Shown here: one piece after another, positions 1-64,000 of the stretch
How the letters are laid out: every line of letters begins with the position of its first letter
Numbering within the stretch: position 1 is the first letter of the stretch
Made by a program: the position numbers and the translations under genes
Notes under the pieces: generated by a model
What the model was told of the DNA's origin: nothing
The model's input: the letters and a program-made list of their open reading frames with translations, nothing else
The model's database searches: none
Assembly: GCA_965153455.1 (NCBI GenBank)
Contig: OZ234493.1
Location: 35,640,213-35,704,212 of the forward strand
Direction: 5' to 3'
Length of the DNA: 64,000 bases
From: Sphagnum compactum
Lineage: Eukaryota

Positions 1-83
1 TTGGTCCTCGTTTGTTACACGAGTGAATTCACTCAAAATTCAGTGAAATCATTTGATGTACAAGGACACTTTTTGTTGTAGTG
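1..83. mobile_element. Right half of a third mini-CACTA copy, cut by the window edge
   Basis: AGTGAATTCACTCAAAA..GTGAAATCA..GGACAC..TTTTGTTGTAGTG is colinear with 44540-44621. Confidence 0.7.
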
Positions 84-2594
84 ACTTAAAAGACAATTTT
101 AATCTTCTATGAATTGTCTACTTCTTAGATTTTTGCAATATCTACTTCCTAGTAGAGTTTGCAAGAATCTTACTCACAAGTATTTCAGTTTCGGGTTTTA
201 GCTCAGAATATGCTCTTTGAATATCTGCTGCATAACACTACAAGAGTCCCAAATCACAACATTGAGGGAAACATGAAAGCGAAAGGATTTTGTCATAAAA
301 ATGGGCACTGGATTAGCTGAAAAGGAGAGAAGAACCCCAGAAAAAGAAAAAGATGCAGAGCATGTCATGATCAAGACCATGACAAGAACTTGTATACAAC
401 CAAAGGAGTGCACAAGAGGGATGAAGATTATACCTGATCCTGGAACCTCTATGAGTCATCACAGAAAACCACTTTGTACACAGCTTGGCTGTTTGAGGTC
501 AGTGGCTGTATCAAGCATTTCCAATAGTAACTCCCAAGTTTTCCACATATTCAGCTCAACCATTAAATAGCCACACCCTGCTTGACAAGCCTGAAGAATC
601 AGGAGCATGGGTTGTTGCTTATAGAAACAACCTAACAAACTACAACAATATTTGCTTATATCAGTGCGCCATCAAATGGAAGATTGCTGACACTGACTCT
701 TTGGTTGTTAGATGAGAATTGGTGACATCTGGAGAATTAAAATTGTAATTAAGAAATCCTTGAACTTATGAAATTTAATCTTCTTGAAGATTAAGAATTT
801 CTCAGTTATGATTTTAGTCAACCTCCAACTTATGAAAAATGTAAGGACACATTCTTGTATTTGGGCATGAAACATAATCCTACAAGGATTCTGAAACCAC
901 TACATAGAAGCTTGTGCTCTGCATTGACAAGTTTGAGAGAAGAAACATTATGTGCAATGGTGTTGCTATGGAGTTTCTTATATCTGCATGCCTTCAGCAC
1001 CTCCTTCAACCAACTATACTGTGATCCAGGCACAACTATTAGGAATATTCTTCCACTTTACTGTTTACAACCTAAGAAAGGGCATCAAATCTCATCACTT
1101 TGAAGAAAGAAAAAATTCAGAGCTGCAAATTGCAAAGGGCAGAGTTCCAATATGGCAGGATATCAAGCACAATTCATCAGAATCTCTAACATCAAAGACA
1201 ATAATGTTGGTTGTATCATGTAACAGAAACAAGCTGCAAAGCATCCTAGCAACATTGAGTTTTTTGCCTTCCATAGCTGCTGCAGTGTCAGCAAATCCCT
1301 CCACAGATCCATGGTAATCAGAAATAGAGGTTTCCTTCAAGCTGCACTTCACATAAACACTCCTGTGACAGCTCATGATGGCCTTTCTTCTCTCACCTGC
1401 ATTATAGGTATAATATACCACAATAACAAAAGTAAACCAAACCAGAACAAGGTTTTAACTTCCTCATCATCCCTGCCAAAGATCAAACTCACACTCTGAG
1501 CAGTAGCTTCCAAGTGTCTTCCAAGCTGCTAATAAATTGCCTTCAAACTATTTTATTGTAATGGAAACTCAAACAATGCACAAATTTCCTAATGGAGACA
1601 GACCCAAAAGGCTGAAGGCATTGCAAAGAATTTTACAAGAGTTCATCAGGTTTGAAACACCTGAAATGGCCAAGACTCGGAGAAGAAACAAGCCACTAGG
1701 GCCCTGTTGGTGGGAGGAGGCATGGGACAGTATCAATCGTGCATCACAAAGGGGAAAGTGGCTTCATGATACTTTTATGGACAACCCTCCCCCCTCTTCT
1801 TGAATGCACTTAGATTTGCCCAAGCAGCAAATGGGTGTGCACAAATCCAAAAATAACACCTACATTGATAGTACATTGTGCTTGCTCCTTCGACCAGACT
1901 TCAGTAGAAGGCCTCCTAGTGTGCATGTGACTTCAGCAACATGTATACCACCAGCAAGGTGGTGGTTGAAGTCTTTTCTCCCAATGATGGCAAAGCTAAA
2001 TTACTCAATCCACAGTTGGTTAGGAGGATCATTGTAAGGGAGAGAGGGAGCTAACAATCACTTTTTCTCTTGGCAAAGGTGTCAAAGACATCAGTTGGCT
2101 TGAACAAGTAAAGAGCAACCAAGCTGAGAGCCAAGTCACCAATAAGACTCCCACCACAGCACCTGCCAGAAACTTGCTTTTTTTGGAGCTGGGTGGAATA
2201 TAGTCTGCAACAATGTTCACACCCAGAGCAACAATTCCCTCAAATCGCCGAAGTCAAGAAATCTTCCTTTCCAGTGCATCAGGATGGCAGACATGCTCCA
2301 ATTCCCTGAAACCAGCACATAGGCACTACAAATACCCAAAAATTGGAAGAAAGCATAAGCACAGATAAGCATTGTACCAAGCATTTTACTCATAATATAA
2401 AAGGACCAAAATAGGCCCTTGGCTTAGTCAAGAGGCAGGTTGCCTTTGTTCATAAGATGAGAGCACGTGAACTGAAAAGGTGAAATGCAAGTGACATTTG
2501 ATTGGATTCTGGCAGGTAAGAGATCCTACAGGCACATGGTATGAGATTTTGAAACTCCTTTATATCAGCCACTACAATGATTCACTTGGGTGAG

Positions 2595-3240
2595 AAGGGA
2601 AGGAAGGTCAAGGGTTGGGTGACATGGGTTTAAGGGTTTTAGGAAGACGAAAGGAACAACATCAAGGATTGGCTGGCATTGATTTAGGGTTTAGGGCTTT
2701 AGGAAGAGAAAGGAAAGAAGGTCTAGGGTTGGGTGGCATGGGTTTAGGGTTTTTAGGAAGACAAAGGAAATAAGATCCAGGGTTGGGTGGCATGGATTTA
2801 GGGTTTAGGGTTTTAGGAAGACAAAGGAAAGAAGGTCTAAGGTTTGGTGACATGGGTTTAGGGTTTTAAGAAGACAAAGGAAACAAGGTTTAGGGTTGGG
2901 TGGCATGGGTTTAGGGGTTTTCAGAAAACAAAGGAAATAAGGTCTAGGGTTGGGTGGCATGGGTTTAGGGTTTTAGGAAGAGAAAGGAAAGAAGGTCTAG
3001 GATTGGGTGACATGGGTTTAGGGTTTTAGGAAGACAAAGGTAAGAAGGTCTAGGGTTGGGTGGCATGGGTTTACGGTTTTTCGGAAGATGAAGGAAATAA
3101 GATCTAGGGTTGGGTGGCATGAGTTTAGGGTTGGGTGAAATGGGTTTAGGGTTTTAGGAAGACCAAGGAAAAAAGGTATAAGGTTTGGTGACTTGTTATT
3201 ATCATTTAGGGCCTTAGGAAGATGAGGGAAAGAAGGTCTG
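2595..3240 (+). repeat. 53-60-bp G-rich minisatellite containing plant telomere motifs (~11 copies)
   Basis: Consensus GGAAGACAAAGGAAAGAAGGTCTAGGGTTGGGTGGCATGGGTTTAGGGTTTTA. Unit starts are near 2702, 2756, 2816, 2869, 2976, 3029 and 3083; longer units carry an extra TTTAGGG. Confidence 0.9.
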
Positions 3241-4373
3241 GCGTTGCAAGAGGCAACATAGGAACTAATTCTCACCCAACTGAATAACTAATTATTGTTT
3301 GTCATCATTTCTTCATGGATGATAATTAGATAGAATCAAACACGTTTGAGATGAAGCGCACTCACACCTTACCCCAAGTTTGAGAACTGGCTTAGATGAA
3401 TGAAGGTTGATGAATGTTTCATTGAAGTAGTTAACAAACTTCTATCCTTACACAATTTCCTCATCCATTTTGGAATATGATATAATAACAAACTAGCATG
3501 CCCTAACTGTGAATTGCACCCACAAGCTGTTGTTGCATGAGTGCCAACCATTTGCAATTTTGTTTTGATGGTAATTGATTTGATGTGCTTTGATCAAGAT
3601 GACTATGTGGATTGAAATTCATTCCTTAAAGGGTTTCATCCACTGAGTACACACCTTTTTCCCTTCCCTACTATGTCCAAATCTCAATGTGAAATCGGAT
3701 CTGATGAGTTTTATAATAGGTATTCATACCTCATCTTCTTTCTTCAGAAATCAGAAGAACTCTGGTGTGAGCTACCTATAGAACTAGTATAATTACTCTC
3801 GAACCTTGTAGGTACCTCAACCCATAACCAATTTTTCACAAACCTTTTCTTTTCTGGACTACTAAAATCACCAAACAAAAAGAAGAAGCTAGCTAAGCTA
3901 CAAGAACCAACAGCTCATACATTACAAGTAAAATTTTGTTTTTGTCTGGAGTGCTGTCAAGAAGTCAAGAGGAAATGGGTGGCCTTTTAAATGTTCCATG
4001 TGACCTTGCAAAGTCATTGTTGACAAAAGAGTTGAAGGGTTCTTCATCTTCTTCTCCTTCTTACAGGTAATGGGATTTGCCATCATTGCCTGCCTGACTC
4101 CCTACCTTATGACCTGCCCTAAAGCAAACTTCAAAGTCTTCAGCATTCATACACACCTGGGCCCCATCATCCCCTTGTGATATGTGTGTAGAAAGGCTGT
4201 GTGTCATGCCCCACTGGAATTTCAAAGAAATCTAATAAAAAAGTGAGGAAAACACAGCACCAGAGTTTGGTCATACACGGGTTGGAAATTCAAAAAAAAA
4301 AAAACACCTGGAAAAAAGTACATCAGCATTCAAGGGGGTTGAAACTCAGCAAACCATCAATTTTGGTAGTAAA

Positions 4374-4531
4374 CTGAGTTTCACTATTCATCCTGTCTTT
4401 CCTTTTTCCTGAGCGCCTCCATTGCTTGCTGCTAGATACATTTTGACTGCTCCTACTACCTATATAACTATTATAATTTACTCTCGAACCTTTTGCATTA
4501 AGTGTTGAGTTTCAGCATTTCATACTGAGAT
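4374..4531 (+). repeat. Dispersed ~160-bp repeat; second copy at 58835-59000
   Basis: Shared blocks CTGAGTTTCAC, TTTTTCCTGAGCGCCTCCA, ACTGCTCCTAC, TATAATT..CTCTCGAACCTT and AGTTTCAGCATTTCATACTGAGAT. A partial copy lies at ~3775-3810. Confidence 0.8.
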
Positions 4532-5269
4532 GTAATAAAATTTTCTTACTTTGCATATACCACTGAAAGGAGGGGATAGATCATTAGGGGTGAAAGGAGG
4601 CCCAAAGACAGGATGGACTACAACTAACTCTAATTAGGTACCCAGCAAAGGATCAAGATGGCATTTCACTTTTCAAAATGGCTCACCCCTTTGCTGAGGG
4701 GAAATTCCCGGGGATGAGGTGCCTTCCAAATACACTAGAAATTTTATTCGGGTGCTTTACATTATTTAATAACACTAACTAGTGTGGCATGTGCAGTTAA
4801 GGTACACATAATTGTAAGGCAAGTTTTTTTTTAAGTGTACCATGGTAAGGGGTAGTTTCAACACTTGTATGCCAAATAATTAATTGATCAATTTTGAAGA
4901 TTTCATGTTAAAAATATAATATTATATATATCCTGAAAGATTCTTCATTTTCCTGACAAAACTTTGTTCTTCAACAAATTATTAAAATATTCAACATTTT
5001 CACAAGTAATATAATTAGTGTCAAAGCTACCAAGATGGTACAAGATATGTTTGTGTGAATCCAATTTCCCTCAAAAACTGATTTTTTTATTTTTGTTGAG
5101 TTTGCAAGGACAAAATTGGCTCCAAACTCAATCACTCCTACAGCACCACACAATAGGACTGAATATTAAAAAACCACCTTGATGCAACCCATGTTCATCA
5201 AAGGCTTTCCAATGGTACCAAAAGTGCACTCCTTTCCTTACAAATCCCAATGATGAAAGTAACAACAAA

Positions 5270-5300
<31 letters not shown>

Positions 5301-8300
5301 GGGGATTTTTCAAAATCTATCGTATGGTTGTCTCTAGACAATTCTAAAGACAATTTGTATTTAACTCATTTTCAAGCCTAACTACCTCACTCTTTTTTCT
5401 TGCCCACCAACATGGATATGAAAAGGCAAATTAAGATGTGTCTTTTTGTGTCTATGGTATTTATGTTAATTCAAATTAAATTAAATTTGAAATTGACATA
5501 TATAATGATGAACTATTGAAAAAATATAGAAATATAAAAAAAGGGAAAAAAATAGTTGATCATCATTTGATGCAAAGCAATGCGAAGCCCAATTTCAAAT
5601 TCTATTGATTTATAGTGATGCAAATGTTCAAAATTCAATAACTCTTACACTGCAAATATAAACATGACAATCAATTCCTTGCACCGTTATTCATCATTTA
5701 GGCTTTCAAAGTGGTACCACAAATATAATTAAAGGCATTGTGGTTTGGGAGAACTCAACTTGACATTTCAAAACAAACAAACTACCTTTCATAAATAGTA
5801 GGATTCACAATGAATCCATCATGTGAAATATATCACCAAATATGACATGTTGATTAAGGTGCAAAATTGTCACTTTGGTTTCAATAATACCTAGAGCAAT
5901 TGCACACATAACGTTTGCCAACAATTTCTTACAAACACCAACTTATGTCAATCTCAAACCAATAGCCAATAGATGTGTTCAAAGATTGTAGATCAATTTT
6001 GATCACTTATCATAATTTGAATTTTAAGAGGTTTGGTGAAGACATGAAATATTTACATAAACATAAATTTTAGTTTGTGCTTAATCATATACATCTATGA
6101 AAGTGCTAAGGTATTACCATCTAATGCAAGGATTGTTATTCTCATGCCCATTTGGACATCAAAGTTTTGTTGATGTACCAAGCTTTATTGTAAAAAAAAT
6201 AACACTTTAAAAAAGAATTGGAAACTTTCAAAAGGAGAAGACCTAAATCAAAGTTCATATTGTTACAAGTCAAATGTTGAAGACTAGAAATGGACAATGG
6301 AGATCCTAACTCAACTACCAATTACTTGTAACAAGTTTGCAATGGGAATGGAAGGTGGGTCTGAAGTTCACAAATGTTTAAATTGACTATCATTGTTCAA
6401 CTTAAAATGAAAGATGCTTGCATTCTTTGAAAAGTAATGGAAACTCATTTATGTTAAAGGAAAGTGACCAAGAAAAAAATGTGGGCAACATTGTGGTCTT
6501 TTTACACCTTCAGTTGCATTGTCATAATCATGTAGAAACCATATATTTATTTCTAAACATCCAAAGAAAGAATGGATTTGTTGGGTGCCACTCATAATAA
6601 CTATATTCTTTTACCCATGCCATCTATGAAGCAATGAATTTTCATGTAGAACTTAATTCCCAAAAGGGAAACTCTTCGTTGGATTTATAAATACATAAGT
6701 AAAATCATAGGTTGTTGGGTAAATTTTATTAGTTAGTTCTATAACATGGTTATGTTTATTTTGAAAAGAAAATTTTAATTAATTTAGGGTGTGTGTTAAT
6801 CTCATATATTAAAAGAATAGAAAAAAATATTTATTAAAAAATGTAATTATTTGTTGTTAACAGGTTCAACTATTGATTAATAGGTGAACTAACTTTATTT
6901 ACATGAAAATATGGATTGTGACAAGTGCAAACATGATTTATCTTTATAATATATTTGTCATCTGTCTGTTGGTTTTATTTTCTTTTATAAAATGGAGTGG
7001 TTGATTGCTGAAAACATTTTATTTGTATGTTACTTGTTTAGTGGCAACTATAATTTATCCATATAAGAGATTAAATGGTTGTATTCATGTCAACGAATAC
7101 ATTTTTACATTCTAATCCAAACATACATGTGTAAAATGCATCACTTCTGGATTCTTGCCCTTTTTCATTGCTTCAAATATCACATACCCATAGCAATAAG
7201 GGCATAAAAATTATATGTGTTAAACTATATGTATTCTATAGTTATTTGGGTGGAACTTTGCCCATACATGCAAATATATTTATCTTGAAAGATACAATGT
7301 TGTGCTTGCACACACAAATTCATACACACACACACACACACATACATATAAACGCACCACACAAACATGCAAAAATATTTCCTTTGTTTACTATTCCCAA
7401 AATAATGTCATGAAATATTTTCATATTATATATATTGTGTAGAGAAATACATCAATTTCCATGGCCTTCAAAGTTCTAATATTGCATGGCTACACTATTT
7501 TCCACTACCCCTTATCTTTCCCTTGCTCTCCTTTTTTTTCTTATTTTTCACCTTTCAACTGTCTCTCATTCATCATGTTTTCTTTTTCCACCCCTAAAAA
7601 GCTTCCCTCCATAGCCTTCTTAAAACTCCTTTATCCTTGCACCGATATGCCCTTTATCAATTCTAAGAAATAGTTATAACTACCTAATCATCATGTCAAC
7701 ACAATCATACTACAAGTTATATTGACTCATTAAATTGTCATGACAAGTTTAACATATAATATTACTATCTCTTGGCCATTCCTAGGGATTTCATGGGCTC
7801 TTCTTTACATGAATATTACTTTACAGTTATGCCATAGGCATTATTTCCCTAGCAATTCCTTTCATTACATCTTTCAAACCTTTGAAAAATGAAGGTTGTG
7901 TTGTGTTCCTTCTATTTATCAAATATTAAAACTAAAAATTTAAATAAATATAGGTTATCAAAATTTGATGCAAAAAATAAATTATGTTAGTTTAAATGTA
8001 TGCATATTAATAAGTTAGGTAATAATAAGTTGAAAAAAAATCTTTCACTTAATACCCAAACAATGAATTGTTTGATGCAAATAATACATAAAATTCTAAA
8101 TGTCCCCCCATATCACACCTCCCTATGTTAAAAAACACACAAAATTGGGCCTTTTGTTGTTTCATTTTCATCGAGTTAATTTTGTTTCAACTTCTTGATT
8201 TTGCTTAATTGGAAGAGACTACCTTCATCTTGAAAATGAAATTTAATATTTGAGGGGTTTCAAAAAATTTGTCAATTTTTCTTTTGTTATGATGAGCCAA

Positions 8301-10429
8301 TGAAAATGGTTTATTGTGAAAAAATTTGAACTTTGGGATGTATCCCCCAAATATTTAATAAGCTAGAACCCCATCCTTAAGTTGGAAATATAAGGTTTAT
8401 AAGTTCCCTAAACCCATCAAACTCAAAATTGTTATTCAAGAAAATTTGACCAAGACCCCAAACTAGAAAGTTTTGATTCTTTATAATATTAATTGGACCC
8501 AAAACTAAAGGGTCTTCCATTTTAGAAAAAACTTAGACGCAAACCAAATGAATGTTTCAAAAATCTAAAAATCTAAGTTTTAATTACTGATTTTAAATTT
8601 GATGTCATCCAATTTTGCAAAATTATAGAAGTGTGCACCATTCTTTTAGTAAAGATAGTGTCAATTTCAAAGCAAGTTGGTACCATTTGTAAAACCTCTA
8701 CTAATATTTCAAAAGTCATTCATCATCCAAAATTAATTAGGGTGATACCTTTATAGAAGTGGTATAGTCATCTTTATTGGTTGATAATGCCAACTAAATT
8801 AGTAATTTGCATGTTTACAAAACTTTGAACATTCATAACTTCTTTAAACAAAGTTCCAATTGATTGTTTTAAGAATCTATCTTATAACCTTTTGAAATAA
8901 CTTTCCAAAGTTGTATTACTTGTTCAAATTGGAGTTTTTTTAAACTTTTGAAATCATCATGAAAATGAAATTTGGTAGTCAAATTGATAACGTTCAATAG
9001 GTTATTCATAGACATTTTGGTACTCAATTTGGTAAAGTTCAATAAATAGTTCATAGATAGTTTGATAATTAATTTACTAAATAATTCCATAATTTTTAAA
9101 AATGATTTGTAACTTCTTCTAACAAACTCCAAAGTAAATGTTTTAAGTGTTTGTTTTGTAGCCCTTGGAAAAAATTGTCCAATGACATATTAATTGCTTC
9201 AATCGAAGTTCATATACCTTCTAAAATCATAAAACAATTTTTTAAAAACAATTTTGGTAACTCCTAATAGTTTCAAATTCCTTTTAATAGGTAATTTCAA
9301 TAGCTTAAACTTACTTTTGGTAAGTATTTTTTGTAGCTTAAATTAAATTTATTTTTGCCACCGAGTTTTTGCAAGTATTTTCTATATAAACTAATATTTC
9401 AAAATTGACCCTTTGACATTAAACCAAAACGACATGTTGTGACTTTTTTTCATTCTTTTTTATTTTGTTGGGCCACATAGTGAACATTAGTGGATCTACT
9501 TTTATGGAATCTTTTTTTTGTCGTGGCATTTGTCCAAAGGCTTTAAAAAGATTCATAAAATATCATTTTATAACATGTAATAATATAAAATATCATTAAT
9601 AATCAACCATTGGTATGTAGGGTGACAACTCATTAAGGTAAAACAATTTTAGACACATGTGCAAGTCCATGATTGCGCAAATTGACATTGTGTAGATAGT
9701 GCGGAGGTAAAATACCTTGAATCACATTAGCCATATGGTAGGTGTTTTTAGATACCCATCATTAGGATTTTGGTGACCTTAGTTTAACTTATGAAAATAT
9801 TATAATATTTAAAGTTATGTGAACATCTAAATTATTAATTTAATGAATGTAGTATTTTTGAAAAAAATCATATTTTAATGCACATCTTAATATTTGATCA
9901 TCAATATTTTTTCAAATTGTCTTAATATAAATGTCACTACACCATATCAACATTGAATCCTTTAATTGTTAACGATTCTTGTATGGAAGTGCATTGAGTC
10001 CATATTCATTTATTATGTACTGTTACATGTTATTTGGTAATGCTTTGAAAGTCCAATATGTTCTGATGATTCAAAATTTGTTCACGAAATGTGGGTACAT
10101 CATATAAAATATTATTCTATTGAATATTTTTTCATTTGAACCACTTTTATGTATCTCCATGACCACGTACAAATTATTACATCTTGCAAAATTTGTAGTG
10201 TTACACCATTTTATGGACTATTTAATGTGCTTTCATGCTTTTATATTTTATTATAGTAATAACTTGATAATTAATTAATTAAAAATCTAAAAATCTTTTA
10301 GTTGTTATGTGTAATAAAATTATAAAAATGATGTCCTTTTTAGTACACTTTAACTTGAAGACACCCAAATAAAAAAAGTGAAAATTGTTACAATTTGTTC
10401 TCCTAATAGAAATTGTGCTTTCTATTTGG

Positions 10430-10520
10430 TTCATAGCCAGATTTGGCTAAATCTTCCTAGAGACAATTGCCACTTTTTCTGCAACTTCCCAAGGATGATC
10501 ACCACTTTGACTACATTAAA
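10430..10520 (+). repeat. Member of a dispersed short repeat family (core TAGCCA(A/G)ATTTGGCT..GAT(G/C)ATC(G/A)CCA)
   Basis: Related cores at ~32685-32750 and ~37415-37455 (plus strand) and at ~13320-13400 and ~58135-58200 (minus strand). Confidence 0.55.
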
Positions 10521-11055
10521 AAATTCCTCAAAAAAAAACACTTCTAACTTGATAATCAGGGTTTTCTATTCAATCTGTACCAACATGTCAGTTAAAATAC
10601 ACAAATAATCTGAATTTGCAACCCAAAGATCAATAGTAGTTGCTTTGTCAAAAATCCGATTATTGATAACTAAACTGTCCACCCCATGAATAAATACAAC
10701 AATAAATTGATCTTTTCCCACCAATATCAACCACTCTTTTGTTGTGCAAAATGCTCCATGAAATTCTATAATAACTAGTTACCACAACATTTTGAATTTA
10801 GAAGAAACAAAGCATGTAAAACCCCTTCCCCTCCATAGGGGCCAGAGTGAGCTAACACCCATGTTAATACCTTCACCTTTTTTGAGCGAGGTGTTGTAAT
10901 AGTGCCCATATTAAGCCCAAAAAATGTTAGATTTGAACTGAGAGACCCTGATTTAATATTCACATGAGATATTTGTAAAACATTAATAATAATTTAAATG
11001 AATTTTGAGGATTTTATCACAGCACCGAAGTGGGTGCTGGTTGACACAAGGTCCC

Positions 11056-11186
11056 TCTTATGTGTTATGATCTACATATGTTAATAAAGTCCTTCTTTAT
11101 GTATTATGATCTACATGTGTTAACAAAGCCCATCTTTATGTATTATGATCTACAGGTGTTAACAAAACCCTTTCTACATGTCATGA
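11056..11186. repeat. 39-bp tandem repeat (~3.5 copies)
   Basis: TGATCTACA recurs at 11068, 11107 and 11146, with a degenerate copy at 11184. Confidence 0.8.
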
Positions 11187-11460
11187 TTTATATTCTATAC
11201 AGTAAAGGACGTCTTGGTCGCGAAGCTTCGGGATGAAATGAAGCTTTCCATCCAGACGTCAGGATGAAATGAAACTTTCCATCCAGATGTCGAGATGAAA
11301 TGAAACTTTTCATCCATTCATCTTGTCATCCATCCAAACAGAACACATATGTATTTTGAAAAGGGAAAAAACTAGAAAAAAAAAAAAAACAAAAAAACAT
11401 TTTAACAATTAGAAATAACACACCCGTGCATTAGGCAAAGCCCCTCCCACGGGTAGTGAT
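11187..11460 (+). mobile_element. Possible Helitron-like insertion interrupting a 39-bp tandem repeat
   Basis: Contains three GGATGAAATGAARCTTT..CATCCA repeats and a subterminal hairpin ACCCGTG..CACGGGT (~11422-11454). It appears to split a TGA|TCTACATATG unit of the adjacent repeat. No canonical 3' CTAG is visible. Confidence 0.35.
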
Positions 11461-13598
11461 CTACATATGTCAATGTTTACGATACCATTCCCTTATGCTT
11501 TGTGATGGGTAAAGCCCATGAGTGAGGGACATTCTCAAAATGTGAAGCCAATTGATCTGATCAGATTGACCCCAACCTCCTCGTCCTAGGCTCATTATTT
11601 TGAGGATCCCTTCCTTCCACCCTGGAGGTTGTGCACTACACTTTAGCATGGTACCACTAGTGAGTGAGGGACTGGGGAGGAGAGGAAGAAAAATCCTGGA
11701 AAAAACTTGGAATGTCCTTTGTACATAGGTTAGGTCATTAATTGCCATACGCCACCAACACCCACGACGTGGGTGTGACCCTTGGGCTAATTCCTTTAAT
11801 AACCAGTCAGACAATTAAAGGGCCCTTCTCTATTGGGACGCACAATATGCAGCTTTCAACTTTTGAACACCTATCTATGCAATGCATAAACTGCCATCAC
11901 TACTTAAAAATTGATGGCAATTGTGCATAATATTTATACATGCATACATGGGTTTGCAATTAATTTTATGAAAACCTTCCTTCAATTGAATGGAAGGGTT
12001 GAAAAGCTTGAATGTAGGTAGGTGGCAGTGGGCATTGAAACTTGGAAACTGGCCCTTTGAAGCTTTTGGGTTTTTCTGTAACTTTGCTTGTTTAAACAAA
12101 AAAAACAAAACCCAATTAAAAAACCTAAGTCAATAGCTGCTAGCTCCTGACAGCTTTTTGACAGTCCCCATTTGTGTTTTGTTTTAATATATCTTCACCA
12201 ACCCAATTGGCGCCTTATCATACCATTAGAACCCATCTGACAATTTGTAAGTGGAAACATTATGAACTAAAATCCAAAGTAGTAATGGAAATTAGTCATG
12301 CCCCTTGAATGACCAGCTGTATCATGTATGTAGTGTGGAGTGGCCTAGGATACACACAAGTATAAGCTACTAGTCCATTTGTTGCAGCTGCTGCTTTCTC
12401 AGTTATGGTTATTATTATTGTGAGTTTTGTGGTGGTTGTTTCATTGCAGCTGCGGTATGAGCAATATTGCATTGCGCAACTAGCTGCAGGTTAAGCACAC
12501 TATTATTTTGATGACTTTACTCACCGCGTCTAGCTAGCTAGTATTGCCAGGGTTCTGATACATTAGTACTGACCAAGAATGATTCTAAATCTTAGGAGTG
12601 AGTGTATGTGGAAATTTGGACTTACCCGAACTAAAATTAGTAGCTAATCAGAGTATTACCTGTTGTTCTGTGGAAGATGCCTCAGTTTTGAGAAGCGTAA
12701 AGCACTGGCCTGGGTTTTTAACACTAGCAAGTGAGTGGGTGTTATACAGCTAATTTCCATCCTGGGAGCGAGCTCCCAGGGAGGGAGTTTCGGTAAATCA
12801 TCAGGGCATTTCGTGAATTTCTCAAGGGGTCCATGGGTTCTCTCTCATCAGTCAGTTTTATAAAGCTTGCTTCACATCGGGTAGCTCCTGAGGAGCAAGG
12901 AGTGCCTGAAATAACTGCTGCCCTTGGCACTTTCTTGATGGGAGTGGTTATTTCAGGAACTCCCTTGATGGCAGCTCCTTGGGAGTTACCCTAAACCTTC
13001 TTCTGCCTAGGGGTCTGCTTTGCTCTCAAATGAATCACATCTGTCCATTCCCATAAAGCAAAATTTTGGGGCTCTTTATGCCTGCTTGTAAAGACTAAAG
13101 ACCTTGAAGGGGGGCTGTTCTGGGAATCAATTGGGTCCCACAAGAGACCTCATATGGGGGCTATTCTCAGAATTTGGGGCTCAGGAGCCCCAGACATGGG
13201 CTGTTCTTGGGATTTGGGTCTTGCCTTGTGTGTGACCTTAATTCCCAGAACACTAGCCCCCTTTGAAGTGAATTTTTAAGGAATTTTTTGTAATGTGGCC
13301 TAACTGGCTTCCATTTATAGGAAGAACTTAAAAGAAATGGCGATCATCTCTAGGAAGATTTACCCACACCTGACTATAAATCAGATATGAAATACAAATA
13401 TGTAATCAGCTTTTGAATATTTATGGCTATACACTAAAAACCAAATGCAGAAATCTGACAATTTTTACCTTTTTTTTTTAATCCCCCTCACTTCTGCTGA
13501 TGAATTGAAACCCTCCAAAATCAATTCATTTTCAAATTTTTGATTTTTAGTTTCACGTTTTGGCGAAAAGGATGCGGGCACTTCTGGGTCCTCTACCC

Positions 13599-13986
13599 GG
13601 CCACAATGAACCAGCACCCACCAGTGCACCATCCACTGGATGCCCAGTTACTTAGTTGTGGACGAACCCCAACTGAGTTAGTATTTGGTTTCACCTTGGT
13701 AATAAAAATTCTGTAGGAAATAGGTCTCATGCATAGGTAGGTAGGTTTGAAAAATAGGTAGCTACTAGGTAAGTAGATGGTTTATTATACATATGTAAGG
13801 GCCAATTGTACTACCTACCTACTAACAACCCACTTTTAGGTTGTTAGTAGGTAGGTAGAAAAAAAAAAGAAAAAAGCAACTGAGCTAACCACCATGGTTA
13901 GCAAGGGAACTGAACAGAAAACTGTTTCCTGACCACTTACCATTCATCCTTCATGGTGCACTGGTGGGTGCTGGTTCAAGGTGGCC
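13599..13986. mobile_element. Mutator-like MITE upstream of extensin-like gene 1
   Basis: ~34-bp TIRs GGCCAC(AA/CT)TGAACCAGCACCCACCAGTGCACCAT at 13599-13632 and 13953-13986. 9-bp near-TSD CCTCTACCC (13590-13598) / CCTCTCCCC (13987-13995). Internal perfect 20-bp palindrome at 13811-13830/13839-13858. Confidence 0.75.
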
Positions 13987-14678
13987 CCTCTCCCCTAGAG
14001 TTGAGAGTGAGGCTGATGAACAAGAAGTACAAATAAGTGGAAGAAATTTAGGGTTTAAAACCCACAACTAGGGTTTAGGGTTTAGGTTTGAGGTTTAGGA
14101 CACTAAACACTTCACTAATCTGAGATACGGTGATTTGTGATTAGGGACTAATTCTCCAGTACTGCTTATAACTACCCTGGTTACAACAGCAGCTCATGGG
14201 GTGGGGTGGGGTGGGTGCCATGAGGCAGCTGCAGCTGCTATAGAGTCTAGACAATGGACATATATTAATTACAGACTGTATCCTGTGTAATATATATCCT
14301 CGTGAAGTTCTCTCACTTCTTCACTCACAGTCTTGCACTGATCAGCATTGCTTCTGTGATTCACACCACCTGGTAGTTGCCACTGTTTTGCTAGAGCTGC
14401 ACTGTATTGGAATTCTTGGAGGAGTTGCACTTGTAGCTTCTAGCTCTGCAGGTCTTTCTTGCTTCTCCTTTTTCAGTAGCTCCCCAAGCTGTGTTGCTCA
14501 ATTCTGTTTTGTTGAGTAGTTCTAGCTAGTTTTCTTTCATCATTGTATCTTTTGTGCTGACTGAAGCTCTCACGAGGCTAGTTGGTTTTGATCTGTAAGT
14601 GTGGCTGTTGTTGTTGTTGTAGGTGATCTGCATTGTCAGTACGTGGATTGTCACTGCTTCTGCTGCGAGTTGAGCAAG

Positions 14679-15257
14679 ATGGAGAAAGGAGCATTGCTGC
14701 TGTTTGTGGCTGTGGTCACGTTGGGCTGCATGACAATGGGAGCAGAGAGTCGTCCGCTGTCAAGGGGCTCTAAGAAGGATTTGTCCACCATCTTGGGATT
14801 TTTTAGTCCGTGGTGCTCACCTCCCCCGGCAGCTCCATACTACGCCCCAGCTCCAGAAAATTACATTCCTCCCTACTCTGCTCCTGCTCCAGAAGAGTAT
14901 TATCCGCCTCCATCTCCAGTATATTCTTCTCCATCTCCAGTATATTCTTCTCCATCTCCGGTGTATTCTTCTCCATCTCCCGTGTATTCTTCTCCTTCGC
15001 CAGTGTACTCTTCTCCTTCACCAGTGTATTCCTCTCCATCTCCAGTGTATTCATCTCCTTCCCCTACCTATTCCCCATCGCCTGTGTACTCATCACCATC
15101 TCCAGTATACTCTAGTCCATCACCAGTGTATTCTTCACCGTCCCCAGTTTACTCTTCGCCATCTCCGGTGTACTCATCTCCTTCCCCGGTTTACTCATCA
15201 CCAGCTTACTCCTCCCCCTCACCAGTCTACTCGTCTCCAGCACCCGGAGGCTACTGA
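14679..15257 (+). CDS. Secreted extensin-like hydroxyproline-rich glycoprotein (SPVYSSP repeats), 192 aa
   Basis: ATG 14679, hydrophobic signal peptide [27 protein letters not shown], then YAPAP motifs, 14 copies of SPVYSSP with diverse synonymous codons, and a C-terminal Tyr before TGA. Confidence 0.88.
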
Positions 15258-16623
15258 CATCCTTAAGAAAGCGTTGTGCATCACAGCTTCTGAGGTTCAA
15301 GGTAGCGATTTTTACTTAAACTTTGTTTGTAAATAAATTTTTGGAAGCTGCTGAGTGTTGCCAAGGGGCACGAAATTCATCGCTAATAGCATTTGATAAA
15401 TGGGGATGCAGTTATATAATTGAAATGTGCATTGTGGGTGTTGATATAGAGTTTCCAATTGCAGATCAGCTGCAACATCATGCAGCTTTCAAGTTGACTC
15501 AGAGCTAACAACATTCAGTTTCTTTCTTGCATTGTGGCCACATTGGGTTTCAGATTGTGAATGCGGGTGAGAGAAGCTGGTGGTGGTTGTGATTTTCATG
15601 CAGAGATGTGATCTATTACGGCGAGTTGCGGATTGTATTACCCAAGGAGATGGTAGAAGTATATCTCTTCCAGCCGCAGCTAGCTAGGAGGGAATGCAGG
15701 AACTAAGGTTTTTTCTCAAAATAATCATGCACTGATGGATGGTTGTCTAGCATACAAGGATTGAAGCTGATTGCCATCATCATCTGTCTATCTGTTTAGC
15801 AGCTTGCAATAGCACTAGCCTTTTTTCTCTTGTTGCAACATTCTTGGGTACATGAGTTTTGATTAACTGTGTCTCTAGTAATAAGAAGGCGGAAACAATC
15901 AAAATCAGCTCTTCTAGTATATCATGAAAGCAAGGTTTAAATTTCGAAGCAACTGTGTATTCTGACTTATGACTGAACGCAATGAAAAAACTCGCACCCA
16001 AGTACTATTTCTGTTATTTCTCAAATTCCTCTTTGTCAGTTCGTGAGCAACTTAACTACTATTGTTGAAACTGCTTGTGCTGTATGCAAATCACACATTC
16101 ACCATCCACCACAGTAGTACAATGTCAAGCAGCACAGCTTTAACACATGTCTGTCGAATCATTAACGAACTTTAGAAATGCCCTGCTGAAAAGTGGAATA
16201 TTCCCAAAAGAACCCTGTATATTCTTTCATTTTCCTTCACAAAATCTTGAATTTTTTTTTTTCATTCTTTCTACAAGTAAATTTAATTTTAGAATTAACG
16301 AGCCTAATAGCATACAATAGTTTCCAAAGCGTTGGGTCGATTCTAACATTTGCTCAAAGTGGGTAGTCCCCTGATACCTTGAAGGTTAATCGCAAAAATG
16401 TACTGAAACATACCCTACCATGCACTGAGTAATGTTTTAATGTCAACATACATCTGCTTCTTATCCATCCAAATAGAATCTATTAAGCTTCTAAGCCATC
16501 CAAACAAAACCATTTAAGAAATCTTGGAAACTATCTGTGGTTGTGAATTAGCGTGTGTACCTCAAGATTATTTTATCAAACAGACAAACTTGAATGAATA
16601 TGGGTGACTTTCATAATTTATCA

Positions 16624-16808
16624 TAATGTTTCAGCATAATCTCTTTGACCTACAAAACCAATATATACTTAACTAGCCGCAAGACTAAAATAGAAGAGTG
16701 TAAGTGGGTGTAATTTTATAGTTCATCTTAATGTTTCAGCAAAATCTCTTTGACCTACAAAACCAATATATGCTTAACGAGCCGCAATACTAAAATAGAA
16801 GAGTGTAA
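16624..16808. repeat. Direct repeat of ~80 bp with a 105-bp period
   Basis: TAATGTTTCAGCA.AATCTCTTTGACCTACAAAACCAATATAT..TAAAATAGAAGAGTGTAA occurs at 16624 and 16729. Confidence 0.8.
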
Positions 16809-19800
16809 ACGTAGAGGATAAAAGAAGAGAAATGAATATGAGTTGTCTTACAATATCCTTCACAATACATATGTAACGCAATTGCTTCATATAATGCTTT
16901 ACATTTACAAGGTTATAATAAGACAATGATGTTGGTTGGACAAGAGATGATTGTATGCACCTATATTACGGATCTTTACACCACTCTGATATTTATACCC
17001 TACCTTCATAGTAATTTTGCTGTCCCTGTGCGAACAAACTTGGTACCTTTTACCCTCATGTATGATCACTGCGACAGACACCCGCTTGATTCTTTACCCA
17101 CATTGTTCAACCAGTTAGTCAAATTTATAATAGAAAAAACATTTCTATTAAAAATGTCGTCAACAAAATTGACAATTTGTTGAAAACAACCAACCAGACC
17201 CTTAGTGGCTAGCACAGATGTCATTTGTATGAGAAACAGCACAATTGCTTATGTCCAATCAGGACTATCCAGCAGCAATGATACAATTGTAAACTTAATG
17301 CTATAATCATTTTCTAGGGTTTAGAGTATGAACAGGTATTTAGAATACATGTAAGACTAGAGTAAAGTATATGTATCTAGATTGAAACTGTTAATACTTC
17401 AATGGTGAAAGAAACTTCCAGCTAATATTTTTAACAGCCCCTAAAAGTAATGAAAGTTGTACAAGTTAACCTCTGACAACCTTGTGTGCCCTTGACAAGC
17501 TGTAATAAGTTTGTACTACTGACCTTGATACTGTAATACTTTCCCCTTTAAAGCTGACATTATGGATATTAATAGGGATGGAAGTCCCAACCTCCTCCCC
17601 ACATGACAAATAAAAATTTCTCAAATCCAAAAAAGACATTTGTAATGGTAAATATCCTAATATTTGTAAATATAACATCAAGAACTCAGCTTGCCGAGAC
17701 ACAAATACATTCAAACTTCACCTAAGTTTTTTTCTCGACTTGCAAGATGTACCCATTCAGGACCAAATTTGAGCTCTCCACAAGAGCAAGTGATGATTTT
17801 CTAGGTTCAAGCAAAATGAGGCAGAAAACACACTTGGGGACAATTTTCCTCAAATATCAGCAGGAAATGATGTATATACACTATAACTCTATAATCCTTT
17901 TTCGTGTTCTTGTTTGTCTGGTAGTAGACTGTACAAATTGATGTACTTTGTTTGCTTCGCACCTGCAATATGTGGGAAATCATGTGACCCAGCGCACACC
18001 CGCTAGTGATGCAACATCTACCCGATGCAACATCCATTGGAAACCCATTATCACTCACTCCCTTAGGGATGCTCTTGAAATTGGATTGATATGTGCAACA
18101 ATATGCACATTACCAATTAGAAAAATCTGTGAAATTTACAGTACCCAAAAAAATAAAAAAACTCCCAAATTTTTTGTCAGAAAAATGACAAATTTTTTGA
18201 ATTTTTTTTTTTCCTGTCCAAGGTGGATTGTTGTTATTTCTGCAGTGTCACCCAAAAACATGCAAAAGCAAGATGAGTTGGCTAGACTTAGGTTAATGCA
18301 CATAACTGGAGAGAGTGCACATAATGCATGCATGCATGTGACTTTTGTTGTATGTGAGTAAGTATTGATCAGTGCATTTATGGAATAATGGATGGTGTTT
18401 CAAACTAACCTTACATTTATGTTAATTTATGGCTGGTTCTACCTTCTGCTTCATAGGCTTGAATCCTTGGTTATTTTGGGGAATTCTTTTTTAGTTGTTC
18501 TTGAGGTGTGGGTTGAAAGTGCAAGTGGAGATACCTGAGAAAGAAATGGGAGTTTGGGAGGTGTAAGATCCCTCCCACTCTGAAGGACTAGGTGTAAGAA
18601 CCGTCCTGAGTGTCCTACATCCATTTAGATTCATCATAACATTCGTCTTGTGATTTATGATGGGTTAAGTCCCCATAGGTAGGGCACATTTGAAAAATGT
18701 GAGTTTGTATTTGACAAACACTTCAACGTTCATTGTCGGTCTCTTATTTTGGGTATGCCCCTACCCTAGGTCCTAGTAATAAGTCTAACACCTGAATATT
18801 TTTTAAAAAATAAACAAGACTTTTATGAGTTGAGTATTGGATTTCCAAAATTTAATAATCTACTTGAATTTTTGAAATTATTCACAAAGGAAATCAATCT
18901 AATGATGCAGTTGTATGATAGAGGTCTAAAATGGCTTGACTTGACCATTTATGTACAGTAAAGTAGTGCACCTCATTAACTAGTTGCCCCCAAAAAAATC
19001 TTTTGGAAGAGAAATGGCCCAATTTTAGTTTTTTAACCTTGACTCAGAAGCAAATTAGTTTTAACCTAGAAAATAACATTACATATCAACGTAGCAATAA
19101 ATACTAGGGTTAGTTTGACAAGTCTGATTTGCATATGTAATCGTGTAATCACTTGTGTCACATGGGTGTTACCTATGACTATATATAAATTCATATGAAT
19201 GTAATGATAAATCCGTGTTTTGAATCAAATTTTCATGTGTCGGTTCTTTTTTCCTTTTGATTTCAATCATGTCATATGTGCCCTATTTAATAAGTATGTA
19301 ACTTAGGACACATGTTCCTATGCACTATTAGTGACAATCAACTAGAAAACAAATCTAAAAAGAGAACTTTTGATGCTTTTTACTTGAGAATGAGCTAAAG
19401 CAACTCTACTTCAAGACTGCCCAAGTGACATCTTATGATTTATGAAACTTAAAGGTATCTCACTTAACAATTGCCAAAAGATATAAGGCTTTCACAATGT
19501 GCTTTGTTAACTACTTTCACAATAGGGAATTGAATCCTTATCTTCACAATTAAAATCAAGTCCTTAACCAAGCCACCACACTTTCAACTAATGACAAATA
19601 AAAAACATGTTCACTCAAATCCTAACTAGACTTTGACAAGCATCCTATCATATCTTCAAATAATTTAGTAATTTAATCATTTTCCAAAATCCTTCAAAGA
19701 AAATATGCATTGAATCAAACATAATTTACCAAAATTTCAAATCATTAGTGAGGTTTTTTGGGATTCAATTGCATTTCACAATTTAATTTAGAATAATTCC

Positions 19801-20449
19801 TTCAAATCATGTTTTGTAATTTTCGTAATATGCCTTTTATGAGACCAAGAATTTTTTTGAAAAAATTTATGGAATGAAATTCTCAAAGGTAATAATTCAT
19901 GATGTGATTTTAAACATGCATAAAGAAGTATTGATATCTGAAAGATGTTAATAATTCTATATTGTTTTTAAAAAAGTTTAAAAATTAACATTAATATATT
20001 GAAAGGTCATGATTCATCAAAACTACACAATGTCCAATTTGGATTAAATTTACATTTAATGAAATAAAAACCTAAAGTAGAGGTTTATCAAATTTTTGAG
20101 GACACTAATAGAAAAAAAGTAAAAAATATGTGAGTAAAAATAAAAGGTGCAATATATTGGTTGTTGAATAAAATTATAAGTTAATTAGTTAAAAAATAGA
20201 GTACATTTTATTCAAATAATTAATTTAATTATAATATAAGGTATGTAATAAATTTAAATAATGAATTATAATTAATAGAGGGTGACTTTAATATGTATAT
20301 ATTAGAAAATTAAATAATAATAATATGATAAAAAAAGGTTGGACAATTATTTAATACCCTCTTCAAAATGGTCGATTAACACATGTAGATCCCAAATTGT
20401 ACATTAAGTGTGCCCTAAGACCAAATTACATATTCATATTATTGGTAAT

Positions 20450-21030
20450 GCAATGTAATCAAACAAATGTTCATTTGGTGCAAGGAAGGTCACAATTTTG
20501 GAATATGTTGTACCTAAGGGGGGGTGTAGCACTTGATCTTGAAAAAATTCTATTACACATGATTCTTGTATGTTAAGTGATATGGCTTCAAAAAGTATAC
20601 AATACAACTTTATATGTGGATATATGATGGGTGTTGTACAACAATCTAATTTGACAAAGGACATTATATTCGTTTGGACACCTAAAGAGTCAAGAGGATC
20701 TTATAAGATTTGATTTTCTCCTATTCACATTGAGCTTTGACAAATCACAATCCTTTACACCTCATGTGAGTTGGCAATACGTTAATTTATTACAACAAGG
20801 GACCTTAATTGCCATGATTGTTATGCTTTGAAGTGAAGGATCATGCATTTGGGTACTACTATTGTATTGAATTCATACTGCAAACAAGTCATGAAGCTTT
20901 TGGAGTGGTTAGTCATATTGTTCAATGGCCCAAAGAGGAGGAGGTGGATAGACATGTTGGAGAATTATTGTTTCAAGATTATCCATCGCCCTAAGAATAA
21001 ACATGTCAATGTAATGCACTTAGTAAAAAT
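20450..21030 (+). mobile_element. Decayed Ty3/gypsy RT-RNase H relic
   Basis: KCSFG..ILEYVV (end of RT) and KLLEWL..RRRWIDMLENYCFKIIHRPKNKHVN (end of RNase H), with many stops and frameshifts. Confidence 0.6.
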
Positions 21031-22349
21031 CTTGTTGGAGAAACAAACGATTCCATTGATGTTTTGGGTAATGATCTTGAACTTGTTGTTGAAAATCATT
21101 ATGCAAAACATAAGTTGACATTTGACATTAGGGCCACTACTTAAGACAAAGAAAGAGAACAATTACATTTTGCTAGCAATCATTAAATACAAGTAGTTGC
21201 AGACCTTTAGTATGGAAAATGCTGCAAGTAATTGGAAGATGAGGTTCAATATCTCAATTGGGATTGGAGTCTACTCAAATTAAACAATGGAACTAAAAGC
21301 TTGCAAATTGACAAGTTGTGTACAGCAATTGGATAAGACATAAATGCATTGCAAAAACATGGCCAATGGTGTAAAGGATGATTGAAACCATTGAAGAAGC
21401 TTGACTCTTGTGGTAGGGCAATCCAAGTTCAAGAACATACCATGCATATGACTAACAATTGGAAGATTTTGCCAAAATATTTAGATTTCTCCAAAAAGCA
21501 GGCGAAGTCAATTTTTTCATTCTTTTCTGATTCACCCACTGAAGAGTTATCCAATGGCAAACATCAGTTGCAAGTACACTATAAGATACAATTAATATAT
21601 TTTGTTTTTGTGTGTGCAAGCAAACACCAAATCTCTTTTGTGAGTGGTACTTACAACTAGGTCACTAAGGTTCACAATTGATAACAAATTGGCTAGTCTG
21701 TGTGAAGAAGAGGACAAGTTGAAATGAACAAAAGGACATTAACATGATGAAAAAGCTGAAAAGTCATGGCGCAATACAAGTGAAGGTGTCCAAATGTTGG
21801 AGTACAAGAATGTCAACACGAGTATTCCATGAACAAAAGGAATTTACAAATATCTAGTGCAATGGAATCATGAATGCACAAACCTAAAAAGAAGAGAGCA
21901 TTGGAGAGAAGTTGGGGATGACCAAACTTAATAATTTGGTATAAACATGGTGAAGGGAAGAATTTTTTTGACAAAGGGTTATGGGTTCAAGTCATCCTCA
22001 GGAGTTACTAGAGTTCCATGAAGTGTGATGGATTTAGTAAGGTTTGTGAAGGTGCAAAATGCATGCCACATGCAGGGTTGAATTTTGGTCGTAATTGAAA
22101 AATAAAAATATCAATTAGTACCAAAGAAGGAAGAAAAAAATTGATGAAGATCCAGGCAATACAACAACAGTTCAGTAGACATCAACATCGGCAAAGCATA
22201 GCAAACATGGACAAGGAGCAAAGACAGTGTAGCAGTACCTGAACAGAAGACCATGTAGTGATCAAGTTGTTGCTTTTGTCCACGCATCAGAGAAGATCTG
22301 GCTTGGGGAAAGAGAAAAACAAACAATGGGTAGCTGGAGGATTTTTTTT

Positions 22350-25300
22350 TTATGCAGCATGGGCTACAGAGGTTGGTTGAAAGCTGGAACGGCATTGCTC
22401 TTCAAATTGCTGGTACTCCAACTCTGCTTGATCATCCCATGTGCAAGTCTTGAAAAATTGCTCCTCCCTTTCCTGCCAAATCAAAAAGTTTGTCGTCAAT
22501 TTTCCATGTCTTTTATGATGTTGAATATGGTTGCAAATTGAAGGATTCAAAAAATTAATAGGCTATTCAAGGTGTTTGTTTTAAACCTTTTCTGCTGATT
22601 TCACAGCTTCACGCTTTGCTATTTCAGCACCGCGTCCTTTTGCCCTTGTTTCTACATCAACTACCCATGCCTGCTGTCTCAAAAAGAAATTCTTCATGGC
22701 TGGCTTCTGTAAAATCCCAACCATATATGGACAAAACCTGGATCTGTTATAAGATGCACAAATTAAACACTATGCACAAAGGATCATCACTGATGTGAAA
22801 ACCAACCCTAAATCCTCAACCATTACCACTGACCCATTGACGGGCACTATGACCAACGCATGGATGATCAAACCTACACTTAGAAGGGATCATAAATGTG
22901 TGTTGTTGGCAACATCAAATAATTTTCTTGAGTGCAATTTGGTACTCAGAAAACATTTTGTCTAGGCTACTAAACATGTTGCAATTGATGAACACAGATA
23001 ATTTTGGTACTTCCTATCTCTGCATGTCTGTGTGATACATGAGTTTTTCAGGTGCTTTGTAGATTCCCCGCTGAGCTCAAGAGAATTTACTTTCAATGGA
23101 GAGCAAGCAGCAGATATGTCTTTCAAACCTCTTTGTAGGATGCTCGACGTAGAATTCTGGGGATTTCCATGATATGCAGGATGCCCTGTATGTCTCCGAC
23201 TGCTAGGAATTGGGGCGCTACCACCACATCACACAACATGGAAAACATCCACAATTAGGATGTGAACTGTGTCAATGAACTCTTAGATTACAAATCAATG
23301 CTCAACAACATCGCCTCAGGTACTATGATCCCTCTTGCATTGAAACAAGAAAGTATTAGACTCAAAGGTGAAGGTGCATATCAATGGGATCCATGTGTGC
23401 CTTAGAAGTCAAAGGCTTACAACAGTGGCTGCAAAGGCTTACTTGACAATTTCCAAAATTCCATGGATGTGAGTTGGCAGGAGCTAACAAGTGCTGTCAT
23501 TGATGGTTGGTGACTCTGGTCCAGCAAATCCCAGACTTCAATTGTTCCATCAATTAGCCCTATGTAAATAACTGCTGGTCGTGTTGGGCTCCAGCATCCA
23601 GTTGTCAAGTAACCTTCTGATGACCTTGATACATACATTGGTTTCTGCACAGTGATAAGCTGAACATGTTTATTTCCAGTTTCATGCCTGGTGGCTAGAC
23701 ATGAGCTCCATGGATTACAAATAGAGTTACTCTCATGATCTGTATAAGACATGAATGTCAATATTATGCTGCGTTTCAAACTAGAAAGGCTAAGTCCAGA
23801 GAGATTATTCTAGATGGGAACAAAGGAATTTAAACCTCAATGCCATCTCTCCAGAGCGCAAATGTCCATATGCCGACCGAAAGAATTACATTGTCAAAGA
23901 AAGGAGAGCGGAGGAGCACCCGCACGGGTCCCTGATGAACAGCTGTTATTCCTGTCACATTTGCTGCACCAGTTGGCATGTTCAGATCCACCTCCATTAC
24001 CTGCCCAAACTGTGGAACAAAAAAAATTACCTTAGTGAAGTTAGAGCTTCAGTAGTCCAGGTGCTTCCACTAGCCAATCATCTGATAGGACATTGATGTG
24101 TTGATGGGCAGTGAAAATATAATAAATCACTGACCTCTGTGCTACAATAGTAGGTTGTGCCCTTGAATCCCCGTGCCATTTTAAGAGGACCCACTTGTCG
24201 AGCAGGAGTTTCAGATTTCACGTCTATTTTGTAAAGAGGAGTCCATGCATATTTCTTCTCCTCAAAGGCAGCATATTTCCTCTCATCTGACCAAGATTCA
24301 TCAAGCTCCGGCTCATCCTTTTTGGTGACGTCCCAGAATGTGATCTATGCATTTCAGCAAGTTTGCTATGTTATACCACATTTTGAGTCACGGGCTTATA
24401 ATTCAAAAAATAAAAAGAAAAACCTCAAAATCACAAGCTTCTGTGGATGTGACATATTTTCTTCTATGGTGGGTGAATCTGATGATAAGAGAGGCTTTTT
24501 TCAAAAAATTGCTTACTGTTCCATCCACAGAGACAGATGCTATTAGGTTGGTCTCACCATTATTTTGAGCTCCTTCCACACCAAGCTGCAAAGAAAATAG
24601 ATAAAAACTGAAGGCTTGCAAAGTTTCATTTTATAAGAGATCACAAGAGAAAAGGATGTACTCTTTGTACTTTGAACAACTGTCGAATCATCGTAGAATT
24701 GTATGTATCAATTCCTCAACAATTTGTTGTTCCATTCTTCACACAAGAAAGCCTATTTTATTGACCACATGTATAAATCACAGTACTAGTTACATTTATG
24801 TACAGGAAGGATTGAAACACTTGAAATTTAAGAATTGGGTCCTTAGGTATGATATCAGTTATACCTGAAAATCCTTGGGGAGCCAGTGAATGTCAGAGAC
24901 AATTGCCTTGTGTGATGTCTTCATGGTGCTCAAAAGTGCGAACAAAACTACTGGTGTCATCGTCACTGATTTTTTTTTCTCCTTGTCTTCTGAGCTCTCC
25001 TCTGCCTCTCGCCTGTCTTTCCTGTCTTGTTTTTCCTGGGCTTTTGTGATATCCCACAATATCACCTGCATGCATGCTGGTAACGAAGTTTTCAATGAAT
25101 GGGTACAACACATGCGAAAAACTCTTCTCCACTCAATTGCACATAGTTGAAACATGAATACTAGACTTCTTGAATGGTGTTGTGAACTAGACTTGTTGAA
25201 GCTTGGGAGATATAATAGTAAGAGGCTTGGTGACAAGAAGGGGGTAACTGTGTTTCATACCTGGCCATTGTAGCAACCACCTGCAATGAGGTGTGGTTTC

Positions 25301-28300
25301 ACAGGGTTGAATCGTAAACTGAAAATGTCTGATGAGCTTTCTAATACCATCTGTCAAGCAAATTTCAAAAGCACAACTGAGAAAAGAAACTTGAGAGCTC
25401 CACAAGCTAGAGTATTTATGTTACACTTGTGAAAACTTATAAATGTCCCAGTGCACACAAATTTACCTCTTAGAACTGACAGGAGAAAAGAGAAATTGTG
25501 ATGATGAGAGAATTATTACCCAAGGATGGATTGGATCCTGGAAGGTCCACAGAAGAACATGTGAACTACATGGCCTTCCAGCCACCTGCACTCTTTCATC
25601 AAATGAACTTGAGGCAGAGACAGCTGCTGCAACAATCCCCCGTTTTCCAGGCATCCAATCAATTGCTGACACCATTTTACTCTTCCCATAATTGAGGTCC
25701 ATGAAGGATTGGAACTCCTGCAATAAGAGACCAAAAAAAAGAGAAAATAATTGTCTTTGGGATAATTGACAAATCAATCTGGTAATATCCAATTACTGGG
25801 TTTTTTGCTATCTCTGATTCATAGTGAATTTTGATTGTAGCAATTATACAGCTGTGATACATGACTAGGGGGAACAAATTTACAGAGACAGAGGTAATAG
25901 CATGATCTCCATGTTGGTAATCATCATCCACAAAGCTTGAAAAGTCATCCTCACACAGATCAAATAACTCGTTTTGTTGCAAAGCATCCACATATCTAAA
26001 GCCAACAACACCCATGACAGTTTCTGTCTCAACTTCCACATGTCCACCAGATCATATATTGCATATCTCGTACTGACGATGCATGCCATGTAAAATGGAG
26101 GGATTTTGGGAGTATATTTGATGAGGAGATAGACTTGGTCTAACCCAAAAACTATGGTTTTGAGCTATAGTTGGTTGAAACATGGAAAGAAAAAGAATTT
26201 ACTGGTCAGAATGAGTAGTACTTGGGTTTGGTGGCTGTGAGAAAATCACCCATTTCGTTGGAGCTCAGAACTGCTTTTGCTTCAGGAATTTCCATTGTGC
26301 GGGGCATGTATTGCACTTGATTGTTCCGATGGACCTTTCTGTAACACATGCCAGGAAACCCCCAAAAAGTCATCATTTCATCTCACAATGTTAAGCATCC
26401 CAGAATGAATGCTTAATTAAGCCTTGAAATCAATCATGAAACCTAGACCAATTGATTCCAGATCAGCTGCTAGATTCTGTTTGTCTGAGACAATATCTAG
26501 GCTTGGTTTTCCCATCCATACAGAGAAATCTTTGAAATTTACTTTGAAAATTATTTCATGCTCATGAGTGTTGAGATTTAACTTGACAAAAAGGTGCATT
26601 GGCAATTCCGCAGGATGTAATGCCATATAAGCAAGTCTATATAGGTTCTGCTGCATCTTAACTGGACAGTTTGGGCAGCAGTGTCTTTGGTGTCAGGAAT
26701 GGCTTGTGATGCTGTGTCTTGCTCAAGCATGTACTTATCAAAAGATGGGTCTTTAAAAGGCCGACACTCCATCTGGCTGCTGCTCCATGTTTCCTATTGG
26801 ATTCACCCAAGCTCCCTCAACATTTCACTCATGTAACCAACCAACTCAGAGCTTCATTCAGTTTGATAACACACTAATTTGCATAAATCAGATTTGGACC
26901 TTGGGAAAAAACATGCTGGTTCTGGGGTTGGATAATGAATCAAATATCTTTCATGAGAATAGAGAAATCTCCGTTCTCACGATGAAGAAGAAACAGCAAG
27001 GCTAACACTTCCTCAGGAAGCCACAGAAAGAACCAAACAAGGGAAGACAAGAAACAAAACACAAAACACTCACACCGGTAAGAACAAAAGTGCCAGTCTC
27101 ACACCTGTTCAGGGACCATCAACAGTAGTATGTATGATAGTGACTTAACTATCACAACTTCCCCACTGACTTCATCAGCTCCCTACAGTGGGTAAAGGCC
27201 GGTGACAAGCACCATCCTGCGAACTGAGTTTCTGCTGCAATTCGGAAGCAACGGGAAGACTCAGCCATACTACTGGCTAGCAACAGACACCACAACAAAG
27301 ACCAGACAAAGAAACAAAGAAAGACAGAAAGGGAAAGGACAGGGAAAGACAAAGAACAAGTGGGCTTACAGAAAGCTCCCCACTTACATGACCCGAAGCA
27401 AAATCATTCTGAAAATGCCAAAAGCTGAAATTCCAAAGAGGAATTTTTCTTTAAGAACCAACCCTCTAGTTCTCTTTAGAAGAACTTTAAAAGGGTAGCC
27501 TTTTGCCTTCAGAAAGACAATAAGACTGACCATCTGGAAGACAAAAAACTTCTTACAACTACAAAGTCTCAAGAACCTGTAAAATTGACTATTGATAACC
27601 CCGAGCTTCGCAGTCATTGAGATATTGGAATGAACGTGTGGCATTCTAATCATTTCAATACCTGCATACTCTGGTTGAGAGCGTTTATCAAAAATGTCAC
27701 AGGATAAACCTTGAGGACTCTGGCTCACAGTTAGATCCAAGAAATTACAAGAGAAGCCTTTAGATGTACAATTCAACTCGCAAGAGGTTTTTGGGTATAT
27801 GCCGCCACCAAAAGAGTCTTGGTTAAGGTACATGAAGTTCTCAAAATCTGGAAAATCTGGAACAAAAAGATCATCCACAAACCTACGAACCAAGGACAAA
27901 CTATGAAGCACAACAGGACATGTGTTACTCTTCAAGAGACGCTTAATGAAATCAAACTCATAGGTGAAGAGATAGAAATTAGCCAAATAGACCGCACAAT
28001 TTGTACCCATGGGGATACCAATGCATTGTCTATAAACACCCTGGCCAAAACAAAGAAACAAATTGTCTAATAAGAAATCCAGCCAAGAGATCAAATCTGA
28101 AGCCTCTGCAACTTTGAAGCTATGAAGATTTTCAAACAAATTGATCTCTGCTTTATTTTTCAGCCACAAAAACCTAAAGTTCAAAGCTGTTTTTTGAACC
28201 AACAAAAACTTAAAACGATGAAGCTTCAGCATCCGATTAAACACTTTATTTATCAGAACTCTCATACGAGCTTTTAGATCCACTAGGTCAATTTTAGTGT

Positions 28301-31300
28301 ATAGAGTTGAGAAATCAAAAGACTGCAATAGAAGTGGGGAGACCTTATCAATTTCAGATCTCGAACGATTAAGATTATTTATTACCTCCACCACTCCTGT
28401 AGAGTCATTGAGAATCCAACTACTATCACAAGGAACATCTGCTTTTTTGAGTTTAGACACCCAAAGGTCATTGACCGTAGGAAACATAGCTTTGAAGAAA
28501 GAACACAGCCACTTAGAAACATCAGACATCAGACAGAGAACTAGAATAATGTCTGGATAGATCTGTGTTTTGTTCACAGTCTGGATAATGAATCAAAATG
28601 TAATGAATATGGAGCATGTCTGCATACCAGAGAATCACGGTCTGCCAGGGCTATCTTTTGATAAAAATCCCGGCGTTTCTTTGTAGCCCTTATTAGAATC
28701 TGCAGAATGAATGCAAGTGGGTGCAGTATGTAAGTCTACGACATCTTGGAACAAGCAACTCTGCAGACTAGGAAAAATTCTAACATAAGTTTGTATTTGA
28801 TAGAAAGCCAATTTCATATTCAGACAACATTGATCTGGAAAGTTCTTTAACACAGAAACTAGAAGCCAGTTTTTGACTGGCTTCTGAGAATGCAGTGTCT
28901 GTACCTTAGCTTACATATCCTTCAGACTTGGTACCTACTTAACATACATGATTTGTTGGAATGGAATTTACAAATGAAAGTTGCAAAAGGGGCAAAGGGA
29001 CAAGGATGTTACTGGATCACGTGTGGCTGTAACAGATTCAGCCACAATTTCCGCCTCACTTCCAAGTGATATCCAGATTCGAGGTCCGCTTCCCCGAGTG
29101 TCTTCTTCAGCTAATTTTTCTGCAAGTGCCTTCACCATTCACAAGTACCCATCATCCCACACAGTTACATGCAACTCCTTCTGAAGAGATGAGTGTCCAA
29201 TGGGTGTCTGAAAACTCAACAACCCTCAACAAGAATTTCCATCACAAATGAAATTTCGAATGATGATCAAAAAGTTAAATTGCCACAGTGGCATTTGTTG
29301 TACAATTTTTATTTTATTTTCTCCTTTCCACCCATTTCAGTCTTTTGGCCTCCTCTCAATGAGAGATGAACTGTTTCCTTCTACAGACTTGCTACAATAT
29401 GCAAGTTGGAATTACGATCACCTCCACCCTGTGCACTTGTCCTGTCTCTTGGACTGTGAACAAAACACAGATCCATCCAGGTGTGTCAGAGAATGGAAAG
29501 GCAAACCTTTTCAATGCTCTCACGTTGCTCTTTGGTGCAAACAATTTCAAAATTATGATCATTGATGTAGCGGTCATCCCCAATGTACCGCAACAGGAAA
29601 GATTCCTCTGTGTAATTCTGGAATGACCTCAACAAACAAACCATGTGAGGAGGAGGAGGAGGAGGAGGAGCAGGCCCCATGAGAGTCCATGATTTGCAAA
29701 TATTTTCCATGTAAATGCAGTTCAAAGGATTTAACCATATTACAACAAAAAGGCAAGAAGAACACAAATGAAAAGCCTTTGCTGGAATCTTGAAGACAAA
29801 CTGAGTTATTCTTTTTAGGATGTGTAAAGTCTCTCAAACTGCTGCTTGATTTTTACAAGGTTTATTAGGGTCAAACCAACCATCAAGGAGCCTTTCACAA
29901 CGTGGAAATCAGAGATCGCGCCTTTGAGGCTAATGTCCTCCTTAACAGATTTTGTGTCAACCACAAAATGCTGATTATTTTTCACTTCTTTCTTGTCTAT
30001 GGAAAACATCTTGCAGGTAGAATCTGTAAGGTACAATGACACCACTCCAAATGGATGCTCCTCCGCAACTACCCACAACAACAACAACAACAAATTTCTC
30101 AAACAAGCAATCATTGTCATGCCAATGTCACAAAAAAACTAACATCATCACACTCTAACCCTAAATTATGAAAATTTCAACATGGTAAGTAGAGATGCAG
30201 ATACACTCCATTCATGTATTTGAATGCTTCCCAGTTAGCCCTTAATACAGAATTTGAACACAGATGCAAAATTCTCCAAAACCAGTATCAAAATTTACCT
30301 TCAATTTCAATGCAAAATGAAGTACAACTGAGCTGAATGAGAATGCACATGGGCAAATACTATTGTTTGGGATGTAATGATATTTGGCTGCAAATCAATC
30401 TGATTGCAATCATTGGTGAAAGAACAGAGCAGCTATTCTTTGCTTAAATGCTACAATGGTTTTAGAATGGAATTCAAAAGCCTGATGAAGTTGGAATCCT
30501 TGTCTATTTTGGAGTTGTCAACTGAAAAAACATAAATTCTCTGGAATCATGATCTACTTTGGAGTTCTTATCAAATGAAAAAAATCTGCACTCATGATCT
30601 TATCTTGGAGGAGTCGTCAAATGAAAAAAGAGCTCTAGTGCAATCAATCAAAAGGTGGTGGCTATGAGGATTTCTCTGCATTGTTCTCCCTACACTATTA
30701 ACTTTTGTGTTCTGCTAAGGATTTTGAGTGAGTTTTAGGCTCAGAGTTCATCTTATTGTCAAATGGAAAAAGATCTGGAATCAAAAGGCGTTCAGTGGGC
30801 ATGAGGAATATTTCTCTGAATTGTTCTCCCTACATTATTAACTTTTGTGTTTAGTTAAGGATTTTGAGTGAGTTTTAGGCTCAGAGTTCAACTTATTGTC
30901 AAATGGAAAAGCTCTGGATTCAAAAGGCGTTCAGTGGGCACGAGGAATACTTCTCTGAATTGGTTTCTTCCTACAGAGACATCTTGTGTTTTGTGAAGGA
31001 TCGTGTGTTTTGTGAGTTTTGTAATTTTGGACTCAATTGTGTACACTTTTGTAAGCTTTCTCATACACGTTTCAACTGTACAACAAATTTGTAAAAAGCT
31101 TCACTGCTACAAAGAACTGGACATGACATGATGATGATGATGATGGAAAAACCCTAATCCAAAGTAAGTTTCCCCTGGCAGCAGCAGCAACAACCAGAAA
31201 ACAAAATGCAGCAGGACGTACCTAGTTCCTACCTTCTTACCAATTGGGTGTTGGGCAGAAAGTAGGTAGGTACTCAAGTTGTGGGCATTGTTAGGTTACC

Positions 31301-31384
31301 TCGTGGTGGTGGTGTGGGAGGCTTCTCTACCTCCACAGGTTTTATGCCCAAAAGGGCCATCATCTCTGCTGACATCGTCGCCAT
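22350..31384 (-). CDS. WDR63: WD40 axonemal inner-arm dynein (I1/f) intermediate chain, WDR63/DNAI3/IC140-like; 18 exons, ~802 aa
   Basis: Hand-spliced with GT-AG introns and consistent phases. Exons: 31384-31300, 30068-29881, 29617-29507, 29129-29013 (acceptor least certain), 28699-28628, 26793-26663, 26338-26222, 25995-25884, 25717-25520, 25350-25261, 25065-24865, 24585-24517, 24344-24135, 24009-23836, 23644-23443, 23217-23129, 22706-22587, 22472-22350 (TAA). Total 2409 nt with no internal stop. Peptides resembling WDR63/IC140: GAISDFHVVK, WISLGSEAEI, ALQQNE, EFQSFMDL, LLWTFQDPIHP, IAGGCYNGQVILWDI, WSPTRPAV..G..DGTIEVWDLL, GILHIMEIP. Confidence 0.9.
27005..27385 (-). other. Putative 3' UTR / pseudo-LTR of the PLE with several stem-loops and pyrimidine-rich tracts
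   Basis: Inverted-repeat arms (plus-strand coordinates): 27358-27364/27379-27385, 27222-27229/27259-27266, 27162-27168/27186-27192, 27134-27141/27148-27155, and CTTCC-TCA-GGAAG at 27008-27020. U/C-rich tracts on the minus strand at ~27020-27070 and ~27290-27357. The left boundary is uncertain. Confidence 0.5.
27384..28529 (-). mobile_element. Penelope-like retroelement reverse transcriptase (Naiad/Chlamys-like), 5'-truncated, inside a WDR63 intron
   Basis: Uninterrupted ORF of ~380 codons (first in-frame ATG 28529, TAA at 27386-27384). RT motifs in order: WILNDS, motif A SFDFSTLYTKID, long A-B' insert, motif B' YRQCIGIPMGTNCAVYLANFYLFTYE, motif C RRFVDDL, motif E NFLDLTV, and thumb FDKR...PHVHSNI...GVINSQFYRFLRLCS...GY. 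There is no GIY-YIG after the thumb. The N-terminal RT motifs are missing because a host exon lies ~100 nt upstream. It sits within intron 28627-26794. Confidence 0.88.
30620..31040. repeat. ~140-bp tandem triplication in WDR63 intron 1
   Basis: GTCAAATG(G)AAAA..TCAAAAGG..TGAGGA..TTCTCTG..TTTTGTGTT..AAGGAT..GTGAGTTTT repeats with a ~140-bp period (units near 30620, 30760 and 30900). Confidence 0.8.
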
Positions 31385-34367
31385 GGCTGCAACCAAACTC
31401 TAAGCAGCAGCAGCAGGCTCTACAGTTCAACTTGCTTTGATTTTGAGACAGAAAAACAAGTAAAGATGCAGGAGAAGAAAAACAAACCCAAAACCGAGAC
31501 TCAGAAATAGAAAGAAAGAATCAATCACGATAGCTAGAAACTAAGAATCGCGCCCAAAATAATGCAAAGAGTTAGTTGCAAGTACTTGCAAGCTAATACT
31601 ATGGTTCATCAACCTGCAAAGCACACCCTTGAGGATTATGTCGAAGAAACCCAGTGAACGCAACAAACCAAGAGCCGAAAGAGGGCAAAAGAGGCTATGA
31701 ACAGACACACAAGAGAGAGAGAGAGAGAGGGAGAGAGATGGAAGCGGTTAATACGGTTGTGGGGTTATGGATGAACTGTCTACACCACAAGAGTATTATA
31801 ACCGTCGTCGGTGTCGTGGCAGTACTGCAGGAATATTTTCAGTTCTGAACTGCTAAGTGCAACTCCACCGGTGCTCAGTATGTGACCCTGAAAAAGAAAA
31901 TGGGATGAAGAAAAGTTAAAAACATGCCGGTTTGGCTCAGCAAAAAAAATGCTTTTGCCCCAGCTTTCACAGTTTGCTGAGGCTGGTGAAAGGTACAACA
32001 AAGCCTAACACCTGCTATTGATTGAACTAGATAGACGTTTGATTGGATCAGGTGGGTTGCTATTAGAAGTCTCCCCCAAATATTTGCATTCCTGGTTTTA
32101 GTTCTATCGGTGGGGTTGGGAAAAAGGTAAATAACTAAAACTTGGATGTGAGATATGTTTTTGCAGGGTCACATTCTGAGGACCGTTGGAGATGCTCTAA
32201 TATTGTAGAGTTATTAGCCTTTTGTCTTTGGATTCGTATGCGAAGCGGATTGACGCAGTACGTAAGTAGTAATTGTTTGTCTGGACATGAGGTGCGGTAG
32301 GTGATTCTATGATCGATTACTGGTCAGCAAACTCTTACGCAAGCTGGGAGTTACTCAATTAGCTGCAATCAAACCAAAACCAAATTCGGCATTGAATGCT
32401 GTTAAAGAGTTTTGGTGGTTTAGCTGGAGTACTGCGGGCAGGAGAGACGAGATTGAGCTGGATTCACGACGTTGCAGCTGACAAATCGATCATAGGCAGT
32501 GTTCTTTCTTTTTGGACCAATTTTCGCACTGTGCCTGACCAAAAAGAAACCAGTGCGAAATTGTACAAAGGCTTGCTTTTGGAAAAACAAATTTCGAAAA
32601 AGTCGCCATATTTAGACAATGTTGGTCGCCAGAACTAAGCAGGATTCCCCAGAAAAAAAACATAAAAACGTACTTCACTGTCTGACCTCTAGCCAAATTT
32701 GGCTCATTGCTCTTATGGATGATCGCCAATCCAGCTACTGGACAAATTTGAAAAGAAAAGGCCTTACCATAAGCCCAAGCAGAAGAGTCGTGAATAATGC
32801 GTAATGTCAGGCAGCAGCCGCTGCAGATGAAGTGAAGCTGAAGAGGCGACCCCCGCGCGATGGAAGAAGCTGCCTGGGGGGGGGGGGGGGTGGTGGAGCT
32901 CGAGATCAGCCGACATTTATGGAACTTGAAGAACTGCAGCTCGACAGGGGTTTACGTCTTGCACAAGCTTCGTGAGGCTTGAGCTGCTGCAGCAAGAGCA
33001 GTCACCGTAGTATGTGTGTATGTATGATCAGCTAGCTAGCTCGCGGCGGGTAACTTTCTTGTTTTTTCGCTACTGGCTAGCAGCTAGTCATGCCGCAGAT
33101 GCATCATGATCATCTGTGATAATTAAGTGTGCTGATGTGAAATGAAAGTCTCGGCTGATCAAATGCAGCTGTAATCTGTCAGAGCTGCTTCATAGCTGTA
33201 CTCGTAAATGCCACATGCAAAAAAAGCCAGGCCGCCATTAAATTACACTGTATCTGTAGATTGATCAGGACTCAGGAGTCCGATCTGCTGAGGCATGAGA
33301 GCAGCTGAGAATTACAACTTGCAGCAGTGCAGATCTAGCGGGAGTTGCAGGAGCCGATTGATGCAGCTGGTCATGAAGATCAGGAGCTGGAGACTCCAAG
33401 TCCTCGCCAGCTGCACTAGCTAGTTACAGTGATCAATCATGATTCCCGAACTGCACTGATCATCATGATCCACAGACGTAATTATCTGCAGCTGCTGGCC
33501 GCACTGCAGACAAGCTAGCTGCAGGATTCAGGACTAAGCTGAAGTTCAGCTGCAATGCTTAAATGATGCTCTGATCAACCCTCAGGTGCCAACAGCAGGA
33601 CTCGGCCATGACAGTCTTGTCATCATGTGCTGAGACTCCGCGATGATGTAGCTGTCACGAACTACTGCAACACACACACACACACACACACACTCTGTCT
33701 CTCTCATCTCTCTCCTCATCACTGTAACACATGAAGTGATCAGTCATAAGGGCGGAAGTGGGGAGGACTACAGTATAAAGTGCAGCGGCGAGGACTAGTA
33801 GCTAGCTAGCGGCAGGAGCACGTCTCAACAGTCAGTGATCATACAAAGCGCCACTGCAGGCACAGGCAACAGGTTGTGATGCGTTGCTGGTTGTTACAGT
33901 GACTAGAACATCCGACAGCATGTTTTTGTCTTGTTGTTAAGATCATGACTAGTAAGAGAAATTAGTGATGATCATTAGACTGGGTGTGAATAGCTAAGCA
34001 CGCTAGGGAGAGATCTGGTTTGGTGGAGATCAGATGGGGATTATAATTAGCCTACTAAAGCATGTCACAGCTGCAGCTTCGGTTGCAGTCGCGGCAGTAA
34101 AGAGTAGTCAATGCAGCTCATAGTATATATGATGCAGATATCCTCCATTTTCCTTCACAGCGCAGTTGTTGCAGTCCAGTTGCTTGCATTGATCATATTC
34201 TCAGCTTGAGTCTCTCTAGTGTATAGGCAGCAGCAGCACTACTACTTGGTGAGGAGGAGCAAGCATCAGTACTGTAACAGCAACTCTAGCTGCTGCAAAA
34301 GATCTGCGTGCACGTGCTCGCTGATCTAGACTGTGTGTGTGGATCAAGCTCGGCAAGTCTAGCAAAG

Positions 34368-34793
34368 ATGAAGGGAGTCGTCGCATTACTGCTGGTTGTG
34401 GCTCTTGTGATCATGGGGGTCGAGAGCCGTCCCTTGTTGAAGGGAACAGAGAAGAACCTGGAGGCTTTCGCAGGGTTGCTGCCGTCTTGTTCTCCAGCTC
34501 CAACTCCAGAACCAGAATACAGTTCACCATCCCCAGTCTACTCTTCACCAACGTATTCCTCTCCATCTCCAACCTATTCCTCTCCTTCTCCAACTTACTC
34601 TTCTCCAACCTACTCTTCCCCATCTCCAACCTATTCTTCTCCAACATACTCTTCCCCTTCTCCAACCTACTCTTCCCCATCTCCAACCTATTCTTCTCCA
34701 ACATACTCTTCCCCATCTCCAACCTACTCTTCTCCCACTTATTCTTCCCCAGCTCCCCCTCCATCCGAATGTCCTCCCCCCTTTAGCTACTAA
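34368..34793 (+). CDS. Secreted extensin-like HRGP (SPTYSSP/PTYSS repeats), 141 aa, paralog of 14679-15257
   Basis: ATG 34368, signal peptide MKGVVALLLVVALVIMGVES|RPL, then LKGTEKNL (cf. SRGSKKDL), a shared CSP motif, tandem (SP)TYSSP repeats and a C-terminal Tyr. Confidence 0.88.
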   Translation: MKGVVALLLVVALVIMGVESRPLLKGTEKNLEAFAGLLPSCSPAPTPEPEYSSPSPVYSSPTYSSPSPTYSSPSPTYSSPTYSSPSPTYSSPTYSSPSPTYSSPSPTYSSPTYSSPSPTYSSPTYSSPAPPPSECPPPFSY

Positions 34794-37700
34794 AAGTTCC
34801 GAAGATCATCATCTACAGTAGCACCTCTAAGGTACGTTGCAATGCAGTAACTACACTGTTGAGCTGCTCTTCTCGCATGTATCAGGCTGATCTATGGTCC
34901 TTGAACATTTTGTGATCTCATGTACATTCCATGGTTTTTTTGCATTGTATGATCATGAGTCTAGCTAGATACCCACAAGCTAGACTTCTTGTAAAGAAGT
35001 TTCAGAGATCCAGAGCTGCAGCTGCTGCATTAATAAATATTATTGCTTGAGCTGCTTGCTTGCTCGCTTGCTTGTTTGTTGAGGAAGATCTACAACTATA
35101 CTACAAACTGATCAACAGAATTTATGGGCATTTGGGTGAACACTAATATTCTCCTGGGAGATGATCTGGTTGCTATTTGCAGATGGAATCAAAACTGTGG
35201 TGGCCACTGAAGAGAGAATTCATGCATGCACGCGGCAAACAACATATATATATACTACAGTCTACGTCTAGTACTATGAGAACAGCTGGGTGTCATCATG
35301 CGGCACTGCTGTTGACCATGTTACGGAACAGTTTGCAGGGGTTTTTTTTGTGTTTTTGTGTCTTCTTCCGAATAAAAAGGGGATGTCACTTTTGATGGTG
35401 CTGGTGGATGGGATCTCCACATGTTGATGCATGAGGTTGCAGTGGAGAACTGGAGACTTTTACTGCACTAGCGCTGCTCCTCTCAATGCTCATCGTCATC
35501 ATCAACAATATCATCAGAGCATCATCAACATCTTCATCAGATTATTGTTCAGAATTTTAGCTCCAGCAGCAGCAGTACTAGATCAGAATGCTTGCGGCTT
35601 AATCAATCCATTATTAGGAGCTTGTGGAAAAAAAAGTACTACAGTCTAAAGCTTTGATTGATTTTCTTCTTCATGATCTTAAGAGCTATGGTATAAAAGC
35701 TTCATGGGTTGCTAGGCTCTTGATCCATTCCTCTCTAAGGTACACATCATGAAGATATTTTTACTTCACAAAATGGGTTTTTTTGTTTGACCAGTTCCTG
35801 TCCAGAGGTCTTTTCTTCTTTCAAGTTCCTTCTTATAAGACTTTTAGTGGGTGGGTTTGATGTTTTTTTGTCAACATTTTTATGGGGTGGTAAATATTTT
35901 CTTTAGACTTGAACTTGGCTACAAGTGGGATTGATTGCAACACCCCAAATACTGGTGCATTTCAGGACTGGTCAAGTGCTTAGTGATCATGATCAGTGGC
36001 TGTAATATTTTATTGGTGTGTGGCTCCCCCACCCCCCCTCACTCTCAGTTTACCACAAGCTCAGCAGCTTGGCAGTACTCTCTTTTTCTCTTCTTCAATT
36101 CTTCAATTTTTTTGGTGAACAAAAGAAAAGTTTGTCCTATCAACAACAGTTCACAACACTTGAAAACACTTCCGTTAAAACAACAAAGATGGTTCAATTT
36201 GCAGCTCTCAATAACACTATGTAATTTATGATTCTATGTTACAATACTATGGCTACTCATGGTCCCAAACAGAAGTACTATTCCAAGTTAAGATTGAGAG
36301 AATGAGGCTGGTCTTATAACTGTTTTTTCTCCTTGAGAATCCTGCATGCTCACTACCTAGCAAAGAATTTTCTTAATGTTGCTTTTGCTTGAACTATATA
36401 ATGAACCCATCCACCCAGCTTCTTCCAGGTTTGCTTGCAGGATCAATATTGCCATGTGCTGCATACATGTACATATGCTTGATGATGATGCTTCTTTGTT
36501 GTAAAGTTTGCTGCTTCTTTGTTGTTTCATTGTTCCCTGTAGCAGCAAAATTGACAACAGATTACATTCTCAAATGCAGCAACATTGGGATTCAACTCTG
36601 TGTTGACAACATTTGAACCTACATTAATTGAACTCTATAATGTTTAATTTCCAAGGTCTTGAAATCTCATGTGCATTGTTGACATAGTAGCTTGTGCTTC
36701 AGTAAAAAAACTAAGTATGCAAAGTCAGATTTGGAAATTACTCTGAAAGGCTTGAGTCAAATCCTGAATGCAACCAAGCCCCACTAATATAAGCAAAAAA
36801 AAAAAAACCTTTGACAAGTATTCTAGATAAACATGCTTTAAACCCTAGAATCGCAAAATCAGTCAAGAGAATTTTTATGCTTGTGTAGAATTCATGATTC
36901 AAGTTCATAGAATTGGGGGAATTTTGTTGTCCAATTTCTCCTTTTGCATGCACAAATTGATCAGAATTTATCCAATTCCATCTCTACCCATTGTTGGAAC
37001 TGTTATTAGAAACTGAAACAAACCCCCAGCAGTTATCAGGGCAGTTCTCTTAAGAGTCACAACTGTGGGTTTCAGTAAATATAAAAAGAACTGGTTCTGA
37101 TATATATGAGCACAAATTTTTCTCAAAAAATTTGAAAAAATCCAAATAACTGACAATAACACCTGTTAGACCCAACGGTCTCTAATTATTAGCTCCTTTC
37201 CAGGGTTTTCTTTTTGGTGAATTTTTTGCCAAAAAAAATCATCCAGTGTGCCTCATATAAAAGGATATATAATTCTGTGAAATGTTTTGCCAAAGTTGTT
37301 GCCAGATTTTGACTATAAATGTTTTTTGGAAATCACCATGTTTTGACAATAGGGCTTCCTTTTAGGGTTGCCAAAATATATAACAGGATTTTTTAAAAAT
37401 CTACTTTCCTCTTTAACCTGTAGCCAAATTTGGCTAATTCACAAGATCACCAGTGTGGTTACAAAACAAAAATTGAGAAAGAAAAAAAAAAAACCCCTGG
37501 ACCCCATGCAAAGACCGAATTTTTGGCAACATTTTGACAATGAAAAAAAAAAAATTGCATTGAATGCAAACTCCATGATTGACTGGTCCAGCAAACAGGA
37601 CATCAGATGAGACTGTTCTTACATGCTTTGATAATAGAACTGCAATCTGCTACAACTTGCTTACTGGATACTTATTACATCCCTTACATAACCACCCAAA

Positions 37701-38811
37701 GTGTTATGTAACTCACTTATACTCTATGCTGCTGTTGTGTGTGGCTTAAGATTCAGACTTCAGACTGTTCTGACAGGCTTCTCAGATCTGTCTTGCCTTC
37801 AAAAACCTTGTATTCAATTGCATTCTGTATTTGTGAAGTTTGCACTCAAAACATTGTGTACCAACTTTTACTACTCGAGCCTTCCCTCCCCTGTGAAAAT
37901 CAAATAAAAATTAAGCATAAAAATAATTTGTCATTTTATGAAACTTGATCCATAAAATCCTATGTGTTGTAGGGGAAAAGCCCTGGCCTCATGGATTTCA
38001 CATTTTCATCCCTGTGTTAACCAAAGCTGGTTACCACAGGTTCACTTTTTTTTCCCTTGCTCAACCTTGATCCCACTTTTTTTTTGGTTTGAACTTCCTT
38101 TCCCTCAACACCCACTTACCTATAATTTATTTTATTTTAAAAAAATTTCCCCCACTCCTCACCTAGTCTCTCCTACTCACCTACACGCCCACCCATTTAC
38201 CTACTTATCTATCCACCTATTTACCAATGATCTCAACTAAAAATAAATTCTAATTTACCAAGTATTTGTCCTTGCCCTTTCACCTTCCTCCCTACTAGCT
38301 ATTGAAGTAGGTACCTATCGAACCCCACTTACCTAGTTTCACTTACCTCCCTAGTTGTCTTTCCAACCACCTTGCAACTATTGAAAACAATGATGAAAAA
38401 AACAAATTGACAATATTACAAAGACCTTGGAATTGTTTGTACTCAAGCAATATTTAAGGTCATAACTAAATTTGTTTTCAACATTTGTATGAAATATTGC
38501 ATAAACTGCAATATTTTCAAGTGGGTATTTCATATATTCCTTGGATTGGAACATTGTGTTTAAACTATCCTTGGGTACTATTACACAAACTTTTTTTTAA
38601 ATCCTAAACATTGTATGCAATGCCCTCTTGTCAGTATTTCATATATGCCTTGGGTTGGGAGGGGATTTTTTTATTGTCATGAGGGTATTACATAAACCAT
38701 GAAAATATATAGTGAATATATATTATTTATATGTGAATATTAAATTGGAGGCTACCATATAAGATATTAATTGCATGCAATGGTGGTTTTGCACAAATGT
38801 GGGGCTCAATA

Positions 38812-41303
38812 CATTAGAAGAAAACTATCATTTTGCAACTGTCATATGCAACTAATTTTTAGTTGCATGTGACACATGCAACTGATTTTTGGTTTAGTTG
38901 CATAAAACAAGTCACATGCGACATTTAGTTGCATGCAACATATTGTACATACGACATACATATAGTATGTTTATATTTTTCATCCATTCATATTCATACA
39001 ACAATTTGCATATGCAATTCATTATTACAAAATGTGGGTGCAATTCACTAATCCTCGTTCACTAGATTAGTGAATTCATTATATCCCCATTAGGTCCTGT
39101 TCACTATAACTAGTGAATTCACTGAAAATTGAATGAAATCACTTGGCATATAAGGACATCTTTTATTATAGTGACTACACGTGCAACTAAATGATTTTTT
39201 TTATGACACATGTTCATTTAAAATTCAATCATTTAATGACAAGTGACATTTGAAGCCCATTTCACATTTATTATTCAAATTAATTAAACAAATCTAGGTC
39301 GTTTGATATAAGGTTTATAAAATGTTGACATGTGGCACCTAAATAAGTAAGTAAATAAATAAATAGGCCTAGGTAGGTGGGTAGGTGGCCTAAATAAGTG
39401 GGCTAACAAATGAGTGGGCCTGAGTAGTTATGTGTCTTAATTCAAAAGGTAAATTTACAACTTTTTATTAAAGAAAATTTGGGTTTAACATGTAAGGTCA
39501 AACATTATTTTTCATTCATCTCAATTACCACTTGTTCTTTGAAGTAAGGCACTGGGACATAAATAGTTTACAAGCTTCAAAACTATGACAACCAGTATGG
39601 GATAAAGATTATAGTTACATTTTAGTTGCAATTTGGTTTAGGTTAATAAAACCAGTTTGTGATTTGAAGCTCAAGCTTTTTGGTCATTATCTATTGTCTT
39701 TGAGCCTCAAAAAGATTTTGTATTTTTACATCTAATGCATCCAAAGCCACATAAATCATTCAAATTGGTTTTGAATTGAACAAAATATGTTTTTATGAAA
39801 TGAAGGGGGTCATGTTTGGTTTAAGTTGATAAAACCAATTTACAATTTGAAGCTCAAGATATTTGGTCATTGGTTTGTTGTCTTTGAACCTCAAAAAGAT
39901 TTTGTATTTCTACACCTAACACATCCAAAATTATGAAAATCACTTAAATTGGTTTTGAAATGAGCAAGATATCTTCGTCTGAAGTGAAGGGGGTCTTTCT
40001 TTGGTTTACATTAATAAAACCAGTTTGTGATTTGAAGTTCATGATTTTTGGTCATTGCTTTGGGTGTAAGCAAGGTATTTTGTACATATTTACCACCTTG
40101 TTTTCTACTTGAAAACACCCAAAAAATGGTTTTAAAAACTTATAACCTTCATCTAGCATTCCAACACAAATGAAATTTTTAGTTTTTTTCATGGGCATCT
40201 CTAACCTCCTTCTAACTTCTCAAAGCAATTTGTGTCATATTGTTTAGATTTGAAAAAGTACCCCAAAAGTATCCCCAACAATTTTGTCATTTTTTAAAGG
40301 TTGGGGATGATTTTAGTTATGAAAACAAATTCCATCTACCAAAAAATATATATTGGAATATTCACCACATCAATATTGAGGTGCATATAAAAAAACCAAA
40401 CATTTGCAAAAATAATTTTCCTAGTTTCAAATACTTGAATTTTATTTTTAGTTCCAATTCAGTACTTGCAAGTAATGTTAAAAAAACATGATAATAACAA
40501 TTTAACTTTTCAAATTCATGCAAACACAAGTTAAGAAATAATGTACCAAAAATTAATGTTATTATCTTTATAAAATCATCTATTTATTAATCCTTTTCTA
40601 TAGGGACCCCATAATTTTTTCTTACACTAATTTTTTTGGTATACTTTATCATGTTTTCATCCCTTTGTTATCTTTGAACCTCAAAAAGATTTTGTAATTG
40701 CACACTTAGTGCATTCAAGCCACAAAAATCACTTGAAATGAACAAGATATGGTTTTCTAAAAAGAATGGGGTCATTGTTTTATTGTTTTTGAGCTTCAAA
40801 ACGATTTTGTAGTTGTACACTTAGCGCATTCAAAGACACAAAAATCACTTAAATCAGTTTTGAAATGAGCAAAATATGTTTTTCTGAAGTGAAGGTGGTC
40901 ATTATTCTATGTTTTTGAGCTTCAAAACAATTTTGTAGTCATACATTTAGCGCATTCAAAGCCACAAAAATCACTCAAATTAGTTTTGAAATGAATAAGA
41001 TATGTTTTTTTGAAGTGAAAGGGTAATTGTTTAGTTTAAGCAACCAAATTGAATTTTGGAGCTCAAGTTTTTTTGTAATGTATTTGTATAAAATCAAATG
41101 TATATTGTATGTATAATAACATATAATCAAAATGTAAAACTCATCCATTTTGAAGGATGAAGGAAAAACCAATTGCAACATAGTTACAAAAATGACCGAA
41201 AATCATCTAAAATTCAAATGTAGTTGCACACACAACCACTTGAATTGTGTGTGACAACCAATTGCAAATGGATTGGTTGCAAAAAACATGATTTCTTCTA
41301 GTG
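38812..41303. mobile_element. Non-autonomous CACTA (En/Spm) element, ~2.5 kb
   Basis: Left end CATTAGAAGAAA..TTTTGCAACT and right end GTTGCAAAA..TTTCTTCTAGTG (reverse complement CACTAGAAGAAA). 3-bp TSD ATA at 38809-38811 and 41304-41306. Subterminal GTTGCA/TGCAAC repeats and internal tandem repeats at ~39630-40060 and ~40660-41070. Confidence 0.8.
39020..39173. mobile_element. Second copy of the 154-bp mini-CACTA, nested in the 38812-41303 element
   Basis: Same length as and colinear with 44468-44621. Ends are CATTATTACAAAA / TTTTATTATAGTG and flanks are ATT/ACT (near-TSD). Confidence 0.75.
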
Positions 41304-44300
41304 ATAGTTCAAAATTTCAGTTTAATATTTGGAATATGCAATTGTAATTAAAGATGCATATAATTTAACAAACAACTATAGTTTAAAACAAGTAAAAAAA
41401 CTTCAACAAAGTTTTGGAATGATAATGAAATGCCTCCACCATTCATTAAATATTCCATTAAAGATGAGCTTCTTTTGCAATAATTCATGCATGCCCAATG
41501 TATTATGTAAATAAAATTTCAAAAAAAAACAATAAAATAGGCTTTCAAAAAAAAACCAAAAAATGAAAGACAAGAAAACAAGCTTTCAAAAAGAAAAAAG
41601 AAAAGCCAATAAAACAAGCTTTCAAGGAAAATAAGAAAAGATTAAGCTTTAAAGAAAAGAAGAAAGAATAATAAAACAAGTTTTCAAGAATTTTTTTTTT
41701 AATCTCTTTTTTTTTTTTAAAAACAAGAAAAAAACTTTCAAGAAGAAAAAAGGAAGAGTAAGAAAAAACAAAAAAAATTAGAAGGGAAAAAAACAATGAT
41801 AAATAAAAACAGTAAGGAGGGGTAGGTAGGGGGGCGGGGGGTAAATCTTGTTGTACATTTATCTCGTGTTGGGTTTCTTAATTATTCTTGTGCATAAACT
41901 TTTAAAAGCTCAAACATCCACTTCAAATTTTCAATCTCATTTGTGAAAACACAATTTTTTGACTTGGACACATTTGTGCAAAAACTTGCAAAAACTCGAG
42001 CTTGGATGTTTTGGCTTTCCAATCACATATGCAAATTGTAAACACGTACTGGTTTCTAGATTATTTTGTGCATAAACTAGGGTTGTTGTTTTCTAAATAA
42101 ATAAAATGGTTGTTGTTTTTTAAGCTCATAATATAGTTGCTCTTTGCATTTGCTAAACCCATAAACCCATAAATACGGTTGTTATTTTCTTACATTTGTT
42201 AAATGTGATGAACTTACTCATTGTGTTCATTAACTCCATGTGTTGGCAATTTGGCTAAGGGCATAAACATGGTAATGTATGCTAGTCAAAAACATTTGTT
42301 GGTTTTTGGAAAGTATCCATAAAGTATATTTTAATATATTGAATCCATAAATATTATTTAATTCAATGATCAACAATATGAAGTTCTTTGACTTCATTGC
42401 ATAATATTGAAGAACCACATGTTTTCATATGCATTTAAATACATTTTTTGAGATGTAAATACTACAAGGGCATATTCACAATCAGGGTACCACTTTTTCA
42501 CCACAAGACTCAAGTATTTTGTTTTTGCTATCTTCCAATACAAAATCTAAATGGAATAAATTTAAATGAGAGATATTGGATAATTCAAATTATGATAATT
42601 TTCATGGTGGTGGTGGTTTTTCACATGTGTATGTAATTATGCACAAATATATTTGTTAATATAAAACTTAAATGAATGCATAAGTTTTAATATACAACTT
42701 AACATGTTTCCTTGCATGAAAATTTCCTACATTTTTTGCCAGCACATTGGGCCACAAATTCTAAACCTAATGAATAGAAAAAATCAACCAAATGGAAAAA
42801 ACAAAATCATTTTGCTTCTAGCCCTTTCAAAATGGATTTTGTAGCGTTCAAAATTCTTATATCCTACATTATTTAATCAAATGCATTATATGAACATTGC
42901 CAAACATAGATGTATGCATTACTTATCCATGAAAGAAAACTAAAGTCAATTGCATTATTTAATACATTCCTTTCGATTCCTTTAATATGAAAATTACAAT
43001 TAAGACAAGGATTCAAATTGTTTAAAAAGACTCAAAAGGACATCAATATTATATCCAATCTATTCTTGGTGTTTTTTGTTAGATTGACATGACATCATTC
43101 TAGTAATAGTCATATAAAATTCACTATAATCATGAAATAATAAATGTAATAAAAATCCAAAATAGTCCTTTGAAGTCCTTTTTTTTTGTTAAATTGTCCT
43201 TTTGGGTACCTTGATTGTGAATATGCCGAGAAAATATGTTTCATAGTTCAACAAAATAAAATTACAAATACATGAAAAAAAGACATCAAGTATAATAATT
43301 ATTACCCCAAGCTAATGGATGCACATGCAAAGATTTTGGGTGCACCCATCCAATTGATGGGTTGTTTTAAAATCTACCCATTTATTTGTTGGGTTTTTCC
43401 TCAAAATATGAATGTTGGGTAATTGTTTTAATCAAGCCTCTATATCTCTTTTTTTTGGGTTGTCACTTGCCTTTTTGTATCATGAGATTGATGCAGTTTT
43501 TTCTTATCAAGAATGACACGAGTTTTTGTTGTGTGTTTTTGCTTTAATCTTGTTTCATTGACATGGCAGGCTGATTATGCAAAGGGTTTCTTGACAACTC
43601 ATCACTCAAACATTTGCTGATAACATCAACAAAACTAGCTAAGGTTTGGATCTTAGATTTATTTCATTAGTACAAGCTTTTAATTAGCTCATCCATTTGG
43701 TTCATGCACTTTGAATGTTTAAAATGCAAACCATGTAAAGTTTGTAGATCTTTAGTTGGCGCACCCATAGGTTTTTATATCATTCAAAATGGATGAAAAG
43801 TGAAAAAGATATGGGGTTTGAAATTAGAGAAGGTCTAGAGTTTTATCTTCAAAAAATGTGAAACAAAATATCACAATTTTTTCTTTCCTTCTTGTGTTTT
43901 CTTCCTTTCTCCAAGTTGTTTTTGGTATTTAAAAAATATTTATAGTCCTCCAATTTGCACTTCCAATGATATGAAAATTGCCCAATTCGGTTAAAAGATG
44001 AAGAAAATATGGGATTTGAAATTAGAGAGGGTAGATTAAAGCTTTTTTTTCAAAAACTTTTAAACGAAATATCACAGTCCTTTCCATTATCTTCTTTTTT
44101 CTTCTTCCTTGTTCCTTTTCTTTTAATGTTTAAAGAACATTTGTAGTCTTCCAATTTGCATTTCCAATGACATAAAAATTGCTCAATTTGGTTTAAGGAT
44201 GAAGAAGATACTATAAAGTGTTATGTGTAGGCTTGTGTTTAGTGTTGGGTGGTTCTATCATATCACATCCTTTGTCTCATGTAGAAAAACATTGTCGCAT

Positions 44301-44467
44301 ATTACACAATAAAACACTTATTTAGTTATTACCTACTACCTACTACTTAACATATCTAATAAATTAATTACATAGCCTACCTAGAATTAAGTAATAATTA
44401 ATATAAAAACACTATCACATATCAACACAATAAAATGTTTACTACATATGTAGTCCAAATAAATATT

Positions 44468-44621
44468 CACTACTACAAAATGTGGGTGTAGTTCACTAGT
44501 CCCCATTTACTAGACCAATGAATTCATTGCTTCTTCACTGGTCCCCGGTCACTACAACCAGTGAATTCACTCAAAATCTAGTGAAATCACTTGGCATACA
44601 GGGACACCTTTTGTTGTAGTG
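44468..44621. mobile_element. 154-bp mini-CACTA element
   Basis: TIRs CACTACTACAAAA / TTTTGTTGTAGTG (one mismatch) and a perfect 3-bp TSD ATT at 44465-44467 and 44622-44624. Confidence 0.85.
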
Positions 44622-45869
44622 ATTATTTACTACATATCCTACTTACTAAAGTTATTACTTATAACCTATTACTTAACTTACATAATTAATCGATTACCCT
44701 ACTACCTAACCTATTTAATAAATTAATTACATGGCCAAATGCACTTGACTAATGATTTTTGTGTGGAATTTGTAGTGATTTAATATCCAAAACAATCGTC
44801 ATTATAACCAACCTTTTTTCTCCTAACTCTACATATATAACCCCTAGTTAAATTAAAATTTAAAGGTGTTAACATTAGTTTTTTTGGAGATTTTCAATAA
44901 CTGAAATTTGATTGATATTTTTAAAAAGTCATTAGATTTTTATACATGGTTCAAATAGGTAGCCAAAAATATAAAGATGTTTAAAAATTTATTTTCATTA
45001 TGACTTTAAATAACCAAATTTAACTAATTTATCTTTTTGTGGAACAATAGTATTTTAGCTCCAACACAAAATTAACAACTTGAAATGAAGTGCACTTTCA
45101 AGTAAAGTGTAAAAACCTTATCCAACTTAAATGGCAATTGTAATGATTGTTTAGATTCAATCAAAATAACTTTAAAAAAATCAAATCACTAATCCAACAA
45201 TTTGTTTTAATGTTTTAAAAGAATCATGTTCACACCTACACAAAACTTTATTATGCTAAAAATTGCAAATTATGGTGAATCATTTCTACCATCTTGATTG
45301 GTCTAGGATGAAATTTTCACAAACCTACAAAACCTTGTTACTCATCTAACATTTAGTTCATTCAAAAACACTAAGGAAAAAATGTAAACTTTTAAATCTT
45401 GTAATTTCATTTGTCAACTCTTTTTTTTTTCACATTTCATTACTTGTATATTTATAACTAAGATCTATAATCGCAATTCAAGTTGAATAAAATGCCATGT
45501 GGCATCTAATGGTCCATGAACCACACCATGAATCGCAAAAATAACTACATTTTCATCTTTTTTTTCCCAACCACTAAAAATGGATGATATATGTGCACTT
45601 TTCATCTTCATTTTCATCCAAATTGATATTATGTTTAACCCATAGTTGCATGTGCAATTTTAAATCACTTTGTAGTTGAATATGCAACTATAAATCGTTT
45701 GAATTACCATGTGCCATGGAGGATAATCGTATGGATAGTTGCAAAAATGATTGATTTGGACACAAGCTGCAAACAAATGGGTTGGAATGGATATGATTAT
45801 TTGTAGTGTTTGAAGTTCATATATGGTTTTGTGGAGTTTAATTATGATTCCTATATATTTTTTGAAAAT

Positions 45870-46811
45870 TCTCATGAAGATTAGATTTGCATCCAAGGTT
45901 GTCTTGTTTTAGGAGACACTTGTTAATGCCATTAACATATGTTACCCACATCAAGTAAATGTTTGTAAGCTTTTATCATATGCATTGGAAGCTACAATGA
46001 AAATAATTATGTGCATGCAAAAATAGTGTGTTGCAAGAAATGTCATTTAGCCACCATTGCAGTGTGGTACATTCAAATAAGAATTGACCATGTTGTAATG
46101 TCGCATGGCTATTGAGGTATTGAAAGTACTACAACCATTCCTTTCACTTGTGCCCACTTTTTCACGAAAGAAAACACACAACATAATTGCTTTAATGCTT
46201 GATTTGAGGTTCAAAGGGTTGTAAATTGTGACCAAATACTTCAATAGTTCAAACATTCTTCTAGAGATGGTGGATGAGTATGACTAGAAATTTTTGTTTC
46301 TTTTTTTTAACTAAAGCCTACAAACATTTACATTTTGAAAGGCACCAAACGCCTCCCCAAGAAGCAACCTCATTAGAAGATTCATTGTTTGGTGTTTATG
46401 CCACCATTGAAGAAACAAGTGAAAGTTTGTTGGCATTTAAACTTTCATTTTTTTTTCATACATATTTCAACATTGTTGAGATTGCAAGTCCACTCTCGTG
46501 GTGGAAAGCTCATGAACCACAATTATCACATGTTGGGTATTTAACACAACAAATTCTTGGTATTGTAGGTTTTTAAATTGAAATTGAAAACTAATATGGT
46601 GAATATTTTTATTAGTTTGAGAAAATGTTGATTAAGGATAGAAAATTTCGAAAAATTGGTGTTCATTTACAAAAATTGGCCCAATGATGCAAGATTAAAT
46701 TACAAAATGGTGGAAGGATATGTTTCATATTTTTTTGCAGTTGAGGATGCTTTCGTGGATGATAATAGACAACTATTGGTTGATGTAGGATATTATGAAG
46801 ATGCATGGTGA
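45870..46811 (+). mobile_element. Degenerate hAT transposase C-terminus (dimerisation domain)
   Basis: Across frameshifts and stops it reads LMLDLRFKGL, SLFG, SPLSWWKAHEPQLSHVGYLTQQILGIVG, IEIE, SLRKC.LRIENFEKLVFIYKNWPNDAR. Confidence 0.7.
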
Positions 46812-49800
46812 ATTTTCATAACATGGTTATTTTATTTATGTATTTGAACAAGTCTAAAAGATTTATGTAATTAACTTCTAACATGTGTCTTGTTTTGTTT
46901 TAAATGTTTTGAAATTTCTTTCAAGTTGCAACATTAAGGTCTGAAGAAGAATTGGCTCTTAATAGTTTTCAATTAAAATGCATTGTTATCATGGTTGATG
47001 TTGTCCAAATGGAATGAATTTGAATAGTTTAACTCTTAGTAGTTTATCTTCTAGATCTATGTATTATTCTCATGGCCACATTGTTGGAATGAAATGAATT
47101 TGAGCATTTTGGCATGAGAATCATTTTTGCTTTTGTGAACAAAGTAAACATTTCTTGGCCCCACCGTTTCTTGCCCCTCGTGAGAAGTGTTCACAAGGGC
47201 TTTAGATTTTTGTGAAGCTAAAGATGCCCATAAGTTGGATTTTTGTCAAACACGTTAGGGTAAATTAATTTGTTCTTATGTATTCAAAATATATTCTTCC
47301 AACAAAGTGCTCATGTGCAACCTAATAAATGCACCCCTATGGCTTGGCTGAAAGATAATTATTTTCATTTCAAATAGGCTTACATTCATTTTAAAAAAAG
47401 AATACTCGATACCAAGTGCATATATGATACTACTTGTCATGTTTTGGGGCATTCATACCCATACCCGGGATCCCATTAAAACATGCCAGTCATTATTCAT
47501 ACCCACCTAATACATAAACTCCAAAAGAAATTTGACATTCATATTTCAAAAAAAATAATAATCCCATAATGTGACAACGTTGGGCCACGTTTTGACCTGT
47601 CACATTGGCTTTCTTTCTGTCACCAGGATGCAAAAATTCCCCAAAATAGGTATATGATATATTAGAGTTATCCGTACAGTAAGGGAAACAAAACACCAGA
47701 ACCCCCAGTTTGGTCATACATACAAGGAGGCCCAAAGATAGGGTGAAGACTTTATGGATAACTCTATTATACCAGCTGGTATTATTACCTCAGGTCCATA
47801 CTAGGCTGGTACAAGGCTGATAGATACTGCCATAGAGGTGATACCAGCCTGGTAAGGTCCTTGACACCAATGTTGATGAGACGCATGTCAACACCAGGCA
47901 CATGCTTGGATGCCAGATCGACACTACAGTACTACTATGGTGGTAACTACTAACTACTTACTACCTCTTTAGCTTTTTCTTTTTTGGGCTACTGAATTAC
48001 TTTATGAGGGGCAATAAGAACAAACAGGGTATGAGTTGTAGCTGTCCTGCTCACAACCAATAGGTGAATGCCACGTCGGAAAATAGTCTCAAAACCTGAC
48101 TCTGGTTTCAGCGTTAGGTTCTGGAGAGAGAGAATGTAGTGACTAAACAAATAATTCTGGGTTTCTGGAGAGGGAGAGGGGGGTTGGGGGGGAACTTGAA
48201 TGGAGTTCTTTGAAAAAGGGAAGTCATGGGACTCATTATTGTTATACAAACAAACTCAAGTCTCATCAAATGTGTCAAACAAAAACAGATGACAAAGGCT
48301 AGTAAATAGGCACCTGGTGTGAGTTTTATCACAATTTAATGCTTGCAGGTAACCTAGACTTGAAGTTCAATGTTGGACTCTGCAGATTGATGATTAATAG
48401 TCCTTAGTAGTAGTCCCCAGATGGCTGGCTATTCAGTGTGTCAGATTGTAACTACAATTTTAGCTTTTCAGTTAGCTTTTCAGAACAGGTCACTTCTTTG
48501 TGACTTATATAATATACAAAGTGTTGCACAAGTAAAGCCCTGGCTGTAAAATAGGAAGGTAGGGTGTTCTTTGCAAAGGGGTAATTAGCCCAAGCCAAAA
48601 ATGGTGACAAACTCTTCTTTTGGGAAGAGAAATTTCATGCAGCCATGGGAAGGCCCAAGCATTGCACTCAAGGTGCCTTGCTTTTGTCCCTTTAAGGTTG
48701 GGGGGAGGGGGAGAGGCCCGGGACTTTTTTCCCTGGTTCCCAATGTGTTCCCACTATGTTCCGTTTAAGGGTTCCCATCAGGTTCTCAATATGTTCCCCA
48801 ACATGTGCTCCATAGCACCTCACTTTTATCCCATATGCTTTGGCAAATGTTGTCCTCCTTTTTCACCTACATATGTGGGCCAAAGGGAAGGAACTCTAAA
48901 CTTCAAAATGGCACCTTCTATTTTGGGGAGCCTCCATAGTTTCAATTTTTTTGAGCGATGGGCCAATCAAGTTGGCTCGTTGCAAAAGTTAAGAATTGAA
49001 CTTGGGAGTCACCTCATCTGATTAATAGGAGAAAATAAATAAGGGGGTTTAGCTAGTAGCTATTACTTACACATTGAACTCTTACTTCACTCAAGATAAT
49101 TAGGAAAAAAAAGAAATTCAATCCACCAAATACATGCAATTTCATTGGTCATAACATTTTGTTTCCTTCACACCTACACACAAGCCCATTCAACACCCCC
49201 TTAATTTTAGCATACTGGTTAAATTTTGGCATGAGGTGGAGCTAACTTGGCTATTTTCAAAAAAAGTTGAAGAGTGGCTATGATGGCAACTTCTCATTTG
49301 TAAATGTTCACATAGTGGCTATAGTGGGAATAATCATAATTGAAAATAGTGGTGTGTTTTGGCAAGGGACTATATTTGGTGATGGCATGGGGTTATTGTC
49401 AAGGGAGTACATTTGGCTACATGGCACCTCATTCAAATACAATGATTCAAAATTCTTCCATGTATGACAAAACATATTTTGCACTTGCATATGGATGGAA
49501 GGAATTAATTGCACTATTTAATATTGACTCATGTAAATGCAATGATTCAAAGTCTTGCATTCAATCTCAAATCTCCTACATCAATGACAAAACACATTTT
49601 ATGCTTGCATATGGATGGAAGGAGTCGATTACACTATTATCACACTTAAATACAATGATTCAAATTCCTACACTCACACTTCTACATGAATGGAAAAACA
49701 CATTATAGTTTTGCATAAAGATGGAGGAATCAATTGCACCATTGCTTACAAACAAACGTGAATTTTGGACAATTGATGTTCATCATTGCCTTGTAAATAT

Positions 49801-50370
49801 AAATGTTACAAACATTAAATTCTTATGTGCTTATTGTCCAATGTATATTATTAGTATGATAGTATGAATCACAATGTAATCACCTTAATCTACGACACCA
49901 TAAACTTTCTCAATTTTCAAATTTGTTCATTTTGCAATTACCATAATCACACATCAACATTTAGGAGTTTCTACTACTTCCCCATATTCAATGTCCCTTA
50001 TCCAACACATAAAGGAGCAACAAAAGAAAAAAAAACAAAACCATACAAAACAACAATGAAGGAAAGCCTCTTTTTGCATTTCTTTTTCTTTGAGCTTTTG
50101 CTTCTTAAATTTTTTGTCATCTTTCCCTTCCTTTAATATAGAATGCCTACAAACAAAATCCACAAACAAAATAAACAAGATCAAAATGTTTCTCACAACT
50201 TTGAAAAGAAACACAACCACAAAAACCAAAGATAAATCAAATACCTTGTTAAGTATTATTTTTTCTTTGTTTTGATTTTGTAATTATCATCACACAATTC
50301 AAAAATCAGCTTTACATCACCTAGTCTAGAAACATTGTGATTCACTTTTAACATTCAATTTGCTATCAAA

Positions 50371-52490
50371 CACTACAAGGAATTCGCATATTAATGACTA
50401 GTTTTTTCAACTAATTTTCAATTATAAATGTTACATGTGACTACAATTTGCTTTAGTCACCATAAACAATTCGCATAAAATTTCAGTTGCCAAAGACAAT
50501 ATGTGGAACAATATGTGGCACCAAGCTACAATGATAGTCACATGAAGATGTGACTTACATGAACATTTCATCCATCCAAATTAGCTTACGTGGCGTTGTC
50601 ATTTTGCAACTATTTTTATGATTAAACAATGTAATTGCATTAATTATATAGATATTTTAAAATATTGAATATTTAAATATTAAAAATAAAATTATTATTT
50701 ATGTATTTATATATATTATATTATTCATAATTTCAACTTATAAATTGTTGACACGTGTCATTACGTAAGTTAGACTAAAAGCTTAGTTCAGGTTATTAAG
50801 TAGGCCACCTAGTCTACCTAATCTAGTAGGTTATGTACGGACCAAATATTCTGTCATCTTACCACCATTGACCACAACCCATGTCATTTGTGAGGATTGA
50901 TCCTTGGACCACAAGGATGCAAATCAACTCCTTTACCACCAAACTACTTCACTTTTTGAGACAATATGGCAATGTCCATTTTATTTAACATACTTCATTC
51001 AAAACATTACACAAAACATCATTTTCAATATTTGATATTTTGATATTTTGTCCAAATGACAAATGGCAAAGTTCAATCTTAAAGTTTTTTCAGTAATGTA
51101 GACAACTATGTATTTTTTCTTTCAAAAATGTAAACTAAATTGAAAAGAAAAACACTTGAATTTTGTTATTGAAAACCATTTCAATGACCATTCCTTGGAA
51201 GAAATTAATTCAAGCACATGATTTATGAACGGGAAAAAACTTCAAGTGGATAATATAATAACAAATAAAATTGTATATTTTGTATCTGAAAATTTCATTT
51301 TGATTCTAAAAATTACATTATACAATTTTACTTTTGCATATCATAATTTTAATAATACGCTTGAATTTAGATGTGTGATATATAATTTATTCACATAAAA
51401 TATTTATAAATGGATATCAATACATTATAATATAAATATACTAGAATATATTATATTAATTATATTATTTCTGATGTAAAATATTGATTTAAAATTTCGA
51501 TTTTGATTTTAAATATTAATTAATGCCATATAATTAATTGATTTTATGGAATTATAACTTTCTACTTTTACATTTATAATATATTAAGATTTAAGATCAT
51601 AAATGTAAAATATATTATATATATTTTATAATATATTATATTTTACCAGCTAAAATTAATTTAGGTATATGATATATAACTTAGTCACATAAAAGATTTA
51701 TGTATGGATCATAAATTAACCCTATTACCTAACTTAATAGCTAGATTAATTACATAGTCTACTTAATTAAGTAATTAATTTATACAAAAACATTATCACA
51801 TATTTATTACCCCTATTATTTATTACTTAACCCATGTACATACTTCCTACTATATATCCTACTTAATTATTATTATCTAGCTTAATTTATAAATAGACTA
51901 ATTCCATAGCCTACCTAATTAAAAAACTTTATGATATATCAATTGACATGATAAAATTTAATATTGGAAATTCCACATAAATCATTCATATTTACTATTG
52001 CCATGGGTTCTTTAAAGTTTCACAAAACTCCCAAACCTTACTACACATTTAATGGTTAATTCATTCAAAAAAGCTAAGGAAAAAAATTAGACCACAAAAT
52101 CAAACAACTTCATTGGCCAACAAATTTTTGTTACATTTCATTTCATGTACATTTGTAACTAGGATTTATAGTCATAAATTGAAGTTGAATAAGATGCCAC
52201 ATGGTGTGTAGTGGCTTATGAACCACATCCCAAGTTGCAAAAACAATTACATTTTCATCTATTTTGAAATGCTACTAAAAATAAATGATATACGTTCACT
52301 TTTCATCATCACTTTCATCCAAACAGACATTAGTCACAAGTCATAATTGCATATGTGACTAGAAACCACTTTTTAATTGTTTTTACAACTACAAGTCGTT
52401 TTCACCATGATGTCACAGAGGGTAGTTGCATCAATAGTTGAAAAAATGGTTGATTTGGACATAAGTTGCAAATGTGTGTGGGTTGGTATG
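50371..52490. mobile_element. Truncated non-autonomous CACTA-like element, related to ~44300-45808
   Basis: Begins CACTACAAG at 50371. Its distal part (~51700-52490) is colinear with ~44300-45790, and that copy ends TTGTAGTG at 45808. Neither copy shows both ends or a TSD. Confidence 0.5.
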
Positions 52491-53689
52491 GGCAAAATTC
52501 CCTATAATGAAATGTCACACCTATCACTCACTTTTGAATCAAGTAATGTTTAATCTCCAACAATATAATGTTAAGATTCCAAAACCTCAACAAGTTCCTT
52601 TTAACCTCTACATGAATTATTTACACAATGGCATACACATCACAAAAATTTATAATCACATTCACTTAATTAAATCATGGACAATAACACAATTGAAATT
52701 GAAGACCACGGGCATCAACAAATTCAACCATGAATAACAAATAAAAATTCAAATCTTACTTACGAAAAAGTTGCACAATATATTATTATCTAAATATATG
52801 TTTAAAGAACTTACCGCAAAATCTGTATTAGAATCTTCCAATAATAGGAGTCTTTACAATGTTTAATGAATGCCTTTAAATATTATATTATCAATAAATT
52901 TATTCCAAACCATACCACATGTTTCCATAATATATTAAAAACAATAGCATGAACGTTTTTGGACGACTTGCAACATTGGTATAATCTTTTACAATAAAAC
53001 ATGAAATATTAAACATTATTCACAACTATTGTGGCTATTATTAATGTGATTATACCCAATAAACATTAGGGGATAACTTAAATCAAGAAGATTTTAGCTT
53101 GCCACATTATCTTAACAAACATTCCCATTACTAAATTAAGCAATAAAAAATAGTACATGTCACAATAAGGTCACAATTTTAGGTTGACTCCTATTATGTT
53201 ATTTGCACCTTTAAGTGTTGTATAATACCTATACAAAAAATAACAAAGATTAATTTGAAAATGAAAAAAAAAAACACACACACACACACAACAAATTAAT
53301 GCAAATAGGAACTCAATTAATAAGTTCACACACAAAAATCTCTCCAACAATCCAAATTGTTTATTACATAACATATACACATTGAATGATAGTCACTTCG
53401 AATGAATTAATAAAGAAAACTTGAAATAATTTTTGAATCCCTTACAATTTACAAAGTTACAAACATCTATTTTTCATAAGTAAATAAAGTAATTTGGATT
53501 TTGCATCATGTAAATTGGTCACATTAATACACAAGAATAATGAACCTTAGGAGTTGATTGAAGCCATTATTGTTTTTTTCTTGTGTGTACCTCAACATTA
53601 ATCATTCAAACAAAATCATTCATCCAATGTTCACCCATAATTAATCATTCAAGTTTCAACTTTCCCTCAAGCTTAGAAATTAAAAACAA

Positions 53690-54030
53690 CTAGTGTGAAC
53701 CCGGTGCATAATGCACCCATCAAGCTCCCCCCCGCCCGGTCCTTCCCATTGCCCACTCCGGTTCTTTACCCCGTCGACCCCCCCCCATCCTTCGCATTTT
53801 CCACTCCAATTCTTTAACCCGTTGATCCCCCCCCCCCGTTCCCCTGTTATATATAATTAACTTCCCGCCCCGTGCTGCCCCCCCCCCGCCTCGTTACCAA
53901 GCCCTGTCATAGAAAATGCATTGCCCGGTTCTGCCATAGAAAATGCAGAAGCCGGTTCTGCCATAGAATTGCAGTAGAATTGTCGTGTCAGACAGACGCA
54001 CGCACAGACGTAGTGAATTAATATAGTAGA
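53690..54030 (-). mobile_element. Non-autonomous Helitron, 341 bp
   Basis: On the minus strand it starts TCTACTATAT (54030) and ends CTAG (53690), inserted between A and T. A subterminal hairpin GGTGCA-TAA-TGCACC (53703-53717) lies ~10 nt from the CTAG. It forms a GC-rich island in AT-rich DNA. Confidence 0.8.
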
Positions 54031-54699
54031 TACAAAGGCCCTAAAAGAAAAAAATCATCAAAAAGATAGAAACAATGGCAACATGCAATGTGAAAAAGGA
54101 AAAAATAGAAATTGAATTCATAATTGCTCTTCAACTTCAAAAAATCAAACATTTAAATTTGAAAACCCACTTCCAACCCCAAATTTCAAACAATGAATAA
54201 CAACAAAGAAAATTTTAAAAATAAAAACAATAACCTATTTTGCATTGTTTTCTTTGTTTTGGCTTCCTCAATGTTCATCACTATTCTTCATTGTGTCATC
54301 TCACATTTTCCTCCTTTTCCTCTCACTTTGGAATAAATAAAAGGATTACAAATCTCTTCCAAATTAAGCCTTCTTCCATCCATACCAAATCTAAATATGA
54401 AAGTTAATAAACAAGAAATTTAAGCAAACAAAAACTCAAGAAATTGAAACAAACTAAGCAAACATAAACTCAAGCAATAATACAAAACTAAGGTAGTTTA
54501 AATATTTACAACAGCCACATCAAAATTGTAGCACATACTTGAAATTTGAGGACAAATCACACCTAGGGCAATCATAAACTCATGTTTTAGGAAGCGACAT
54601 GTTGTTTTTGGCACATGCCTTTTCCACTAAGTGGTGATAGCCCATCTAAAGGTAGCCTTGGTGACATGTCACAAATTTCTAGCACTCAACATTGGATTA

Positions 54700-55520
54700 C
54701 TAGATAGGATATTTATATCTAGCAAATGAATATGTGAGATACATAGCATCCTTCAACCTTAAGTTAACAAAATTGAAATAAGCATTTTGGGATCAAAGAG
54801 AACATGTTACATATGTCCAAAAACACCAACAAGTCTTTGAACATAAAGTAAGACATAAGGGATCAAACTCTTCCATGCTTGGACCACAATTAAATGGATA
54901 TTGTGATTCTTTGGGGATTGCCTATCATCATGACCTTGTCTACATTACCTATTATGAAGATAGTAGCAACAAATGCGACTTTTGTGGCCTCTAACAACAC
55001 AATATGCATGACCTCTGTCATGCCCCAACTCGAACTATCACACATGTTTTTTCGCAAAATTCTTCATTTTCAACAACTACAAGCTTGGGCTTTGGTTTTT
55101 GTAATTAGTTGACCATGGGGTGTCCATGAGCAAGAAGGTGAAAGAGCACAATGAATTGCATGTATTTACATTTATATTTAATCGGGACATCAACCAAAAG
55201 CTTGTTGAGAACAAAGGGTTGGTCATGAATAGTGTATGCACATGTTCATTCTTGGCATGCGTTGAATCCTTGTTGTAATTGTAAGAACCTACCAGAACAT
55301 ACATTTGATAGGTCTTGCATTTCCAATGGCCAACATCTTGAATCAAATTATTTAGTTTTGGAGCCAAGAGCTTCTCTTTCCCTTCCATGTTAATGCAAAT
55401 TAATTGCATCAAATTAATTGGTGCACTGAACCTTTGCCATCAATGACATTTTCAGCCCATGGTAAGTAAATGAGTAGTCCAACTACCTTGAAACTTTTTT
55501 GTTCCCTCTTATAATTTCTT
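54700..55520 (-). mobile_element. Degenerate DNA-transposon (probably hAT) N-terminal coding relic
   Basis: KEKLLAPKLNNL..GHWKCK..NKDSTHAKNE plus downstream decayed segments resemble the zinc-finger/N-terminal part of hAT transposases. Many disruptions. Confidence 0.4.
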
Positions 55521-58500
55521 CCTCTTAAGGTTTTTCTTTGTATGGTGGCTCTAGATTGCAATAAACAAGAAAAAAAGATGACATATTAGATCACAATGAG
55601 GATTTGAACAACAATAAAAAGTTGAAAATCAAAACCCTAAATACATTACACATGAAAGCTTGCAACAAAACAAAAATGAAAAATTTCAAAATAAGGAAAT
55701 TGGAAATTAAAAGTTCTTAGTTGAAGTTTCCTCAAACAATTTGTAGGTCAATTTAAATTTTGGGCTTTGAAATTTTAAGCATGTTGTGAACTTGGGTCAT
55801 AGAACCCCCAAATTTTGAGTTCCAAGATTCAACTCCTTAATGCTTGAATGCACATTGCACATTGGCAATCATTTTACTCTTGACTCTTGATTTTGAGTTC
55901 TTTTAGCTTTTTAATCTTGATTTTCAAATATTTTCAAATTGAAAATAAAACAATTGAGGCTCAAGCCTCAAACTTCAAAGAAACTTAAAAGGGTAAAACA
56001 AGTTATATATGAATAAGGATTAAAAGGATGAAACTAAGGAGTCAAAATTTAGAAGAAATATGTTTGAATTTGGAGTTACAAACTTGTAATGTGACTATGC
56101 ATAAGAAGAAACCATTAAATAATGCTTTTCAAAATGTTGAATTTGAAGCAAATAGGTTGCAAACATTTTCATTAACTCTTACAATTTCAAGTCAAATCCC
56201 CTTCTCATTATTCCAAATTGTTATCTCACATGTTATATCTCTTCAAGTTTCCAAATGGCCCCCTCCCAAGCCTTAAACCATAATCTTTCATAATTCATTC
56301 AACTACTAATTTCCAAAACAACATTGCAATGGGTAAACACATAAAGCAAATTCAATTTCACAAAATTGATGGTTCCACCAAATTAACAATACCTATTATC
56401 ATATTTATGCAAAAATCAATCTTATATATGTAGAATCCTTATGCACATAGAAATGTTGACAAATTTTTAATATATTTAATTTGTTGAATGCTTGCAAATT
56501 GCCTTCAAAGTGAGGTGTGATCACAAGGAGCTCCATAGTGATGGTAGTTCTTTTGGCGAATAGGCAATGGTTGGGGGAGAGAAAGTGACAATGTCTAGGT
56601 TTAAGATTTCAAAAAGATGCTAATGTTATCGCTTGGAGGCATTAGGTTCAAATGTACCCTAGATTATAACCTCAATTTCACAACAAGGATGTCACATGTT
56701 TAATTATGGGTTTACCTTTTAATGTTTTTTCACCCAACATTTAAGATTGGTCACTTCATTTTTTGAGAGATTCCATATTTTTATTGTTTCTACCAAATTT
56801 AAAGATTGGGGAGTGTTTAGGTGTTAAAGTTTTACACCACCTACGTCAAACAAAATGTTGTTTGGGGTATTAGATGATGGAATTTTTTTTCCCAACCCAA
56901 TAATTACCTAATTTTCTAATATGCACATATTTAAACCACCATACATTTAATTATATATTTTTGTTTGCATTGAATTTTGATACCTTACATTTATTTAATT
57001 TTTAAATTCTAGTACTTGATCAATAAGAAGGATTCTTTGAACATTCTTTTATAGATTTGGAACATATTGGGCCACAATATTTATAACCATAATGTATAGA
57101 TGAAGATAACATTATCGAAAACATTATTACAGATTTTCATTGGTTCATATATTTTGCAAACAAAATGTGCAACCTTGTATCATTGAGGTTTGATACCACA
57201 AATCTATAATGTACATTTTCTTTTTAAATTTAGAACCAATGTATGACAGGAAAACACAAGTAAGATATTTGAAGTTGGTGAATCATTAAGCACGGGCATT
57301 CATTTTATGGAAGCAATCCAAGTGCATTGTATGGTCACATTGTAAGACTATGATGTCATTTATTAAATGAAACAAGTATTGTGGAGGGAATGAACATATG
57401 ATTTAATAAACTATTCAAGATCCACCAACAAAGATTCCTTAATGAATATAATCTAATTTCATTTCACATAGTTTCCTTCACAAACAACTACCACCAAATA
57501 TTAAAAAGAAAATTACTAAGGATGTCAAGCATAGAATTTTGCAAAAAACTAAACATGTTATTTTAATCCATATATGGTGGTCATAGGAGGAGCACCTTGA
57601 AGCACACATGATTTTCAAATGGATGACTTCTCATCACAAGGGTGTGCATTTTACAAAGAGCAACTTGCAACCAACACATCAATATCTTGAAGAATGCATA
57701 AAACTATTTCTAACACCATTCAATGAAAGTTATCACATGTTCATGACACAATTTCCATTTTGTGTTAGGCATATGCAAAACAACATATTGGTGCTATTAC
57801 TTGAACCTACTAACAATTAATACCTAAAATATTTAATATGTATGGGTTTTTAAAACTTTTTAATACCAAAATTTAAAATATACCTTATATTAATTTTATT
57901 TTTTTTAATAACCCTATTGTATAATTAATTAAATTAAAATTTTTATCCAACAACTAATATACGGCACCTTTATTTCTACTCACATTTTTTTTTTAAATGT
58001 CAATTACAATGATTGCCCCCCTCCCTCCTAAGATTTAGATATTAGAATTGAAAAGATGAAATTTTTTAAACATAATTACCTATCTTGTTAAAAGATGTTT
58101 CAACCAGTTTATATTATTTTTCCCAATTTTTGTGATGTAGATAAATTGGTGATCATCTAAAGCCAAATTGGGTATAAAAATATGAAAGTTAAAATATTTA
58201 TGCAACCATGCTTTTGGCTATTTATTGGAACTTAATATAGAATCTAGCAATTTCTTTTTTTTAATCCGACATTTTCGACTAAAAAACTCCCAAAACACTA
58301 ATTTTTCACCATTATGATAACAAATTTTCCATTTGGAAAAAATTTGAACAAAAAAAAAAAACCAAAAAACCAATGGTTCAAACCTCAAACTCATATTAGT
58401 TCCTTTGAAACAATACAATTTTGTGCACCAGGCATCCCACCCCGTGGTTTTTACTAGTGTTGGGCAAGTACTTTGATATATGAGCCGAGTAATATTATAT

Positions 58501-59684
58501 AGTCATCATGTAATTCAAACAAATCCATCACAACCACATGCATTGCAAAATACGGAAATGCATAAATGACGCGCAATGATTTGGGCGGCATAAATGCTCT
58601 TTTTATCCATTTTCAAAAACAATTACCCTCTCTTTGGAAAAGGGTAAACTATGAATTTACATTAGTCGTATGTAGAATAAATACAAGGTAAGTCTGCAAT
58701 ATTGACCAGCTGGGGATAGGGTGCATACTTTATTTACTTTGGTATACACCCACACGTATATTGGGTTAAAAGTCTTGGCCACTCAATACTGATGTTTATA
58801 ACACACCACATTTGGTGGGGCATTTGATGGTTTCCTGAGTTTCACCCTGTCTTTCTTTTTTCCTGAGCGCCTCCACTACCGCTACGTAAACTTTCACTGC
58901 TCCTACCTGTACTACAGCTACTATAATTCCTCTCGAACCTTGTGCATTAAATGCTGAGATTCGCCATATCGCGGTCAGTTTCAGCATTTCATACTGAGAT
59001 TTCTTTACTTACCTAATTTTCAAACAAGCCTCATTCCAAAAATAAGAAGAAAAACACTAATTCAAATCCCTTTTTTTCAACCTAAAAGGATGCACTTCTA
59101 ACCAACCAAAACTGGCCACCTGCCATTTTGGCTACAATTTCACAACCAAAATCCATCACCACGTGGCAGTTACGACGCCTCCACGTGGCAGTTCATCACC
59201 TTCTGGTTCCTGTGTAGGTAGATAATGGGGAGTGATGTGGAGCTCACACGTGTTCTCTCCTGATACGTCCACTTGTCGACCAACCAACATAGGCCCTTCT
59301 TGCAGGGCTTGCAAAGAGCCGCCGCTCCCCCCCTTCCATTCCGCTCAAAACTGATCTCCTGTGCTTTGTGCTGCTTCAAGATCTTCATCATTTTTCGGGC
59401 CTGCTGGATCTCGCACTGAAGAATCGAGGAGAAATTGGCAATTTTGTTGCGAAGAAATTGTGCCAGACTTGTGTTTTTTCTTTTGGCTGTCTAAAAGATT
59501 TTGTGATCTGAAGAGTTAAATTCGATTTGGTACATTTTTTTTGTTTACTGGGTTTCAGGGATTTTTGAGAACAAGTGCGCAATTCGCTCTTGTACATAGT
59601 TTTCCTCTTTTTCTTGTTTTGAGCTAGAAGAATAATTCTGTGAGAGAAAGAAATTCGGGAGCTGCTTGCTTGCAGTAAGTAGTA

Positions 59685-61298
59685 ATGGAGGAAGAAGGTG
59701 GGATGTTACGTCTGACGAGTAAGGAGATCAGCCACGGTGGTCGAATCCCACGCAAGTTCACACAAGAAGCACAGGGAGCTGTGAAGGATATATCACCGCC
59801 TCTGGAATGGTATGGAGTGCCTGAAGCCACTCAGAGCTTAGTTGTAATCATGGAGGATCCTGATGTCCCTGACCCTGCAAATCCCATTGGAGTTCCGTGG
59901 GTACACTGGTAAGGCATGGTTCTTTCTCCTCTTCTGAGATTTCCTACACCACAGTAACTGTCATAACTGTAAGGCTACATCTATCTATCTATCTATCTAC
60001 ATGTGAGTTCAGTGTGCGTTCCTGTGTTGGTCTGGATACCTGCCGGCTATCACGAGAGATAGAAGGGAACGACTTTTGAACATACCAGCCTACTTTTCAA
60101 AACCTTCATACCCGTCTAGTCTTGATAATTGGCTCCAAGAGGCAGATATGTACCATACCAACACTGGTGCGTTCCTCATGAGAGTTAGGTTGGATACCTA
60201 TATTTGGCTGCTAAATGAACCCAGACTGGTGGGGATCGTTTTGGTTGTTTTGTTTGTGCAGGGTAGTGGTCAACATTCCACCCACATTGAAAGGTGCAGT
60301 GCATTAATCCTTAAGGTTCTTCCATTTCATTCTAGCATCTTCTTTGACAATTTGACCACTGATTTGAGATCTCATGAGCATTGTACCGAAGAACTAGAAC
60401 CCCAGTTCTGAATTGGGGAAAGAGTAGTGAGAAGGTTGCAATTAGGGTGAGAAGCTGCCATTGTGTGTGAGACTGATGAAGGGAAGATTGTGGGAAAATG
60501 CAACATGGAAATGTATGCTAAAAATCTTGGATTCTGATTTGTGGTGTTGTGTGATGATTGCAGGTTTGCCAGCAGGTTTCACTACAAAGGGGATAGATAG
60601 TGAAGAGGATGGTGAACTTGGGGAAATTCAGGAAGGGGTTAATGACTTCAAGGTGCCTGGATACAGGGGACCCAATCCTCCTTCAGGAGTTCACAGCTAC
60701 AGCATTAAGCTCTATGCTCTTGACACGAAGCTTAAAGTTGGCCGCAAGGTAAATGTTTCAAATTCCATTGCACATACTCTCACTAGCCCCACAACAACAT
60801 GCTTGATTGAAAATGCCATATGATGGATGTACTCAAGTTATCTAAAACCTCAAAGTTGACATGGATGCGTGTATTATATTTTCTCAAGGTCATTGATATA
60901 ATGCTGAATTTTTCTTCAACGAAAACAACATCAATCTTGGACTTCCCATGAGACCACTGTAGTAGATGAAAACAACATCAATCTGTGATTTCCCATGATG
61001 CAACTGTCTGATCTGTATCAAAGTAAATTGGTTGCAATTTTCAGAGTTTTGTCTCTTGATTATGCTACTGACTATGTATGTTTCTTTTGTGATGAATGGA
61101 ATGCAGCCATCACGAGACAAAGTCTTGGATGCCATGAGTGGCCATATTTTGGATGAAGCAGAGATTGTGGCAACTTATGGAAAGGAGAATTATGTAACAG
61201 GTCGTGACACCTACATTCCTCGGGATGCTCCTCATGGGGTTGGTCCAGGGCATCCAGAAGTGAAAGGTGGAAACCCAATGGGTCAATTACATCGCTGA
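59685..61298 (+). CDS. YbhB/YbcL-type (bacterial-like) PEBP / Raf kinase inhibitor-like protein; 4 exons, 210 aa
   Basis: Exons 59685-59908, 60262-60293, 60564-60748 and 61107-61298 with GT-AG introns and matching phases (633 nt). Family motifs: GGRIPRKFT, DISPPLEW.GVP, MEDPDVP, WVHWVVVNIP, EGVNDF..PGYRGPNPP.G.H.Y.IKLYALD, AMSGHILDEAE. Confidence 0.9.
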
Positions 61299-62001
61299 TG
61301 AGCACTGGAAACTTTTTACTTCATTGTACAAATACAGAAACTGATATGTTAAGTGTCACTATGTTCAAGGATTGACAAGTTTTTACCATGTATGATCGTC
61401 TAGCAGGAGTGGACTTGAATATTGAGCTTTGTCACAGTTGACAAACTCCTGCTACTATTTCTGCCAGTTTCAGAGCAATAACTCAACTCTTTGAACAATC
61501 TTGCAATGATCATGGGTTTTGCTATATTTCTTGTGTTGACTTCTTCATGATCTTATGCGGGAAGGTTATCGTTCAAATAATACACGCACCAAAAGTTTGG
61601 AGTTGGATTTCTTTTGCGCATTGAAATGTCCTTTGTATGTGACATATGTGCTTCATATCTATTTATGTAGCAAGGTAGTTTGCTTTGTTTTGTTTGTCAT
61701 GTTGAGATCTCACAAACCACAGCGCTTCATGCCATGCTCTTGGTATCTTTGGAAAGCTCTCAATGAGTAGGGGTCCACTGACTTGATTTGAGACTGTTTG
61801 GAGCTATGGTGTGGAAGCTATTGATTATTGAATCATTTTCTCAATGAAAACTAAATAAAATCACAATTGAAAACTTTATTAGAATTTGGGTCTATTCTAG
61901 AAATTCTACACACTCAGAAACATTTTGTGTGTGACCAGGCCTTTGTCTTAGGAGGCACTGAAATTGTTTCAGTAACTCTTGAACTACTGTTGCCATTTTA
62001 T

Positions 62002-62133
62002 GTTACTTTTGTGGGGTTGTTGAATGCATGCGCTAGAGATGTGCTTGAAGAAGGTAGGTTTGCCCACGAGCAGATCATTGAAACTGGATGGGATTCATTC
62101 ATGTGATCTTTCGCAGATGTGTTAGTGAGTAGT
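62002..62133 (+). pseudogene. PLS-class PPR gene fragment
   Basis: VTFVGLLNACA...LEEGRFAHEQIIETGWDS...DVLVSS resembles a single PPR L/S motif. It is interrupted by a stop and has no neighbouring repeats. Confidence 0.7.
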
Positions 62134-62765
62134 ATATGCATCATCAAGCATTCCAACAGTGCTTACTGCAGATGATCATGAACACACACTTGCTAGATGA
62201 CAAACAACTTCTAGCATTTTTGTGAACCCTAAAATCTGTTCAGTGATCCATCCTCGTTCTGTTTCACTATTTGATGGAGGTGGCTAGCTTTGCAGTTCTT
62301 TATCTAATTTTACTTGCAAGTCTTTACAATTGTTGCAAGCAGAGAATTTGTTGGGTGTCTTTTTTTGTTTTATTTTGTTTACTGTTTCTTGGTCTTTGTT
62401 CTCTGTTTTGTCTTTCTTCTTTGGAATTCTCTGTGGCTGGTTGAAGAAGTGTTAACCTCGATTTGCATTGACCTCACATTCGTGCCTTTTCATTGTGTCT
62501 CATCCTGTTCTCTTACATGCTATGGTTATTTTTTAGGTACAAGCCAAGCTTATTCTCAAGTATATCATTCCTGTCTTTCTGACTTGGAATAATAGATCTT
62601 TATTGCAATATGGCAAGAAAATATCCATTTTTAAAAAACTTGTGAGTACAACAGACTATTATAGTTGGTTGACTATATCAATTTCAGGTTATAATCCATT
62701 ATTCACTAAATTGAGATTGCTTCTAAGGTTTAAGTGATAATCCAAGGTTTGTGGAGGGTGTAATG

Positions 62766-62930
62766 GATATAGCAGGGAAAAGGTGCTTTAGTCTGGGCTT
62801 GGTGGCAAGATTTGAGCCTGCAATATGGGATCAAGGTGCTTGGATGTATTAAGTGGTCAAGTTCTGTACTTGGAAGCACATGCATTTGGCATTTCTGCCA
62901 CATGCATTGGTTGCTACTTTAATGGTGCAG
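62766..62930 (+). pseudogene. Decayed exon of a plant nitroreductase-family (SagB-like) gene
   Basis: DIAGKRCFSLGLVARFEPAIWDQGAWMY, then a deletion/frameshift, then GQVLYLEAHAFGISATCIGCYFNGA, ending at a GT donor (62931). It resembles the C-terminal part of the plant nitroreductase-family protein. Confidence 0.7.
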
Positions 62931-63134
62931 GTTATTTTCTCCCTTTCTACTTGTTCCCAACTTTGCGCCTTGAGCTACTTAAATCAAAGTCCTATGTGTA
63001 CAATATCTCTATTTGTGAACAATCCTTATATGGACCTAGATCAAGATTGCAATGCACACTGCTATAATTCAACTGGGAAAGACTTTTTTATTGTTTTCAT
63101 CTGCATGTTTACATTTTGGATGTTGTGAGAGCAG

Positions 63135-63955
63135 ATGAGGACAAATTTGTCATGCTTGTATCAGGGTCAAAAATTGGAGGAAAATCTACAAATCTTCTTG
63201 AATTGCAACTGCTTCTGGATCACTTGACTGGTCATCTTGGTGAAGAAGAGGTTTGATCTATGCCCCAAATCAGTTTCTTGAGTTCATTGAAATCACAATT
63301 CTTGAAGGTAGGACCATACATTGTAGCTTTAATTTGGCAATGGTGGATTGGCATATCTGCACCTCTTCTAAGTTTTGCCATGTATCAAACACATGGTCAT
63401 CATATATATATTACATGGGGTAGCCTGATAAGGGTTTTACTTTTATCACAGCAGTAAGTAGGGATGGGTGTTAGACGCTGGTCCACATGCAGCAGCTCGT
63501 GCGACAGGCTTCGCTCCAATCCATTGGTGCTATGGTAGGAATTGGCATATCAGCCAATGAAAAGTGTCATATACATTGGTATACAGTGGATATGGATGGG
63601 TTGTAGTGGAATCTTCAAAGGCATAACATGATTGTGGATTTGCTTGATAACTGTGAAAGATTGACCAGGATCCAAAGATGGATGGTGATTACAGGAGTAG
63701 ACTTTGAGTTGTCAGGTTATGATGTTGTCATTGCTAGAGGTTTTGTCAACTTGCAAACAAACTTGTTGAATGGCCAAGTGCGTTGAGAAACTATCTTTTT
63801 CTGCATCTTTTGTTTGGTTGCCTTTTTCTCATGGATTATCCTTCTCCAATCCCGTTGATGTAATCTCCTTCTTGTCCCTCATGATCTTTTTTGTTCTATC
63901 TAAACTTGTGATGTCATATAAAATCACCTTGCTTCAAAGAGCAAGAAGACTAATG
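63135..63955 (+). pseudogene. POLD2: Decayed exons of DNA polymerase delta small subunit
   Basis: Exon 63135-63250 (AG/GT bounded) reads DEDKFVMLVSGSKIGGKSTNLLELQLLLDHLTGHLGEEE. The next exon (~63695-63777) reads E*TLSCQV, frameshift, DVVIARGFVNLQTNLLNGQ. A remnant near 63922 reads NHLASK. The in-frame stop, frameshift and missing upstream exons indicate a pseudogene. Confidence 0.72.
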
Positions 63956-64000
63956 CATTGGTTTTGTGGACGACAGCCATTGTCAGCAGAGGAACAGGCC

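Follow-up and report, generated by a model that had tools for sequence, protein, structure and literature searches.

The longest reading frame of the 64-kb window (the whole stretch of DNA that was analysed) runs over 402 codons plus a stop, carries the motifs of a reverse transcriptase (RT) and lies inside an intron of a dynein gene; the runner-up is a low-complexity frame of 221 aa. This raises the question of which kind of element the frame belongs to, how it came to lie in the gene and why it is still open. Very probably, the frame represents the RT-thumb half of an autonomous Penelope-like element (PLE) with an N-terminal endonuclease (EN), of the Naiad/Chlamys type and with Chlamys-group features, in a copy that was truncated at its 5' end and dead on arrival. 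The coordinates are collected in Table 1.

Host gene and reverse transcriptase frame

Residues 3-802 of Sphagnum WDR63 proteins map onto the host gene, which encodes a dynein chain of the sperm flagellum, and further matches were found to Marchantia DNAI3, to IC140 in the PDB (8glv_AG, E 1.1e-15) and to human DNAI3 (8j07_k1). Two annotated WDR63 proteins of Sphagnum align at 100% identity to the exons on both sides of the intron (residues 168-191 at 28699-28628 and residues 192-235 at 26793-26662) and splice straight over the insertion. The match of an RNA contig of X15 begins at 28627, the intron edge. The intron is 1,834 nt long with the insertion and 181 nt without it. The splice sites and flanking exons confirmed the original prediction that the element was inserted sense-wise into intron 28627-26794 of a WDR63-like dynein gene, and the identical Sphagnum exons identify the presumed bryophyte host as a moss, either a peat moss or one of its very close relatives. 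The suggestion that insertion in a sperm-expressed gene would favour inheritance is speculative.

The frame contains FDFSTLYTKID (motif A), GIPMGTNCA (motif B') and RRFVDDLF (motif C) together with a thumb, as predicted for a stop-free RT. It ends where relatives have their native C-terminus (the alignment reaches residue 935 of 938 in P0182 and residue 1046 of 1047 in P0183), in agreement with the earlier observation that the ORF halts right after the thumb. The first ~24 codons (28592-28520) are non-native junction sequence, consisting of intron flank with the target duplication, the 36-nt filler and frame-shifted element bases, so that the start previously set at 28529 comes close to that of the real RT. 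The distance from the D of motif A to the G of GIPMG is 99 residues, which is consistent with the ~80 aa previously counted between the motif ends.

The AlphaFold2 model of the frame had a mean pLDDT of 91.7, with values below 50 at residues 1-17. When the model was compared with the PDB by Foldseek, telomerase RTs took every rank from 1 to 12 (E 1.4e-7 to 2.9e-4), while a group II RT was found at E 9.6e-4 and R2 at rank 37 (E 0.02). Judged by the predicted fold, the RT is nearer to telomerase RTs than to group II or R2 RTs. A sequence-profile search of the PDB with the family alignment gave no TERT match, and a Pfam scan of the window frame named no domain.

Table 1. Positions of the host gene, the insertion and its parts in the window
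Feature	Position	Strand	Basis or remark
Host gene, WDR63 / DNAI3 / IC140, inner-arm dynein I1/f intermediate chain	22353..31378	-	extent per protein matches
Host intron, GT...AG, phase 0	26794..28627	-	GT 28627-28626, AG 26795-26794
Whole insertion, 1,637 bp	26945..28581	-	36-nt filler, 5'-truncated body and 3' UTR; empty-site contigs
Upstream copy of 16-bp target-site duplication, TTTGATTCATTATCCA	28582..28597	-	identical strings
Downstream copy of 16-bp target-site duplication	26929..26944	-	identical to upstream copy
Filler ('tail') at 5' junction, 36 nt	28546..28581	-	matches no other family copy
Filler template, host intron sequence	29452..29480	+	~0.87 kb from insertion site
7-nt tandem duplication (TGTCTGA x2)	28522..28535	-	alignment; absent from four other copies
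RT-thumb frame	27384..28592	-	native coding ~28521 down to 27387; stop 27386-27384
Element 3' UTR	26945..27383	-	ends ...ATGAAAGATA, without poly(A)

Structure of the insertion and the empty site

The insertion is flanked by a perfect 16-bp target-site duplication, a string that occurs at these two positions only in the window. Contigs of three related organisms (X9, X13 and X12, one each) join 26928 to 28582 and skip 26929-28581. The missing 1,653 bp equal the insertion plus one 16-bp repeat, as expected of an empty site. The contig flanks differ from the window by ~1.0% (X9), 2.1% (X13) and 2.2% (X12). As only one 16-bp copy is present at the join, secondary precise deletion is an unlikely origin of the empty alleles. 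The copy entered the 181-nt WDR63/DNAI3 intron in the sense orientation, duplicated 16 bp of the target and left a 36-nt filler. Since the contigs of all three relatives show the empty site, the insertion is lineage-specific and later than the split from them.

The first 29 nt of the filler (28581-28553) are an inverted near-copy of the host template (28 of 29 positions identical, E 1.4e-9), and the empty-site contigs of X9 and X13 extend over the template as well. Owing to the TGTCTGA duplication, the ~10 element bases that precede it are out of frame. The 3' UTR corresponds to the part from which the pseudo-LTRs of full-length copies are formed, and the insertion target is not a microsatellite. 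The match to relatives is limited to their last ~380 of 940-1100 residues, and the genic site carries the target duplication; these results bore out the predicted 5' truncation and internal chromosomal position, and the proposed comparison of the orthologous intron yielded the empty site.

Full-length copies and the N-terminal endonuclease

Family copies were represented by 80 metagenome-contig loci with 82-95% nt identity to the window copy, from which identity their membership of the same species is inferred. The homologue search gave 296 proteins at E<=0.001, many of them fragments 80-94% identical, and 5,142 representatives passed the same threshold in a wider search. Among named relatives, a protein of the fern Ceratopteris is the nearest (54% identity).

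The locus L001, 95% identical to the window copy, contains a single frame of ~1,030 codons at 575-3670, interrupted by 2 internal stops and colinear with residues 2-935 of the 938 of P0182. A GIY-YIG domain stands at its N-terminus and the RT at its C-terminus, with a CxC linker and a long spacer between motifs A and B'. The GIY-YIG core VIYSVSNSRMLYVGQT is followed by GTKF, CAC (CxC) and DKC motifs, the CxC lying within GCACC ahead of a GTKF and DKC also being present in P0010 and P0138. In at least 10 other loci, homology to GIY-YIG-bearing N-termini immediately precedes the RT, either in one frame with it or at one locus. In an alignment of 20 sequences, the Y, Y-G-T, R, H and E residues, the CxC cysteines and DK were invariant or nearly so (the Y-G-T as YxGxT, with a conserved N besides), and both CxC cysteine columns were almost invariant in alignments A1, A2 and A3.

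The profile of the 20-sequence alignment matched the I-TevI catalytic domain over profile positions 90-196 with a marginal E value of 0.0097. For the N-terminal domain of L001, modelled with AlphaFold2 (pLDDT 88.5), the 10 best PDB matches were GIY-YIG nucleases (I-TevI: E 2.6e-3, TM 0.72 on target). Pfam found nothing in either half of L001; of the 10 relatives that were scanned, 6 had a Pfam GIY-YIG match within their first 191 residues. The marginal profile E value, transitive homology and predicted fold together point to a GIY-YIG endonuclease in L001. Among the 147 homologues of at least 700 aa, the endonuclease was located in the N-terminal half in 117 and in the C-terminal half in 0, with none detected in 30.

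In two loci the 3' ~500 bp is repeated upstream, at 4.16 kb (L026) and 3.82 kb (L035), giving pseudo-LTRs and a family unit length of 3.8-4.2 kb; no pseudo-LTRs were found within L001:1-5000. At the gathering score, Rfam 15 matched nothing in the window, L001, L026, L035, L002 or L060, and no hammerhead ribozyme was among the weak matches in 25500-30500 of the window and in L026:1-5400. None of the 80 loci has a fully open full-length frame, the longest element frame being 714 aa (L002). The insertions compared are dispersed with differing flanks and none is in rDNA; of 21 other 3' flanks inspected, none lies in a (CA)n or (C)n microsatellite. The original prediction of an N-terminal-EN PLE lineage was thus upheld by L001 and the long homologues, none of which has a C-terminal endonuclease, and the longer copies showed the anticipated GIY-YIG and CxC linker (L001) and pseudo-LTRs (L026 and L035).

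Placement within the Naiad/Chlamys elements

The GIY-YIG core of L001 contains 0 Cys, with 1 Cys in the 84 residues upstream, while all 76 proteins of the CC class (Naiad-like) have two or more core cysteines. The A-B' spacing of 99 in the window compares with a median of 84 in the CC class (81-90, n=58) and 94 in the Cys-free class (91-220, n=12). The window spacer exceeds those of all 58 CC-class proteins, in a comparison limited to the CC and Cys-free classes. A quick ML tree of the RT was built with 59 rows, including 20 of the 58 long CC-class proteins; it is unrooted, and curated reference sequences of Chlamys, Naiad, canonical PLEs and TERT are not among its rows. In this tree, whose backbone is weak, the window copy, L001, P0138 and the Ceratopteris protein formed a clade at a support of 100, outside a clan at 99 that holds all 20 CC rows. 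A sister position of the moss/fern clade to the Naiad-like clan was not rejected by the AU test (p-AU 0.358). The N-terminal endonuclease of the family, which lacks CCHH, its CxC, long spacer and pseudo-LTRs, the absence of a hammerhead and the telomerase-like RT fit the Chlamys group.

In the available part of Craig, Yushenova, Rodriguez & Arkhipova 2021 (PMC8557442), Chlamys elements are N-terminal EN+ PLEs of green algae, Chara and Physarum, 3.3-8.2 kb in length, many of which sit at (CA)n or (C)n. Their endonuclease is described there as lacking CCHH and CX2-5CxxC zinc-finger motifs, their DK motif as having a variable third residue, and their insertion-in-fingers domain (IFD), the lengthened stretch between motifs A and B', as longer than that of Naiads, whose proteins already carry one. 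The moss family shares with Chlamys, as so described, the one ORF, the N-terminal GIY-YIG without zinc-finger motifs, CxC, GxKF, DK, the long A-B' spacer, pseudo-LTRs, frequent 5' truncation, the lack of a canonical hammerhead and a length within the reported range. It differs from curated Chlamys, with which it was compared by traits and not by curated sequences, in its moss host and fern relative, and from many Chlamys in inserting outside (CA)n/(C)n microsatellites. In addition, the tail of the moss copy was demonstrably copied from nearby host DNA. Naiad elements, the invertebrate N-terminal EN+ PLEs of the same partial source (PMC8557442), resemble the moss family in domain order, CxC, IFD, pseudo-LTRs and lack of hammerheads, whereas they have DKA in place of DKC, a spacer of 81-90 in place of 99, and a CCHH motif that is missing from the moss GIY-YIG core.

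Among elements of land plants and other streptophytes, PLE-X of Selaginella and Chara, the EN-minus Chlamys branch, is similar in its streptophyte host, CxC and related RTs, but according to the same text (PMC8557442) it has no GIY-YIG, carries canonical hammerheads and in Selaginella occupies one 28S rDNA site, unlike the endonuclease-bearing, hammerhead-free and dispersed genic insertions of the moss. Dryad of conifers (Penelope/Poseidon group) represents the EN+ PLEs listed for land plants in the available part of PMC9033089, presumably acquired by horizontal transfer; it too is an endonuclease-bearing PLE of a land plant, but with the canonical C-terminal endonuclease instead of the N-terminal order, and the nearest named relative of the moss family is from a fern. 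The likeness to TERT lies in the 12 of 12 best structural matches and in an insertion between motifs A and B', the IFD position, whereas the sequence identity is 12-15%, the window fragment has no TEN or TRBD part, and the moss element is mobile, multi-copy and endonuclease-linked.

Age of the copy and its open frame

The window copy differs from the majority of 40 copies at 35 of 1,602 sites (2.2%). The in-frame differences are 15 synonymous and 7 non-synonymous, 2 of the 7 being in the duplicated 7-mer. Under neutral decay, 15 synonymous changes out of 20 would have a P of ~4e-5 to 4e-7, and such a bias is as expected of changes in active master copies before insertion. After 10 random substitutions the frame would still lack a stop with a probability of 0.67, and after 20 with one of 0.45. 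The frame remains open simply through the youth of the copy, which had been predicted and which the empty site in three relatives, the low divergence and the synonymous bias support. From its sequence, the copy is predicted to be unable to move alone because the endonuclease, start codon and promoter region are missing.

Alternative explanations

Several other readings were weighed against a Chlamys-group element. The frame might come from PLE-X, which would integrate without a GIY-YIG of its own; the window copy, lacking the N-terminal part, cannot itself reveal an endonuclease, and section 9 of Craig et al. 2021 (PMC8557442, available in part) mentions moss BlastP hits in the context of the PLE-X type. 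This origin is nevertheless improbable, since GIY-YIG-type N-termini precede the RT in L001 and the further loci, the hammerhead searches of the window and five loci were negative, and the insertions are dispersed outside rDNA, with PLE-X known here by its partial description. We regard as very unlikely a Naiad-type animal element that arrived by horizontal transfer or as contamination from moss-dwelling invertebrates. Look-alike clusters in the atlas, which serve as leads only, include Rotifera, Mollusca and Cnidaria (score 0.97), and the AU test is compatible with a sister position to the Naiad-like clan. However, the core cysteines shared by the CC class are absent, the spacer is longer than in that class, and the closest named protein is from a fern. 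Contamination is contradicted by the position of the copy within a plant gene, where a target duplication flanks it, and by the empty site seen in related plants.

The frame could also be kept open by selection, having been domesticated as an RT or exonised into the dynein transcript. In favour of this are its length, the greatest in the window, its orientation in sense to the dynein gene and the mostly synonymous nature of its differences from the family majority. Selection is still highly unlikely, as the insertion is missing in three close relatives, the frame begins with junction debris and has no native start, annotated proteins splice across it, and chance often leaves such a frame open. 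Pfam leaves the domain unnamed, so the class of the RT rests on other evidence. A LINE, group II or mitochondrial RT is contradicted by the telomerase RTs as best fold matches, ahead of group II and R2. A canonical PLE is at odds with the protein ending right after the thumb like its relatives and with the endonuclease positions in long homologues, and a telomeric EN-minus PLE with the internal, genic site; the chance that any of these classes applies is close to nil.

Proposed integration and significance

For the element of the Chlamys group, general knowledge of PLEs suggests that the family's GIY-YIG endonuclease would nick the target and that the RT would start at the 3' end of the element RNA and copy it by target-primed reverse transcription. 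In the window copy, cDNA synthesis would have halted ~2.3 kb short of the 5' end, which may then have been sealed by a repair step copying 29 nt of host DNA 0.87 kb away. If so, 5' junctions such as this inverted copy could reveal how PLE integration is completed.

The N-terminal-EN type, the rarer one among PLEs, has been mobile in mosses, and the very probable placement given above would extend the Chlamys-type host range to mosses, with a relative in a fern. We lean slightly towards the view that EN+ Chlamys-type PLEs are native to land plants and vertically kept there, at the least in peat mosses, with the 54%-identical relative in the fern Ceratopteris, and have transposed into Sphagnum genes since the splits of close species. 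If this is true, they would be the first embryophyte EN+ PLE lineage that can be explained without horizontal transfer from animals. Having transposed within the divergence time of close species, Chlamys-type PLEs may therefore still be active in Sphagnum.

A reverse transcriptase frame of a truncated Penelope-like element

The longest reading frame of the 64-kb window, with a 221-aa low-complexity frame as the runner-up, was found on the minus strand (see the table). Motifs A (FDFSTLYTKID), B' (GIPMGTNCA) and C (RRFVDDLF) of a reverse transcriptase (RT) are all present in its 402 codons, in agreement with the original prediction. At E<=0.001, relatives of the frame numbered 296 in a word-indexed search and 5,142 in an exhaustive search. 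The frame covers only the last ~380 residues of relatives of 940-1,100 aa, which bears out the proposed 5' truncation, and its stop corresponds to the C-terminus of the full-length relatives (aligned to residue 935 of 938 in the homologous protein P0182 and to residue 1046 of 1047 in P0183). The view that the frame ends right after the thumb was therefore correct. Pfam contained no family for the frame, and phmmer against PDB sequences returned antibody rows at chance level and nothing else. In the AlphaFold model of the frame (mean pLDDT 91.7), residues 1-17 scored below 50 and nearly all others above 85.

Features of the host gene and the inserted element
Feature	Position	Strand	Remark
Host gene, WDR63 protein match	31378 to 22353	minus	colinear; many exons 95-100%
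Host intron, phase 0	28627-26794	minus, as element	GT 28627-28626, AG 26795-26794
Insertion, 1,637 bp	28581-26945	minus	empty-site contigs and 16-bp direct repeat
Stop-to-stop RT frame	27384..28592	minus	402 codons

The host gene

The frame of the downstream exon matched Chlamydomonas IC140 (8glv_AG, E 1.1e-15) and human DNAI3/WDR63 (8j07_k1, 9fqr_Hw), and three other host-gene frames searched against the PDB gave no match. Orthologues of this exon were found in Riccia (81%), Marchantia ('dynein axonemal intermediate chain 3', 80%), Calypogeia (80%) and Ceratopteris (75%). One transcript matched the exon at 96%, and its 90%-identity cluster includes two annotated Sphagnum WDR63 proteins of 802 aa, from Sphagnum jensenii and S. 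troendelagicum. WDR63 residues 168-191 and 192-235 correspond to 28699-28628 and 26793-26662, both at 100%, and in the annotated Sphagnum protein the exon junction falls between ALADRDSL and ETWSSSQ. Since the flanking exons are identical and the ends are GT and AG, the intron is confirmed, and the predicted sense insertion into a WDR63-like intron holds. Without the insertion the intron would measure 181 nt. The exon matches identify the source as a peat moss (Sphagnum) or a very close relative, and RNA runs labelled as moss or plant metagenome, which contained 35-38% of the sampled words, agree with this. In a moss, this dynein is presumably used only in sperm flagella; according to the original prediction, insertion into such a gene might favour inheritance.

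No evidence for transcription of the element was obtained from the RNA run X15, in which the ratio of summed depth between element and flank was similar in magnitude to that of the DNA runs; RNA libraries such as X15 can contain DNA. One RNA contig of X15 begins to match at 28627, after 130 leading letters.

Several other features were observed around the gene. Between mapped dynein exons, a 140-bp unit is repeated 2.2 times at 30670-30975 (91% matches). Just downstream of the last mapped dynein exon, contigs of X15 and of the DNA run X9 carry 34 extra letters between 21980 and 21981, an indel relative to the window. Two plus-strand frames of 221 and 167 aa (14592-15257 and 34290-34793), each have a hydrophobic N-terminal region ahead of SPSPVYSSP / SPSPTYSSP repeats and resemble proline-rich wall proteins of the extensin type; arrays of 21-57-nt tandem units at 34539-34756 overlap the second frame.

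Boundaries of the insertion and the empty site

Contigs from public runs were placed on window positions 21500-30600, using DNA runs of three related organisms (X9, X13 and X12) and X15. In each of the three DNA runs, one long contig (7.8, 8.8 and 6.2 kb for X9, X13 and X12, respectively) joined 26928 directly to 28582, with flanks diverging from the window by ~1.0%, 2.1% and 2.2%. The join omits 1,653 bases, and 16 letters fit both sides. These letters form a perfect 16-bp direct repeat, TTTGATTCATTATCCA (minus strand), whose only two occurrences in the window are at 28597-28582 and 26944-26929. The contig join and the repeat therefore define an insertion flanked by a target-site duplication of 16 bp. 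Comparison of the orthologous intron, as proposed with the original prediction, thus found the element missing from all three contigs: three relatives retain the empty insertion site.

Homology to the family, as determined by blastn against 80 related loci, spans ~28545 down to 26942-26944, and the best identities to the window copy were 95.5%, 95.1% and 95.0% (family copies L009, L002 and L001 on metagenome contigs, respectively). The 3' end, ...ATGAAAGATA, is a sharply conserved family terminus without poly(A), and the sequence beyond it varies from copy to copy (22 rows compared). A microsatellite next to the family 3' end was seen in 0 of 21 rows, with 45 nt shown for each and the 22nd row cut by the locus end.

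At the 5' junction, the initial 36 nt of the insertion (28581-28546) matched no other family copy. The first 29 nt of this filler are an inverted near-copy of 29452-29480 on the plus strand (28/29 identical, E 1.4e-9), which is located 0.87 kb from the insertion in a different intron of this gene. The X9 and X13 contigs with the empty site extend over that region as well. Near the start of the element homology, TGTCTGA occurs twice in tandem (28535-28522), a 7-nt duplication absent from four other copies. Because the filler and the duplication occupy the junction, the first ~24 codons of the RT frame are junction debris, open by chance. A 'tail' of 30-40 bp at one end of PLE insertions is described in the available portion of Craig et al. 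2021 (PMC8557442), and the filler is comparable to it as described there in size and place. The filler may have been made by a templated repair step.

Age of the copy

Compared with the majority base at each site among 40 related copies, the window copy differed at 35 of 1,602 sites (2.2%). Within the frame, 22 of 1,159 sites differed, 15 synonymously and 7 non-synonymously; two of the latter fall within the 7-mer duplication and depend on the alignment. Random substitutions in the window frame would be synonymous in 21% of cases, and the probability of 15 synonymous differences among 20 ranged from ~4e-7 (p = 0.21) to 3e-4 (p = 0.35). This excess indicates that most differences predate the insertion and arose in active source copies while these were under selection, with little neutral decay since. 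Hence, together with the three empty sites, the data bear out the claim of a young copy. With few neutral hits since insertion, the open frame is unremarkable (the probability of no stop after 10 random substitutions is 0.67). No fully open full-length frame was found in the 80 loci, the longest being 714 aa (L002).

Two other readings of the copy were considered. Contamination would place the sequence outside the plant genome, and was rejected because the copy lies inside a plant gene with a target-site duplication, while relatives carry the empty site. Exaptation, in which the open frame would be kept as a host function, was likewise rejected: three relatives do without the insertion, the start of the frame is debris, and an open frame is likely by chance.

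Architecture of the family

Of 131 confirmed stretches in one scan, 80 were kept as family loci, all on metagenome contigs. In L001, the unit is a single frame of ~1,030 codons with two internal stops, colinear with residues 2-935 of P0182. Its N-terminal part contains a GIY-YIG-like core, VIYSVSNSRMLYVGQT. In an alignment of 20 sequences covering this part (A1), the GIY-YIG positions Y, Y-G-T, R, H and E were invariant or nearly so, and the A1 profile gave the catalytic domain of I-TevI as the sole meaningful PDB match (E 0.0097). The ten best Foldseek matches to the AlphaFold2 model of the L001 endonuclease (EN) domain (pLDDT 88.5) were all GIY-YIG nucleases, including I-TevI, T4 EndoII, UvrC and Hpy188I (best E 2.6e-3, TM 0.72 on target). 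Pfam found no match on the L001 frames, GIY-YIG included; among ten full-length relatives, it placed GIY-YIG at the N-terminus (residues up to 191) in six, two of them above the curated cut-off. Downstream of the EN, L001 carries GTKF, a CxC motif (CAC) and DKC; motifs of the GTKF, CxC and DK types are diagnostic according to the accessible text of Craig et al. 2021 (PMC8557442). Pseudo-LTRs were found in L026 and L035, where the 3' ~500 bp are repeated 4.16 and 3.82 kb upstream, and none in L001:1-5000. The upstream GIY-YIG, CxC linker and pseudo-LTRs suggested for a search were thus all located within the family. No Rfam family, hammerheads included, matched the window or five loci.

These data also bear on the identity of the element. 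A LINE or group II origin was rejected on the predicted fold, since telomerase RTs occupied ranks 1-12 in the structure search with the RT model, and group II RT and R2 ranked lower; by sequence, no TERT was found with the A1 profile. A PLE with a C-terminal EN was rejected as well: among 147 homologues of at least 700 aa, the EN lay in the N-terminal half in 117 and in the C-terminal half in none, and was not detected in 30. Together with the EN-CxC-RT order of L001, these counts support the N-terminal-EN PLE lineage originally proposed.

Repeats spaced by 193 bp were observed upstream of the ORF (L026:182-251, 375-444 and 1356-1425; L035:704-1000; L060:4505-4801), and several Chlamys families are lengthened by tandem repeats, as stated in the available part of Craig et al. 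2021 (PMC8557442). Over the element (26668-28491), the summed depth of contigs peaked in bin 26972-27275 and dropped toward the 5' side in all four runs (X9 sums, which are not copy numbers: 51,355, 16,690, 16,241, 9,898 and 7,071; flanks ~41), as expected from heavy 5' truncation or extra pseudo-LTR copies. Close copies are annotated 'hypothetical protein' or lack a name. One protein named 'superfamily II DNA/RNA helicase' (P0072, 367 aa, on a 1.5-kb metagenome contig) has a C-terminal part that shares 99% identity with 27% of the window frame, and is probably a chimeric gene call across a family copy inserted beside or inside a helicase gene.

Placement relative to Chlamys and Naiad

The homologues form two EN classes, one of 76 proteins with at least two core cysteines (CC class, e.g. 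IYLITCRKCRLQYVGET) versus 19 proteins with fewer than two. The CCHH trait belongs to Naiads and canonical PLEs in the portion available of Craig et al. 2021 (PMC8557442). The L001 EN has no core Cys, and one Cys in the 84 residues upstream; judged from these residues, it is Chlamys-like. The spacer between motifs A and B' is 99 residues in the window frame, in the homologue P0138 and in a fern protein, compared with 81-90 in the CC class (median 84, n=58) and 91-220 in the Cys-free class (median 94, n=12). This length agrees with the longer insertion in fingers (IFD) of Chlamys given in the same available text (PMC8557442).

Placement was examined with a quick ML tree, whose 59 RT rows comprised 20 of the 58 long CC-class proteins (every third one when ranked by score, with 38 omitted), 14 Cys-free proteins, 23 lacking a classified core, the window and L001. 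In this unrooted tree with a weak backbone, all 20 CC rows fell in one clan (support 99), and the window, L001, P0138 and Ceratopteris KAH7429046 formed a clade (support 100) outside it, among Cys-free lineages. The AU test did not reject the alternative in which the moss/fern clade and the CC clan are sisters (log-likelihood difference 4.28, p-AU 0.358). Since the tree was built without curated Chlamys, Naiad, PLE-X, canonical PLE and TERT sequences, the Chlamys label is based mainly on the EN traits, the spacer and the host. A Chlamys-type N-terminal-EN PLE family in peat moss, seen as a recent genic insertion, is the supported interpretation.

Relatives outside the mosses were also observed. 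An annotated gene model of Ceratopteris richardii, KP509_09G028400 (P0025/P0146), has four isoforms of 157-527 aa. It shares 54% identity with the window RT across 99% of that RT, clusters with the moss family (support 100), and resembles an element from this lineage that was taken for a host gene in annotation. Outside plants, the closest full-length relative is a transcript of the ichthyosporean Amoebidium parasiticum (P0182/P0463, EukProt; 35% over 95% of the frame). Its N-terminal GIY-YIG core has one Cys and is not of the two-cysteine Naiad type, and the transcript may represent a Chlamys-like element of a unicellular lineage related to animals. Look-alike clusters in the ESM Atlas from rotifers, molluscs, green algae and cnidarians are leads, not evidence.

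Significance

Land-plant PLEs, according to the accessible part of a review (PMC9033089), comprise only EN-minus elements (Selaginella, conifers) and, in conifers, Dryads that were presumably gained through horizontal transfer. The curated Chlamys hosts in the available text of Craig et al. 2021 (PMC8557442) are green algae, Mesostigma, Chlorokybus, Chara, Selaginella and Physarum, and that portion of the 2021 Naiad/Chlamys description contains no curated moss or fern family. The literature searched did not describe EN+ PLEs from mosses or ferns, and supplements, Repbase or Dfam may already contain such families. What is newly added is a gene-internal, dated insertion, with the site empty in three relatives, and a family with complete EN-CxC-RT architecture. 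Within the field this is an extension and no new principle.

The family is numerous in peat-moss-associated data, as reflected by the number of stretches confirmed in a single scan. Because it is also Pfam-negative (window and L001) and its close copies lack informative names, a curated model would improve the annotation of moss genomes and moss metagenomes. The finding places recent activity of an ancient telomerase-related class of retroelements within bryophytes, and connects land plants with the Chlamys elements of algae.
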